From Eledone cirrhosa (lineage: Eukaryota): 64,000 nt of DNA. This document shows, piece after piece, positions 1 to 64,000 of the stretch; within the stretch, counting starts at the first letter, position 1; every line of letters begins with the position of its first letter. A program made the position numbers and the translations under genes. The stretch lies in assembly GCA_964016885.1 (NCBI GenBank), contig OZ024740.1:70618001-70682000 (forward strand). Reading direction: 5' to 3'. Below the pieces are notes generated by a model, which had not been told where the DNA came from, ran no database searches, and was given only the letters and a program-made list of their open reading frames with translations.

Positions 1-144
1 GAGAAAAATTATAAAAGGGTATGGATATTCCAACAGGCACTAGGTACCTACAGAAATATGCATGGTGTTTATAATATATATATAAGTTATTCCGGGTTGA
101 ATCGGAGGTAACCACAGTAAGTAACTCAATACATATATATATAT

Positions 145-553
145 ACAAATACAAATATAAATTTAGCGAGAATCGCATTTCGGCGGGTAGAAATTAGCGA
201 AACGCAACTTCTATATTGTGCAGACAAGCACTCCATGGATATGAAGAAGATACCAGAGCTATAAACATAAGTTAAAATGGTCATACACGCCGAGACGATG
301 GTTAAGAAGCCATTAATCACCCTAGCCAAAAAAGCGAACAAGCTAAACGGGCCAAACAAAATGAGATATGATTGAAATATTTACCCGGACCCTCGGGGAA
401 GATGGAATACTCCGAAATTGTGTTTCTGCAACACCTAAATCAATAATACTGTCTGCTTATAAAAAATAAGCTTTCGGTATAATGATCGAACAAGGCATCG
501 CTTTCTCAACAGGTTGTTGTTCTCCTTGTGCCAGAATCTCGCAGGTTATGAAA
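145..553 (-). mobile_element. Non-coding 3' tail (pLTR-like) of a PLE family, bounded by (TA)n
   Basis: Clearly similar to 28615-29000 (AGCGAGAATCGCATTT-CGGCGGG...ACACCTAAATCAA...GTCTGCTTA). The 3' terminus of that copy recurs inverted beside the GIY-YIG remnant at 28370-28545. Confidence 0.55.
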
Positions 554-581
554 GCACATATATATATATATATATATATGT

Positions 582-623
<42 letters not shown>

Positions 624-669
624 ATATATATATATGTATATATATATACATATGTGTGTGTGTGTATGT

Positions 670-740
<71 letters not shown>

Positions 741-754
741 CAATCTTTTAAGAT

Positions 755-1161
755 GAGATGACTCCTTAGCCTTTGTCAAGGTAGAATTCTAGGAGAAGGA
801 AAACTCTGATATAACACCTGCAACCCTGATGGTATCCAATGATGTTGACTTGTTCATCTTTTTGGTAAATATCGTCTTGGTTAAGAGAGTGGGACTGGCT
901 TTGTGCAGTGCCTTTGCTCACTATAAAAGCTTCACGGCCCAGGCATTGCTTTATATCTGGAGATTTCTCTGCACTTCTCGTCACATGATACCATGGGCCC
1001 AGCACTATGTGTCAATAATTGTCACAAGTGTAGTGTATGTACCAGAGTTTTCAAATCGCTGGCTGGACTAAAAAGTCACACTGGTTCAGCGCATCGGTAG
1101 GGGCTCTCCTACATGGATATAAAGTAGTGGCCGTACTTGAAAACGAGTTGGCAGCCACCAT
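755..1161 (+). mobile_element. Bipartite RTE-derived non-autonomous element, 5'-truncated copy
   Basis: Near-identical to 23146-23715, 48293-48898 and 57864-58472. The 3' half encodes [22 protein letters not shown] (C2H2 finger) and ends in TACTTGAAAACGAGTTGGCAGCCACCAT followed by (TA)n. Confidence 0.75.
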
Positions 1162-1358
1162 ATATATATATATAATGTATTTTCGTTGGTGTCGTAATGC
1201 GGCTGGACTGCCGATCGCTATATTTGATTTGCTAAGCTGTCTAAACGTATTGTTATTACTCTGGGGTACTATCCCCATCCGAGTGCTAAAGCTACAAACC
1301 GAATTTGCATTGGTTAGCTTGGTCGCAAACTAAAGCTTCGTTAATGCTGTACTAAAAT

Positions 1359-1434
<76 letters not shown>

Positions 1435-1687
1435 ATGTATGTATATATATATATATATATAGAAACTTAATGACAAGGAATGGTATGCCATCCGGAACCT
1501 GTTTATAGAATTCTGTCTGCCCTTGTTACTCTAAAAACATAAATAAATAAAATAAACTATAGCTTTGTAGAATTAGCTTTTAATGAATTCCCTTTTCTAT
1601 CAACCAATGACCTGCACCCATCCCACCCCCCACCCTCTCCTACCACTTGTAGAGACCTATAAATACCATATTTATTTTTTGATACCC

Positions 1688-1738
1688 AGATTCCTGATGA
1701 TTTCTAATGAATGAAACAGTTCTAGTCCTGTAGAATCT
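1688..1738 (+). ncRNA. Type I hammerhead ribozyme
   Basis: Stem I AGATTC/GAATCT, core CTGATGA, short stem II TTC-TAAT-GAA, GAAA, stem III CAG-ttctagtc-CTG, cleavage triplet GUA. Confidence 0.75.
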
Positions 1739-1750
1739 CATCTATATTAA

Positions 1751-1786
<36 letters not shown>

Positions 1787-1788
<2 letters not shown>

Positions 1789-1977
1789 CAAAGGAATTGT
1801 GGTAAGGAACCAGATGGACCATAACGCACCAGAGTACTCAATACTTAGGGTAGTAGAGTGGGAAATAGGAAAAAGTATGACCCCGACGGCAGAGCTCAAG
1901 CCGTTTCGACGGCTATTTCTGGACCCAGAAATAGCCATCGAAACGGCTTGAGCTCTGCCGTCGGGGTCATACTTTTT

Positions 1978-1980
<3 letters not shown>
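1787..1980 (-). mobile_element. Short PLE-tail module with near-perfect foldback (arms about 52 bp, 1870-1977) holding the 3' half of a hammerhead
   Basis: Arms carry GAAA-CGGC-ttgagctct-GCCG-TC-GGGGT. Same family at 12820-12950 and 31910-32070. Flanked by (TA)n. Confidence 0.7.
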
Positions 1981-2016
<36 letters not shown>

Positions 2017-2176
2017 ATATATATTGTTATACTTTGTGAGGGTCATGTTGTCAATAAGAAACACACGCACCAGTTGCTTTCAGTTCAATTTATTATAAAT
2101 TAAATTTATAAATTTAGGAATTTATAAATTTCCGGTTGGTTGGTTGGTTCCACGACCAGATGATTGTTCATATATT

Positions 2177-2219
2177 GTCAAAGTTCTTTCGTCACACATT
2201 CTGTGACCTCTTCAGTGAC
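2177..2219 (-). ncRNA. Minimal type I hammerhead (inverted pLTR copy)
   Basis: Reverse complement of 5975-6017. Confidence 0.6.
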
Positions 2220-2636
2220 TGGGGATTCTTTTCTTTGTTTTTGTGCCTCTCCTTTGTTCAGTCCTACGCCATCATGTTTTTGTGTGTGTTGAGTTTACAC
2301 CAACACCATCAACACCGATGTAAGAAGATTACAACTCACCAAAAAGCAAGCAGATAGGCTAAAACGAACACTAATTCTAAACATAAAAAAGAAGATTTAC
2401 AGAGAATTAAGTCATCACGAAAAACATAAGCGTAACCTAATACAAGAAATAACTAAGATCACCACACCAAGAGAAAAATTAATATTTATAAACCTTATAT
2501 GCCTTGAAGAAAAGTACATTGTTCAAGAATGTGACAAGCACTTTAACAAGAAACTAAAGTGGCTTAAACAGATAAAACTAAATCAAGATACTTTAGGTAT
2601 CCCGATAGATATCCCGACAAAATTGATGGTATAAAT

Positions 2637-5600
2637 ATGGCCAACATCTCATTAACAGATGAATTCAACAACAACAACACAAAAATATACGGCAACACTA
2701 CAGTCGACTCTGGTGAATTATCGATATTACAGCTACCACCTAAATATGCCACATATAATAAGGTAAATATGATAAAATGCTTGTCAGAAATAGAAAAATC
2801 ATTTACAAAATTACGTTGGAGCCTCAAAAACAAAAACAAAAACAAAAGTAACAACATACGCACACACACACACATATACAACACACATCCCAGCAACAGA
2901 CACACAGACACAAACAATTATAACAACAACACACACATCAACATCAACAATAATAACATACTCAGAAACAACAACAACAGACACGCAGACATAAACAACA
3001 ATAACAACACACACAACAATAATAACATACACAGAGACAACAACAACACACATCAATAACAGCACACATCAACAACAACAACAACAACACACACACATTC
3101 TATGCCTCTCACCACCATCACAATCTTAACAAACACACAGACACAGAAAACAGGTAATGACAGTAACACAGAAATAAGGGAAGGTAATAGGATTGAAAGG
3201 AGAGGGAGACTATGAATACTGACAGAGAAAATAACCAGGACGAACACACAGACACACAAAATAGAGTAGATAATAACAATGAGCCAGAGGAAAGAGACAG
3301 GAGTAATAATAAGAGACATAGAAACAACCATGAGGCTGTTGGTGGAAATAGAAATAGAAACAACACAACTAACAATAACAGTAGCATTAGTACACATAAA
3401 GCAGCAGCCTGGAACTCTACTTTTTATAATCCTTCCGATATGTCCTTCCACCTACGACGAGTCCACGCCACGATTTTAGCTTTTAACAAACGCACGCAAT
3501 TGCCGTCGAAGGTCGATGAACAAACAGAAGCACAATTTAGTATAGCTAGATCTAAACTTAGAAATATTGTAGAACAGTATAGCAAGAAGCAAAATAGAAT
3601 GGAGGCCCAGCAACTGGGAGAAAAATCTGCAAATGGCTTGCGTAAGCTCATGCAGCGCTCGCGTAATGGAGAGATAGCCTGCTTTCCAACAGACAAGTCT
3701 GGCAGAATATCGGTTGACAGTCTGCCAAACTACATCCAGGCAATGCAACCCCACATCACTAACACAAGAGAAGTAACACCACAAGAGCATGAGGATAGGG
3801 AAAAAGCCCTCAATGCCCATACGATGATGTGGACGAATATAATGCAGCCCAACAAGAGGACTGCCAACAACCTCCAGGCCTGGAACAATGACGTGCCGGC
3901 GTTGTATGGGCTTCGAAAAGACCATAAAACGGGCAGTGACCCTGTCACTGGACCACCGACACGGCCAGTCTGTGGAGCTAACATTGCTAGTAACTACAGA
4001 CTTTCCTACTTCCTCTCCCTGATCATACGCCCCATCATTGAAATGTCCCCAGATATATGTGACAGCACGGAGGACCTCCTCAGCGGAATCGGCGAGATGA
4101 AACCGATCTAGGGACCTAACAAATTGCATAATAGGTAGTATGGATGTTGTGTCCCTGTATCCATCTATTGACGTGGATATTGCTGTGGAGAAATGCGTAG
4201 AAATGATCAGTGAGAGCAATATTGAATTCCGTGGGATTGATACCAGTGAGCTGGGACTCCTACTTAAACTTACCTATAGTAATGATTATCTAGATACATA
4301 TGGCCTTAGCAACCTGTGCCCTACAAGACCAGCAAGAGGCAGACCACCTACCATTACCTCAATGGCCAATAAAACCCACACAGATAGATGGAACGGGTGA
4401 ACCAGAGCCATACGGCTCCCGATAACCACGATTAACTAAAGAAAATGATTGCACATGCGGTGGGGGCCAGTATAAAATGAACCCTTAAGGAACATATGTT
4501 AAAATTTAATGGAAAAACATATGCCCAAGAGGAGGGAGCAGCCATTGGTGTTAGCATTGCAGGTGACATAGCTAACCTATTCATGGTATGGTGGGACAAT
4601 AGACTTAAACTTAAACTTAAAGAACAATTAGAAGACAGCAACCCCTTAATCCTGATAATGTACTCCCGCTACGTTGATGATATAAACATCGTAGTAAAAA
4701 CACCCCCACTAAAGAACAGTCTGGAATTAGAGAAAAACACCATGGAAAGCATCCAGCAAATAGCTAACTCCATCCACCAGGGTATTAGAGTTACTATAGA
4801 CTACCCAAGTAAACACCCCAACCATCGATTACTTGTACTAGACACAGAGCTCTGGTTAGATACCATTAAGAACAAAAAACAAATCCTCCATTCCCATTAT
4901 GCCAAACCCATGGCTTCCAAATATCTGATCCACCGAAACTCAGCTGTTTCGGACCATACCAAAATCAACATACTGATTGCGGATTTGGTACGGGTGATAA
5001 GAAACGTGTCCCGCATGTGCAACCCCAAAGAACTAGAGAGACACATACAACACTTCATCCACCGTATGCAGTTCTCTGGTTACAATCAGAGAGATAAAAT
5101 CAGAGTATATAGAGGAGCCAGGACCAAATGGGAAAAAATGGTAAATAATTATACAAATGGGACCTGCCCCTTGTATAGCAGCAAATTTTGGAGTAGAATA
5201 GAAAGAACTTGGAATAAGGTTAATAGAATAAACTCATGGTATGATAGCAATAAATACCAGAGTGTAATGTTCATCAATACAACTCCTAGAGGTGAATTAG
5301 CTTACAAATTTAGAAGGGCCCTAGATAAATATAAACTCAATATTAAGATAGTAGAAAGACCAGGTACCTCCATAAAAACACTTATTAGCAATACATACCC
5401 TTTTCAAAGACCTGCCAGTATAGATAAGAAATGTATAATCTGTAAATTAAGCCCCCATATTAACTGTAAAACTAGAAATGTAGTATATAGCATAAGATGT
5501 ACTGAAGGACAATGTAGAGATAAGAATATAGTGTACATAGGTGAGACAGCTCGTAGTATAGGGGAACGGATAAATGAACACTGGCGAGAGCTTCAAGATA

Positions 5601-5851
5601 GTAAAGAATCATCTGTACTCCACCAACATGCTAAAATAGAACATAAGCGTAAATTAGAGAACATAGAAATAAAAATAGAATCTACACACAGAAAAGACGC
5701 AATGTTTAGACAAATCACAGAGGCAATAAACATAAATGAACTCCAACCAAAATTAAATAGAAAACATGAATGTAACAGCAACATCACAACTTACAATTAT
5801 GGACAAAATGAAACACACAAACACATAGAACAAACAACCAGTAACATGTAA
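2637..5851 (+). pseudogene. PLE polyprotein (N-terminal domain, reverse transcriptase, GIY-YIG endonuclease) with frameshifts and stops
   Basis: Motifs LPPKYA..KLRW, TDKSG, KDHK, RPVC, MDVVSLYPS, Naiad/Chlamys-type insertion LCPTR..GRPPTIT..RW, GAAIG, RYVDD, CIIC linker and VVYSIRC..YIGETARSIGERINEH..EA..LN. Frameshifts near 4097 and 4430; TGA at 4098, 4398 and 4478. Confidence 0.9.
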
Positions 5852-5974
5852 ATAAACAAATAAATAAACAAATATAAACACACACAGACACCCGGATGTA
5901 ACACACACACACACACACAAAAACAAGATGGCGTAGGACAGAACAAAGGAGAGGCACAAAGAAAAGAATCCCCA

Positions 5975-6017
5975 GTCACTGAAGAGGTCACAGAATGTGT
6001 GACGAAAGAACTTTGAC
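5975..6017 (+). ncRNA. Minimal type I hammerhead in the PLE 3' pLTR
   Basis: GTCA-CTGAAGA-g-GTCACA(gaatg)TGTGAC-GAAA-G-AA-C-TT-TGAC. Stem III is vestigial, as in PLE minimal HHRs. Confidence 0.6.
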
Positions 6018-6229
6018 AATACATGAACAATCATCTGGTTGTGGAACCAACCAACCAACCGGAAATTTATAAATTCCTAAATTTATAAATTTAATTTATA
6101 ATAAATTGATGTGAAAGCAACTGGTGCGTGTGTTTCTTATTGGCAACATGACCCTTCCAAAGTATAACAATATCGGTTTCAACACAGGTTTTCAGAAAAA
6201 GAATCTTGCTAAACAAATTCAGAAACGAA

Positions 6230-6288
<59 letters not shown>

Positions 6289-6295
<7 letters not shown>

Positions 6296-6635
6296 ATACT
6301 TGGGGAGGGTCATATTTGTGTAATATTGCCAGAATTAATAACAGAACACACTCACTGTTTGGTTGGTTTTCGCTTTTCGCTTCTGTGTCTTTTATATCGG
6401 TAATCTAATTTATTCGATTCTCAATGTTGCCATTGACTGACCAACGGTCAAAAATAATACAGATACAATATAGACACAAACACATATATATAGTTTATCA
6501 AAGTTCTTTCGTTGCACATCTGCAACAACGTTGGAATGCAAAAGTAAAATTCTGGCAATATTACACAAATATGACCCAAGTATAACAATATTTGTTTCGA
6601 CACACGATTTCATATAAAAAACTTCGCAAAACTAA
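6289..6635 (+). mobile_element. 3' tail of a sibling Naiad-type family with an inverted 5' segment
   Basis: 6289-6336 is an inverted copy of 6548-6590. It shares the ATGACCC..AGTATAACAAT terminus, the AAAGTTCTTTCG HHR remnant and the downstream tail with the element at 2022-6232. Confidence 0.6.
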
Positions 6636-6653
6636 TATATATATGTATATATG

Positions 6654-6709
<56 letters not shown>

Positions 6710-7481
6710 CATATGTGCGTATGTGTGCGTATCCCCCCACCCACACAAACATATGTACATATATATAGATTCATTCATACACACACTCACACACACTAAC
6801 GCTAAACCTCTGAGATTTATATTCTGCAGGCTTACACGTTTTCGTCCCATTTTTATCAAATAATAACCCTGTCAGTATATCCCCCATCCCCAATTCCCAT
6901 TGTCCCCTTTTTTCGCTTCCCTCCCCACCTCACAGACCCTTTTCTACCCATTTCACACCCTTCTGTACCCTTTTTCCACATCCTTCTACCCCTCTCACAC
7001 CCTCCGATACTCATCCATTCTCTCCCTTAAACACATTCACACGTTCGCAGGTTCTCAGTTTTTATCACTCGTATGTATGTGTGCATGTGTGTGTGTGTGT
7101 GCGTGTGTGTGTATATGCATGAATGTGTATGTTGAATGTATATATGTGTTCGTACGTATGTTTTGTATGTTTGTCTGTGTATGTGTGTGTGTCTGTTTGT
7201 TGATAATACTTAGACGTGCTTCACAATGCACATCTAAATTTATCTAAACATGTGGAATGATTGTTTGAATGTATGCATGTAAGCATACATACATACATAC
7301 ATATACACTTGCCTTCATATATACATACATACATGCATACATACATAAATACATACGCGCATACATGCACGCTTACTTTGCATATATACATATATACATT
7401 AAATATAAGTATATAAGTATGTAACAGCCGTACTAAGAGTGGGAAATGAAATTTCGTTTCATTTTTTCGGTTCATATATAT

Positions 7482-7860
7482 ATTTATACCTGTGATTATT
7501 GGGACACTATGATGTGTTAGTGACTGCCTCAGTGCAACTCTTGAGAAGCCGGACTTCACAGAAACAGAAAGAACATGACTAGTTAGGAAATTACAAGTAC
7601 AATTCATTAATGGAACAGTAAAATTATGTAAAACATTCCAAAAATTATGCATGTTATAACTGCATGTACGCATCTACAGATACAAAACATGCATATGCTC
7701 ACATATAACTGAAAACATCCACATTCACCCATACAATAACACCCTACTTGTACAGACATGCATGCAGACATGCAGACATAACTACCTAGTTGATGTTGTG
7801 TAAATTCCAATGAGAGAATTGTGTATCAATGTTAAAAACCGACTCTCTCTCTCTATTGGT
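7482..7860 (+). mobile_element. 3' fragment of an R4/Dong-like non-LTR element
   Basis: FIPVIIG..RKLQVQFINGTVKLCKTF; homologous to 10005-10150. Confidence 0.55.
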
Positions 7861-7954
7861 AAACATTTATAAAATTATAAAACCAGAACATACATAAATA
7901 TATACATATATGCATGCATACATACATACATACATACATACATACATACATACA

Positions 7955-8580
7955 TGATGATGATGGCTGCCCCCTCGTTATCGAGTATGGCCATTGCACG
8001 ATATACCATTATTAATAATAATTAATTAATTCTATCGTGCAATGCCTGTGCGTGAAGATATGTTTTAAAGGGAGGAAAGACTGTGCACTGAGCCAATCCC
8101 ACTCTCTGAGCGACAGTAGCTATAACCCGAAAAGAAGAAAAGATCAACATCATCGGTAACTACTGAGCCGCAGGTTTTATATCGGAGTTATCCCAGTTTC
8201 CTGAGTTGCCTTCTCCTAGAAGAATGCCCTGAGAAAGGCTAGGGGTCCTTCACTCCCAGTGGTTTAACCGCGCGATCGGGTGTCCAGCCTGACTATTTCT
8301 ATGTCCCCGCGCATATACATACACATGCACCCATGTATATACACATATACACACTACATGTACATCTGTATATACATATTTACACACTTTTGGATGGCCG
8401 TTGACCCTTATGAGTTCTTCCGCCCTTTGTCAGGTTTTGTTTTTTGTCCTGCAGGGTGTCCAAAATCACCCTCCTCACCAAGTAAACTTGGTGGGGTTGC
8501 CGGTTTAGTCGCCGACGACCCGACCTTGCGACAGGTTTTACTGGGTTACATGTTACCAGTAGCACTCAAGAGTGACCCGA
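7955..8580 (-). mobile_element. Second subfamily of the bipartite RTE-derived element, split by a microsatellite
   Basis: Shares the CTAGGAGAAGG..GAGAGTGGGA..CACAGGCATTGC and GCGACTAAAC.GGCAACCCCACC blocks with the 600-bp family. 3' end GGCCATACTCGATAACGAGGGGGCAGCC(ATC)n; the same 3' tip recurs at 21636-21680. Confidence 0.6.
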
Positions 8581-8749
8581 CATATACATACATACATACA
8601 TACATACATACATACATACATACATTACATGCACACTTGCCTTCATACATATACGCATACATAAATACATACGTGCAAACATGCATGCTTACTTTACATA
8701 TATACAAATATACATCTACGCCACTTTCTCCTTCTTTAAAGATTCAATG

Positions 8750-10150
8750 CCTCCCCATCACGCGATCTCAAATACACCAACAGGGCAAGATCAAGACACG
8801 CTTTTTAGACACTTTAAACTCTGACAGCAATTCCACGTAGTTCGTAGCAGCATCAACGATATATAAACGTTAATGGAATTTGTAAGAAAAAACGAACAAC
8901 CAAGGGATATAACACCCTGGCAATATTTGTGTACTATAAATCAGTGGCCCACAATGTGATTGTTCCAGCTGTACTAATACCAGCATTTTGTCAACTTAAC
9001 TTGAAAGTAGATTAGATCCGGGCCATTGATGTTAAAACCCGAAAAATGTTACCCGACACACCAGAAATTTCCACATTAGACCACCTCTATCTACAACATT
9101 TTTGAATGTCGCATTATATACTTTCGACATCTACCAATAACCAAGCTAAAAAGCTCATCCATAGAACAAGTCTATGAGAGGTGAGAAAGAGCTTCTTGAG
9201 AAACACTGCCAGTGATGACTAAATATACATACCCAATGGCGTTGCTCAGCACTGCCGCAACGAATCAGTCAATCAATATTCTGTATATTCGCTCTCACGT
9301 TGAAGGATATGTTTTTGCCGCCAAGGAACAGAAAATACAAATGAAATACCTGATGCACAAAAAGGATAGAGGTGAAGGTAAAATACTTCGATTCTTCAAG
9401 AGATGAAGACTATGGAATAAACATCAAGGATATTACCCATCATAAGCACCTGTTATAAGATTTTATCACAGTACTTTCTGCCTATGTGGCATGATGTAGT
9501 CACCAAAACATTATATTATGAAATCCGTTGAAAGAATAGTTCTAAAGATGAAATTATAAAGAGTTACAGCTATTTAAAAGGCATAGTCATACATAGTCAT
9601 GCATAGTATGAACGAGTCATAACTATAGAAAATATAAACATAACCGACCAGACATAACGATATGAGACAGAGAAAAGCCATGCATAATAATTGTTTCTAC
9701 TTTTGGCACAAGGCCAGCAATTACCCAGTACATTACTGGTACTTTATTTTATCGACCCCGTAAGGATGAAAGGCAAAGTTAACCTCGGCGGAATTTGAAC
9801 TCAGAATGATAAGGGCCGTAACTCTATGCGTCAAAGCATGGCGTCCGACCCTCTACCGATACTGCCAATCCACAGCCATGCATAATAATGGAAGCCAGCT
9901 GTCCAGCAGATCTTAATATAGAATTAAAAATGAATAAAAAGAAGAACACCTATACCGAACTAATAAGGGATCTGCTGATCCTCCACACTAACTATAGCTT
10001 TAGATTTATACCAGTAATCATTGGAGCACTGAGTTTAACAGAAGCCGAGTTTCACAGAACCAGAAAGAACGCAGCTAATTAGGAAATTACAAGTACAATC
10101 CATTAATGGAAGTATAAAAATATGTAAAGCGTTCTAGACGTTTAGCATCT
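8750..10150 (+). mobile_element. Decayed R4/Dong-like LINE C-terminus with restriction-like endonuclease
   Basis: Remnants HVEGYVFAAKEQ, DITHIISTC, WHDVVTK, KHNRPDI, MEASCPAD..K...Y..L, FIPVIIGAL. Many stops; interrupted by a SINE. Confidence 0.7.
9692..9873 (-). mobile_element. tRNA-derived SINE (octopus OK/OR-like), full length, 16-bp TSD
   Basis: A box TGGCAGTATCGGTA, B box GAGTTCAAATTCC, tail AAACAATTATTAT. TSD AGCCATGCATAATAAT at 9676-9691 and 9874-9889. Confidence 0.85.
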
Positions 10151-10812
10151 AATAACTGCATATACACATGTGTAGATATGGAAACGTGTACATATATATT
10201 TCAAAACAAAGATATGTGCACTCAATGACGTTAATGCCTTCACACTTACACGTAAGTAGATAGACCAACGTAATTATATATATAAAGCAACATTTTGACA
10301 GTCTATTAGAGAGTTCTTGTATCTGTTGCCAATCTTGCAATATTACCTGTGACTCATTTTTGTCGCAACCATTTTCATCTATTACGTGACACTTGTCTCA
10401 TTATTTCGTCTCGGTGCTGCCACACTGTCTAGACGTGGCTATTTCTATTAACCCAGGTTTTCCTTTTTGCACGTCACTTTCTCTATATTTGTTTTTGTCT
10501 TAGTGAGTCTAACTGACCATCTTCGTCACACATTGTTAGACCTAAACGTCGAACATTTAATTATATACGTATTTTATCCTTGGCATTTTTTTCACGTAAG
10601 ACCTGATTCGTTTCATCCTGTAAAATACTCCAGGATAATATTTGACGATCTTGTTAGACACTGTGATAGCGAAGAGACAAGCAGTACTGGTGGTAGGAGT
10701 CGGAACTGTATATGTCCATTTCGACAGGCTGATGAGTGTATCTGTGGCCAATTTTGCAATCTTATTTGTGGCGTACACAGCTCTCCCTCCTCTGCCTTCG
10801 TTGAGTTTTTCG

Positions 10813-10896
<84 letters not shown>

Positions 10897-11039
10897 CAGT
10901 GTGTGACAGTGTGTGACAGTGTGTGTACGTGCGTGTGAGTATGTGCTCATATATATATAAGCTTTCATATATATATATATGAAAGCTTTAATATTTCGGT
11001 GAGGTGGGGATACCAATGAGAACAAGCTTTGGATTGATT

Positions 11040-12690
11040 TTGAAGATTGTTGTTAACCTTATTTAATCAAATTTAATGGAATATTTTCCACATCAAACAA
11101 ATGACATAGTGCTCGCGGCAGCAGTAAAGAGAGTAGAATTGGAAAATTTCTAATTGATCTCAGTCATTAAGTCCTGCCATGCAGTCTATCGTTTTTGTAA
11201 TCAACCCCAGGAAAGTTTCAATTTTCGTAATACTTTGTTTCGTGTCAGAAGACATTATCCAAGGTGACACCGCGAAAATATATTGTAAGAATATCCCTAG
11301 AACTGAATTTTCTGAGAATCAAGGAACACATCCTACAAATCATGCGAACGCTGTTATTTATGTAAGAACTGTAGCTTAAATTGTTATCGACCATTACTTT
11401 ATGGTCTATAATATTGCTAGATGCCACAGGGCTTTCGTCCAAATGAAGAGAGTATGGTAACTTAAATGTATCCTCTTTTCTAAAGTGAATTAGTTCTAAT
11501 TTATTCTCCGCTCATTGGATAATAACGAGCGGGTCTGATTGAAGATATGACCAGTCTCCCACACCGTTGATCCCTTTCTGAAGCTTAGAGATATCTTCGA
11601 AGATTCTTATTTTGCTATGTAACATCTATAATGTCATTAATGAAAATAAGGAATAGGAGTGTGAGATTCCATTAGTGACGTTTGCTGAGCGCATCTGTAC
11701 TCCTTTGATCACAAGATGTTGAGTTCTATTCACCAGGAAACACTCAATCCACTATAGTAGCTTCTCACATGTTCCAATGCTAGGTGGTTTCTTCAACAGG
11801 ATGCTATGATCGACCCCGTCAAAGGTCTTGCTAAAGTCAAGATATATAACATAACATCTGGATTGGAGCCCTCTCCCAATGCATTTAGATTGCCATCAAT
11901 GTGGTGCATCAGTTGTGTTAATCGGTCCCTACCATCACGTAATCTATGCTGGTTACAATTAAGATGGTTGTTGCTTTCGAGGAAGGGAGTTACTCGGCAT
12001 CTCACAACCTTTTGAAATGATTTGATGATATGAGAGGTAAATGAGATCGTTTGGTAATTTCACTTTATTGAATACCAATAATTTAATCAAAACTGGGACA
12101 ACAGATTGGGATTGAAAATGTTCAGGTATATAGCTTGCTTCCAGTAAGTTCCTCCAAAAACTAGCTAAGAGGTATGCCAGTTGATGTTGATACTCCTTCA
12201 GGATCGTTGCAGGGAATCTATCGATGCCAACTGCTGAGTTGTGTTTAATTTTGTTCATTGATGCTATAATATCAGGGGCGCCGAACGTTATGTAAGACAT
12301 AATGTGTTGGAGGCTAACTTCACAGATCATTTACAGATCAACCATATCAGAATAGCTGAAAATAGAACAGTATTGTTTTTGCAGCATCTTACAAACCAGA
12401 GGGTCAACAGAGGAGACAACGACCTTGTGTTTTTTAGGCAAATGAGAACTCTTTGGAATTGAGTTTAATTTTATGATTAGCCCAATCCCCCTTCCTCAGT
12501 TATTCTTTCGTTATTGATGATAAGCATCATGAAGTTTTAAAGATTGTTTTTATTTTATTTACGCAATGCTATAGCAGTTGAATGGATGTGTTACTGCAGG
12601 CAATATCTTAGTTGGTTGATTTCTTTTATTAAGATTTTTTTTCTTTCTAACAAAGGTTTTTCGGTCATTAGGGAACCTGCACTAAGTTAT
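11040..12690 (-). mobile_element. Heavily decayed CR1/jockey-group LINE RT fragment
   Basis: NSAVGIDRFPATILKE, IPEHFQSQSVVPV, NQH.LRDGR..LTQL, DF.KTFD.VDH remnants with many stops and frameshifts. Confidence 0.6.
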
Positions 12691-12765
12691 GGCCACGGAT
12701 CTTGATGGAGAGATTTTGAACACACACACACGCACACGCACACGCACACGCACAAACAGGCAAAT

Positions 12766-12796
<31 letters not shown>

Positions 12797-12819
12797 TATA
12801 TATATATATATATATATAT

Positions 12820-12946
12820 AACGAAGGAAGTGTGGTAAAGGAACCAGATGGACCATAACGCACCAGAGTACTCAATACTTAGGGTAGTAGAGGGGGGATA
12901 GGAAAATGTTTAACCCCGACGGCAGAGCTCAAGCCGTTTCGACGGC

Positions 12947-12950
<4 letters not shown>
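12820..12950 (-). mobile_element. PLE-tail module (family of 1787-1980), truncated just 5' of the hammerhead GAAA
   Basis: Near-identical to 1787-1917; flanked by (TA)n. Confidence 0.65.
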
Positions 12951-12980
<30 letters not shown>

Positions 12981-12982
<2 letters not shown>

Positions 12983-15326
12983 TCATCATCATCATCACCG
13001 TTTTACGTCCGTTCTTCCACGCTAGCATGGGTTAGACGGGTTGTCCTGTTGTGGGCAGTGTCTGGTCGGCTGACCATGCCTTGCTCATACAGGAACTGAT
13101 CTGGCTTGATTTCTACAGCTGGATGCCCTTCCTAACACCAACCTCATTTACAGTGAGTGCTGGGTGCTTTTTCGTGGCGCCTACACGTCCACTTTACAGT
13201 GTGGGCTGGGTGCTTTTTTGCCGTGGCACCTCCACGGCCACCTTGCGGTGGGGGGGGGCATATTGTTTATATGCTTCAGCATGTACCCATGGGAGGTCGG
13301 GTACCCTGTATTACTGCGTGACGCCAGAAGTCACGGTCGTGTGTCATTGACTTTGAGAGGTGTAGTTGGGTAAGGTCGGCTTTTATCACCTCATCCCAAG
13401 TCATCTTGGGTCTCCCCACTCCGCGGTTTCCATCAACTTCTAGTGCTCTGCACCTTTTTATGCAGCTGTCATCCTTCATACGCATCACATGTCCATACCA
13501 GCGTAACCGCCTCTCCTGCACGCAGCATTTGATTCCTCTTATGCTCAGTCTCTCTCTCAATTCCTTTATGCTTTGTCGTTCACGTATATTACTGTTACAC
13601 ATCCATCGGAGCATGCAGGCTTCGTTTCTCTCTAATCTACGTAAGTCTTCCACCTTCAGCGCCCAGGTCTCACTACCATGCAACATCGCTGTTCGGATAC
13701 ACGCATCATACAGTCTGCCTTTCATTCTGAGGGAGAAGCCTTTTGCAGCTAGCAGTGGTAGTAGTTCCCTAAACTTCTTCCATCCCGTTCTTACCCTAGT
13801 TATTGTACTTTCTGAGCACCCACCTCCGTTGCTAATTCGGTCACCTAGGTAGCAGAAGCTGTCTACTGTTTCTACAGGGCTCTCCCAGAGATTGGTGGTA
13901 CTTGTTTCCTGTGGCTGTTTGCTTGCTGTTTCAGCACAGCTGCTGCATGTGAATCCTACATTCTTAATTAAGCTTCCTGAGATCCCGCTACATCTCTTGT
14001 GTACCCATTGTTTGCATTTGGGGCAGAGAATGGAGTTCCTACCTACACCTTTCCTACATACTGAGCAAGGCCATTTCCCTGAGGGGATCTGGGTTCTGTT
14101 TTCTCGTCTACTTACAAGGACCTTAGTCTTTGTCATGTTGACTTTGAGGCCCTTTCTCTCTAGTCCCTGCTTCCAGGTTTGGAATTTATTCTCTAGTTCT
14201 ACCATAGATTCAGCTATGAGTGCGAGGTCATCAGCATACAGGAGTTCCCATGGGCATCCGGTCTTAAACTCCTCCGTTATTGCCTGCAGGACTATGATGA
14301 ACAGGAGAGGGCTAAGAACAGAGCCCTGGTGGACCCCAACCTGTACGCTAAATTCCTCGCTATACTCATTGCCAATCCTAACTTTGCTGACTGCTCCCCT
14401 ATACATGGCTTGTACCGCTTTCACAAGCCATTCATCTACTCCTAGTTTTCTAAGAGCCCACCAGATTACTGCACGTGGAACTCTGTCAAAGGCTTTCTCA
14501 AGGTCGACAAATGCCAAGTAGAGTGGCTTACTTTTAGCTAGGTACTTTTCCTGTAATTGCCTCACAAGGAAGAGGGCATCAGTGGTGCCTTTCCCTGGTA
14601 CAAACCCAAATTGCATCTCGTCTATATTCACCCGGTCCCTAATCAGCTGTGCTATAACTCTTTCTGTTACTTTCATGACCTGGTCCATCAACTTTATACC
14701 TCTATAGTTTCCTCTATCTAGTGCATCGCCTTTACCTTTGTAGCAGTTGACAATGATGCTACTGCACCAATCTTTTGGTATGGCCCCCTCTAGTATTACC
14801 TGGTTAACGATACGTGTGGTTATAGTGTGACCTACAGACCCAGATGCCTTCAGCATCTCGGCAGCTATACCCGATGGACCGGTTGCCTTCCCTATCTTCA
14901 TATCTCTGATTGCCTTACTTACTACGCTGCCGCTGACTTGTACTGCTGGTCCCTCTATAGGGTCTACGTGGGGTAGGGTCTCTTCTTCCCATGCATTCTC
15001 CTCATTTAGTAATCTATCATAATGACTCTTCCATGCATCTTTCTTCTCAGCACTTGTGAGGGCAAGCTCACCTTTATCATTCCGGATACACTTCTCTCCA
15101 ATGACATCACAACTATCTCTGACACACTGCCTCGCAATCTTGAATACCTCCTGTTTCTGGTCCTCACGTTGTAAAACATGCTTGAATTTTCTATCCTCTG
15201 CTTCCCTCCTAGCTAAGTATACTTGTCGCCTAGCTTCCCTCTTGGTCTCTATGTAATGTACCCTGCTCCCCCCGTTCTTCCATTCTTTCCATGCCTGTCT
15301 CTTGGCCTTGACTGCTTCATCTACCT
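12981..15326 (-). mobile_element. 5'-truncated RTE-clade LINE, young, inserted in (TA)n
   Basis: Uninterrupted RT frame, about 290-nt 3' UTR, (GAT)n tail at 12981-12997. No APE domain present. Confidence 0.9.
13276..15326 (-). CDS. RTE ORF2 C-terminal portion: RT with an embedded PHD-like Cys/His finger
   Basis: KGKGD..NYRGI, QFGF, DLEKAFD, GVHQGSVLSP, YADD, CSVC..CPKCKQWVHKRC..CSSC, FCYLG, RRLRWYGH. The start given in the ORF track (15351) lies outside the element. Confidence 0.9.
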
Positions 15327-15339
15327 TATATATATATAA

Positions 15340-16995
15340 GTAGTTCCACAACAGTTAGTTCACCATTACCGAGAACAATTGTTTCACCTCATTCGGACGA
15401 TCAGCTCGGTTTAAATGAGGTCGTATGGAAAAGGAAAAACAACTGTACGAATACGCATGTGCTGAAACAGTCAATTCCTGAAGGGGAGGTAAACCCACGA
15501 TCGATCGATGTAAGGGGAGATAACTGTGGATATATTATTTATGTTATTCAGTCCAGAATATTATAGATTGTTCATGTTAGTCAATCTGGAGGTTTGTAAT
15601 TACGTAATAGGTGTTTCCAGACGTGTGGACAACGGGAAAATAGTTAATTCCTTGAACTTAGACAAGCACTATTATGTAACTTCTCGGGATATTGATTCTT
15701 TCTCCCATGCACAGCCCACATGACGGATTACCATTTCCGTATGGCTTAGACTTAGTAATAAGTTTCCATTGGATGGCATAATTCACGCCTGTGTCCTTGA
15801 GGGACCATACGTGGCTCGCGATCTTCGTGGACGATCGTTTGTCCGGGTATCTGAGGTCGACTGATGATTCCGGAAGCGTTCCTTAAACCGGCCCTCCGTC
15901 ATACCTACATAGGATTTAACCTCTTGTTGTTGATTTGGTCGGTTAGAAGTGACCACAGCTTCGTAAATTTACAGCGGATGTGTTACTTTGTTGTTGAAGG
16001 GGACAAACCTCAGGCCTTCGGGGCAAAAGCATCCTGGTGGGGTGCTGCTCTTAGGGCTGTTGGTGATGTTGGCCTTTATATTCTTAGCACAGGAGTATCC
16101 TAGTTTCATCCTGTGTCTGTTAAAGATGGAACGGTATTTGTGACCTATGGGGAAGTGTCTATCTAAGAGAGCTAAAAATCTTTTGCCAACATTAGTTTTA
16201 ACGTTGAGTTAGAGGTGGGTGGAGAAGCAAATTATTGTTCTATTAACACGATTTCTTTTCCTATTGTTTTTGGCGTTAGTGGGGGAGCAAGTAATTGGTT
16301 GCGAGAAGCCACTGTTAACTAACGCCGCGTTGTAGTAGGGTGCTGCTCTGTCAAAGATTGTTTTATCAGAGGAGAGGTTAGAGATTCTAGTGCCGATATT
16401 TTTCACGAAGTTTCTAAAAACTGTATGAGGGTGGTATGAGTCCTTATGCATGTAATTTAGTTTTTCATTTAGTTTATTACATCTAAAAATGTGTGTGGGA
16501 AGATCTAAATTTATATCTAAGTAATCTATGCTAACAATGTTGGTAGCTACTGTTATCCTCAGTCCTAACTCATTAAAAGTAGTCATTAAATCTTTTTTTA
16601 AATGGTCCACGTTGTGACCACTTTTATGGCTCTATAGGGTCAGACCATCATCGTGGTGTAAGCCCGTGTTTAAGTCCGGGTATAAGTCCGTGTATAAGTC
16701 CGGGAATCTAGTATCTAAAATAAATAAGCCAACCAAGTCGCATACATCAGCACTATCAAATGAGCCCATTGATACGTCGAATAGTTCTGAAGTAGTTGAC
16801 TTCTTTGTCCACACTACTCCAGTGTCGAAGAGGAGGGTTTTCCAGCAATGTGCAATGATCCTGACTAAATCATGGACGGCGGTGTAAGTGGTAGCAAAGT
16901 CCAGCGCTTTTTTGAACAGGGTCACTGAGATCGACGGGTAAAAATCCACAATATCGAATTGAATGATCTTCGTTCTTTTGGAGCTGAAAGAGTTA
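15340..16995 (-). mobile_element. Decayed 5'-truncated PLE of the YRDD type (Nematis-like by inference) with RT and GIY-YIG
   Basis: FDIVDFYPSI, FDVSMGSFDSADVCDLVGL, GLHHDDGL, IDYLDINLDL, then IYEAVV..SYVGMTEGRFKERFRNH..SHVWSLKD..KPY..CGLC at about 15700-15970. Confidence 0.8.
15368..15410 (-). ncRNA. Degenerate type I hammerhead in the PLE 3' pLTR
   Basis: Stem I ACCGAG/CTCGGT, altered core CTGATCG, GAAA, palindromic CAATTG, TT. Confidence 0.45.
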
Positions 16996-17045
16996 AACCA
17001 TATATATGAAAGATTTTAAACCATATATATATAGGTGTGTGTGTG

Positions 17046-17094
<49 letters not shown>

Positions 17095-17771
17095 GTGTGT
17101 GTATGTATCTGTGTGTGTACATGTGTGTATGTGTGTGTGTGTGTGTTGTGTTCATGTGTGTGTTCATTCTGTATCTATCAAAGGATGCATTTCAATACTG
17201 TTAATAAAACGGTATTTTATCATTGAAATAGCTATCAGAATAGAAATACCATCAGCGCCACCACCACTACCAACAACAACAATAATAATGATAATAATAA
17301 TAACAATAGAAGTATAAGTTATTTACCGCTTCTCCTTGTGTGCAGAAAACTCTGTGGGTGTGGTGGAAGAATGATCCTGTGCGCATGTGATTAAACTTAT
17401 GAATTGTTAGTAAATATACGTATGTGGGAAGTACCATTGTACGTCACTGAAATAAATGTTGACCGTGAAACACAGCAAAAAGAAAAGAAAAAAATTCACA
17501 TTATAACATGAACAGAAAATTTCATTTTGTAACAAAACAAAAAAGAATTTCGTTTCTCGCCATTGTTTATGGACATCAGATGTAAATAAATATATGTGTG
17601 TGTATATATATATATAGCTCTTGTTTGCTGAAACAAGCCATCTAACAGGGCCAATAAAGCGCCTATACACGGTCACCTTTATCTGCTAGAAATAGCAGGA
17701 AAATCTGTCTTTATATAGACAGTTAATTGACAGTGTCGCTAGAACAAAATGCCTTGTGGTGTCTGTTTCAC

Positions 17772-18000
17772 CTTTCTGCTTTTCTGGGGGTCGGTAAGAT
17801 ATAATATCTGTCTCGGACAATGATTTGGCGGAATTGTTAGCTGCTTCGTGGTATTTGTTCAGGTTCAATTCTGTTTCGTCATCGAAAAAGCTGCCAAGCC
17901 ATGGACCTTTTTCAGAGTCTCCAGGACTAGTAGGAGAGAAAGAAGAAGGCATTATCAAACCGGGGACCTGGTCGGAATACTTGCAAAAAACCTGACTCCA
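17772..18000 (-). CDS. Possible host exon, product unknown
   Basis: Non-repetitive open frame (WSQVFCKYSDQVPGLIMPSS...PPEKQK) between TTTAG and AAG|GTGAAA. No recognisable motif. Confidence 0.25.
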
Positions 18001-19399
18001 CTAAATGCATCCAAGGGCTAATGGTCAAGTGGTGGTTTTATACTGAGCGAAGGATTAAGTCTAGATACATTAGACAACGTATTTATAAATATAATGATTT
18101 TCCAAGCGGGATGGTCATGGTTGGAACGTCTATATTTATAGTTGTGTTCGACCATCGGTGACATGGGCTAAGGAACAACAAAATCTACCTACCACTATCA
18201 CCAAAAGTAAAGATAGAAGGTACTGTATATAAAGTATTAATTTTCATATTGCAAGCTTAAATGTAATTTAACATGGGATTAAACATCAACAGACCATCTA
18301 CCAACCAAAGAAAAAAGCAGAAGGTATTCTATTCAAAATATCAGTTTTTGTATCTAATTCAAATGCTTAAAAATAGTTTGAAAAGAAATGTCAAAATATG
18401 ACACAATACATCTCTAAATAAAGAAAATACTCTTGACATTTTCTCTGTTTCTTATTCCTTCATTACGTACGTAATGGTGTACGTAATCGTTGACAAACAT
18501 ACTGCTTAAATATATGCAGTCATATCTCGTATATGTTCTTATTGTTATTTAACCCCCAGGTCACACTTGATTTAGTAGACTAGATATTCCCAAACGTTTT
18601 TGATCCACCTGCCCCATTTTTTAGTGAATAACATATATTCAACGCTCCCAACTGTAAAGTTGATAAAAAAAAATTATACTCTAAAAATTAAATTTTATAA
18701 TTATTTATTTGTTTATTTATTTTATTTAGGCATTTATTGTTTTTAATAAGGCTTAATAATTTATATTCTTTTCTCTTTCTTTCTTTACCATTCCTTGATC
18801 CAATGACTCTTTACCACTTCTTTGTCTCACAGTTCTACTCCTAAATCTCCCAGGGTGGTGGCGCCCACTTGGTAAATCACTGGAGTCGACATATGATCAA
18901 GGATCAATAATACTTATAGTGTTTGATATTATGATTTAACAAAGTATTTGAAATGTTGGTCTCAGAGACCCATGCAGGGTCTGTTAACCTCAGTTGGGAA
19001 CAGTGGCCATAAGACAAAACGAACTGTCTTTCAATTATTATTCTCACAACATAGCAATCTAGGAAGGGAGTAATTGCAGTGGGGATGGGTATGAGAAAAT
19101 TCATTTAAATAAAAGAGGTACTTGACATGAAAGAAACGTGACAAACACTGTCTCAAATGTGTTTGAATTTTTTATAATTTCATATGGGCTTTAAGAGATC
19201 TTCATCAGTGGGCGGTTTTAGATGTGTTTTCTTTCAATACACACGAAAGCTTCTTCATCCCTGATGCAGAGGCGTTAAGTGTTTTGTTTCATTGCTATTT
19301 TGTGCTACAGAGTATTTCGATAGTTTATAGTCAACATTGTATGTAATAGACAGTGATAAAAACATTATCTTTCTATCTAGTATTATCGATAAGGGTGGA

Positions 19400-19447
19400 T
19401 CAGCCGCACTAATTTCAAACCTGTGTTAGGATTTCATCAGTGACTGA
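19400..19447 (-). ncRNA. Old degenerate type I hammerhead
   Basis: TCAGTCA-CTGATGA-AATCCT(aacac)AGGTTT-GAAA-TTAG-TG-CGGCTGA; cleavage site mutated. Confidence 0.4.
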
Positions 19448-19794
19448 GTAATCTGTTTAACTGTTCACTGCATTTAAATAAATTCAATAGTCCGATTTGC
19501 CTATATAACATATTTTGACGGATAATTTGATTAAGAAATTAGTTTGCTAAGCTGAAGTAGATAAAATTAATCATTCGGTATCTGGCGATACACCTTACCG
19601 TCAATTTGTAATATTACTTTTTCATACGAGACAACAAGGGTTAGCTCCTCTGTGCTGAATGTTCGTGTTAAGAAAGGGGTTGAGCTGTCAACTGATCACC
19701 ATCTAGTTATCTGCAACTTGACATTACATAAAGCCAAATAAGCCCCCAAAACTGGCAGGTCCAGAGAGGGGGGGGGGAGAAGAAGAAGAAGAAG

Positions 19795-19825
<31 letters not shown>

Positions 19826-19854
19826 CGACGACGACGACGACAACCACCACCACC

Positions 19855-19887
<33 letters not shown>

Positions 19888-20981
19888 ACAACTGCAGTAT
19901 CAGCAAGTTGAAAGATCAAGTAGAGGCTTTCCCGTTGACTAATTGTATATATATATAAGCCTGTTGAATTGAATATGCTTGTACGTCAAAAGACTAGCCT
20001 CTGTATCACCCTGAATCTCTTAGTAAATTACGTTAATGGTACATGTGTTTACACGTTACTGTAACGTTAATGGTACAGGCTATTTACACGTTACTTTAAC
20101 GTAAAGACCGTTCCTCTCATCTAACTACAGGAACACACATCGTCGAAACCGACTGGGGCTTATTTTATTTAGACTTAGGTGAGCCCTGATCAAGTAGACA
20201 CAAAATATTCTTGAGCCATGAACGTCCCACTTTATATATATAAAACTACCATGTAACACTATTCTGAACATTTTTTTAAAATTGGTAGTGATGTAGTTTG
20301 GAGAAGACTTGGCGGCTGTTTTTAACATATTGAATGACCACCTAGTGGTTTTTCTGGTCGCCCCAATAGTCCCATAGCCAACATCTCGTCCAAAAGCATG
20401 ACAGTCTATTGACTCGTATGTTATCATAATACCACCATGATGATGGGGTAGGACGAGTCGGGGTTAGTGGTGTGCGACAAACAGTAGCGGAATGAAGAGG
20501 GGTTAGGTGAGAGGAATTGGTTATAAAAGAAACTAAATACTAAACAACAAAGGCGTTATCGGTGAATACAACTAGTAGTTTACATTAAGGGCGTGAAAGA
20601 TAATAAATGTGTTTAGATCTAAACGTGATACCAAGCAGGGAGCTGGAGTCGGGAAATTTATAATCTCAACCCATAATCAGAAGTACTTGTCGACTAGACT
20701 TTAAACAGTGTTAAAGAAGAAGAAAGCCTTTTTTTATCACTTAAATGTCCAGGTTACATGTACAGACACTATATATTAATATGGTGACGTCCATCCATCC
20801 TTACATACATGCATGCATACAAACATACATACGTGTGTTTGTGTGCGTGTGTGTATGTGTGTGTGCGTGTTTATGTGTGTATGCGTGTGTGTGTGTGTCT
20901 GTGCGCGTGTGTGTGTGCGTGTATATGTGTGTATGTGTGTCCGTGCGTGTGTATGCGTGTGTGTTAGTGCGTGTATATTTA

Positions 20982-21013
<32 letters not shown>

Positions 21014-21059
21014 AGTGTGTGTGCGTGTGCGTGTGTGTGTATGCGTGTGTGTTAGTGCG

Positions 21060-21128
<69 letters not shown>

Positions 21129-21705
21129 GCATGTGTGTGTATGCGTGTGTGTTTGTGTGCGCGCGTGTTTGTGTTGGACCTCTGTCTTTTGCGACGACGT
21201 ATGTTCCAGTTGTTCGATCAGAAGAACGGCCGGGTCGTGAAATTCACGTGCATGTGATTGAGTATTCCGCAAACAGGACTGTTCTTAGTGTAAATCTGAG
21301 GGAGATTCAGCATGACAGAAGTGCGACAACGTTGACACTTTGAATCAATACAACTAATTTTTATCAGCTGAGTGAACTGGAACAACATTAAATGAAGTCT
21401 TGTTCAAGGATATAACGCGTCGCCGAGAATCGAGCTTACGACCTTATGATCACGAACCACGCATCTTCACGTGCATACATATATGCATACACACAGACAT
21501 AAATAAATGCACACAGGTATACATACATGCATGTATACATGCATTCATGCATACATACACACATACATAATATATACATACATACACCCATACATACATC
21601 ATGCGTTCATAAATACATACATACATACACACATACATGACGATGGCTGCCCCCTCGTTATCGAGTATAGCCATTGCACGAAAAAAAAACATAATAACGA
21701 CAATA

Positions 21706-21910
21706 ATAATTGTTTCTACTTTTGGCACAAGGCCAGCAATTACCCAATGCATTACTGGTACTTATAATAACGACAATAATAATAACAACAACAATAATAA
21801 TAATTGTTTCTACATTAGGCACAAGGCCAGCAATCACCCAGTGCATTACTGGTACTTTATTTTATCGACCCCGTAAGGATGAAAGGCAAAGTCAACCTCG
21901 GCGGGATTGA
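21706..21910 (-). mobile_element. Partial tRNA-SINE with duplicated 3' end
   Basis: Two tandem copies of TTGTTTCTAC..GGCACAAGGCCAGCAAT..CATTACTGGTAC with (AAT)n tails. Confidence 0.7.
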
Positions 21911-22004
21911 CTTTACCTTTCAATAATAATAATAATAATAATATATACACACACACACATACACACACATATCTATATACAGACACACACACACACACGA
22001 TAAC

Positions 22005-23030
22005 AATTAACAGTGCTGCGATCGAATGTGGCTTTTTAGCCCAGCCAATTATCTAAAATGTCTTGCACAGAGTCGGCAACCAAAACATTCACTGGGAATA
22101 GCCGGCTGTGGTTGGAGTTCATGTACTTTTGCATGTCGCTTGAGCCCTCCTGCTGATTTACATTCTCTCCTACATGCTTGGCAGGCATGATGGGTAGCAT
22201 CTCCAACAGCAGCCTGGTAGTCAACCACTGGTCTTACTTTATGACTGCGAAGATGACTTTCGAGCCCAGCTTTGGTGAGGTAGAGTCTCGCACAGACGCT
22301 GCATGTCAGCGTCATAGGAGGAGGACCTTCGCTATCTGGAAATGCAACAGTAATGCCCTTCCTCATATCCCTCTTTACTTTCTCGTATGCGATTCGAGAT
22401 ACCTCAAAGGCAACTTTTTCCTCATATACAGTCTGTCTCCATTTATTACGATCAGCAACAACATTTTCCCATGTATCAACAGAGATGTTAGCCTCTTTCA
22501 AAAAGGCTTTCGACGAATCCTTATACATTTTTTTGGTTTATGTGGAGGTCGTTTTCCTTTAACAAACTCTCCATAAAAGAGTTGTTTTGGTATCTAGAAT
22601 CCTTCATCCTGGCAAGGAAACCACTCCAACGGAGTCTTTGCTTACACACAAGAGCTTCAATACTGTCACACAGAGAGCTTTCCAAATCCCTCCAGTGAAC
22701 GCCATGGATCCGCCTGAGACACATCTGATGGAAACGCTCCAATTGTTTAAGGTGTGTGTGTGTATAGATATGTGTGTGTATGTGTGTGTGTGTATGTGAA
22801 CCAGGTCTCGCAGGCATAAAAAAGAGAAGAGAGCACACATGCCTTGTACACCTCTACCTTTGTCTTCTTGCATATGTCTCGCCGACCCCAGAGTCGCCTT
22901 TCTAGCTTTCCGAAAGCATCACTTGTTTTCCTAATCCTGAGTGGAATTTCATTATCAAGGTTGCTGTATCGATTGACAGTGTTTCCAAGGTAGACAAACT
23001 GATCAACCACTCCAAGTCGTTTACCATACA
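22005..23030 (-). mobile_element. 3' part of an RTE (BovB-like) LINE with three C-terminal C2H2 zinc fingers, decayed
   Basis: FVYLG, AFGKL, ACETW, LERFHQ.CLRRI, RLRW; fingers CSVC..HLRSH, CQAC..HAKVH and CRLC..LAGLKSHIRSQH. Confidence 0.8.
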
Positions 23031-23145
23031 CATACATATATGCACGCATACATATATATACATACATACATACATGCATACATGCATACATACATACATA
23101 CATACATACATACATACATACATACATACATACATACATACATAC

Positions 23146-23715
23146 ATGGTGGTGGCTGCCAACTCGTTTTCGAGTACGGCCACTACTTTATATCCATGTA
23201 GGAGAACCCCTACCGATGCGCTGAACGAGTGTGACCTTTTAGTCCAGCCAGCGACTTGAAAACTCTGGTACAAACACTACACTTGTGACAATTATTGACA
23301 CATAGTGCTGGGCTGGTACCATGTGACGACAAGTGCAGAGAAATCTCCAGATATAAAGCAATGCCTGTGCCGTGAAGCTTTTATAGTGAGCAAAGGCACT
23401 GCACAAAGCCAGTCCCACTCTCTTAACCAAGATGATATTTACCAAAAAGAAGAACAAGTCAACATCATTGGATACCATCAGGGTTGCAGGTGTTATATCA
23501 GAGTTTTCCTTCTCCTAGAATTCTGCCTTGACAAAGGCTAAGGGGTCATCTCTCCCGGTGATTTTGGATGGCCATTGACTCTTACGAGCTCCTTTGCCCT
23601 TTGACAGGTTTTGTTTTTAGTCCTGCAGGATGTCCAAAGTCACCCTCCTCACCAGGAAACCTTGGTGGGGTTGCCAGTTTAGTCGCCAACGACCCGACCA
23701 TGAGACGGGTTGTAC
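23146..23715 (-). mobile_element. Bipartite RTE-derived non-autonomous element
   Basis: Same family as 48293-48898; lies within (TACA)n. Confidence 0.8.
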
Positions 23716-24110
23716 ATACATACATACATACATACATACATACATACATACATACATACATACATACATACATACATACATACCCCATTTTGCGATTGTT
23801 ATTTTAGGCATAAATTAGAGCATCGAACAAAATACGTTCTGAGTTTAAATCTCACCGAGATCAACTTTCCTTTTCAGCCTTTCGGGTTTAGTAAAATAAG
23901 TAGCAGTCGAGGTATGGTGAATGGATGAAATAGTTAGAACATTGCTGTATTTATTTCGGTTCTATACATTGAGTTCAAATCTAACTTCTTGACACTAGGA
24001 AAAAGGTGACATGATAGAATTGCAGTCACTAAAATTAAAATACTCAAGGATCCTCCTATGTGGTGCAATCTTATAGGAAGCCAGCTAAAATTACACAGGT
24101 ACAGGGCAAT

Positions 24111-24204
24111 AACAAATACCGCAAGACATCCCGTCTAACGCTCAAGCGACTGCGAACTGGCTGAGTCGCTTGAGCGTTAGACGGGATGTTTTGCGGTATT
24201 TGTT
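24111..24204. repeat. Foldback with 41-bp arms and 12-nt loop, built from a SINE head
   Basis: AACAAATACCGCAAGACATCCCGTCTAACGCTCAAGCGACT followed by its near-exact reverse complement. Confidence 0.8.
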
Positions 24205-24336
24205 CGACTCTTTATTTGTCCCGATGTGATGTATATAGGTGGTCTCCAGTTGAAGGATCCCCCCCCCCACACACACATTCCGTCATAGAAACCCTGAGAA
24301 TTGTCATGGGTACTGCTGATCTATCACTGACTATAA

Positions 24337-24405
<69 letters not shown>

Positions 24406-25143
24406 ATATATATATATATTAATTTATTAAAATAACAGATTAAAGTTTAAGCAAAGAATCGGTGCTTTCAGCATATATATATTTGATATATATTTATCCT
24501 TATCGAGCCCTCTTTGGATTTTAGTCTTCAAATTTATTATTATTACTATATGTATCTTTACCCTTTCTAGCAGTCTCTCTCTCTGTTAGCCTCTTCCTCA
24601 CCCTTCACTCACTCATTCTCTGTCACTACCTCTCCTCCTCCTCTTTCTTCCCGTTTGACCCGTGAGTAATTCTTTTCTCTCGCATTCTCGGCCAAGCTGG
24701 TCGGAATTTTTTCTCTCTATCGTCTACGATTTCACAGAACTTATGTTTACCGAATTCGCAGACCAGACCCCTTCTTCCTCCCGTTAGACCTGTGCAAAAT
24801 TCCTTCCTTGCTCACATTTCAACCAGGTTTGATGGTCTTTATTCTCTCGTTCACGATTTCACCGAACTTAAATTCATAGAAATCTGGGACTTGTCTCTTT
24901 CTTCCTCACTTTCTGTTGCTTCACCATTTTGTTTGTTTACCCTCGCGTTCCCTTTATTTACGTGTCCCAACGACTTTTTTTAGCCGTTGCTCGCACCAAC
25001 CGGAGGTATATGGTCTTTAAAGCGATGAAATGCCTATGATGGTTGGAAGATCACTGATGAAGGACAAACTTTTTTCATATGTAACCCACTTGCAACTCCG
25101 TAGCACCCTTATTATCATATACATATATATATATATATCACTG

Positions 25144-25229
<86 letters not shown>

Positions 25230-27316
25230 CTATATTCTCCTCTTGATAGTTTACTCTATTTCTTTAAGAAATCTTATCAACGTCATTGCTGAAAACAATT
25301 AGGGCTTTGTGTGGCTAGAAAATTGAATGAAAACTTTTTACAAAATCTAGGGCGATAATGAAAGTTATTTTAACATAAAAATTATTTTATCTTCATATAA
25401 TCAAAGTGTATTCTCTCCCTCTCTCTTTCTCCCTCTCTCTTTCTCCCTCTCCCCATAATAAAGAAAAACAATACTCAATGTGACGAAGGTACTCCTACGA
25501 CTCTATCAGGTGTTGAGGGACTACGGAAAAAGAATGTATTTAACTCGTTATACACGCCGTACCCCACACAGCATATATCGAAATAAATTGTTTTAAAAAG
25601 CAAAATGAAAGAACATCGTGTTTGTTTTTCGATTTTATGTCATTGATAAAGTAATTTGCCCTTTCTAGCTTCAGTAGTTTCTAAGAAACAAAAGCGGACA
25701 CTCAATTAATTAAGTTCTTGTGACAAATATGGTGCGTCGTCACATGGTTGTTGTTTTAGGCTCAACTTGATAGAGCAGACTTGATACATGACATTCTAGC
25801 AGCGAACATCTCCTTTTGTTAGAAGAGTATGTAGAAGACAATGTGATTTGAGTGAAATTTGGCTGCTATCTCCAGCAAGCATTGAATGGAGATGCTGTGT
25901 TGTTTAAAACTCAGCTTGAACTTGAAGCCATACAATATATAATGTGCCCTTCTTTAGTTTTAAGCCATTAGAGAGTGTTTTTAATGAAATTTGGCTGCTG
26001 TTTCTAGCAAACATTGGCTGGATATGCTAGATTGTTGTTGTTTAAGCTCCTGGTTGAATTTGATCGAGATCTTATGAAACAAAAATCCAACTGTGGCAAT
26101 CCTGTCTTTTTGGAGCATGAAGTATTACATTATGTAATTTAAGAGTTTCTACTTTTGGCACAAGGCCAGCGATTACCCCAAGTGCACCACTGGTACTTTA
26201 TTTTATCGACCTCGTAAGGATGAAAGGCAAAGTTAAAGACATTAAAAAGTTGGATAGAATGTTTCGCGATATTCGATCCAGCTCTCTGCAGTCTGAGTTC
26301 AAATCCCGCCATGTTCAACTTTACTTTTCACCATTTCTGGTCGATAAATAAAGTACCAACCAGGACGGTATATTGACATGATAGTTAGAGCGTCTTTCAG
26401 AAAGCATTGCAGTATCTAATCTTACTCTGTACATCCGATTAAAAAGTCCACTTCCAATCATCTGGAAAATGGTAACATGATAAACATGGAACACGTATCA
26501 TTGAAAGAATAAAACAACAGCGAAAGAATATCTCCCTCAAATCATATCTTATTGCCTTGGAGAAGAAGGGTATGTTGGATAAGGCAGTTAGGGGTACTCT
26601 ATGGCTGTGAAAAGGTTGGGATAGTCACGGCTGGAATATCTCTATCCGAATGCTCGATTATTTCAGATCAGGAGAGAAACAAAACTATCACAATTACTGT
26701 TACTCAAGCCGTGTGTGAATCGGTTCGTTTCGATAGCAATATGGGGCTTCCTTATTGGTAATTTTCCTCTATTAGATGCAACCTTCTGTTAATTTCAGGG
26801 TCAGGTCAGATCAGCAGGGCAACTAAGTGGGCCAGTTGGAAAGTGTCTACAGTCTTGAGGGATCTCTTCGATTCAACTGCTAGCCTTTTTATTCTCTTCC
26901 GTTGCCTTTTAGTACAAAATGCACAATATATATGTGTATGGGTATACCCATTAGCCCCATATTTATCCTAGGTACTTAGTACTGGTTATTACGATACGTA
27001 TTTAGCAATTTGAAATGGGCTTACACTTCACATTTGGCCCGGACGTATTACCAACTCGGAGCGGAGGCTACATTTTACATTTGTATTAAGCTTATTAACA
27101 GCTTCGGGCAGGACCTACGTCTGATATATGTCTTGAGACTTATCGTCAGCAGAGGCAAAGGTATATTTTATACGTGTCCTGAGCTGATTACTAACAGTGG
27201 GTAGAGGTACATTTTACATTTGACTCGGAACGATTCTGAACTTTGCGCTGTCCTGATCAGTGTCCGTATTTTTACATTTAGTGAATATTTCTTTCAAGTT
27301 AATTTTGTTTGCCTTC

Positions 27317-27351
<35 letters not shown>

Positions 27352-27385
27352 GGATTTTAATGGATACAGTTTAGTTAAAAGGAAT

Positions 27386-27506
27386 TTATTGACACGTGTT
27401 TCTATAACAGTTACATAACCTGAAAACAGCTGCTATCTACAAAGTATTAGTTATGCGGACATTCAATATTTCAATGTTATTATCAACTGTCATTTCATCG
27501 GAATAA
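27386..27506 (-). ncRNA. Type I hammerhead with 92-nt stem II domain (U4C core)
   Basis: TTATT-CCGATGA-a-ATGACAGTT...AACTGTTAT-a-GAAA-CACGTG-TC-AATAA. It lies downstream of a possible decayed PLE C-terminus (LITHCHQKFSL, about 27600-27640). Confidence 0.6.
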
Positions 27507-28021
27507 TTTTACTGAGGACCTGTTTGGTTTTTATAGAGAATATTAGGAGGGAGGGGTGAAGTTGTTAGAAGAATAGTTGAGGGAGTGGTTTTTTGATAGC
27601 AGTGAGAATTTTTGGTGGCAGTGAGTAATTAGATTCCCATCTGTTGTTTTGACATTTTTATAGAATATATTATTGGTTATTTTTCTAAATCTATAGAAGG
27701 ATTAGAGATAGTATAGATATGCGTGGTTGGTTTTGTGTTTGCACTTAATTAACATTCAGACTTAAATTTTTCTTTCAAGTGTACGTATCCTTTCGCCCAC
27801 GCATTCACACACAAACATATATGCACACCTCTACAAAATACATATACTCACATACACATACTTACATGCTCATACTTACATACATATACACATGCATACA
27901 TATATATATACACATATATACATGTACATACATACGCGTTCATGTGTATACATTTTCATACTCAACTTATCTTTATATACACACGTATAGACACACACAT
28001 ATATACACACATACTCCAGTC

Positions 28022-28068
<47 letters not shown>

Positions 28069-28369
28069 ACTTTAATACATGAATGCACTTACATCTAACT
28101 ATACACATCAAACATATATATATATTTACTTATTTATATACATTTTCACATATATATACATACTTATGGTCGTTTTTAGACACATTCATTATAGCATATT
28201 TGCACCTATTCTCATCAGCATATCTTTCCATTATTAGTGTGGTAATTTAAGGTTATTAATATACATATATATGTTGAGAAGAGATTGTTTTTATATTTTT
28301 CTAACTAGATTGAAGTTTATATAGTTGGGGGTTGTCCCTCTTTTATGTAATATTCAGCTTGTAGTGGGA

Positions 28370-28545
28370 AAAAAGGGTTTTAGTTCGGTGACGGCAGAAT
28401 AATGTTCGTTCAATTCTGTTATTCAGCAATTTCCTCTTGTGTGTGATTATGTAATAGATCTCAAGATTACACAATTTGCAGAAATTTTGGCTCCTGGAAA
28501 AGCTTTGGGTTTTAGCTAATTTCTCCCATTTTAGGGTAAACTTTT
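28370..28545 (-). mobile_element. GIY-YIG C-terminal remnant of a YRDD-type PLE
   Basis: In-frame LKWEKLAKTQSFSRSQNFCKLCNLEIYYIITHKRKLLNNRIERTLFCRHRTK. An inverted 3'-end fragment follows at 28548-28567. Confidence 0.65.
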
Positions 28546-28563
28546 GATCGCTGAATCTTTATT

Positions 28564-28614
<51 letters not shown>

Positions 28615-28617
<3 letters not shown>

Positions 28618-29155
28618 AATAAAGATTCAGCGAGAATCGCATTTTCGGCGGGCAGGAAAAGCGAAGCGAAACGCAAAAATCAGAAATGATACTGGCAAAG
28701 TGCTCAATAGTTAAAAACCAGAGCTAAACAATGTGTTAAGAAGCCATACAAAACTGAAAAGGTGGTCAAGAAGACATTAACCACCCAAGCCAAAAACCAA
28801 ATCAAGCTAAACAGGTCAAAACAAAATAAATGATAAAAAAATAAATGATAACCAGACCTGGACTCCCAGAATTGCTGTTAAAATCCGATGTAGAGTTTCT
28901 GTGACACCTAAATCAAAATACAGTCTGCTTAAAAATATAAGCTTTGTGTATCGAACAAGGATTATCACGTTATCAACAGGTATTTCGCTCTGTACCAAAT
29001 AAGTGAATGACATGGTGGTAAGTTAAACCACGTGTGGAAATCACAAGGGGAATAACCCCAGATTTTGGCAAAGTAATTCAGTTGGTATAAATCATACGAA
29101 AAATAGCATAAATAGCACAAATCGAATAAGTTCTCAACCGAGTAGTTTAAAATAA
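28615..29155 (-). mobile_element. PLE pLTR-like tail (family of 145-553)
   Basis: Homology to 145-553; its terminus is mirrored across (TA)n at 28548-28567. Confidence 0.55.
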
Positions 29156-29205
29156 ACTTATATATATATATATATACCACAACAGAAACACAAACTCTCC
29201 ATCTC

Positions 29206-29243
29206 AATTTTGAAAATCATAGGAACTGTGAAACCGGTAAAGT
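29206..29243 (+). ncRNA. Hammerhead-like motif, U3-A8 core
   Basis: TTGAAAA-tc-ATAG(gaa)CTGT-GAAA-CCGG-TA-AAGT. Stem I is partly deleted here but complete in the paralogue at 62128-62171. Confidence 0.4.
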
Positions 29244-29393
29244 AAATAAATATTCTGAAAAGACTCCTGTTGCAATTTCAATTTCTTTTCCTTATAATTT
29301 TATCCGTGTGGGACTTTTAAAAGAACCTTACTTTCTTATATATATATAAAGTTAGACATGGCCTGGGCCAATACTGACCGAAACCTATCAAAG

Positions 29394-29488
<95 letters not shown>

Positions 29489-29544
29489 TTATAAGCATCA
29501 ACGTTTTTTTACTATGAAAAAATAGAAGTTTGGTACATAAATCC

Positions 29545-29880
29545 TGGAGATGAGAAAAGATGTACATTGCCGCCCATGCGACTCGAAACCATACCTGCAT
29601 TATTCTGTTTCGCTTCTGTTATATGAAGCCTTATAAATCAGGCAGTAGTAGGTATGTAAACAATCTAACTTTTAACCGTTGGGCGAAAGGAAGTTTGAAA
29701 GGAATTTGTACACTAGAAGCACAATTTTTGACAATGAAAAATAGTCAGTTGGGTATTTAATCCCTGGAGACGGAGATAATTTGTCGACTGGCATTGTTTA
29801 ATGGTTAGCACGGTGAAATGGTATATTGCAGGTGTGGGTTCGAGATCTATGGGCGCTGTTGTACACATTTTTCCGTCTCC
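29545..29880. mobile_element. Old inverted-repeat element whose arms contain a tRNA-like segment
   Basis: 29545-29612 aligns with the reverse complement of 29813-29880. The right arm reads TGTTTAATGGTTAGCA...GGTTCGAGA. Confidence 0.4.
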
Positions 29881-29959
29881 AACTTATTGAACTATTTCTC
29901 ATAGGTAAAAAACGTGGATGCTTCTAAATTACCAATTCAATTCATATATACATGTGTGT

Positions 29960-30280
29960 TTGATAGAGTGCGTAGCTCTGAGATCAGAGAATCATTCCAG
30001 GTAAAGCCACTACGTCTCTGAATTGAGAGATCACAGCTCTGACACTATGGGCATGTGGGTAAAATGTATCAGGAAAGAATCGCTGGACATATTTTACGGG
30101 CAAAACCAACTGGCAGGAGACTTAAGGGTAGACCACGAGCAATATAATTGGCTAATCTCACTTGGGTTTCCAGTCGGAGAAGTTGGAGACGGTTGCTTCT
30201 GACAGGACCCGCTGCATGGAGTGTTTGACGACTCTGCTCCCACGACCCGCTCAGAAATAAGTGGGCGTAGAAGAAGAAGT
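29960..30280 (+). mobile_element. 3' end of an RTE LINE (family of 53950-55340)
   Basis: RSQL.HYGHV.KM.QERIA..IL....GRR..GRPR remnants and a (GAA)n tail. Confidence 0.6.
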
Positions 30281-30638
30281 ACCGCAACAACAACAACAAC
30301 AAGTGTGTGGGTGCGTATGTATGTGTGTACGTGCGCTAAATAATTTGGTTTGGCTTAAATTCAAAAATTCATGATAGTGTTAATTCTTAATTTCTTTTTT
30401 CTACGAAAGTGAAAATTCTTTGCATCTTTGATAAATGCAATGTGTTATGTGACGTAAGTGGCCTTTTACCACTCGTTTCCATGTTGTTAGTTTTAAATTG
30501 TTTTCTTTTGCTTGTGATCTAGTCTTATGCAGAAGAAAGCTGATATATAAACATAATTTATTAGAAGCCGAGGTAGTGTTTACAACTCTAGATAAAAGAA
30601 ATTAAGACACACGGTATGCATGTATGCATGTGTTTGTC

Positions 30639-30688
<50 letters not shown>

Positions 30689-30795
30689 GGTGCCCAACGC
30701 AGAAACGTTACAAAGATAACTCATAAAACAGGGTGACCCCCCCCCCCCCACCACCACCACCACCCAAAAAAACGGAAAAAGAAGTTGCCATCGAC

Positions 30796-30859
<64 letters not shown>

Positions 30860-30860
30860 A

Positions 30861-30924
<64 letters not shown>

Positions 30925-31365
30925 TGAAGTTGGAAATAGCACGGAAAATATATTTTAGGGTCTGATTTTACTTTTTGGTTCGTCAAAGTGACATTATTGA
31001 AAAGATAACATTATTGAAAAAATGAGAGAGACAATTCTTTTAAAAAAAAGTTTTATAATGTATATAAAGTATATGAGGAATTACCGGTTTCGATGTATTA
31101 TTAAAATGCATCTTTTCAAATGTTGAGTATTGAAATAAAAATCAAAAAGAATTAATAGGAGTTAAAAACTAAGGATTTAAAATTAGAATCAAATGGAGTA
31201 AATTTTCTTCCATCCTTCTTGGTCAAAATTTGGTGGTAAGCGAAGATAGTAGTAGTTGCGTTTCTTCACAGCCTGTGGGAGTATATGATTCTAATTTTAC
31301 TTCCCTTTTCTAATATATTATATTTTTGTTTTTAAAATCCACTATCAATAAATACACCAGGATTT

Positions 31366-31426
31366 TTTCATTCTGATGACTGAAAGTAAATTTTGTTTGC
31401 TTTCAAGAAACCACTGGTAAATGAAA
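31366..31426 (+). ncRNA. Type I hammerhead ribozyme
   Basis: Stem I TTTCATT/AATGAAA, CTGATGA, stem II TGAAAGTAAA/TTTGCTTTCA, GAAA, quasi-palindromic CCACTGG, GUA site. Confidence 0.8.
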
Positions 31427-31693
31427 TAATTATCTTATGTTGTTTATTACATAACTAATAAGCTCTGTAACCTACATAGAGCACTCTTTTTTCCTGGACC
31501 TTTCCGACGGAATTACTTCATATATATATATATATATTCAAAATAGGCGTCGCACAGATAAAGACAACGGAAAAAACGGACAATCAGATTTAGCCATGCG
31601 GGCATTTCTTGAAACTAAGTATATATACATATATATATACGGGTATATATATATATTAATGTATTGAGTACCTTATTTAACACTGGTTGCTTT

Positions 31694-31768
<75 letters not shown>

Positions 31769-31909
31769 AGATACTCAATACATTAATTAGAGAAGAATGA
31801 CTTCTACAGGTCTAATCTGTTTCACTTGTTGGTATCATCTGAATGATTTCAGAGGAATTAAATCATTTCTATCTAATATGAAAGATAAATCAGAATGGAT
31901 GCAGTAAAA

Positions 31910-32070
31910 ACCAATTAGACCATTACTCGATACTTGGAGTGGTAGAGTGTGTAATATGAAGGATTCGGGACCCCGACGGTTGAGATCCTGCCGTTTCAAC
32001 AGTTAGATCCGTTTGGATTTAGCTGTTAAAACGGAGGAGCTCAGCCGTAGGGGCCCAGAATCCTTCATAA
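31910..32070 (-). mobile_element. Diverged foldback PLE-tail module related to 1787-1980
   Basis: Arms 31956-32010 and 32015-32069 contain ACCCCGACGG..GCCGTTTC. Confidence 0.6.
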
Positions 32071-32198
32071 TATAAATCATATATATATAAATGAAACATA
32101 ACGCAGAATAACACTATACAATTATGATCTATTAGTTTAATGCTTGATATAGTAAGAAAATAGCCTTGACATTTTTGAGGTTACCATTCTATTGAAAT

Positions 32199-32281
<83 letters not shown>

Positions 32282-32463
32282 TTTGGAACAGAGCAAAATA
32301 AATAGGTAGGTAGACGATAGAAAGAAAACGGGGGACAGCTTGACAGGAGAGAAAGTAAGTATTGTTAGTCAGTCATCTTGAACCATTGTCTTATGAAGAC
32401 AATGGTCTTCTGAAGAAAAAAAATTGACATAATTCAAATGTTTACATTACAATAACATTATTT

Positions 32464-32651
32464 GGTGGATTGGCAGTATCAGTAGAGGGTCGGACGCCAT
32501 GCTTTCCAGCATAGTTACGTCCCTTTACGATCTGAGTTCAAATCCCGCTGAGGTTGAATTTGCCTTTCATCCTTACGGGGTCGATAAAATAAAATACCAG
32601 TAATGTACTGGGTAATTGCTGGCCTTGTGCCTAAAGTAGAAACAATTATTT
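32464..32651 (+). mobile_element. tRNA-derived SINE, full length
   Basis: Same family as 9692-9873; possible TSD ATTATTT at 32457-32463 and 32645-32651. Confidence 0.85.
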
Positions 32652-32689
32652 CATGGAATGGTCTTCCATCGGTTTCGATAAAGATTGGT

Positions 32690-32998
32690 CGAGTTGTTCT
32701 ATCAGGGGAACAGCCTATTGGTGAAACTAATTTGAAAGTAAGTGGTTGAGTATTCCACAAACACGTGTTTCCTTGACGTATTCTCAGGGATATTCGTCGT
32801 AACAGATTGTGACAACGCTGGGCATTTGAATTACAAGTACAGTTCCTCGGACGAACCTCCACACATTTTTTCCATCAACCAAATATTCACTCACATATTC
32901 GATGTCGAGGCAAGATACTTGCCCATGATGCCATGCAGTGTGATCGAACCAGGGACCTTTTGGCTGCAAAGCGAACTTCTTAACTATTCGGCTATGCT
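32690..32998 (-). mobile_element. Older tRNA-derived SINE family
   Basis: Minus strand starts ATAGCCGAATAGTTAAG..GGTTCGATCAC. Related bodies at about 21250-21460 and 46480-46740. Confidence 0.5.
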
Positions 32999-33089
32999 GC
33001 ATCCACATCCTTGTATACGAATAATTATATAAAGTGGTTGTTGTAAAATTTTCAGTTGCTTTATGTGACTTGCTAGTAAACAAATACAT

Positions 33090-33193
<104 letters not shown>

Positions 33194-33308
33194 CATATAC
33201 GCACACACACACACACATGTATATATATATATATATATATATACATACACGCACACGGACACACATATATATATATATATATATACACACACATATAAAT
33301 ATACACAC

Positions 33309-33380
<72 letters not shown>

Positions 33381-34634
33381 CATATTAACAGTTTAGGTAT
33401 TATAGAGTTAAAATTCTGATAAGAACTTAGAATGTTAACATAAGAGTTGTGGTAGTTGAAAGATTGCTGAGCAGGGCAATCTAGGAATATAAAGAGTTCT
33501 TAGTTGACATTGTATACTAGTAAACTGTTTCATTATTTAGTGTGAGAGTTTTTTTTTAAGTTATTAAAAGAACTGACTTGTTACATCGCTTCAAACTGGT
33601 GGATTCGAGACATTTTGTAATGTATATATAATGGCCAGCAATGGCCGTTAGCTGATCTGTTAAGAATTCACTCCTATCAGGCTGGCAACATGCATCCCCA
33701 ACCACAAATGCATATGCACACACCTATTTTTAATATGAAAAGGCTGTCTTTTCGTTTCAGTTCAGACAAACAACAAAAACGAAATATGCACTCCGCACAA
33801 TAGTAGTTAGGTCGGACTCCTGTCCGAGAGAGTTAGAGTGACAAAGTCCAATTTCAACCCTTCACTTTCCATCATTGCTATTTTCCGTTCCTGGATAGAT
33901 TCCATGTCAGTTTACTACTTCCTGTTGTCAATGTTCATGACATGACATCAACCACACCTTCCCACTTCGTGCTGGTGGTCACACAAGGCCAAGTTTGGCG
34001 TTTTCTCTTCTATATGCTAATTTGGGTCCCGTTGCCAATGTGGTATTCTACGTTTGGTATTTCCCCGTAGTCGGTATCCTTAAGAATAAGTGTTAATAGT
34101 ATTAATAATAGTATTAAAAATAAAGTACCAGTCACGCACTGGGGTCGATTTAATTGACTTTCCCCACCCCAAAAATTGCTGGCCTTGTGCCTATAAAAGA
34201 AACCATTAATAATAAGGAGCAAGAACGAAGCAACAATATAGCAACATTATGTTTATGCACATGTGACGCGCGTTCCGCAATTGATCAGCTCAAGGCACGA
34301 TCGGTATTGATCACGTTTGGGTCAGGACTCGATAGTTCACCAGACTTGTGGATTCTATCAATGAAAATATCTTTAGGATTGACCATTCTTCCTTTTTCTC
34401 TTCCTCCAAACCATCTATAATACACAAAACTTAAATCCAACGGATACCATGACATTTCAACTGATTATGAATTGGAAACACTTTAAGTATATATAATGTT
34501 GTCGCAAAGATATCTACATTCATTAGAGAATCCATAAATCTGATTAACTATCAACTCCAGAGTCAGGGGTGATCAATATCGATCGTACCTTGAGCTGAAT
34601 GGTCACGATACGGGTGTCACATATGAATAAACAT

Positions 34635-34818
34635 AATTGTTTCTACTTTTGGAACAAGGCCAGCAATTACTCGATGTATTACTGGTACTTTATTTTATCG
34701 ACCCGTAAGGATGAAAGGCAAAGTTAACCTTGGCGGGATTTGAACTCAGAATGGAAAGGGCCGTAACTCTATGCGTCAAAGAATGGGGTCCGACCCTCTA
34801 CCGATACTGCCAATCCAC
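34635..34818 (-). mobile_element. tRNA-derived SINE, full length
   Basis: Same family as 9692-9873. Confidence 0.85.
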
Positions 34819-34869
34819 AATGATGCTATATTGATACTTCGTTCAATATAGCATCATAATGTCTATTCA

Positions 34870-35150
34870 TAATGAGTTCAGAGTAGTAGATATAGAGAAG
34901 GGGAGAGTTTGGTGTTACTTGATATAGAGAGTTGAATTTGAAGGGAGTTCCGTATATTAGATATAGAGCGGGGGAGAGTCTCGTGTTAATTGATATAGAG
35001 AGGAGGAGAGTTTGGTATTAATTGATATAGAAGAGAGTTTGGTATTAATTGATATTGGAAGAGAATTCCATGTAGTAGATATAAAGAGGGTGAGAGTTTG
35101 GTGTTAATTGATATAGAGAGGTGTATTGAAAGAGAGTTCCGTGTAGTAGT
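34870..35150. repeat. Purine-rich minisatellite (GATATAGAGAGGGGAGAGTTTGGT-like units, about 30-40 bp)
   Basis: Tandem diverged units; same array at 46780-47340. Confidence 0.7.
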
Positions 35151-35729
35151 GTGTGTTTTCTCCCAAACTACCAAAACACACATCTATTTGGATATGCGCT
35201 ACAATTTATGTACCGTTTATGTTTATAGCATATCGAGGTTTTCTGACCATTTTAGGGTACAAAGAGCTGAACAAATCACTACAACTAAATTGACCAAATT
35301 TGGCACCCCCAATTCAGAAATGCTTCCACCGCCCCTGGTATGTATGTATATGTATGTTTGCCTGTATGTATATATGTATATCCGTAGGTCTGTGTGTTTG
35401 TATGTATATATGTACACATGTACGTGTGGACCTGTCTATGTATGTATGTATGTTTCTATATTTATGCATGAAACTTTCCGGTTTGTTTTCTCTCATTTAT
35501 CAACGAAATAGTGTTGTCAACAAGCTACAGAATAAGTTGTTGAATAAGTATTAAATAAACACAACTTCACCAAGACTGAATTTAGAAGTTAGTGTTTATA
35601 TTGTTAGTTAATACTTCTGTTGTTGTTGATGTCAAAAAAATGACAACCATTTCAATACTCAGACTGTTATTTTATGTTTCAATTTCAGTTTGTATTTTCT
35701 CTATCTAGCTATCTATCTATCTATCTATC

Positions 35730-35783
<54 letters not shown>

Positions 35784-35786
<3 letters not shown>

Positions 35787-36389
35787 TAGCAGAATGGCCC
35801 GGCGTTGCTCGGGATTTGTTCTAGGGTTCTTATATATTTTATATATATTTATCCTTATCGAGCCTCGTGAAATAAATACGTTTGTTTATATTTTGTTATT
35901 GTGTATGCAAAAATATCTGTACACGAATATATAATTATATATATATATATATATTAAAATAACAGATTAAAGTTTAAGTAAAGAATCGCTGCTTTCACCC
36001 TAAACGGGATCTTCTGAAACTAAAAAAATCAGTCTGTGAACGCAGAAGTAAATATTTCGAAAAACGTTACACACTATATATATATATACACACACTATAT
36101 ATACACACACACACATATAGCGTCATAATGTCGTAATGCAGACAGCCAGACATAGAGACACAGACAGATATTATAAGAGTGAACGTTATATCTATGTATC
36201 TATCTAAAAAGAAAGACTAAGAATTATAGAGAGAGATCGCTAAATCGCTTAATACGGTCCCTAGAGCAGTGAAAATTTGAAATTTTCTTTGCTTAAAACA
36301 CTCACAGGACCATAAGTATTACATGTGTAAAGTTTGAAAACAATCGGTTGGGTGGTTCTCGAGTTTTAGGGAGACAGACGGACATTCTC

Positions 36390-36400
<11 letters not shown>
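35784..36400 (-). mobile_element. Non-autonomous Helitron-like element with nested insertions
   Basis: Minus-strand 3' end CCCGAGCAACGCCGGG hairpin followed by CCATTCTG-CTAG-T. 5' end TATATAAAACAGAGAATGTCCGTCTGTC. Confidence 0.6.
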
Positions 36401-36414
<14 letters not shown>

Positions 36415-36423
<9 letters not shown>

Positions 36424-37328
36424 GTAAACGGAATAGAAAATGCTGACAAATTGTTCACAGTTGAAAAATGGTTTAATTAGGAATAAAAGAGTATTAGTGA
36501 TTGTATGGGTTAGTATTCAGTTGTGGTTTTAAGTTTTTAAGTTTTTACCGGTTGCGCATTTCTAAATGCTTTTCAAAAATAATTTTGAGATAGAGTGTCC
36601 GTGCTGTTTGCTCTGATCTGATTAGTTTTGGGAATTCTACCTGTTTTTATGTTAAAAAAATGGCTCCAGCGTTATTTTTGTGTTGCAAAAATGCTTGTGG
36701 TCAAAACAATTTTGATTGGTCGGTAGAGGTCATGTGAATGTAAAAAGTTGATTTTGCGCCAAGACTGCTGGTGGCTATTGTCGCAGCATCGAACACCTTA
36801 CTACTACTACTACACACACACACACACACACACACACATATTTGTTGTGAAAGAGTCATTTCTCAATCTTGGCGCAAAACCAATTTTTTATCCACATGAC
36901 CTCTACCGACCAATCAAAATTGTTTTGACCAATAATTTTTGCTGGAGCCACTTTTCTAACATTTTAACATAAAAACAGTCTTGGCGCAAAATCAACTTTT
37001 TACATTCACATGACCTCTACCGACCAATCAAAATTGTTTTGACCACAAGCATTTTTGCAACACAAAAATAACGCTGGAGCCATTTTTTTAACATAAAAAC
37101 AGGTAGAATTCCCAAAACTAATCAGATCAGAGCAAACAGCACGGACACTCTATCTCAAAATTATTTTTGAAAAGCATTTAGAAATGCGCAACCGGTAAAA
37201 ACTTAAAAACTTAAAACCACAACTGAATACTAACCCATACAATCACTAATACTCTTTTATTCCTAATTAAACCATTTTTCAACTGTGAACAATTTGTCAG
37301 CATTTTCTATTCCGTTTACCAATATATA
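36415..37328. repeat. Large palindrome: about 350-bp arms (36415-36767 and 36976-37328) with a hammerhead-like motif in each arm
   Basis: Arms appear identical by eye. The spacer holds a diverged partial copy (36867-36978). Same family at 51730-51907. Confidence 0.85.
37164..37200 (+). ncRNA. Hammerhead-like motif, U3-A8 core with GCAA
   Basis: TTT-TTGAAAA-GCATTT(ag)AAATGC-GCAA-CCGG-TA-AAA; conserved at 51759-51794. Stem I is weak. Confidence 0.4.
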
Positions 37329-37357
37329 ATAACTTGTGTGTTACACCTCTATTCTTT

Positions 37358-37399
<42 letters not shown>

Positions 37400-40390
37400 A
37401 GAGTATTGAAGTTTGCTTGAAGCATTGTGGAACAATAAGTAAATATCTTTAAGTCGTTTGGAAGCCTCGACAATGCAAATGGCTAAATCTCCGGGTAACA
37501 AGGTCCGGTGGTGGAGAGAGAGATGTAAGTGGGTGTACGTTGAGATGCGTGGTGTGTATAAGAAGTGTGAGATGTGTAGAATGAAGGGAAGAGTATAAAG
37601 GATAAAATAAAAATAACAACACAAGAGAGAGTTACCTTGGGAGAGATTTAATAGTCCCTATATATTTCGGATTCACATCCATCAACTGGGGTTTTTTCCG
37701 GGGTGGGGGAAAAGGTTGTCTGTCGGACAAGTCCGGAACGCGTCCTTCACTGTTTGTTGTTTTGAATATCTGAGGTATTCGGCAGAGCGCGCGTGCGCGT
37801 GTAATGGGGTCGGTCGTACAGAGGTCAGCGGCCGAATGAGGGAGTGGGATGGCGCTAGCTGTCAGTCCATTCTCTGCCTGTTTGTTAAATGTTACTGTGT
37901 GTGTGTGTGCGTGTGTTGTTGTCTCGCTTGAGTGTGTGTGTGTGCGTGTGTTGTTGCCTTGTTCCTCTGTATTGGCAGTGTAGTATGTTGGTATGGTGGA
38001 ATGCTACTGTGTGTGTGTGCGTGTGTGTGTGTAGTTGTCTCGTTTGCGTGTGTGTGTGTGTGCGTGTGTTGTGTGTTGTTGTATCGCTTGTTAACTTAAA
38101 CCAGCCATCTCATTTCGCTTCTCTCTGATCGGTTGTTTATTTGCGGTTGCAGTCGTTTGATAAAAAGCGCTTCCTTGATACGTAACGTGCCGACGTTTCT
38201 TTCAGTCGCTAGAATTGTGACAATGGGCCTTCCGTCTTTGTTTCCGCATTTGTCTATGTGTTTCCGGAAAGACGAGGCCCTGTTTTTAATGTGTTCCTTG
38301 ATCCGGATGTGCAAAGGTCGAATTGTGCTACCTATGTAGTATTGGTTGCACCTGTCACATTCTATCTTATACACGACGTATGTGCGTAGGCAACAGTTCG
38401 CATGGCGTATCGAGCAGTCTCTGAGGGAGCATGCGTCAGTAGATTTTTCGGGTTTCCTGGAGAGGCATCTTCGCAGGGAGGGGCCCGAGTGGGCCAGGTG
38501 GATGTCGAGGCCCTCCCTCCGTATAGCCTTGCGGATAGCGTTGGTGGTTTTCTCGCCCAGGTGTGGCATTTTAAGGAAGCACTTGCCTTGGGTGCTTCTC
38601 TGTCTCTTGCGTCTGGTGTCTCCTATTCTGTCTGTGATCGAGGTAGGGTACCCATCGTCTCCAGCACCTCGAGGAATCGCTTGGTATGAGTGACACCACT
38701 CGCGGGATCGCTGCATCTGTTTTTCATTCGCGCGATCTCGTTCGTGATGTATCCTCTTTTGGCACTGTTAGGGAGGGCGGACTTGTAGTGAACGAATAGG
38801 TCCCTGCAGGCTGCCTTTCGGTAGAAGTTGCAGTGGATCCTTCCCTGTTCCGTGATGTTGATTCGGAAGTCGAGGAGGGCAAGTCACCCGTCTTCGTTGG
38901 GGTGTTCAACACTGAAGTTAATGTTCTCGTCCGTGTTGTTGAACGTCTCATAGATTCTGTTCGCCGTGTCTTGGGAAGATGTGAGGATGAGGATATCGTC
39001 CACGTACCTTGAGAAAAAGGCTACGGCGTTGGGGTGGCAGGCGTTGAGTGCCTTGCGTTCGAGGTTGTCCATGTAAGAGATCGCTAGCACACCTGATAGG
39101 CTTGATCCCATGGGCAATCCCGAGGTTTGTTGGTATATTTGGTCAAGGAATCCGAAGTAGGTGTTGTCGACGACGATGGATAGGAGTTGGTGGATGTCAG
39201 TGGTGGTGAGCCCGAAGCAGTGTAGGTCGGTGGATTGGACGCGTTCCATTAGTATATTGACGGCCGGGACCGAGGTGTAGAGAGCGACTACATCAAGGCT
39301 GAAGGCATATCTGTTATTCCTTCTGGTGTCGGGATCCATTTGATGCAGGCGCTTCAACACCTCCTCGGAGCTGTTAACGTGTCCCGGCAAGGTGTCTAAG
39401 ATGGGTTTGAGTATTCTGGCTAGGAGCCATGACATTTTGTAGAGTGGTCCCTCCACGCTCGATACGATGGGCCTGATTTTCAGGTCGGGTCCCTGTTTGT
39501 GTGTTTTCACGAGGTGGTAGAAGGCGGGTAGTCTGCTGTTCCTCGTGAGGAGGTTGTATCTCAGCTTCTTCGGGAGCTTCCGCCGGTCGCAGATGTTGGT
39601 CCAGGCGGAGTTGATGTGTTCTTCTATCTGCGCGGGAGTGATTCCCGTGACCTTGGAGTAGAGGTTGTCATCGTCAAGGTGTTGGAGGGCCAGGGTGTTG
39701 TAGGCCTCTCTGCTGATGACGCAGAATTCTTTTCCCTTGTCGGAGGGGAGATAGATGAGGTTCTTCGATTTTAGGTTGGAGAGAGTGGTGAGTTGAGATT
39801 TGGTGAGTTTATGTGTTGTGCGTGTGTGTGTGTGTGTTTGTGAAGTATATCCGAGATGGAGTGTTTTAGCCTGAAGTGTTTAGTGTCGAGTTCGTGGTTG
39901 GTGGGTGGGGGGTGGAGTGGGTTGTCGGGGTGGTAAGTGGGGAACTTGGGGGGGGTTGCGTCGGCGCTGTTATTTTCTGTGGCGCTGTTGATGGCGGTCA
40001 CCCATTTAAGTTGGTAAGCGGCTCGACAAAAGTTGGCCTCGATGTTGAGTTTGAGTCTGTCGTCGAGACGTAGTGTGACGGTGAACTTAGGTCCGAGGTG
40101 TAGGAGTTTCAGCTCGTCACTCGTGAGAGTGCCGGTTAGGTCGGTGACCAGGTGCGTCGCATCGTTGAGGTATGGCTCGGTGTTGGTGGTTGCGGCGGTG
40201 GCGGTTGTTAAGTTGTTGTTTTCTACGTGGTTCTGGTCCGTCTGTTCGTTAGTGTCGATGTTCTCGTTGTGGCGTTTCGACAAGATCCACTCATATTTCC
40301 GCTTGAGCCGTTTTTTCTCGTATTGGACTCTGGAGTGGTAGCACTGGTCGATTGCTTTAGTGATTTTCAGGAGCAAATCTCCGGGTGCTA
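37400..40390 (-). mobile_element. Penelope-like retroelement (RT plus GIY-YIG), frameshifted, 5'-truncated at (TA)n
   Basis: LHLGPKF, PSDKG, KTHK, RPIVS, DVVALYTSVP, GLPMGSSLSG, RYVDD, VVYKIECDRC..YIGSTIRPLHIRIKEH..KEA..IN. Frameshifts near 39830, 38880 and 38720. Degenerate HHR at 37656-37691. Confidence 0.9.
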
Positions 40391-40397
40391 TATATAT

Positions 40398-40816
40398 ATA
40401 AGAATAAAGGAACAAAGAGTCAATGTTGCAGCATAACATATTTAATAACATATTACATGTTTCACTGTCGATCAGCTCGAGGAACGATCTATCATTGATC
40501 GAACCTGACTCTGGAATCTAAAGATCCTCAGATATGCCTCAGTATGTAATCTCGTCTCAGATTTTGTGACTCAAAATCCGAGACGAGATTACATACTGAG
40601 ACATATCTGAGGATCTTTAGATTCCAGAGTCAGGTTCGATCAATGATAGATCGTTCCTCGAGCTGATCGACAGTGAAACATATGTAATATGTTATTAAAT
40701 ATGTTATGCTGCAACATTGACTCTTTGTTCCTTTATTCTTATACTATTATACCTTGCTCTGCACGGCATCGAGTGCTCACCCGGCATACCGCCTACGGAC
40801 GCAATTTTCTTGCAAC
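40398..40816 (+). mobile_element. HHR-bearing non-coding module with about 170-bp snap-back arms
   Basis: 40398-40566 is the reverse complement of 40572-40743; unique 3' tail to 40816, then (TA)n. Confidence 0.8.
40601..40692 (+). ncRNA. Type I hammerhead with 61-nt stem II domain
   Basis: ACATAT-CTGAGGA-[61 nt]-GAAA-CATATG-TA-ATATGT. The base of stem II pairs poorly. Confidence 0.6.
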
Positions 40817-40825
40817 TATATATAT

Positions 40826-40880
<55 letters not shown>

Positions 40881-40951
40881 TCGAAAAAAGCTAAACACAG
40901 AGATACAACAACAATAATCTTATATTCATGCTTTAAAAAGGAAAAAGAAAA

Positions 40952-40987
40952 GTTCAACATTTCGGACGTTAGTCCTTCGACAGGAGT
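40952..40987 (-). ncRNA. Degenerate minimal hammerhead
   Basis: ACTC-CTGTCGA-a-GGAC(taac)GTCC-GAAA-TG-TT-GAAC. Confidence 0.4.
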
Positions 40988-41057
40988 GAAGAAGTAGAAG
41001 GATAAGATTCAGAGAGTAGAAGTAGGACATATAAGTGTGTGTGTTGTATCCACCATA

Positions 41058-41169
<112 letters not shown>

Positions 41170-41899
41170 CTGGAGCTGTGCATACTTAGTTGTGTATGTA
41201 AGCTCTGGTGTATCAGCATCATATATGTGCGTGGTTAGTCATTGCATGTATCAAATAAAGTTATAAGACAAAACATAATACCATCTAACTCCAAACGGTG
41301 AAGTAACTGAAGTGAAAATAAAATGACAATGGCCGTTATATCGTCATTGTATGCAACAATATTCGATGCTAAGTGAGAATGTGTGAGTACGTACATGTGC
41401 CGATATGTGTGCGTGCGAGTATATATGTGTTTCTACGTGTGTTTTTATAAGCAAGTGCATTAAAGTTTATGTTGTATGTATAATGTATCCATGTGTGTGA
41501 GAGTATTTTCGTGGAATCCAGGGAGAGTGTATGCGTTGGATGTGCATGTATTTAGGACATGTTTGTGGGATGCGGTGGGGACAGTAGATCAGAGGAAGCG
41601 GGCCGTAGTATTCAGGCCCTAAATGTTAGAAGTATGTAGAAACAATAAGTTAGAACGTCGGATAGAATGCTTTATGGTATTTCTTCCGGCTCTCCACGCT
41701 CTGAGTTCAAATCCCGCCGAGGTCAACTTTGTCTTTCATCGTTTCAAAGTCGATAAAAAATGTACCAGTCGAGTACTGGAGTCGATTCTTCCTCTACATC
41801 TCTTTTTCATTTTCTCTCTCTCGCTTACTATCTTTCTCTGGAAGAAATCTGCTGTACTCAGGCCTGGAGAGGGATGGGCTCCACCAATCTTACAATTTC

Positions 41900-42678
41900 C
41901 AAGAAACGCCGTATGTCAATATGCATAAAGAATTAAAACAATGTTTTATTCGAAATTTCCAGTCTTAAAGAACTTTCAGCAGTTAATCGCTAAACGAAAT
42001 GTTTTATTTTTTCATGTCAGGAATCTGTTGGCATTGGTTAACGATTGGTCACACCAGAGTAGGATTTTCAAAAGGCATAAGCTTTGGTTGAAATCATCGT
42101 AAAAGCTGTTAGAATTTGAAGTAACTGGCTATAGATGTTAGGGTATTTATTTTTCTCTCCTAAGTATGAGGTTTCAGAATTTAAAAGTTAAAGACCATAT
42201 ATTTTACAAAAATGTTTTTAGTATTGATTATAAGGGTCGAAAAAGCCTTAGTAGAAACGGAATCCTTATTAGACATTTTCCTTCCAAGGTCAGTTACAGG
42301 GCTACTTAACCGGGATCACGCGCTCAAAGTCCAGAGAATATATATTAGAATTTATATATATAAATATATTTTCCTCCTTTTGTTCTACTTGTAAGATCAT
42401 GAACAACTATTTTTTTCAGTACACGAGCCTTGAGGTTCAGCGCATGATCCTGGCTAAATAGCTCTGTTGCTGCTAGTTTCTTACACTATAGCCTTTTTCT
42501 TCAACTTCTATTAGGATGATTTCAACTAAAGCTTATGCTTTTTCAAAATACTACTCTGCTCCGTCCGACCGTTGACCAACGTTACAACATAAAATCAGAC
42601 AAAACATAAAGTCTTTCAAAACTGAAAACTTTGAATGAAACTACGTTTTAATTATTTATATGCATTGTCTAGGTTTCT
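41900..42678. mobile_element. Old MITE/foldback with long diverged inverted arms
   Basis: GCATAAGCTTTGGTTGAAATCATC (42076) vs GATGATTTCAACTAAAGCTTATGC (42515); CAGGGCTACTTAACCGGGATCACGCGC vs GCGCATGATCCTGGCTAAATAGCTCTG. Confidence 0.55.
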
Positions 42679-42732
42679 AATCATTTATAATTATCAAATT
42701 GTCGCAATGCTTTCGAAATCTGCCTCGACCCT

Positions 42733-42853
<121 letters not shown>

Positions 42854-45160
42854 CACACAGACAGGACTCTTTCCGTCTACCCAAATTTGACTCATGGTCG
42901 TCGTTGGAGACACTTGCTAGAGGGAGAGAGGGCTGGAGGAAGATGAAGGAGGGAAAAGAAGAATAATTACCAACAGGAAAAGAACGAAAAATTAAAACAC
43001 ATATATGAATGCGCGCGTGTGTGAAATATGTTAAGTCAAATATATTTCTGAGACAGTAATTAGGTGAGTACTTAGTGAAACGTGGACATATGTGTAAACA
43101 CTGCCAATAAATCTAAAACAAGATAATACCTTGGACTGTTATTTTAACCTTTTGATTTTAATAACTGTAACAATGGCATTTCAAAGCTAAAGAGGACAAG
43201 AGCAATGAAAAGGACCATTGTTGGTGGGCTGAGTCTGTGATCGAAACTCTTCCAATATGTGTCAATTTAGGCTTACAACCCTAGCAGCTGCTAGGGTTGT
43301 TATTCTTTTTATTGATGATGCTGCTGTTGCTGCTGCTGATGCTGCTGCCGATGCTGCTGTGGTGGCAGTGGTGACGGTGGCTCACACCTGCGCTGGATTT
43401 CTGGCTTCCTATGGGATCATATTTTATGGGAGGTTTGTTGTGTTCTTTATGATAAGGCCCTTGTCGCTGTTTATTTGTTTTCAGTGACAGAAGGCGGAAT
43501 TTGAACTCAGAACGCAGAGAGCTGACCATACTAAACCTTCCTATATATTTGCCTCTTTTTCTTTTTTTCTCTGAAAGAAATCTCCCTATCAGGAGTTAAG
43601 TGTCGATGGAATGATATATATCAATGATATGTGTCGAAGAGAATAGAATCCTATATTTGTGATTCTGAGCTCAAATATACTAGAGGTCGGCTTTGGTCTA
43701 TGGCGGTTCGAATGTCACGAATTCAGTACCCGTAGAGTGCGTAGGTCTGCACAAAATGAATATTATTCCCATAAGCGGCTAATTTTAATCGACGGAAAAT
43801 TGGCAGAGTCATATGAGCGTACAAAATGTCATGCGGAATGCGTTCCCTGTACTCTGTATTCAAATCCCGTGGAATTCAATTTTACCTTTCATCCTTTCTG
43901 AAGAGTTGCCTTTTGATATTCGTTCCGGCTCTTCGTGTTCTAAGTTCAAACCAACCGTGTCTTACTGTTAGACTTAATCTGTCGTTCGGTTTAACACCAC
44001 CTCCTAACTAGGGACTACCTTTAGTGGAATCCACTCCGATGGAAGCATTCGAGCTTTCTTTTCTTTGTGGATACTTTTCTCCCACCAATCTCGGAACTCC
44101 AAAAAAGATCATTAACACAATTCTCTTTTCTCTCACTAAAGAGTAAAAAATAAATAGATAAAAGAAATCATGATTAAAACTCAACTATTTTTTGCCCAAA
44201 CAATTCCCGTCTTTTCGAGGTAAACTCTCAGTGACTTAGGCAGTTCCAAATTATAGTAACAGGAGTAGTATATGCTATGGGTCCCTAATTTTCAAACTCC
44301 ATACTAAATGCTTCATTACTAACATTTTTTTTAAATGCTTTCAATTTCTATTAACGCCTAGACGTTTAAAATTATTTCAATACTCTGTATTCTTCCAAGA
44401 CTCAATACTCTTTTCATCAAACAAATTATCTTCTCCCCATTCGAAGGAGGTTGATCCCTCATCTGTGACGCCATATTTTGTGATACGTTCTCCGCCTCCA
44501 ACTTATTCGCTTCGTCCACAAACTCCGGAATCGTGGTCCGCAATGCAGAAGAAAAGAAGTAAAACAAATACTGGGGATTGTCCAGTCGCTTCCTCTTCGT
44601 ACCGGTCACCGTCGAGGCCACAACCTCAGATACCGTACTCCCGAGCTACTCCGCAAGATTGGGACGTCAGCAGCCCTTCTGAGGAAGGAGCGCCGTAAGT
44701 GGGGTGGCTGTTACAGCAGGTTTTGTCCGCGGGGTGCAGCCCTAACACCGCCGCGCCCTGGGCCCTGAACCTATCATCCCCATTCACCCTCCCACTCTTC
44801 TGTAGCCAAAGAACCTTTTTCCATTTTTAAATATGTGTAGTGTTTTTTTTATAGTTATTCATTCCTATATACAATTGTAAATAATTCAATTTTAAGAAAA
44901 GGGAGGAAGCAAAGATTTACTGATGTCATTGTCCTATTTAATTAACAAATTAAAAAGGACAATGCCTTGCGCTATTTGCCTCGGCTCATACATACCCTAT
45001 GAGTCCGTTTCCAGCCCGAATCAACTTTTTTTTTCTTTTTGCCTTTTCAGATGAAATAAAGTAACAAACAAGTACTAGCTCAATTAATCAACTACTGACT
45101 TGTGGTGACATGCAATGGGCTACCAGGGGGAGGTAATGCTTGAAATGCAAAGTGACTCAC

Positions 45161-45360
45161 CGGCAGGTGTACACTGCCACCGCATGTAGAAGATCTATCT
45201 GTAATACTTGATATTGTTTTTGCTCTTTGGTCAGCGAGGAAAGAATAGTGTCCATTACTTTCTTCAAAGCCTGCGAGAATGGTGGTGGAGGCAGGAAGGT
45301 ATCTTCTAACCGGAGACTCGGACCAAATATTTGCAACCAAGCGGACGCCATTAAAGATAC
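45161..45360 (-). CDS. Possible host exon (200 bp), product unknown
   Basis: CTTAG acceptor, open frame (G)IFNGVRLVANIWSESPVRRYLP...STCGGSVHLP, strong CCG|GTGAGT donor, non-repetitive composition. Confidence 0.35.
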
Positions 45361-46779
45361 CTAAGTGCCAGATTTTAACCTGGGTGACGGAAGCCTGCTC
45401 TTAAAGTAGGCCACAGTGAGACTCGAATTCAGAATGCAAAGAGCCGGAAAAAATACAAGGCATCTCGTCCGGCACTCTAGCAATTCTGTTGACCACCATG
45501 GATTTGGTACTGTATTTTTTCGTTATCTAAAAGATAAAAGGCAATGAGGATTTCGATGGGATTTGAACTCAGATCGCAGAAATAAATACAGCCTATCAAT
45601 TCGCCGCCTTACTGCCAATACTACACAACACTACACAACACTACACTACATACACATACACACATGCACTCACACGCACACATATTTTCTCATTCATTGA
45701 CACACGCACACTTTCTTTAAAACCAGTTCCGTAGATCAACCCTGGAATCTCGTGATTCAAATACATGCTTTAAATACGTAGTAGAAAAGAGAATGAGGTT
45801 GGGAAGAGAAACACTGTAGACGGAGTGACATGGCAGGACAGAGAGAGAGGGAGGAGAGTTGGAGAGAGAGTAGGGAGAGGAAGAGGGGGACGTGGTAGAG
45901 ATTCAAAGGAATGATAGAAAAAGAATAAAACATGTTGACATCTATCAATTCTGGTTTTAGGTTAAAAAATAACAAAACCGAAATGTATAAAATAACAGTC
46001 ACATGCCGTTCTCAAAGTTATGTAAAATTTTATTTTATTTTCTCACGTGACTTTTATCGCAATTTTCATCAACTAATCACCGCCGCCTCCAGCGAAGTAA
46101 ATCCCGAACTAATTAGAGAACGTCTAAAGGTCGTCGTTCGACTGCTAGAAATAGCAGCCAAACTACAATTAAAATCACACTTCCATCCTCTTAAAAAGGG
46201 GCACGTTAGATTGGATAAAGTGGTCCTATGTTCCTTACACATAGAAAAGGGGTGAGATAGTCATGAATGGAAATGACCTGAGACTAAACAACTCTCAACT
46301 AAATTAAGGAACCTTTGTGACCTACTAGAAACAGCTGCCACGTGCCCCTCAAATCACACACATGAGTCTTTAAACAAAGGAAAAGTACACTGGTTAGCTT
46401 AGTCCTAGATATCAAAGATCTGCTCAATCAAGTCTGTGATATGGTTAAAAAATCTCAGTGAAGGTACCAGTTATTCTACCAACAGAATGAGTAGTCTACA
46501 AACACGTATACCTTTAATGCGATTCTCAGAGCAATTCAGCGTGACATACAATATGATAAGGCAAGGCTTTTGGATTATATCTAGTCTATTTAACAGGCTT
46601 CCAAACAGCTTTTGTTTACTCAATTTCATTTACATGGCTTGGGTTGAGCTCAGGCTATGATAAAAAGCAATATCTCAAGATGCCACACAGTGAGATCGAA
46701 CCCGGAATCTCATGCTTGTGGAGCAATCTTAACCATTCTGTAGTGGCACTGCGTTGGTTACGACGATGAGTATTTCTGT

Positions 46780-47340
46780 TTATTGATATAGAGAGGGGGA
46801 TTGGAAGAGAGTTGGAAGAGAGTTTCATGTGGTAGATATATTATTCTCCCCAAACTACCAAAACACACATCTATTTATATATGCGCTACAATTTATGTAC
46901 ATGTAGATATAGAGAGGGGGAGAGTTTCCTGTTCATTGATATAGAGAGAGGGGTTGGAAGAGAGTTCCGTGTAGTAGATGAATAGAGTGAGAGGATTGAT
47001 AGTGATAGGTATCGATAGATATATAGAGGGGGAAAGTTTGGTAGTAATGGATAGAGTGAGAGGGAATAAGAGAGAGTGCTGTATGGTAGATATAGAGAGG
47101 GAGAGGGTTTGGTGCTAATTGATATAGAGAGAGGTATTGGAAGAGAGTTCCGTATAGTAGGTATACAGAGGGGAAGAGTTTGGTGCTAATTTATATAGAG
47201 AGGGGGATTGGAAGTGAGTTCCGTTGAGGAGATATAACGAAGGGGAGAGTGTGGAGTTAATTTACATAGAGAGGGGGATTGGGAGAGAGTGGTGCATGGT
47301 TGATGTAGAGAAGGGAGAGTTTGGTGGTAATGTATCGAGT
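46780..47340. repeat. Purine-rich minisatellite
   Basis: Same units as 34870-35150, with the same associated block TTCTCCC-AAACTACCAAAACACACATCTATTT..ATGCGCTACAATTTATGTAC. Confidence 0.7.
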
Positions 47341-47371
47341 GAGACGATTCATAGAAATAAGCATTGATATG

Positions 47372-47660
47372 GTCTGAGTTCAAATCCCGCCGAGGTTAAC
47401 TTTGCCTTTCATCCTTACGGTGTCGATAAAATAAAGTACCAGTAATACACTGGGGAAATGCTGGCCTTGTGCCAAAAGTAGAAACAATTATTTTCAAATT
47501 GGAAGGGCGGTGGATTGGCATGGCGGTGGACGCAATGCTTTGCAGCATAGAGTTACGGGGTCGGATAATTAAAGTACCAGACATGTACTGGCGTCGATTT
47601 AATCGACTTTCAACTCCCCCCAAATTGCTGGCCTTGTGCCTATATAAGAAACCATTATTT
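47372..47660 (+). mobile_element. Two adjacent tRNA-SINE copies (one 5'-truncated, one internally deleted)
   Basis: B box, GTCGATAAAATAAAGTACCAG and GCTGGCCTTGTGCC blocks. Confidence 0.75.
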
Positions 47661-47876
47661 TCAACTTGGAAACTGATTGGTATTCGGATATTTATAGCAG
47701 CGGGATTTTTTTTTTCTTCTGTATACAAATATATTTTGTTTGGATTTGAAGTGTAAAAATATATTGTGTTTGCATTTATAATTACATTTTCTTTCAAAAT
47801 AAATTGAAACTTATACAAAAACATTTTTTTTAAATTTTCTAGTAGCTGGGGTGTTTGTTTTGCATGTGTATGTATG

Positions 47877-48040
<164 letters not shown>

Positions 48041-48208
48041 CACATATATATATATATATATACATGCATACATACATATATACATACATACACATAATAT
48101 TATGTAATACGCATTCATATATATACAGGCACATAGAAACACACGTTTGTGTGTATACGTGTCTTTGTATATATGTGTCTGTCTGTCTTCCCACACTTCC
48201 TCTCACAC

Positions 48209-48292
<84 letters not shown>

Positions 48293-48293
<1 letters not shown>

Positions 48294-48898
48294 CAGGTCA
48301 CCACTTGGTGCTACTGGTAACATGTATCCCAGTACAACCTGTCTCATGGTCGGGTCGTTGGCGACTAAACTGGCAACCCCACCAAAGTTTCTTGGTGAGG
48401 AGGGTGACTTTGGACATCCTGCAGGACTAAAAACAAAACCTGTCAAAGGGCAAAGGACCTCTTAAGAGTCAATGGCCATCCAAAATCACTGGGAGAGATG
48501 ACCCCTTAGCCTTTGTCAAGGCAGAATTCTAGGAGAAGGAAAACTCTGATATAACACCTGCAACTCTGATGGTATCCAATGATGTTGACTTGTTCTTGTT
48601 TTTGGTAAATATCATCTTGGTTAAGAGAGTGGGACTGGCTTTGTGCAGTGCCTTTGCTCACTATAAAAGCTTCACGGCACAGGCATTGCTTTGTATCTGG
48701 AGATCTCTCTGCACTTGTCGTCACATGGTACCAAAGGCAAAGCACTATGTGTCAATAATTGTCACAAGTGTAGTGTTTGTACCAGAGTTTTCAAGTTGCT
48801 GGCTGGATTAAAAAGTCACACTTCAGCGCATTGGTGGGGGTTCTCCTTCATGGATATAAAGTAGTGGCCGTACTCGAAAACGAGTTGGCAGCCACCAT
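48293..48898 (+). mobile_element. Bipartite RTE-derived non-autonomous element, full-length copy (about 605 bp)
   Basis: Starts TCAGGTCACC, ends GGCAGCCACCAT; same ends as 57864-58472; inserted in (TA)n. Confidence 0.8.
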
Positions 48899-49033
48899 AT
48901 ATACATATAAACGTAAATTTAATATAGAAATGGCTTCTACAGGATCAGAACTGTTTCATTCGAAAGAGTACCTTACTGTGGTTACCCCCGATTGAACCCG
49001 GCACTTATATATATATATATTTATTATTATTAC

Positions 49034-49064
<31 letters not shown>

Positions 49065-49070
49065 TATTAT

Positions 49071-49162
<92 letters not shown>

Positions 49163-49414
49163 ATAATAATAAATGTGAAGACTAAAATCCAAACAGGGCT
49201 CGATAAGGATAAATATATATCAAATATATAGGAACCGTAGAGCAAATATTTATTAAAACAACAGATTAAAGTTTAAGCAAAGAATCGCTGCCTTCACCCT
49301 TATTGGGATCTTTGCTTAAACGTTAATCTGTTATTTTAATATATATATATATATATATATAATATAATAAAATGACAGGAGGCTGGACTTGTGTAAATCC
49401 TTGAAAGGTTTATT

Positions 49415-49472
49415 ATACTATGATCATTTCAATGACCGGGTTCCGTATGAATCCGGTGATATCATCAGGTAT
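49415..49472 (-). ncRNA. Type I hammerhead ribozyme
   Basis: ATAC-CTGATGA-tatc-ACCGG...CCGGT-catt-GAAA-TGATCA-TA-GTAT; AATAAA just downstream. Confidence 0.65.
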
Positions 49473-50303
49473 TCGAAATATAATAAATGAATGTAATAGA
49501 TAAAATCCATGGGGCTGAAAATCAAAGACCGGAGGACGACCGACCATCTAGCATCTTCCACTTTAGCCGGTCGCCCTCAAGTGCTGGCTATTCGGTCTAC
49601 TTGAGGCTATCTGGTGAGGGGGGGGGGGGGTAAAGCTTATAGTGTGCTACTACCCTCCCGGTCAAATAGAAGAAAAACAGAAAGGGAGGGGAAGATAAGT
49701 CAGCGTTAATATCATGCTACACGAACAAAGTCATTTTATTATAATATTTAACTCCGTACTAGCACCACCAACTACAAAAACGAAGACTGTTGAACTGCTT
49801 TACGTTGAGTACTCTCCATATTATTACATTAAGATTGACTATACGGAATTGACCAGATCTATCCAGTGGTGAACCTTCAAAACTGAATATATATATATAT
49901 ATATATATATGGAAAAGAATGAAACGAAATTTCTTTTCTCACTCTTAGTACGGCTGATACTTAATATATATAAGTATGTATGCGTACATACATATATGTA
50001 TACAGACGTACAGTAGTATGTATATATATACATACATGTACACATATATATATGCACGTTTGGGTTTACCGAACATTTATTATAATGTTCGGTTTGTTTG
50101 TTTGTAAACAAACAGCCCGAATTAAGCCGTACAGTGTTCAGCAACCATCGTTGCCGTAAACCCATACGTGCATATATATATATATGTACATGTATGTATA
50201 TATATATACATACTACTGTACGTCTGTATACATATATGTATGTACGTATACATACTTATATATATATATACTCTTTTACCTATTCCAGCCATCCGGCTGA
50301 GGC

Positions 50304-50387
<84 letters not shown>

Positions 50388-50418
50388 GAGGGAGAGAGTG
50401 AGAGAGAGAGAGAGAGAT

Positions 50419-50467
<49 letters not shown>

Positions 50468-50878
50468 GAGAGAGAGAGAGAGAGAGAGACAGAGTGAGAA
50501 TAAACGCCATACACCATGTTAACTATCTTACAGCACTGATCACTAGTTGCTTAGTATGATCATAGTACCAAAGACGTTAATTCGGTCAACAAGGACATTT
50601 TTGTCAGTCGTCTTACCAATAAACTGTTGGTAGGATATCTTTAATGAAGTCTTCTCTCTATCTCTTTAACTGACACCTATACGCTCCGTTTAGTCTAGAT
50701 CTAAAAGTCTGTATGACTTACAGGATGCTGGCTGTTGAAACATAAGGGGTGTATATTTGTAAAGATCAATAGATGGGCGGAAGTAATTAGTTATCATCAG
50801 TATTTAGTTATTTCTGAAATATCTTCTCAGACACACAGATACAAACTGAATTGATGCGGTAACAACTGGTGAATACCT

Positions 50879-50973
<95 letters not shown>

Positions 50974-50977
<4 letters not shown>

Positions 50978-51713
50978 TATTTCCTCTCCCAAGGAGAGGA
51001 AATAGTGTATATATTTTATCAAATGATTCTATGGACATAATTTATGATATATTGCTCTGATTATTTAATTTATTAATTCTTCATTGAGCCACATCGTGAA
51101 CGGTTGCCACATATATATCTGTGACTTTGTGTATATGTAAATCTTTATATTTAATAATCTCCCATTAGGTTGAAATGCAATTTGGGCAATATTGGGCTGC
51201 GCTTTCTAGCAACCAGCCCACTCGCCGTAAGCAACTAATCACATTCTTTCTAACTTGACCACTGCCACGTCACGATTCTTAGCCATTTTTTAATCTATTT
51301 CTGGCGGAGATCGCTTTGGAAAATTAACTGTCCTATGAGTTTGTCTCCTGATGAGTTCGATACTCGAGATTTATCCTTAATAGGATATCTCAAAACGCGA
51401 ACGAAACCCGGGTAGGGACACAATCACGGTAAGAATGTACGCATTTCTTCTAACTTTAAATTTATACCTAATTGTTTATGGTTGACGGTATATTTAGTCG
51501 ATTTCTACATGCTGTTGAAATGTTGGGTAAATATTTTATTGCGGTCAGCCGTGAAGAGGCTGCTTTCGTTTATTTATCAAATATTTCTTCATAGGAGCCT
51601 TTATTCTTATAGCCTGGTTTAATTGATTTTTTATGTGGTAATTATGCTAATTGAGAGAGGAAATAGTGTATATATTTTATCAAATGATTCTATGGACATA
51701 ATTTATGATATAT
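50974..51713 (+). mobile_element. Retrozyme-like element: 661-nt unit plus 59-nt repeat, 5' hairpin, one HHR
   Basis: 50994-51052 repeats at 51655-51713. 5' snap-back ACACTATTTCCTCTCC-caa-GGAGAGGAAATAGTGT. Flanked by (TA)n. Confidence 0.7.
51342..51420 (+). ncRNA. Type I hammerhead with extended stem II
   Basis: TGTCTC-CTGATGA-GTTCG...CGAAC-GAAA-CCCGGG-TA-GGGACA. Confidence 0.85.
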
Positions 51714-51902
51714 ATATATATATATAAAAAACATCACGGGCGCTCTATCTCAAAATTATTTTTGAAAAGCATTAGAAATGCGCAACCGGTAAAACTTAAA
51801 ACCAAAACTGAATACTAACCAATACTATTACTAATTTTTACTTATTCCTTATTAAACTATTTTTCACTGGGAACAATTTGTCAGCATTTTCTTTTCCTTT
51901 TA

Positions 51903-52023
<121 letters not shown>

Positions 52024-52112
52024 ATATATATATATACTCTTTTACTCTTTTACCTGTTTCAGCCATCCGGCTGAGGCCATGCTGAGGCACCGCCCTTGAT
52101 ATATATATATAT

Positions 52113-52749
52113 ATTATATTATATTTTGAGAATAAACTCTCAGTCATTTACAATAATTAAGCTCCAGGAAGGGTCTCTTCCGAGCAGTTAATACATTTAA
52201 AGTGTACGATAAACACGAAATGTGTTTACATTGCAACAGACAAAGTTAGCCATTAATGAAATAAACTAATAAAAGTGAATACAATTTGTCTGTCTCGATA
52301 TAAGTCAATAAAGACAATATTATATTGGCAACAGCCATGATTCCTGGACATATTTAAATTTCAAAATTCAAACTTGTTCTGTAGACGAATTTGAACCTCG
52401 AAACCCAAATAAGTTTCGCAACGGTGGAATGTGAATTGAAAAATAAAGAGAATCGAAATGGGATAGAAATAAAAGAGTGAAATACCCAAATCTTCTGTGC
52501 TTATCAACAGGAATCCAGTAAGATTAGTTTATCACACATCAAAAATTTTGCAGGACTGACTACACGTGGGTAGGCAGGCCAAAACTAGCTATCCCACATT
52601 CACGGTGCTAGAAATAACAGCCGCTTATGCAGGATTAAGGATCAGCTCATACAATAAAGGAGCAATACATTATATTATATTTTGAGAATAAACTCTCAGT
52701 CATTTACAATAATTAAGCTCCAGGAAGGGTCTCTTCCGAGCAGTTAATA
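52113..52749. mobile_element. Non-coding element with 81-bp direct terminal repeats (556-nt period) in (TA)n
   Basis: 52113-52193 repeats at 52669-52749. Confidence 0.65.
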
Positions 52750-52753
52750 TATA

Positions 52754-52863
<110 letters not shown>

Positions 52864-52867
52864 CACA

Positions 52868-52917
<50 letters not shown>

Positions 52918-53147
52918 CACATATATATATATTCATTTATGTTTAGTGGTGAACCACTAGATAGAACTAGTCATTCCATTTAGTTAATCATGATATAATT
53001 GTAGCAAAAGCACTCTACGTTATGCAACTCCTCCATCGTTGATGTTGAAACTTGTGTCTGGTGCAGGAACGGAGTTAAATATTAGTTTGATTAAAATAAC
53101 ACGAAGTCGGAATGGTGATGTTCCTTTAAAGTTTTATTGGTGCAAAA

Positions 53148-53203
53148 CACCATATATATTTCCATGGCCTTGTTACGTAAGATCCTGACGACATCATCAG
53201 GTT
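53148..53203 (-). ncRNA. Degenerate hammerhead
   Basis: AAC-CTGATGA-...-GAAA-TATATA-TG-GT; stems poor; AATAAA downstream. Confidence 0.3.
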
Positions 53204-53348
53204 CAGATTGCATAATTAGCTAATCAGTAAAGGAATTACGGCAAACACAGAGAAAATATAAAAAATATTTGATTCGGAGATGGCCTGCAAAATAGGTGTT
53301 ATATACACCCACTCTGTATATATATATATAGGATCAACTTTATCCGAC

Positions 53349-53433
<85 letters not shown>

Positions 53434-53439
53434 CAAACG

Positions 53440-53472
<33 letters not shown>

Positions 53473-53949
53473 ATGAATATGTATTTATATATGTATGTAT
53501 AAATGTGTGCTTGAGTGTACTCCTCACATTTATTTGTTTGTTACGATAGAGAGCAATAATAACTGAGTCGACAAAGTAATGTATATCTGTTGTTGAAATA
53601 GGTTGTGAAGGAATGACTTCTTCGTTTGCGGCTCTTAACAGGTGAGGATCTCGCTATCAGCATACAATAAGCAGAACTAACTGCCTTGTGCTTGGAATTA
53701 TTCTTCTCACAGTAACGTTTGACAGCAGAGCAGCAACGTTCAACAAACTATTCAGTAAAGGTGAAAAAGTTCAGGATTGTAATTTTAATATTCAGTAAAC
53801 AGATCCTTCTCGTCAGAGCTGTTCTAGAGAACGAATCGCAGGTGGCGGATAGCGATATGGCCATCAGATGGTTAGTTGTGATATAAGTGGGCTCCAACCC
53901 CAGACCAACAACGAAGCAATATCAGACTAACAACAGTAAACTACTAGCA

Positions 53950-55340
53950 ATGAGTGATACTGTTAGCTCCCAAGAAAACTCTCACAACCTAGTGATGTAG
54001 CTACAAAAGGGCGAGTAAAGACCTCCATTAAAAAAGCCTATTCTTCACTGGTCCGAGAATAGTACCAGCTTGGTGACTGGTGCGAATGTGACCACTAAAA
54101 CACTAGAATATGGCCGGAAATAATAAAGGCATCCATACCGTATCAACCTTCACGCGGGTGTTCTGGCCTTCAGGTAGAGGAGCTTGTTTGAAAAATATAT
54201 TGCTGTCTCCATCCAAAGCGGCAAGAAATGGCAATGGGCCTGCGGTCTCTCGTGAGAGGTGGCGGGGGGGGGGGGGGGGCACAAAAGTTACATATCCTGA
54301 GACCCCATGGAGGGTTTGGAATGGAGTAAACCTTGACAGTTGGTAACTGGAACGTTACAACCCTTACAGGCAAGGAGCAGAAACTAGTGAAGGCCAGATA
54401 CTACCGGCTTGATAGAGTTGGGTTTCCTCAAGAAATCTCTGTGGCTCTGGAATTCTAGATTTAGATGGAGGTGGAAACTCCATTATTCAGGTGTAGCACA
54501 GGATAAGACTGCACAGACGTGAGTGGGGGTATTCACAACCCCCCCCCCCCCCCCCCCAGCTATCAGAATGTATTATGAACAAGATCCCATTGGGAAGGAG
54601 TATTTTCCTCTTGAAGCTTAGGCTGAAATAAAGATCTCTGTGGGTGGTGTAAATTTGTTCACAGAGTCTGAATACAAATCCTTGCTTGGTGAAGACACTG
54701 CAGAGTTAGAAGCTGATAAGACTTAGTCATATATCCTAATGTGAGACGCCAATGCACTTTTTGGTACAGCCAACACGACATGGAAAGGAGTGATTAGAAG
54801 GAACGGTGTCCTTTATCTAAATACGAATGGAGAGGCATGCAATTGACATGTTTTCTGTCGGCAAGATTGAAAATCAGTGCTTCGATGGCTGAGACACTCG
54901 TCCTCCCAAGGAAGCCTGCGCAGTGCACTCTACATGTCAGAGGAGTTCTACTGAAACAGGGGGAGACGTTCAAGTATCCCGGGACCGTGTTCCTAAGTGA
55001 TGGAAGGCAGTAATGCGCCAGCTTCAGTATTCGGAAACCAGGAAGGAGGTAAGTGTAAAAGCCAAACTCGCTATCTTCAATTCGGCATTCGCGCCAACTC
55101 TTAACTATGGTCATGAATGTTGAGTAATGACCTAAAAAATACAATCGCGAATACAAGTGACCGAAATGGAGTGCCTCCGAAAAGCCTTTAGACTAACATT
55201 ACTGGATAGCGTAGCTCAGAGGTCAGGGAGGTCAGTAGAGCCTCTACTTCTTCGAATTGAGGGATGACAGTTCCAATATTACGGACATGTCTCAGGAGAG
55301 AATCGCTGGACAGATTTTACGGACAAAAACCAACCGTTCG
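53950..55340 (+). mobile_element. Decayed, internally deleted RTE LINE
   Basis: APE start VGNWNVTTLTGKEQ..LHYSGV (about 54335-54500) joined to RT C-terminus LKIS..ET.VL..FKYPG..YGHEC..EMECLR. Confidence 0.7.
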
Positions 55341-56365
55341 GGATCGATCAATAAACTACCCGCCCAGAGCGTTAAAGCGTCGGACGTGATGCCTTGTGAT
55401 ATTTCTTTCGGCTCTTTCCGTTTTAAGTTCGTCTGCATGTCACTGGTCGTACCAAGCTATATTGACTTCTGCTTTTCTCTTGAACAACATTGGTGCCATG
55501 GAGAGTAGAAAAGTGCCTAAATGGGTAAATGAAGGTTTTTCTGCTTCAAAGAGAAACTTTCCATGTGCAAACCCATGGTCAGTCATAAATTTGGAGAGGC
55601 CTAACATTACTCTTAGTGTATCAGAATGATAACCAAACAAAGGTTTCAATTATAAGGCTTCAGTTGCATTTGTCACTGGCAACAATATGACACGAACTTT
55701 TACTGCTTTATACACTGGCAATTTTTTCTTCCTTTCATATAAAAGTTTAAGAGGGTAAATGTTTCCAAACTAAACCTCGTTTGTCTACAAATAGATTTTC
55801 TGGTTACTTAAATTTTTCTATACTACGGTCGATGTCTACTTTGCCTTTCAACCCTTCGGGGCCAATAAATAAAGTACCAATCTTGGGGGTAGGGCGGGGA
55901 ATGGAAGACAAAGCCTTGAACGGGACGTTTGGGTTATGACCCATCTCGTTTCATCGAGATAACAGTGACGTTTCTAAAATGAGGTACGACCGCCAGATAG
56001 TATCAGCAATGGGAAAGAAAGTAGATAATACACTTCGATTGTGCTGAAATCTGATGCAACAAAGATTTCAGCAAGTGTTGATTCTCTTGTTATCAGAATG
56101 CTATGGAAATTATATAATTTCTTGAATTTTTCAAGCCATTTAAGAGAAACAACATACGTTTAAGTGGTTTCCTTAACTTTGTAATGTTTCAACTAACGAA
56201 ATAAAATTAAAAGCTTTTGTTGGATAATTCCATTAGAGGGTGACAGCGAATCATACCTATGACTGACACATAAATTTATGACTGACACATAAGATTTTAT
56301 GAATATTTTCCATAATTTTACTGCTTGTCCGTGTTAGTCTAGAATCCATTGTCCCATTCAACAAC

Positions 56366-56547
56366 TGGCAGTATCGGTAGAGGGTCGGGTGCCATGCCTT
56401 GAAGCATAGAGTTACCTCCCTTTATGATCTGAGTTCAAATCCCGCCGAGGTTAACTTTGCCTTTCATCCTTACGGGGTCGATAAAATAAAGTACCAGTAA
56501 TGCACTGGGATAATTGGTGGCCTTGTGCCAAAAGTAGAAACAATTAC
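56366..56547 (+). mobile_element. tRNA-derived SINE
   Basis: Same family as 9692-9873. Confidence 0.85.
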
Positions 56548-56767
56548 TATAAAAACTCGGACACATCACAACCTACTAGACCATTGGGCGTATAACAGAA
56601 GGATGTATGACCACACGACCTAAGGCTGACAAAGTGAGATGTGGATTGATAGTGTCAAGTACACCCTAATGTCCCATGGTAGCACGCCAGTGCAGTCTTT
56701 CTAATTTGCCACAGAATGATGTATCTTTCTTCGCGTGACTCGTACATATATGTGTGGGTGTTTCAAA

Positions 56768-56805
<38 letters not shown>

Positions 56806-56945
56806 ACTGGGGTGCCTATTGGCGCGATGTTATAAAATGGGTTATAAAATAGAGAGACGACACATAAAGACGGAAAGAGAAGTTGCCATTGGCTGCTATG
56901 GAGAATCTAACCCCGTATCGTTGAGATTTATATATCATATGTATG

Positions 56946-57029
<84 letters not shown>

Positions 57030-57356
57030 CTGTGTATATATATATATGCATATATGTATCATATGTATGTATATATATACATATATGGAAAAAATGAAAC
57101 GAAATTTCATTTCTCACTCTTAGTACGGCTGATACTTAAATGTAAGTATGTATGTATACGTAGATACATATATGTATACAGACGTACAGTAGTATGTATA
57201 TATATACATACATGCACACATATATATATGTACGTATGGGTTTACCGAACATTTATTAAAATGTTCGGTTTGTTTGTAAACAAACAAACAGCCCGAATTA
57301 CGCCGTACAGTGTTCAGGCAACCATCGTCGCCTTTTTGTTCAACACTGACACAGGA

Positions 57357-57399
57357 ACGATGTACTAGTTTCAAGCTTATTAGCTATCGTCACCATCGT
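57357..57399 (-). ncRNA. Minimal type I hammerhead with C3G change
   Basis: ACGATG-GTGACGA-t-AGCT(aata)AGCT-t-GAAA-CTAG-TA-CATCGT. It sits in a family (57085-57475) whose 3' part recurs at 7395-7470 and 49910-50160. Confidence 0.6.
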
Positions 57400-57473
57400 A
57401 TATCTTCCTGCCAGATGATTGAACGTCTGAAAGTATATACTTTCCTTATGCATATTAACGGCTGAGCAGCCTA

Positions 57474-57537
<64 letters not shown>

Positions 57538-57577
57538 ATATTAAATAAATGGAAACTATATTTATAAAACCATATTT

Positions 57578-57640
57578 ATTTTATTATATATATTTCAAGG
57601 GTAACCAAGATAACATTGGTACGCTTTCATCAGATAAAAT
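57578..57640 (-). ncRNA. Type I hammerhead ribozyme
   Basis: ATTTTAT-CTGATGA-AAG.GTACCAA(loop)TTGG.TAC.CTT-GAAA-TATATA-TA-ATAAAAT. Confidence 0.8.
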
Positions 57641-57772
57641 ACAAAGTTGTCGGACTTCCAACAAATTAAATACCACTTTTACTTATATATATATATATCA
57701 TATCTACGTAGTTATGTGGATCTATATATATATATACACACACGTGTACACATATGTATGTAGATAAATATA

Positions 57773-57855
<83 letters not shown>

Positions 57856-57863
57856 ATATATAT

Positions 57864-58472
57864 ATGGTCGCTGCCAACTCGTTTTCGAGTACGGCCACTA
57901 CTTTATATCCATGAAGGAGAACCCCTACCAATGCGCTGAAGAAGTGTGACTTTTTAATCCAGCCAGCAACTTGAAAACTCTGGTACAAACACTACACTTG
58001 TGACAATTATTGACACATAGTGCTGGGCCCATGGTACCATGTGACGACAAGTGCAGAGAGATCTCCAGATATAAAGCAATGCCTGTACCGTGAAGCTTTT
58101 ATAGTGAGCAAAGGCACTGCACAAAGGCAGTCCCACTCTCTTAACCAAGATGATATTTACCAAAAACAAGAACAAGTCAACATCATTGGATACCATCAGG
58201 GTTGCAGGTGTTATATCAAAGTTTTCCTTCTCCTAGAATTCTGCCTTGACAAAGGCTAAGGGGTCATCACTCCCGGAGATTTTGGATGGCCATTGACTCT
58301 TAAGAGCTCTTTTGCCCTTTGACAGGTTTTGTTTTTAGTCCTGCAGGATGTCCAAAGTCACCCTCCTCACCAAGAAACCTTGGTGGGGTTGCCAGTTTAG
58401 TCGCCAACGACCCGACCATGAGACAGATTGTACTGGGATACATGTTACCAGTAGCACCAACTGGTGACCTGA
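57864..58472 (-). mobile_element. Bipartite RTE-derived non-autonomous element, full-length copy
   Basis: Reverse-complement match to 48293-48898. Confidence 0.8.
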
Positions 58473-58935
58473 CATATACATATATATATATATATATATA
58501 CATACATACATACATGTACATATACATTCACACACATGCATACATACTTTCATAGATACAAACATACAAACAAACATACATATTTACATACACACCTTCA
58601 TTCGTTCCCCCCCCCCCTTGTTAGCTTAAATTCCAGCCACCCACACTTCACAATATCATAGATTCTATATTCACACTTGATATCTTCACTTCTATTCCAT
58701 TTTACTCTTGAATAAATCTGCCGTAATTCAATTGAACAACACTTCATATTTTTACGCCCTGCAACATTTACTATCTTACACCCACCATACCTTTTCCTGG
58801 GGATATAAATATCTCATTAAATATTTGTTTTTATGGTATGATGTATGTATGTATGTGTTTATTTATAAATATGTATGTAAAAGGTAAACAGAAATAATAA
58901 CAATAATGTGTGTGCGTGTGATTGTGAGTGCATAC

Positions 58936-58976
<41 letters not shown>

Positions 58977-59334
58977 AGTGTGTGTATATGTGCGTATATA
59001 TGTGTATGTATGCCTATAATATATGTGTGTGTGTTTCTGTGTGTATGTGTGTGTGTACATATTTATTTAAATAAGGACCAGCTCTTCTTTTAGACTCCTG
59101 ATATTTTAAAAACATTTCTGCGTTCAATTTTAACATTTTTTATTAAGGATTTTTCCTATTTCCTTAATAGTTCTTTATGTTTAGTTTGGTGATATAGAAG
59201 TCAAGATTCACATCTTTAGAATTAGAACGATGGTAGTGACGGTGTGTAGTTTACGCGCTTTGCAGTGGTCGTTAAGTATCCTGGAAATACTAGGAATATG
59301 TTCAACGCTGGATTTAATTCACTTATAGATATGA

Positions 59335-59760
59335 AGATGATGTTATTTCAAAAGAAGCACAAAAGATATTTACGTTATACTCATGTATAATAAACACACA
59401 AGTGTCTCGCTATGAATATTTCAAGCTGTGAACATGTCAGAAGCATCTCATATACCCACATATTATGAACCACCCATTATTAGAGTTAATGTTAATAATT
59501 CTAGCCGGTCAATTTCGTAATATATCGGAAATGAGCAGCTCCATGTTTTATATGCAAAACAGCATATAAATTCTAAGCTTATTCTTGTCTCCGTACCGAG
59601 TGAGTAAATATCAACAATGACGGACAAAATACAGAAGCACGTGCCTGTCATCTTTATACGGCTACTGAGATAACTCTGACATGATCACAGCTTGAGATAT
59701 CCATAAACATATCGTATATGCCTTCATATACACTACGATGTTTGTATATAACATTATTCT
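59335..59760. mobile_element. Old MITE-like inverted repeat
   Basis: ATGAATATTTCAAGCTGTGAACATGTCAGA..ATCTCA (59412-59450) vs TGAGAT..TCTGACATGATCACAGCTTGAGATATCCAT (59667-59704). Confidence 0.45.
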
Positions 59761-60045
59761 TTCTTTACCTTCTGTTTAACATGTGCGACACCACACTAAT
59801 ACATTTCACTATCATTTGATAATGCATATAAATGCAGAAACCGGTAATAGACAATAATTAAATATATAAATAGATAAATAAATGCCATTGTTAAATAATA
59901 AATAAATAAACTAATACCTTAACACTTCACACAAAGTAAAACATTTCGTTTTAATCATTTTCTAACCCAGAAAAGAGAGAGAGATAGACATAAAAAAGGG
60001 GAAAAAATATATTTTTCTTCCTCATAATTGTCTCTTTCTCCCTGT

Positions 60046-60093
<48 letters not shown>

Positions 60094-60097
<4 letters not shown>

Positions 60098-61180
60098 AAA
60101 TGAAAATCCGAAGGCGAAATGAAAATCCATGATCAATTATCACTGATCTCATCCTCTAGGTTTTGCTATCCTTTGTTATTTTACTTTTTGTGTTGGATAA
60201 CACACCTCCACCACTCAAACACCTATCTTAAAAGCCCAAGGGACCATATGACGGGAAATCACACTTACTGAGACCTTAACCCAAATACCCAACCCTACAC
60301 GGAGCCCCTTGCTGGCCTACATAGCGGTTGCTTGCACGCACAGATTTGGGAACTTGGATTCTCAATGGGACAGCGGTACATACTGAGTTCGATATGAGCT
60401 GATTGCTTGCTCTTCACATGGATGTGTATATACCTTGACATACACTATTTGGAGATACGGATGTTACAATTCAATCTATACACGTATAGCAGAACACTGA
60501 ATTGAACTTACTTGCTTGTGTGTGTTTGTGTGTGTGTGTATGGGGCTGTGTTTGACCCAATATTTCCAATTTGCATCGTCAAATTGAGATTTAACCAATG
60601 TAGTTTTGTAAACTAACTTTCGGTGAATGCTATGTTGGTATATTCTTATATTTATTGTTTTTTCTTTAACATCGCTTCGGTGTGTGTGAGAGTGTGTGTG
60701 TACCCACTCACACTAATTGTGACAGTCTATAGTTCTACAGATTTGATACTGCGTTGATGTGTGTATATATATATATATGTTCTTTCTTTGACTTCGATTC
60801 GATGTGTGTGGGTGTTGAGTGTGTGTGTACCCACTCACATTAACTGTCATCGACTGTATTTCTACAGATTTGATTGATGTCCAGCGTCTTTTGCAGCTAT
60901 TGGGATATAGAAATTTGATAGTTTTATGACCTTAACTGAAGTTGATAGCAGTCGCCGCATTTTGACTGCTTGATCATCATATGAGGGAATAAACTCTGTG
61001 AGTGAACATTGCTAATTTTCTCCCTCATATCAAGAATTTGAAGACAATTCATTTTCACCTGATGAGATCAGTGATAATTAATCATGGCTTCACGATCGAT
61101 TTATCTCTTATTGAAACATGTGTGGTGATTAAAACGATTGGAAATTTTACCTTCCCTTCGGATTTTCATTTTGATACTAA
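60094..61180 (+). mobile_element. Non-coding element with inverted partial terminal copy and 3' HHR
   Basis: 60094-60153 is a deleted reverse complement of 61061-61176. Internal diverged tandem duplication at about 60675-60875. Confidence 0.55.
61055..61128 (+). ncRNA. Type I hammerhead, cleavage site mutated
   Basis: TCAC-CTGATGA-[47 nt]-GAAA-CATGTG-TG-GTGA. Confidence 0.45.
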
Positions 61181-61509
61181 TACTCCGTTTTACATCATCT
61201 AGCTGTTCCCTTGAATGGAATTGGAGATATACAAAAGCGTGGAGAACTTAATATTGCTAACAAAAGTTTATTGGACCGTTTTGCACAACCAATAATACAC
61301 CTTACTATATATATATATATATATATACCCAGGGACTCACATCACATCAACCATTTTACCCCACCACTACCTCGTCACCACGCTTACCCCCTCACTTATC
61401 ATACATGCCAAAACATCCCTCATAATTAACCCACCAATCAACAGAAACTGACCAACATATGAACGTTAGACATTTATATGCCATGTATATTCATTCTGTC
61501 ATTATTATA

Positions 61510-61587
61510 GGTCTGACGAGCTTTTGATTCCAGAGTCGGGCCAGATCGATACAGATCGAACAGATCAGTAGCGAAACGCGCGTCACC
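61510..61587 (+). ncRNA. Type I hammerhead with 53-nt stem II domain
   Basis: GGT-CTGACGA-GCT...AGC-GAAA-CGCGCG-TC-ACC; AATAAA 5 nt later. Confidence 0.75.
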
Positions 61588-61724
61588 AATCAATAAACGT
61601 AATGAAGGTTTAACAAATCATCCCTGTATTATTATTATATATATATATGTGTGTGTGTGTGTGTGCGTGTGTGTGTTCTTATATGTATACATACATATAT
61701 ATATACACGCACACACACACATAA

Positions 61725-61844
<120 letters not shown>

Positions 61845-61964
61845 GCACACCTCCTCCATAGAATATAAGACTAAACTTCTTTCATAATTTGCTCCACTAG
61901 TCCTAGCCGCGTGAATTCTCTGAATGTTTTGAGGAATAACACGACAATAACACAGTTAGTTCGT

Positions 61965-62068
<104 letters not shown>

Positions 62069-62259
62069 AGGAAAACAAATTGAAAATGCAACTGGAGGAT
62101 TTCAGAAACACAAATCCTTATCTCAATTTTACTTTTAAAAATCATAAGAACTGTGAAACCGGTAAAGTAAATAAATGAATATTCTCAAAAGATTCCAGCT
62201 GCATTTTCAATTTGTTTTCTTGTTGGGACATCTCTTTTTTTAAAAACAAAACTCATTTT

Positions 62260-62317
<58 letters not shown>

Positions 62318-62442
62318 TGTATATATAGTGTATTTTGCAATACACTTTATGCTTAATTAAAAGCATTTTGAAGACTGTATGCTATTGTTTTAGAGTAGTG
62401 ACAGACTCACTTACTTTAATTTCAGCAAACAGGGGGAGATAA

Positions 62443-62488
62443 ATCTGACAAGGCCTTGTTTCTGCATTTATTGATGCTTATCAAAGCC
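62443..62488 (-). ncRNA. Type I hammerhead, U3-A8 variant (inverted copy)
   Basis: Reverse complement of 62761-62806 with one stem I change. Confidence 0.6.
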
Positions 62489-62760
62489 AAGTACTCCTCC
62501 TGTCTGCTGAAATTACGGATGTTATTTTCTTATACAATTCTAGTAAATAATCAGGAACTGATTATACAGAGCGGTTGCCGGTCAAGCAGAAATTAAAAAT
62601 TACAATTGGTGCTCTGAAATAGCCATATATATATGAATGTATATATAGTGTATTTTGCAATACACTTTATGCTTAATTAAAAGCATATTATTTACTGATT
62701 ATTTACTAGAATTCTATAAGAAATTAACATCCGTAATTTCAGCAGACAGGAGGAGTACTT

Positions 62761-62806
62761 GGCTTTGATAAGCATCAATAAATGCAGAAACAAGGCCTTG
62801 TCAGCT
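62761..62806 (+). ncRNA. Type I hammerhead, U3-A8 variant
   Basis: GGCT-TTGATAA-GCAT(caataa)ATGC-a-GAAA-CAAGGCCTTG-TC-AGCT. Confidence 0.7.
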
Positions 62807-63191
62807 TTATCTCCCCCTGTTTGCTGAAATTAAAGTAAGTGAGTCTGTCACTACTCTAAAACAATAGCATACGGTCTTCAAAATGCTTTTAATTAAGCAT
62901 AAAGTGTATTGCAAAATACACTATATATACATTCATATATATATGGCTATTTCAGAGCACCAATTCTAATATATATATATATATACACACACATGCATAC
63001 GTATATATTGAATGTCTGCGTTACGAGGATCGGGAAAACCACAGATCAGAGTAGTATTCGATAAATGGAGGAATGCGGAGTGGATATATTAACATGGTAG
63101 AAATTCGAACGCCAACTCGGCTTGTAACTTCTACAAGCTTGAAGAGATTACAAGCTGAAACCGCCCGCGGTCGAGTCTCTAAAACATACTT

Positions 63192-64000
63192 CTATATCTA
63201 CTTATATATATAACCAGCAATTTCTCTGTCTGTCTGTCCGACAGTGGAAACACGTGCGTAGAGAGAGAGTGAGAGTGAAAGAAAGAGACAGACCACGAGA
63301 GGGGGATAGCGGGAGGGAGAGAGGGAGAGAGAGAGAGTGAATAGACGCTAAAACCCGTGCTACAGAAACATTACCTTCCCCTCTCCACTGACTTTGGTCA
63401 CTGAGGCCGAGGGAATCGCTGGTTGCTATAGAGACACCTTGCACAAGCCAGAAGTAACCAGTTCGAGGCGGTTCTGACTTGACACCATGCGAAGAAGGTT
63501 TCCATTGAATTTGTGGTTTGAAGAAGGTTGCCATTGAATTTGTGGTTGTTGCTGCTAATAATAAGGACCATTTGAAGAAGGTTGCCATTGAATTTGTGGT
63601 TGTTGCTGCTGATAATAAGGACCATTTGAAGAAGGTTGCTGCTGATGAGGTAATTTATTAATCAGATTGTGCAGTTCCATAACCTACGTTTGATTTGTTC
63701 AATTTTTTTCTTCAATTTTTTTGTTGTTTTTTTTATTTCTTATTGAAAAAATATAAATAATAAAATAAGGTTAGAAATTTAAATACAATTAAATACGATT
63801 TAATTTCCATTTCCAGCAGCCAATGTCCAGTGTTCAATTTCATGAAAAAATTGGAAATAATTAAAAAAATTGAAGTTTAACTTTTGAACATTTGTTTTGA
63901 CAATAAAAACATATTTCCTTATTCACACGTAATGGTATGATTAAAATTTCATAGGAATATTTTTTTCTAACCGCCAGTTATTTATTTTCTCCTTTTTCGT
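63192..64000 (+). mobile_element. Probable 5' end of a Helitron-like element with an internal 54-bp tandem repeat (about 63490-63640)
   Basis: Starts TCTATATCTACTTATATATATAA..CTGTCTGTCTGTCC; TTTGAAGAAGG at 63517, 63571 and 63625. The 3' end is not seen. Confidence 0.4.

Follow-up and report, generated by a model that had tools for sequence, protein, structure and literature searches.

The stretch at 51 kb of the window analysed here (64,000 nucleotides of Eledone cirrhosa, OZ024740.1, positions 70,618,001 to 70,682,000) comprises 1.09 units of a non-coding hammerhead repeat, 661 nt in length and dispersed through the genome, which is almost certainly a non-autonomous element of the Penelope type. 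The account that best explains the evidence as a whole, and which is held with moderate confidence, is that of a Penelope-type passenger, likely served by a Hydra-type helper and likely copied from a circular RNA template. The class of element, its size range and its link with Penelope elements are already known from publications. To this the family adds evidence, from sequence, that the two repeats of an insertion, and likewise its two arms, trace to one unit, together with the finding that the unit has the paired hairpins that a young, intact Hydra-type element also has. A literature search of mostly open-access sources, Repbase excluded, returned no paper that deals with this family, with units sharing alleles or with the paired hairpins.

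The copy contains exact direct repeats of 59 nt (50994-51052 and 51655-51713) with a spacing of 661, as recorded in the initial annotation of this locus, and its remark that there is no long ORF is equally sound: the longest stop-to-stop frame within the element has 68 codons, and the longer frames listed extend through the flanking TA repeat. Since the unit sequence resumes upstream of one complete unit, the 59-bp repeat is simply the extent of the overshoot past one unit; the extra base, G at 50993, agrees with the family, while its counterpart in the downstream unit (51654) is A. The inverted arm at the 5' junction had been described as a 5' hairpin, which is real and yet peculiar to this insertion rather than a general feature. 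It stops at an internal TA-like stretch, at neither of the main end sites, and bases 1-28 of the query, at this junction, match this locus alone in the genome search. Both the 59-bp repeat and the 5' hairpin are accidents of this insertion. Having only one hammerhead, the copy cannot release a unit-length monomer; with that single hammerhead and a damaged hairpin 2, it is likely to be a dead end, an ordinary truncated copy. The features of the locus are collected in Table 1; unit positions (c) are window positions minus 50993.

Table 1. Features of the element and its left flank, in window coordinates
Feature	Position	Strand	Remark
(TA)n microsatellite, left side of the target	50878..50970	.	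most sister copies also lie in (TA)n
Inverted arm, 19 nt, at the 5' junction	50974..50992	-	reverse complement of family sequence near the repeat start
Upstream-unit piece, 5'-truncated (first 59-bp repeat plus one base)	50993..51052	+	
Full 661-nt unit, counted backwards from the fixed 3' end	51053..51713	+	
Bulged hairpin 1, directly past end site 1 in unit order	51054..51089	+	putative reverse-transcription start signal
End site 2 ('tail' end), ~101 nt beyond site 1	51150..51156	+	almost exclusively one arm of two-armed insertions
Bulged hairpin 2, directly past end site 2	51157..51176	+	damaged here: A at 51174, family G
Promoter-like motifs: CCAAT-like box, AGCCAYTTTT, TATA-like stretch	51236..51300	+	putative function
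Type I hammerhead, long stem II, short self-complementary stem III	51342..51420	+	predicted cut 51414/51415
End site 1, fixed 3' end at 51713, blurred by TA microhomology, into (TA)n	51706..51725	+	

The 40 best matches in the 3.0-Gb assembly are 92-100% alike and spread over many contigs. An exact 16-mer adjoining the hammerhead occurs 77 times in the genome, against three times in a reversed control, and is carried by 25 of 51 aligned units of the subfamily to which this copy belongs (subfamily A). This implies about 150 or more hammerhead-bearing copies, a lower estimate that leaves out copies too short to contain the hammerhead. The 1430-5885 matches of a first look were rejected as a copy number, being candidates and not copies. 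A sister subfamily, B, has a unit of 690 nt that is 71% alike to that of A and in which the TATA-like stretch of the promoter-like region is more distinct; B copies are 96-99% alike. A third variant of the unit is present in L111, and the family is also present, and variable, in the contigs of three further sequence runs.

Insertions are dispersed single copies in (TA)n, in the form of partial tandems and head-to-head arms. Among 57 sampled insertions, picked for long matches (the samples overall favour long, young and query-like copies), 41 have their 3' end at exactly c59, the equivalent of 51713; one-armed insertions end at this site 1 in 44 of 50 cases in A and in 9 of 10 in B. The 5' end varies, insertion length ranges from 143 nt to 1.87 units and the length of the repeat changes from copy to copy. 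The permuted ends for which the initial annotation had proposed to look are therefore not what other copies have: their 3' end is fixed and the 5' end alone varies. Target-site duplications are not readable in (TA)n targets, as is likewise the case for microsatellite-targeted Penelope families (PMC8557442). In 65 insertions of A and 22 of B no arm attains two units, and a query of 1.87 units did not change this; no copy holds two complete units. Two cut sites are spanned by 7 of the 65 A insertions and 3 of the 22 in B, in addition to two further B copies; the total of 22 B insertions is low, because duplicate removal by identical 3' ends fused some distinct young copies (L181, L184, L202).

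More than one unit is present in 43 of the 57 sampled insertions, which run head-to-tail into the unit again and never into an ORF, and B copies longer than one unit likewise re-enter the unit upstream without an ORF. This agrees with the earlier identification of a retrozyme-type element; attachment of every copy to a reverse-transcriptase ORF, which had been named among the observations that would speak against it, is not seen, as the sequence upstream continues into the unit. It also bears on the suggestion that what looks like a unit is just the terminal repeat of a protein-coding Penelope family still to be discovered, its copies being truncated ends. Truncated ends of coding elements do look similar in this genome, and the comparison made here covered 50 GIY-YIG loci and one Hydra family. 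However, all 43 insertions of one unit or more re-enter the unit rather than an ORF, as do the B copies, and homology to the coding elements compared is confined to unit insertions in their TA tracts, such that this origin is very improbable.

The hammerhead consists of a stem I of 6 bp, the core CUGAUGA (51348-51354), a stem II of 5 bp with a long extension, GAAA, a short stem III and GUA. A hammerhead descriptor detects two motifs in the 64-kb window, against one in 20 shuffles together; Rfam gave no hammerhead match, either at the gathering score over the window or at E<=10 over 50900-51800. Core and stems can be parsed in 71 of 83 aligned units, the 12 unparsed rows being omitted from the pair counts. 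Of the pairs in stems I and II, 11 were scored, and each of them forms in 36-40 of the 40 A rows. In B, stem I is kept in 28-30 of 30 rows, with a change from G-C to A-U in 14 of 30, while stem II is kept in 13 of 30 through two-sided changes (G-C to U-A, U-A to C-G and G-C to U-A); the remaining 17 of 30 have an insertion, and in the scored register their pairing is poor. Both core and pairing are preserved between subfamilies that are 71% alike.

The hammerhead had been described as excellent. The type I motif is real, but this word overstates its quality, as stem III is 2 bp long in this copy and, by prediction, the active fold lies 5.0 kcal/mol above the free minimum, the range over three copies being 2.8-5.0 kcal/mol. 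The CCCGGG palindrome reported with it exists here but is a private variant, found in 1 of 40 parsed A rows, namely this copy; elsewhere in the family the palindrome takes CCCAGGG-like forms, and CCAUGG in 28 of 30 B rows. Across the family stem III is of 2-3 bp yet self-complementary, with a predicted duplex energy of -11 to -15 kcal/mol. Amphibian hammerheads of this build are reported to cut well as dimers only (PMC7229834), and by analogy the family hammerhead would probably cut as a dimer through its self-complementary stem III. The circular monomer is predicted to be modestly structured only (z -1.8).

The origin of the partial tandems was studied through positions present twice in one insertion, with 40 draws of mismatched pairs as the control. 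In the A tandems (37 insertions), minor-allele sites are concordant in 72 of 87 cases, against 16% in the control (maximum 30%), and 29 rare alleles are shared in 13 insertions, against 2.55 (maximum 10). The inverted arms of nine A insertions are concordant at 10 of 11 sites (control 31%) and share 4 rare alleles (control 0.42). Similar excesses characterise B, with 29 of 31 sites concordant in 12 tandems (29% in the control) and 8 rare alleles shared (1.73), and with 39 of 53 sites concordant in 10 insertions with inverted arms (22%) and 21 rare alleles shared (1.1), 13 of these 21 in L193. This implies that the tandem is rebuilt from one unit and not inherited as two, a one-unit origin that matches what reverse transcription around a circle, as proposed in the initial annotation, predicts. 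Shared alleles showed no bias towards A-to-G editing (6/55 against 35/401, p 0.61), and no parent-daughter pair usable for locating the breakpoint of the template was found.

Gene conversion among neighbouring repeats could likewise share alleles, and would suit a DNA-level duplication, a satellite or a solo-LTR-like element in which the hammerhead is incidental. Such an origin is nevertheless barely credible: insertions are dispersed and single, their 3' ends are fixed, they are truncated at the 5' side and arranged in head-to-head arms, the repeat differs in length by copy and is hence no LTR, and inverted arms share alleles too.

The predicted cut site is crossed without a gap in all 83 aligned rows, 20 of the 22 copies that reach it in a 3'-anchored sample go past it, and (TA)n lies within 14 nt upstream in 2 of 77 exact motif matches. 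An accumulation of 5' ends at the cut site was dismissed: small samples showed it weakly, and the 77-match motif count did not show it. Taken together, the single unit of origin, the seamless junction and the conservation of the ribozyme would, on this sequence evidence, most simply suggest a ligated circle, a reading that is reasonably likely; a ligated-circle template has been proposed for non-LTR retrozymes (PMC7229834). A cut but unligated linear monomer, with the enzyme, once at the 5' end, jumping to the 3' end of that monomer or of a different one, is improbable. It would account for the copies whose start coincides with the cut site or is no more than 5 nt away from it (2 of 22 3'-anchored copies, and two more at the second pass), but the TA of the cut triplet provides microhomology to the target that could explain those few starts, no indel marks the junction in any of 83 rows and a start there is seen in only 2 of 77 motif matches.

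Strand transfer on linear RNA is also compatible with the allele sharing. The same element and helper could use an uncut linear transcript of a partial tandem as template, the enzyme re-annealing, once at the 5' end, to redundant sequence of that RNA or of a sister one, while the hammerhead acts at another stage or rides along. Naiads are reported to form the same partial tandems without canonical hammerheads (PMC8557442), and the anole element to insert in vitro without cutting (PMC11167929). It would also fit this reading that no arm reaches two units, the longest copies stopping at unit positions 148-172, and that four long A copies start at unit positions 325-338, directly upstream of the hammerhead, where transcription could start. 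In six copies, however, the upstream unit is covered well beyond 325-338; units inherited linearly from a two-unit source would be free to drift apart, yet both carry the same subfamily and rare alleles; and the hammerhead core and pairing have been kept across 29% divergence. Moreover, Penelope reverse transcriptases are not known to have RNase H, and its absence would make strand transfer harder. In view of these points, a linear transcript is the rather unlikely, if still sizeable, alternative to the ligated circle.

Insertions with two arms reveal a second end site. From the 27 listed, 6 with arms under 40 nt, including this copy, and 7 more with a compound arm or an end off both sites were dropped. 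In 13 of the 14 clean insertions that remain, one arm ends at site 1 and the other at site 2; in the other one both arms end at site 2. Site 2 (c155-166) is 101 nt from site 1 in A and 127 nt in B, and terminates 2 of 60 one-armed insertions. A hairpin comes within a few bases after each end site, its lower stem being of 4 bp and its 3' bulge of 2 nt, and these hairpins are kept in A, in B and in the third variant, with a chance expectation of 0.02 per shuffled unit; the lower stem and TT bulge of hairpin 1 are intact in 55 of 61 matches. Penelope elements are known to bear a tail on one inverted arm (PMC3846280, PMC8557442), and two start sites have been demonstrated in vitro for the anole element (PMC11167929). 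Twin priming on one RNA, for which arms from site 1 should halt near site 2, may be hinted at in B; the B insertions compared had, however, been picked for this very span, and the pattern is absent in A.

Penelope elements abound in the genome, and a helper could be drawn from them. No sequence homology was detected between the unit and 50 GIY-YIG loci, save independent unit insertions in their TA tracts, or between the unit and the one Hydra-type family examined. The promoter-like motif is found in 63 of 83 units and in 20 of 27 3' regions of three Neptune-type families, and occurs four times in the window, on both strands. Neptune or Poseidon were downgraded as helpers, since they have neither homology to the unit nor a hairpin pair at their own ends, none being found in 20 long Neptune/Poseidon-type loci. 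In four Neptune-type 3' regions (L091, L092, L103, L110), the GAAA-palindrome-UH half of a hammerhead is kept and the first half is altered or missing.

A young Hydra-type family has an intact open frame of 821 codons and many copies that are 98-100% alike (L260-L286). The frame, which Pfam did not recognise, has the DKT and CxCX5C motifs given for the Hydra clade (PMC8557442, section 11) and resembles the Hydra-1_Obim rows, an assignment made on motifs by eye. The order of this element is a long-stem-II hammerhead with a palindromic stem III, an end, a hairpin, ~90 nt, an end, a hairpin and the ORF. Both hairpins are present in 15 of 30 Hydra-type loci, the rest having one or none and being likely 5'-truncated. 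Judged from these shared sequence features, the helper is probably a Hydra-type Penelope protein acting in trans. The tandem period of the Hydra-type family is near 3.9 kb, which exceeds the under-3-kb Hydras described.

The copying cycle would begin with the transcription of rare copies of 1.7-1.9 units that have a promoter-like region and two hammerheads, the likely source copies being L008, L010 and L020 in A and L184, L200 and L202 in B. Both hammerheads are predicted to cut, probably as a dimer via stem III, and a host ligase to close the 661-nt monomer; circular RNA from tandem hammerheads and its ligation by RtcB have been shown in other animals (PMC7229834). A 661-nt circle joined at 51414/51415, as envisaged in the initial annotation, would need two-hammerhead sister copies as its source. 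The shared hairpins and (TA)n target suggest that a Hydra-type protein then nicks (TA)n and begins copying directly before hairpin 1, on a template that is fairly likely to be a unit-length circular RNA. Copying crosses the cut site and the unit boundary seamlessly and halts at scattered points, which gives insertions of 0.2-1.9 units. The second broken DNA end may prime before hairpin 2, and the arms do come one from site 1 and one from site 2. The present copy would represent one round plus 60 bases, with a 19-nt fold-back. It can be proposed, as a tentative reading that falls short of being the expected one, that insertions record a Hydra-type dimer on one ribozyme-made circle, priming both ends of the (TA)n break at hairpin-marked sites. 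Several points count against the account as a whole: no arm is of two units or more, the active fold lies above the free minimum, 17 of 30 B rows pair poorly in stem II, the circular monomer is modestly structured, the unit has no homology to the Hydra element examined, the promoter-like motif is shared with Neptune-type families, one two-armed insertion has both arms at site 2 and the arm of this copy is at neither site.

In the literature available, the origin of tandem copies and the enzyme responsible have so far been proposed rather than demonstrated. The family defines a concrete test, in terms of protein, RNA and target, of rolling-circle reverse transcription by a telomerase-related enzyme. 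Were the reading of a dimer on a circle true, it would name the helper of an animal retrozyme, and one rolling-circle mechanism, which could be rebuilt in vitro with an intact protein of this genome, would explain the pseudo-LTRs, inverted arms and one-sided tail of Penelope elements.

The metazoan non-LTR retrozymes, described with their circles by Cervera and de la Pena (2020; PMC7229834), resemble the unit in having no ORF, no true LTR and one type I hammerhead per head-to-tail unit, and also in low GC (35%), coexistence with Penelope elements and length. The initial annotation took 661 nt to be longer than typical, but this length is unexceptional; published retrozymes, for which an origin from Penelope elements is given, span 51-972 bp, with an average of 650 in fish (Li, Clavereau and Pollet, bioRxiv 10.64898/2026.07.22.740005). 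The short palindromic stem III is like that of the amphibian motifs that work as dimers (PMC7229834), and 8 of 9 frog retrozyme dimers stayed uncut in vitro (10.64898/2026.07.22.740005). By contrast, the unit occurs in dispersed partial tandems of less than two units and not in arrays, has a long stem II and is strictly targeted to (TA)n, and its two end sites with hairpins and its two-armed insertions have no counterpart in the retrozyme descriptions consulted. Of the features that define a retrozyme, a type I hammerhead per unit, a lack of ORF and true LTR, and a tandem with two hammerheads are all found, the last in the family and not in this copy. The plant LTR retrozyme, with a type III hammerhead in true LTRs, was ruled out, as the 59-bp repeats are free of ribozyme and the hammerhead is of type I.

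A fixed 3' end, 5' truncation, a partial tandem, an inverted 5' arm and a one-sided tail place the unit with Penelope-like elements. Endonuclease-positive members share with it 5' truncation, partial tandems that mimic LTRs and an inverted 5' arm (PMC8557442, PMC3846280, PMC11167929), as well as a tail on one arm, two start sites and AT-rich targets. The unit, by contrast, has no protein, and its tail is ~101 nt (127 in the sister subfamily) against the 30-40 described. Between its ends and the target there is TA microhomology, whereas in the anole element the start site is non-homologous to the cut DNA and no reads ended at the cut site (PMC11167929). With the Hydra clade it has in common the (TA)n target and a canonical hammerhead (PMC8557442), and with the Hydra-type element of this genome the order of hammerhead, two ends and two bulged hairpins. 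It differs in its lack of an ORF, in the absence of homology with the one family compared and in the distance from cut site to 3' end, 299 nt against about 50. Autonomous members encode a reverse transcriptase, a CxCX5C linker as well as a GIY-YIG at the C terminus in one ORF; the unit has no ORF and is at most a likely passenger. Non-autonomous Chlamys elements such as MRC1 are similarly non-coding, of Penelope type, with pseudo-LTRs and head-to-tail insertions (PMC8557442), but are described there as resembling their autonomous partner at the 3' end and as mostly without hammerheads.

Several other elements were observed around the copy. Directly behind it, a Neptune-type Penelope 3' fragment (51742-51903, plus strand; by-eye match to L069 and L103) ends in (TA)n, and 91-nt direct repeats lie 556 apart beside TA tracts (52109-52199 and 52665-52755), possibly as another partial-tandem element. 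A second intact hammerhead, with a long stem II and palindromic stem III, is found in another short TA-flanked element (57633-57585, minus strand), and two related degenerate hammerhead-like motifs occur in TA-flanked repeats (49470-49426 and 53202-53158, minus strand). At about 1465-1755 (plus strand) a very young hammerhead element (99% alike) has its 3' end, which contains a bulged hairpin and two end sites separated by 70 nt; the body of the element is very long and microsatellite-rich, with no ORF in 9 extended loci. By eye, 51005-51043 resembles the reverse complement of that 3' end, as if an antisense piece had been captured. The window also contains a broken Penelope-like coding element (2300-6230, plus strand) of an abundant family with protein copies 89-94% alike; near 5980 this element has a minimal hammerhead-like motif, and upstream it has an inverted arm. 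Also present are Poseidon-like Penelope ORF fragments (38096-40517, minus strand) and a 692-codon reverse-transcriptase frame of a LINE-like element (13276-15354, minus strand), both recognised by eye. Elsewhere in the genome, ~1960-2700 nt past the GIY-YIG match of L092, a non-coding hammerhead repeat with a 459-nt unit forms a 1.9-unit partial tandem that runs into (TA)n.

What the first reader, a model, noticed from the sequence alone, without database searches (positions are those of the whole stretch)
62305..62968. 320-nt retrozyme-like monomer showing both tandem read-through and inversion in one insertion
Seen: about 1.2 units on the minus strand, then a plus-strand copy that also crosses the unit junction (CATTC-ATATATATAT-GGCTATTTC). 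Each orientation carries a U3-A8 HHR with a 10-nt palindromic stem III and GUC site. The size fits known metazoan retrozyme circRNAs. The monomer contains its own (AT)5, where the insertion meets the genomic (TA)n. Inference: this tract may anneal to the target to prime reverse transcription.
Basis: partly seen in the sequence, partly recalled or inferred. Interest (0 to 1): 0.75.

Follow-up and report, generated by a model that had tools for sequence, protein, structure and literature searches.

The report
Twin-primed Penelope-type hammerhead repeat insertion
This is one young copy of a 320-base, protein-free repeat with a hammerhead ribozyme motif that sits in TA microsatellites of this animal genome as two back-to-back arms, only one of which carries a short tail; it was likely pasted in by a Penelope-type jumping-gene enzyme copying one RNA from both cut DNA ends, so it is a new member of a known class rather than a new kind of element.

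Summary
In detail: a 320-nt unit, 1.2 copies on the minus strand, an inverted truncated copy on the plus strand, a U3-A8 type I hammerhead in each, (TA)n on both sides. It is one of about 190 ribozyme copies of a subfamily within a superfamily of thousands. The layout is the known Penelope-like (PLE) footprint, not read-through twice: in 64 of 67 and 50 of 53 head-to-head insertions one arm ends at the internal (AT)5 and the other carries a 26-33-nt tail; with the (AT)5 this is the 30-40-bp PLE tail. Both arms share one haplotype. Imperfect targets show a 12-14-bp duplication starting right after CATTC, so the tract is replaced by target DNA, as annealing predicts; some junctions lack pairing, so annealing is not obligatory. 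5' ends do not pile up at the ribozyme cut site, and this subfamily has an extra A in the core. Circle, cleavage and the autonomous partner are not shown. Verdict: new member of the metazoan non-LTR retrozymes (non-autonomous PLEs). The scan found this footprint before, in this and other genomes.

The parts
62262..62314 (.). Left (TA)n target; its last 10 nt stand where the unit's (AT)5 would be
62315..62686 (-). Arm 1 (AT-end arm): one full 320-nt unit plus 62 nt of the preceding unit; 3' end at CATTC
62417..62515 (-). Type I hammerhead of arm 1 (U3 at 62484, predicted cut after 62447); private C>A in stem I next to the core
62625..62634 (-). Internal (AT)5 at the unit junction of arm 1
62687..62694 (+). 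Head-to-head joint: 8-nt filler that repeats the adjacent ATTATTTA of arm 2
   Evidence: sequence read directly
62695..62944 (+). Arm 2 (tail arm): 5'-truncated unit, positions 71-320
62734..62832 (+). Type I hammerhead of arm 2: U3-A8 core 62765-62771, stem II 62772-62785, extra A 62786, palindromic stem III 62790-62801, C17 62802
62935..62970 (+). PLE-type tail, 36 nt: (AT)5 plus the first 26 nt of the next unit
   Evidence: definition from PMC3846280, PMC8557442, PMC11167929
62971..62985 (.). Right (TA)n target

Best explanation
This is one insertion of a young, non-coding 320-nt hammerhead-bearing repeat whose copies lie head-to-head in (TA)n with exactly one tailed arm, and it was likely made by a Penelope-like RT/GIY-YIG protein working in trans on the repeat's RNA. 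Shown: the two fixed outer ends, the shared haplotype of both arms, the 12-14-bp target duplication that starts right after CATTC. Inferred: the endonuclease nicks both strands of (TA)n about 12 bp apart; one 3' overhang lies over the RNA's (AU)5 and starts copying at its 5' edge, the other starts 36-43 nt downstream with only 2 nt of AU/UA match; both copy one more-than-unit RNA (circle or uncleaved concatemer) through the ribozyme; the two cDNAs are then joined head-to-head. The start sites are likely set by the protein, with pairing to the tract helping (about 0.55) rather than being required.
For: One-tail rule 64 of 67 classifiable head-to-head insertions, p 3e-16 (75 found in 91 distinct loci, 8 with a broken end); replicated 50 of 53 in other subfamilies (68 found in 88 loci, 15 unclassifiable). 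At least 6 nt of alternating AT directly outside 55 of 71 AT ends and 60 of 71 tail ends. Arms of one insertion mismatch at 55 of 829 polymorphic-site comparisons (6.6%) against 42% between insertions. Neither arm is nested in the other (tail arm longer in 22 of 64). Duplications of 12-14 nt starting right after CATTC in 4 of 7 informative junctions and one more, L279. In a 310-nt sister subfamily whose tract is ACATATATAT, 8 AT ends fall within 0-3 nt of CTTC, 5 having lost the marker C. 150 of 178 arms cross the predicted cut site and 47 exceed one unit plus tail. Literature: tail on one of the inverted pLTRs (PMC3846280), 30-40-bp tail and (TA)n bias (PMC8557442), two internal RT starts equal to the tail, both strands nicked and extended, ribozyme dispensable (PMC11167929). 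Intact PLE-type ORFs of 758 aa are abundant in this genome and one copy ends in (TA)n with an inverted arm.
Against: No autonomous PLE with sequence homology to the window unit was found among the 5 candidates aligned or the 60 PLE loci checked; the link is by footprint, plus a ribozyme core and stem II shared between the 310-nt sister unit and the 758-aa family (whole-region alignment only p about 0.05). Duplications were seen in only 5 of 16 distinct informative junctions; one of them (L075) could be a point change. The one PLE studied in vitro starts at sites not homologous to the cut DNA (PMC11167929). Haplotype sharing could also come from gene conversion between arms or from one source locus dominating at a time.
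Confidence: 0.8

Rival explanations
1. The template is specifically a ribozyme-cut, re-ligated 320-nt circle copied by rolling-circle reverse transcription, as opposed to an uncleaved concatemer.
For: Some young arrays are uniform: L208, 7 units with 1 private difference; L370, six units that all share 4 variants. Ribozyme stems covary across subfamilies. Circles are shown for coral, mussel and axolotl retrozymes (PMC7229834) and the model is proposed in PMC4209133.
Against: Other young arrays share variants between non-adjacent units (L270, L215, L278; L341, L356), which one monomer circle cannot give without later conversion. The window subfamily spread with an extra core A in 115 of 116 copies (ascertained partly by a pattern containing it). 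One locus holds four tandem ribozyme-less 163-nt units with a tail. A systematic register test did not separate the models (17 vs 14 insertions, p 0.36).
Confidence: 0.45
2. The inverted arm is a DNA fold-back (self-primed) copy of a single cDNA, not a second RNA-templated synthesis.
For: Arms share haplotypes; many joints overlap by 1-20 nt and 5' ends are modestly enriched at the two strands of stem I; self-priming was proposed for PLEs in PMC3846280.
Against: A fold-back copy must be nested in the first cDNA; the tail is on one arm only and that arm is the shorter one in 42 of 64 insertions and the longer in 22; in the window neither arm contains the other.
Confidence: 0.1
3. The units are terminal stubs (pseudo-LTRs) of an autonomous PLE, re-created at each landing, not an independent non-coding replicon.
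For: Same footprint as autonomous PLEs; PLE stubs are common in this genome (one search lists many short inverted pairs of the 758-aa family's ribozyme).
Against: The unit closes on itself in arrays of up to about 17 copies; in 30 loci taken by the conserved 5' motif the sequence ran on into the unit, not into an ORF; no PLE ORF adjoins the unit as its continuation in 173 loci screened.
Confidence: 0.07
4. DNA-level origin: satellite or MITE-like amplification, or assembly artefact.
For: Inverted ends and AT-rich context.
Against: Fixed asymmetric ends, random 5' truncation, dispersal over many chromosomes, and the unit and its junction in independent contigs.
Confidence: 0.03

Closest known systems
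Metazoan non-LTR retrozymes (Cervera and de la Pena 2020, PMC7229834, passages read; Li, Clavereau and Pollet 2026, bioRxiv 10.64898/2026.07.22.740005, parts 1-3 of 5 read)
   Same: Non-coding unit of about 320 nt, low GC, type I hammerhead in each unit, dispersed monomers to multimers, co-existing PLEs.
   Different: The parts read do not describe inverted arms, a one-sided tail or mapped start sites; they link retrozymes to PLEs by co-occurrence and pLTR similarity. Here expression, cleavage and circle are untested, and the core is U3-A8 with an extra A.
Insertion units of endonuclease-bearing Penelope-like elements (PMC3846280 and PMC8557442, passages read)
   Same: Partial tandem, adjacent inverted 5'-truncated copy, 30-40-bp tail on one end, (TA)n bias, duplication of 8-10 bp in rotifer copies.
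   Different: No ORF; the whole element is the 320-nt unit; duplication about 12-13 bp; the tail begins with an (AT)5 that matches the target.
Poseidon element PAc in vitro (Frangieh et al. 2024, PMC11167929, main text read)
   Same: Two internal start sites that delimit the tail; both strands nicked and extended; ribozyme cleavage not needed.
   Different: PAc starts at RNA sites not homologous to the cut DNA; here one start faces a 10-nt match to the target and the two sites are used one per arm.
PLE hammerhead variants (Cervera and de la Pena 2014, PMC4209133, parts 1-2 of 4 read)
   Same: U3-A8 core covariation, palindromic stem III, pairs on opposite strands 100-700 bp apart, circle model.
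   Different: Their extra nucleotide is between 9 and 10.1; here it is between 11.1 and 12; stem III has 4 bp and stem I is long.
Athena/Coprina priming by reverse-complement telomeric repeats next to a hammerhead (passage in PMC8557442)
   Same: An RNA-internal tract complementary to a simple-repeat target beside a hammerhead.
   Different: Those lack an endonuclease and use telomere ends; this family sits in interstitial (TA)n with target duplications.

Membership tests
Metazoan non-LTR retrozyme | Short (170-400 nt), low-GC, non-coding unit without LTR features | tested here: met
   320 nt; no ORF of 120 aa or more over it; sequence
Metazoan non-LTR retrozyme | Type I hammerhead in each unit | tested here: met
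   290 copies, 275 U3-A8, 285 GUC, compensatory stem II and III variants; no Rfam hit
Metazoan non-LTR retrozyme | Dispersed copies and tandem multimers | tested here: met
Metazoan non-LTR retrozyme | Self-cleavage | not testable with these tools
   Extra A between C11.1 and G12 in this subfamily makes activity uncertain
Metazoan non-LTR retrozyme | Expressed as circular RNA | not testable with these tools
   Genomic arrays give mixed indirect signals
PLE-type insertion (EN+) | Partial tandem with adjacent inverted 5'-truncated copy | tested here: met
   75 head-to-head insertions in 91 loci; 68 in 88
PLE-type insertion (EN+) | 30-40-bp tail on one end | tested here: met
   36-43 nt including the (AT)5; one arm only in 64 of 67 and 50 of 53
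PLE-type insertion (EN+) | Microsatellite target and short target duplication | tested here: met
   (TA)n flanks; 12-14-bp duplications in 5 of 16 distinct informative junctions
Autonomous PLE | RT plus GIY-YIG ORF | tested here: not met
   No ORF in or continuing the unit
Non-autonomous derivative of a named PLE | Sequence homology to the pLTR of an autonomous partner | tested here: inconclusive
   None for the window unit; shared ribozyme core and stem II between a sister unit and a 758-aa family

The most novel reading that the evidence does not exclude
A Penelope-type enzyme primes one RNA twice from the two 12-nt overhangs of a staggered cut, one start per strand, and this retrozyme superfamily keeps an internal (AU)5 as a telomerase-like anchor for one of them; a subfamily with a broken-looking ribozyme core spread about 190-fold, so the ribozyme would be dispensable and the circle optional.
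Probability: 0.35. Interest if true: 0.65.

Novelty: new member of a known kind. Interest (0 to 1): 0.42.

Why it matters
That PLE enzymes move animal retrozymes has been proposed from co-occurrence and sequence similarity; here a protein-free retrozyme carries the complete PLE insertion footprint at more than a hundred loci, with start sites mapped to the base. It offers a 320-nt substrate and natural variants (tract with a C marker, extra core A, ribozyme-less unit) to test three open points: one start per strand, pairing versus protein-set priming, and circle versus concatemer.

Tried and rejected
Rfam: no hammerhead hit at the finding. Sequencing runs: no RNA holder listed; three contig sets of one sample were laid and show only DNA-type presence and related subfamilies. 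Pile-up of 5' ends at the cut site: none (3 of 178 within 10 nt, 5.6 expected; 4 of 165 within 9 nt, 4.6 expected); most loci were picked by patterns over or upstream of the site, which under-samples arms that stop there. RNA-editing scars, a lead from earlier notes: none (28 A>G vs 50 T>C among rare variants). In-register test of terminal units: 121 vs 107 sites, 17 vs 14 insertions, not significant. Partner search with two PLE protein queries and alignments to five candidate ends: no homology to the window unit. Widely spaced motif pairs fetched as possible pLTR-ORF-pLTR units proved to be arrays or nested insertions. Literature searches for an insertion between 11.1 and 12, for retrozyme with inverted/tail/duplication, twin priming with Penelope and cephalopod retrozymes listed no paper describing these points; only listings were seen for most hits, subscription papers are not searched, and supplements were not read (those of the bioRxiv preprint are closed), so they may bear on novelty.

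Full report
Observation. The window holds a 656-nt insertion (62315-62970) between two (TA)n runs. The minus strand carries one 320-nt unit plus 62 nt of the preceding unit; the plus strand carries unit positions 71-320 followed by the first 26 nt of the next unit; an 8-nt filler joins the two 5' ends. Each arm has a type I hammerhead: long stem I, UUGAUAA (U3-A8), stem II GCAU/AUGC, GAAA, palindromic stem III ACAAGGCCUUGU and GUC. The region folds far below shuffles (z -8.2, -7.5). Rfam does not call it. The core has an unpaired A between C11.1 and G12.

Family. The genome is 3.0 Gb in 1796 contigs; an octopus-like host is my inference from size and microsatellites and was not tested. A BLAST search gave 2230 candidates, 40 scored, mostly 95-99% identical. 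A 21-mer over the ribozyme has 193 exact matches; a sister 22-mer 834; a shared 5' motif 1668; a shared 3' 33-mer 2383; reversed controls 0. Median rare-variant divergence is 1% per copy. A 310-nt sister subfamily is 99-100% identical genome-wide.

Ribozyme. Of 290 distinct copies from all subfamilies, 275 have U3-A8 and 285 GUC; stem II varies as GCAU/AUGC, GUAC/GUAC, GCUU/AAGC, GCAC/GUGC; the two commonest stem III forms (123 and 83 copies) are different perfect palindromes. That is selection on the fold and fixes the register: 142 copies are canonical, 119 have the extra A, 29 are broken. In the window's subfamily 115 of 116 copies have it (partly ascertained by a pattern containing it). 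U3-A8 is a published PLE variant (PMC4209133).

Ends. From 108 loci I dropped 17 duplicates; 91 loci gave 178 arms and 75 head-to-head insertions. Eight had a broken end; of the other 67, 64 have one arm ending at the (AT)5 and one with a tail, 2 have none and 1 has two (p 3e-16). Tails end at unit position 26 (41), 31 (14) or 33 (6) of 71, each at an AU or UA. In 88 further loci of sister subfamilies, 50 of 53 classifiable insertions (68 found) follow the rule. The (AT)5 plus 26-33 nt is 36-43 nt, the 30-40-bp tail described on one of the inverted pLTRs of PLEs (PMC3846280, PMC8557442) and shown in vitro to be the distance between two internal RT starts (PMC11167929). The plus arm's junction crossing is therefore a start site, and only the minus arm shows more-than-unit copying.

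One template, two starts. Arms of one insertion mismatch at 6.6% of polymorphic sites (55 of 829) against 42% between insertions (72 insertions). The tail arm is longer in 22 of 64 and shorter in 42, so neither arm is a fold-back copy of the other. Two RNA-templated syntheses from one RNA, or from one source, fit best; conversion between arms is not excluded.

The (AT)5 idea. The tract is 10 nt in 208 of 276 junctions and exactly (AT)5 in 179. Where the target is imperfect, a 12-14-bp duplication starts directly after CATTC (L072, L075, L077, L091: 4 of 7 informative among 35 pairs; L279 among 10 informative of 32, one of which repeats). So the tract is not copied; target DNA takes its place, as expected if a 12-nt 3' overhang lies on the (AU)5. 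Against a requirement: three junctions fuse CATTC to non-AT DNA. In the 310-nt subfamily the tract is ACATATATAT; of 8 AT ends, 4 read CTTC then ATATAT, 1 CTTC then AAATAT, 2 keep the C and 1 joins an (AAT)n target. The start is thus within 0-3 nt of a fixed base, and pairing likely helps but does not set it. The other start uses 2 nt of match only.

Circle or concatemer. 150 of 178 arms cross the predicted cut site and 5' ends are not enriched there (ascertainment caveat in Tried and rejected), so cut linear monomers are not the main template. Uniform arrays (L208, L370) fit a circle; arrays with variants shared by non-adjacent units (L270, L215, L278, L341, L356) fit a mixed multimer; the register test was null. 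One locus has four ribozyme-less 163-nt units with a tail. This stays open.

Partner. The window itself holds three PLE-type ORF remnants. Protein searches found abundant families, one with many intact 758-aa ORFs (RT motif read in the sequence, weak C-terminal GIY-YIG hit E 0.034). None aligns with the window unit. The 310/312-nt sister units share the ribozyme core and stem II string with the 758-aa family, a suggestive link only.

Comparison and verdict. It works like a PLE insertion made in trans and meets the sequence-testable features of metazoan non-LTR retrozymes (PMC7229834; bioRxiv 10.64898/2026.07.22.740005); cleavage and circle are untested. What I did not find in the papers read or in searches is the one-start-per-arm rule for a retrozyme, a target-matching tract at one start, and the 11.1/12 insertion. 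Earlier notes of this scan report the same two-armed footprint for other families here and in other genomes; I saw them after and do not count them as support. New member of a known kind; interest 0.42.

Noticed in passing
window 61507-61590 (+): A second, unrelated type I hammerhead (CUGACGA...CGAAAC, palindromic stem III; Rfam Hammerhead_1 E 0.04) in a roughly 300-nt element between (TA)n runs.
   Followed up: no
window 50970-51710 (+), ribozyme 51348-51414: A third hammerhead family, unit of about 660 nt with a short inverted arm and (TA)n flanks.
   Followed up: partly
window 3197-5851 (+), 15580-17015 (-), 38096-40517 (-): Three broken Penelope-type RT/GIY-YIG elements of different families, two with hammerhead-like motifs downstream; a LINE-type RT ORF at 13276-15354 (-).
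   Followed up: partly
window 62835-62843 (+) and homologues: A splice-donor-like AAGTAAGT directly after stem I in 252 of 290 ribozyme copies, with a CTAAT and a CAG in the 5' part of the unit; possibly a relic of a PLE intron; no RNA data.
   Followed up: no
L235 (G000:C1 about 56.078 Mb): Four tandem 163-nt units lacking the whole ribozyme, ending in a normal tail; one site alternates G/C/G/C.
   Followed up: partly
L094, L328-L357, L367-L379: A 310/312-nt sister subfamily, 99-100% identical genome-wide, arrays of over 25 units, whose ribozyme core and stem II match those of an intact 758-aa PLE family.
   Followed up: partly
L330: A sister-family insertion in an (AAT)n/(TTA)n target instead of (TA)n.
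   Followed up: no
L025 and L064 (G000:C3 about 354.21 Mb): The same insertion with the same flanks in inverted orientation 9 kb apart: segmental inversion-duplication or assembly artefact; counted once.
   Followed up: no
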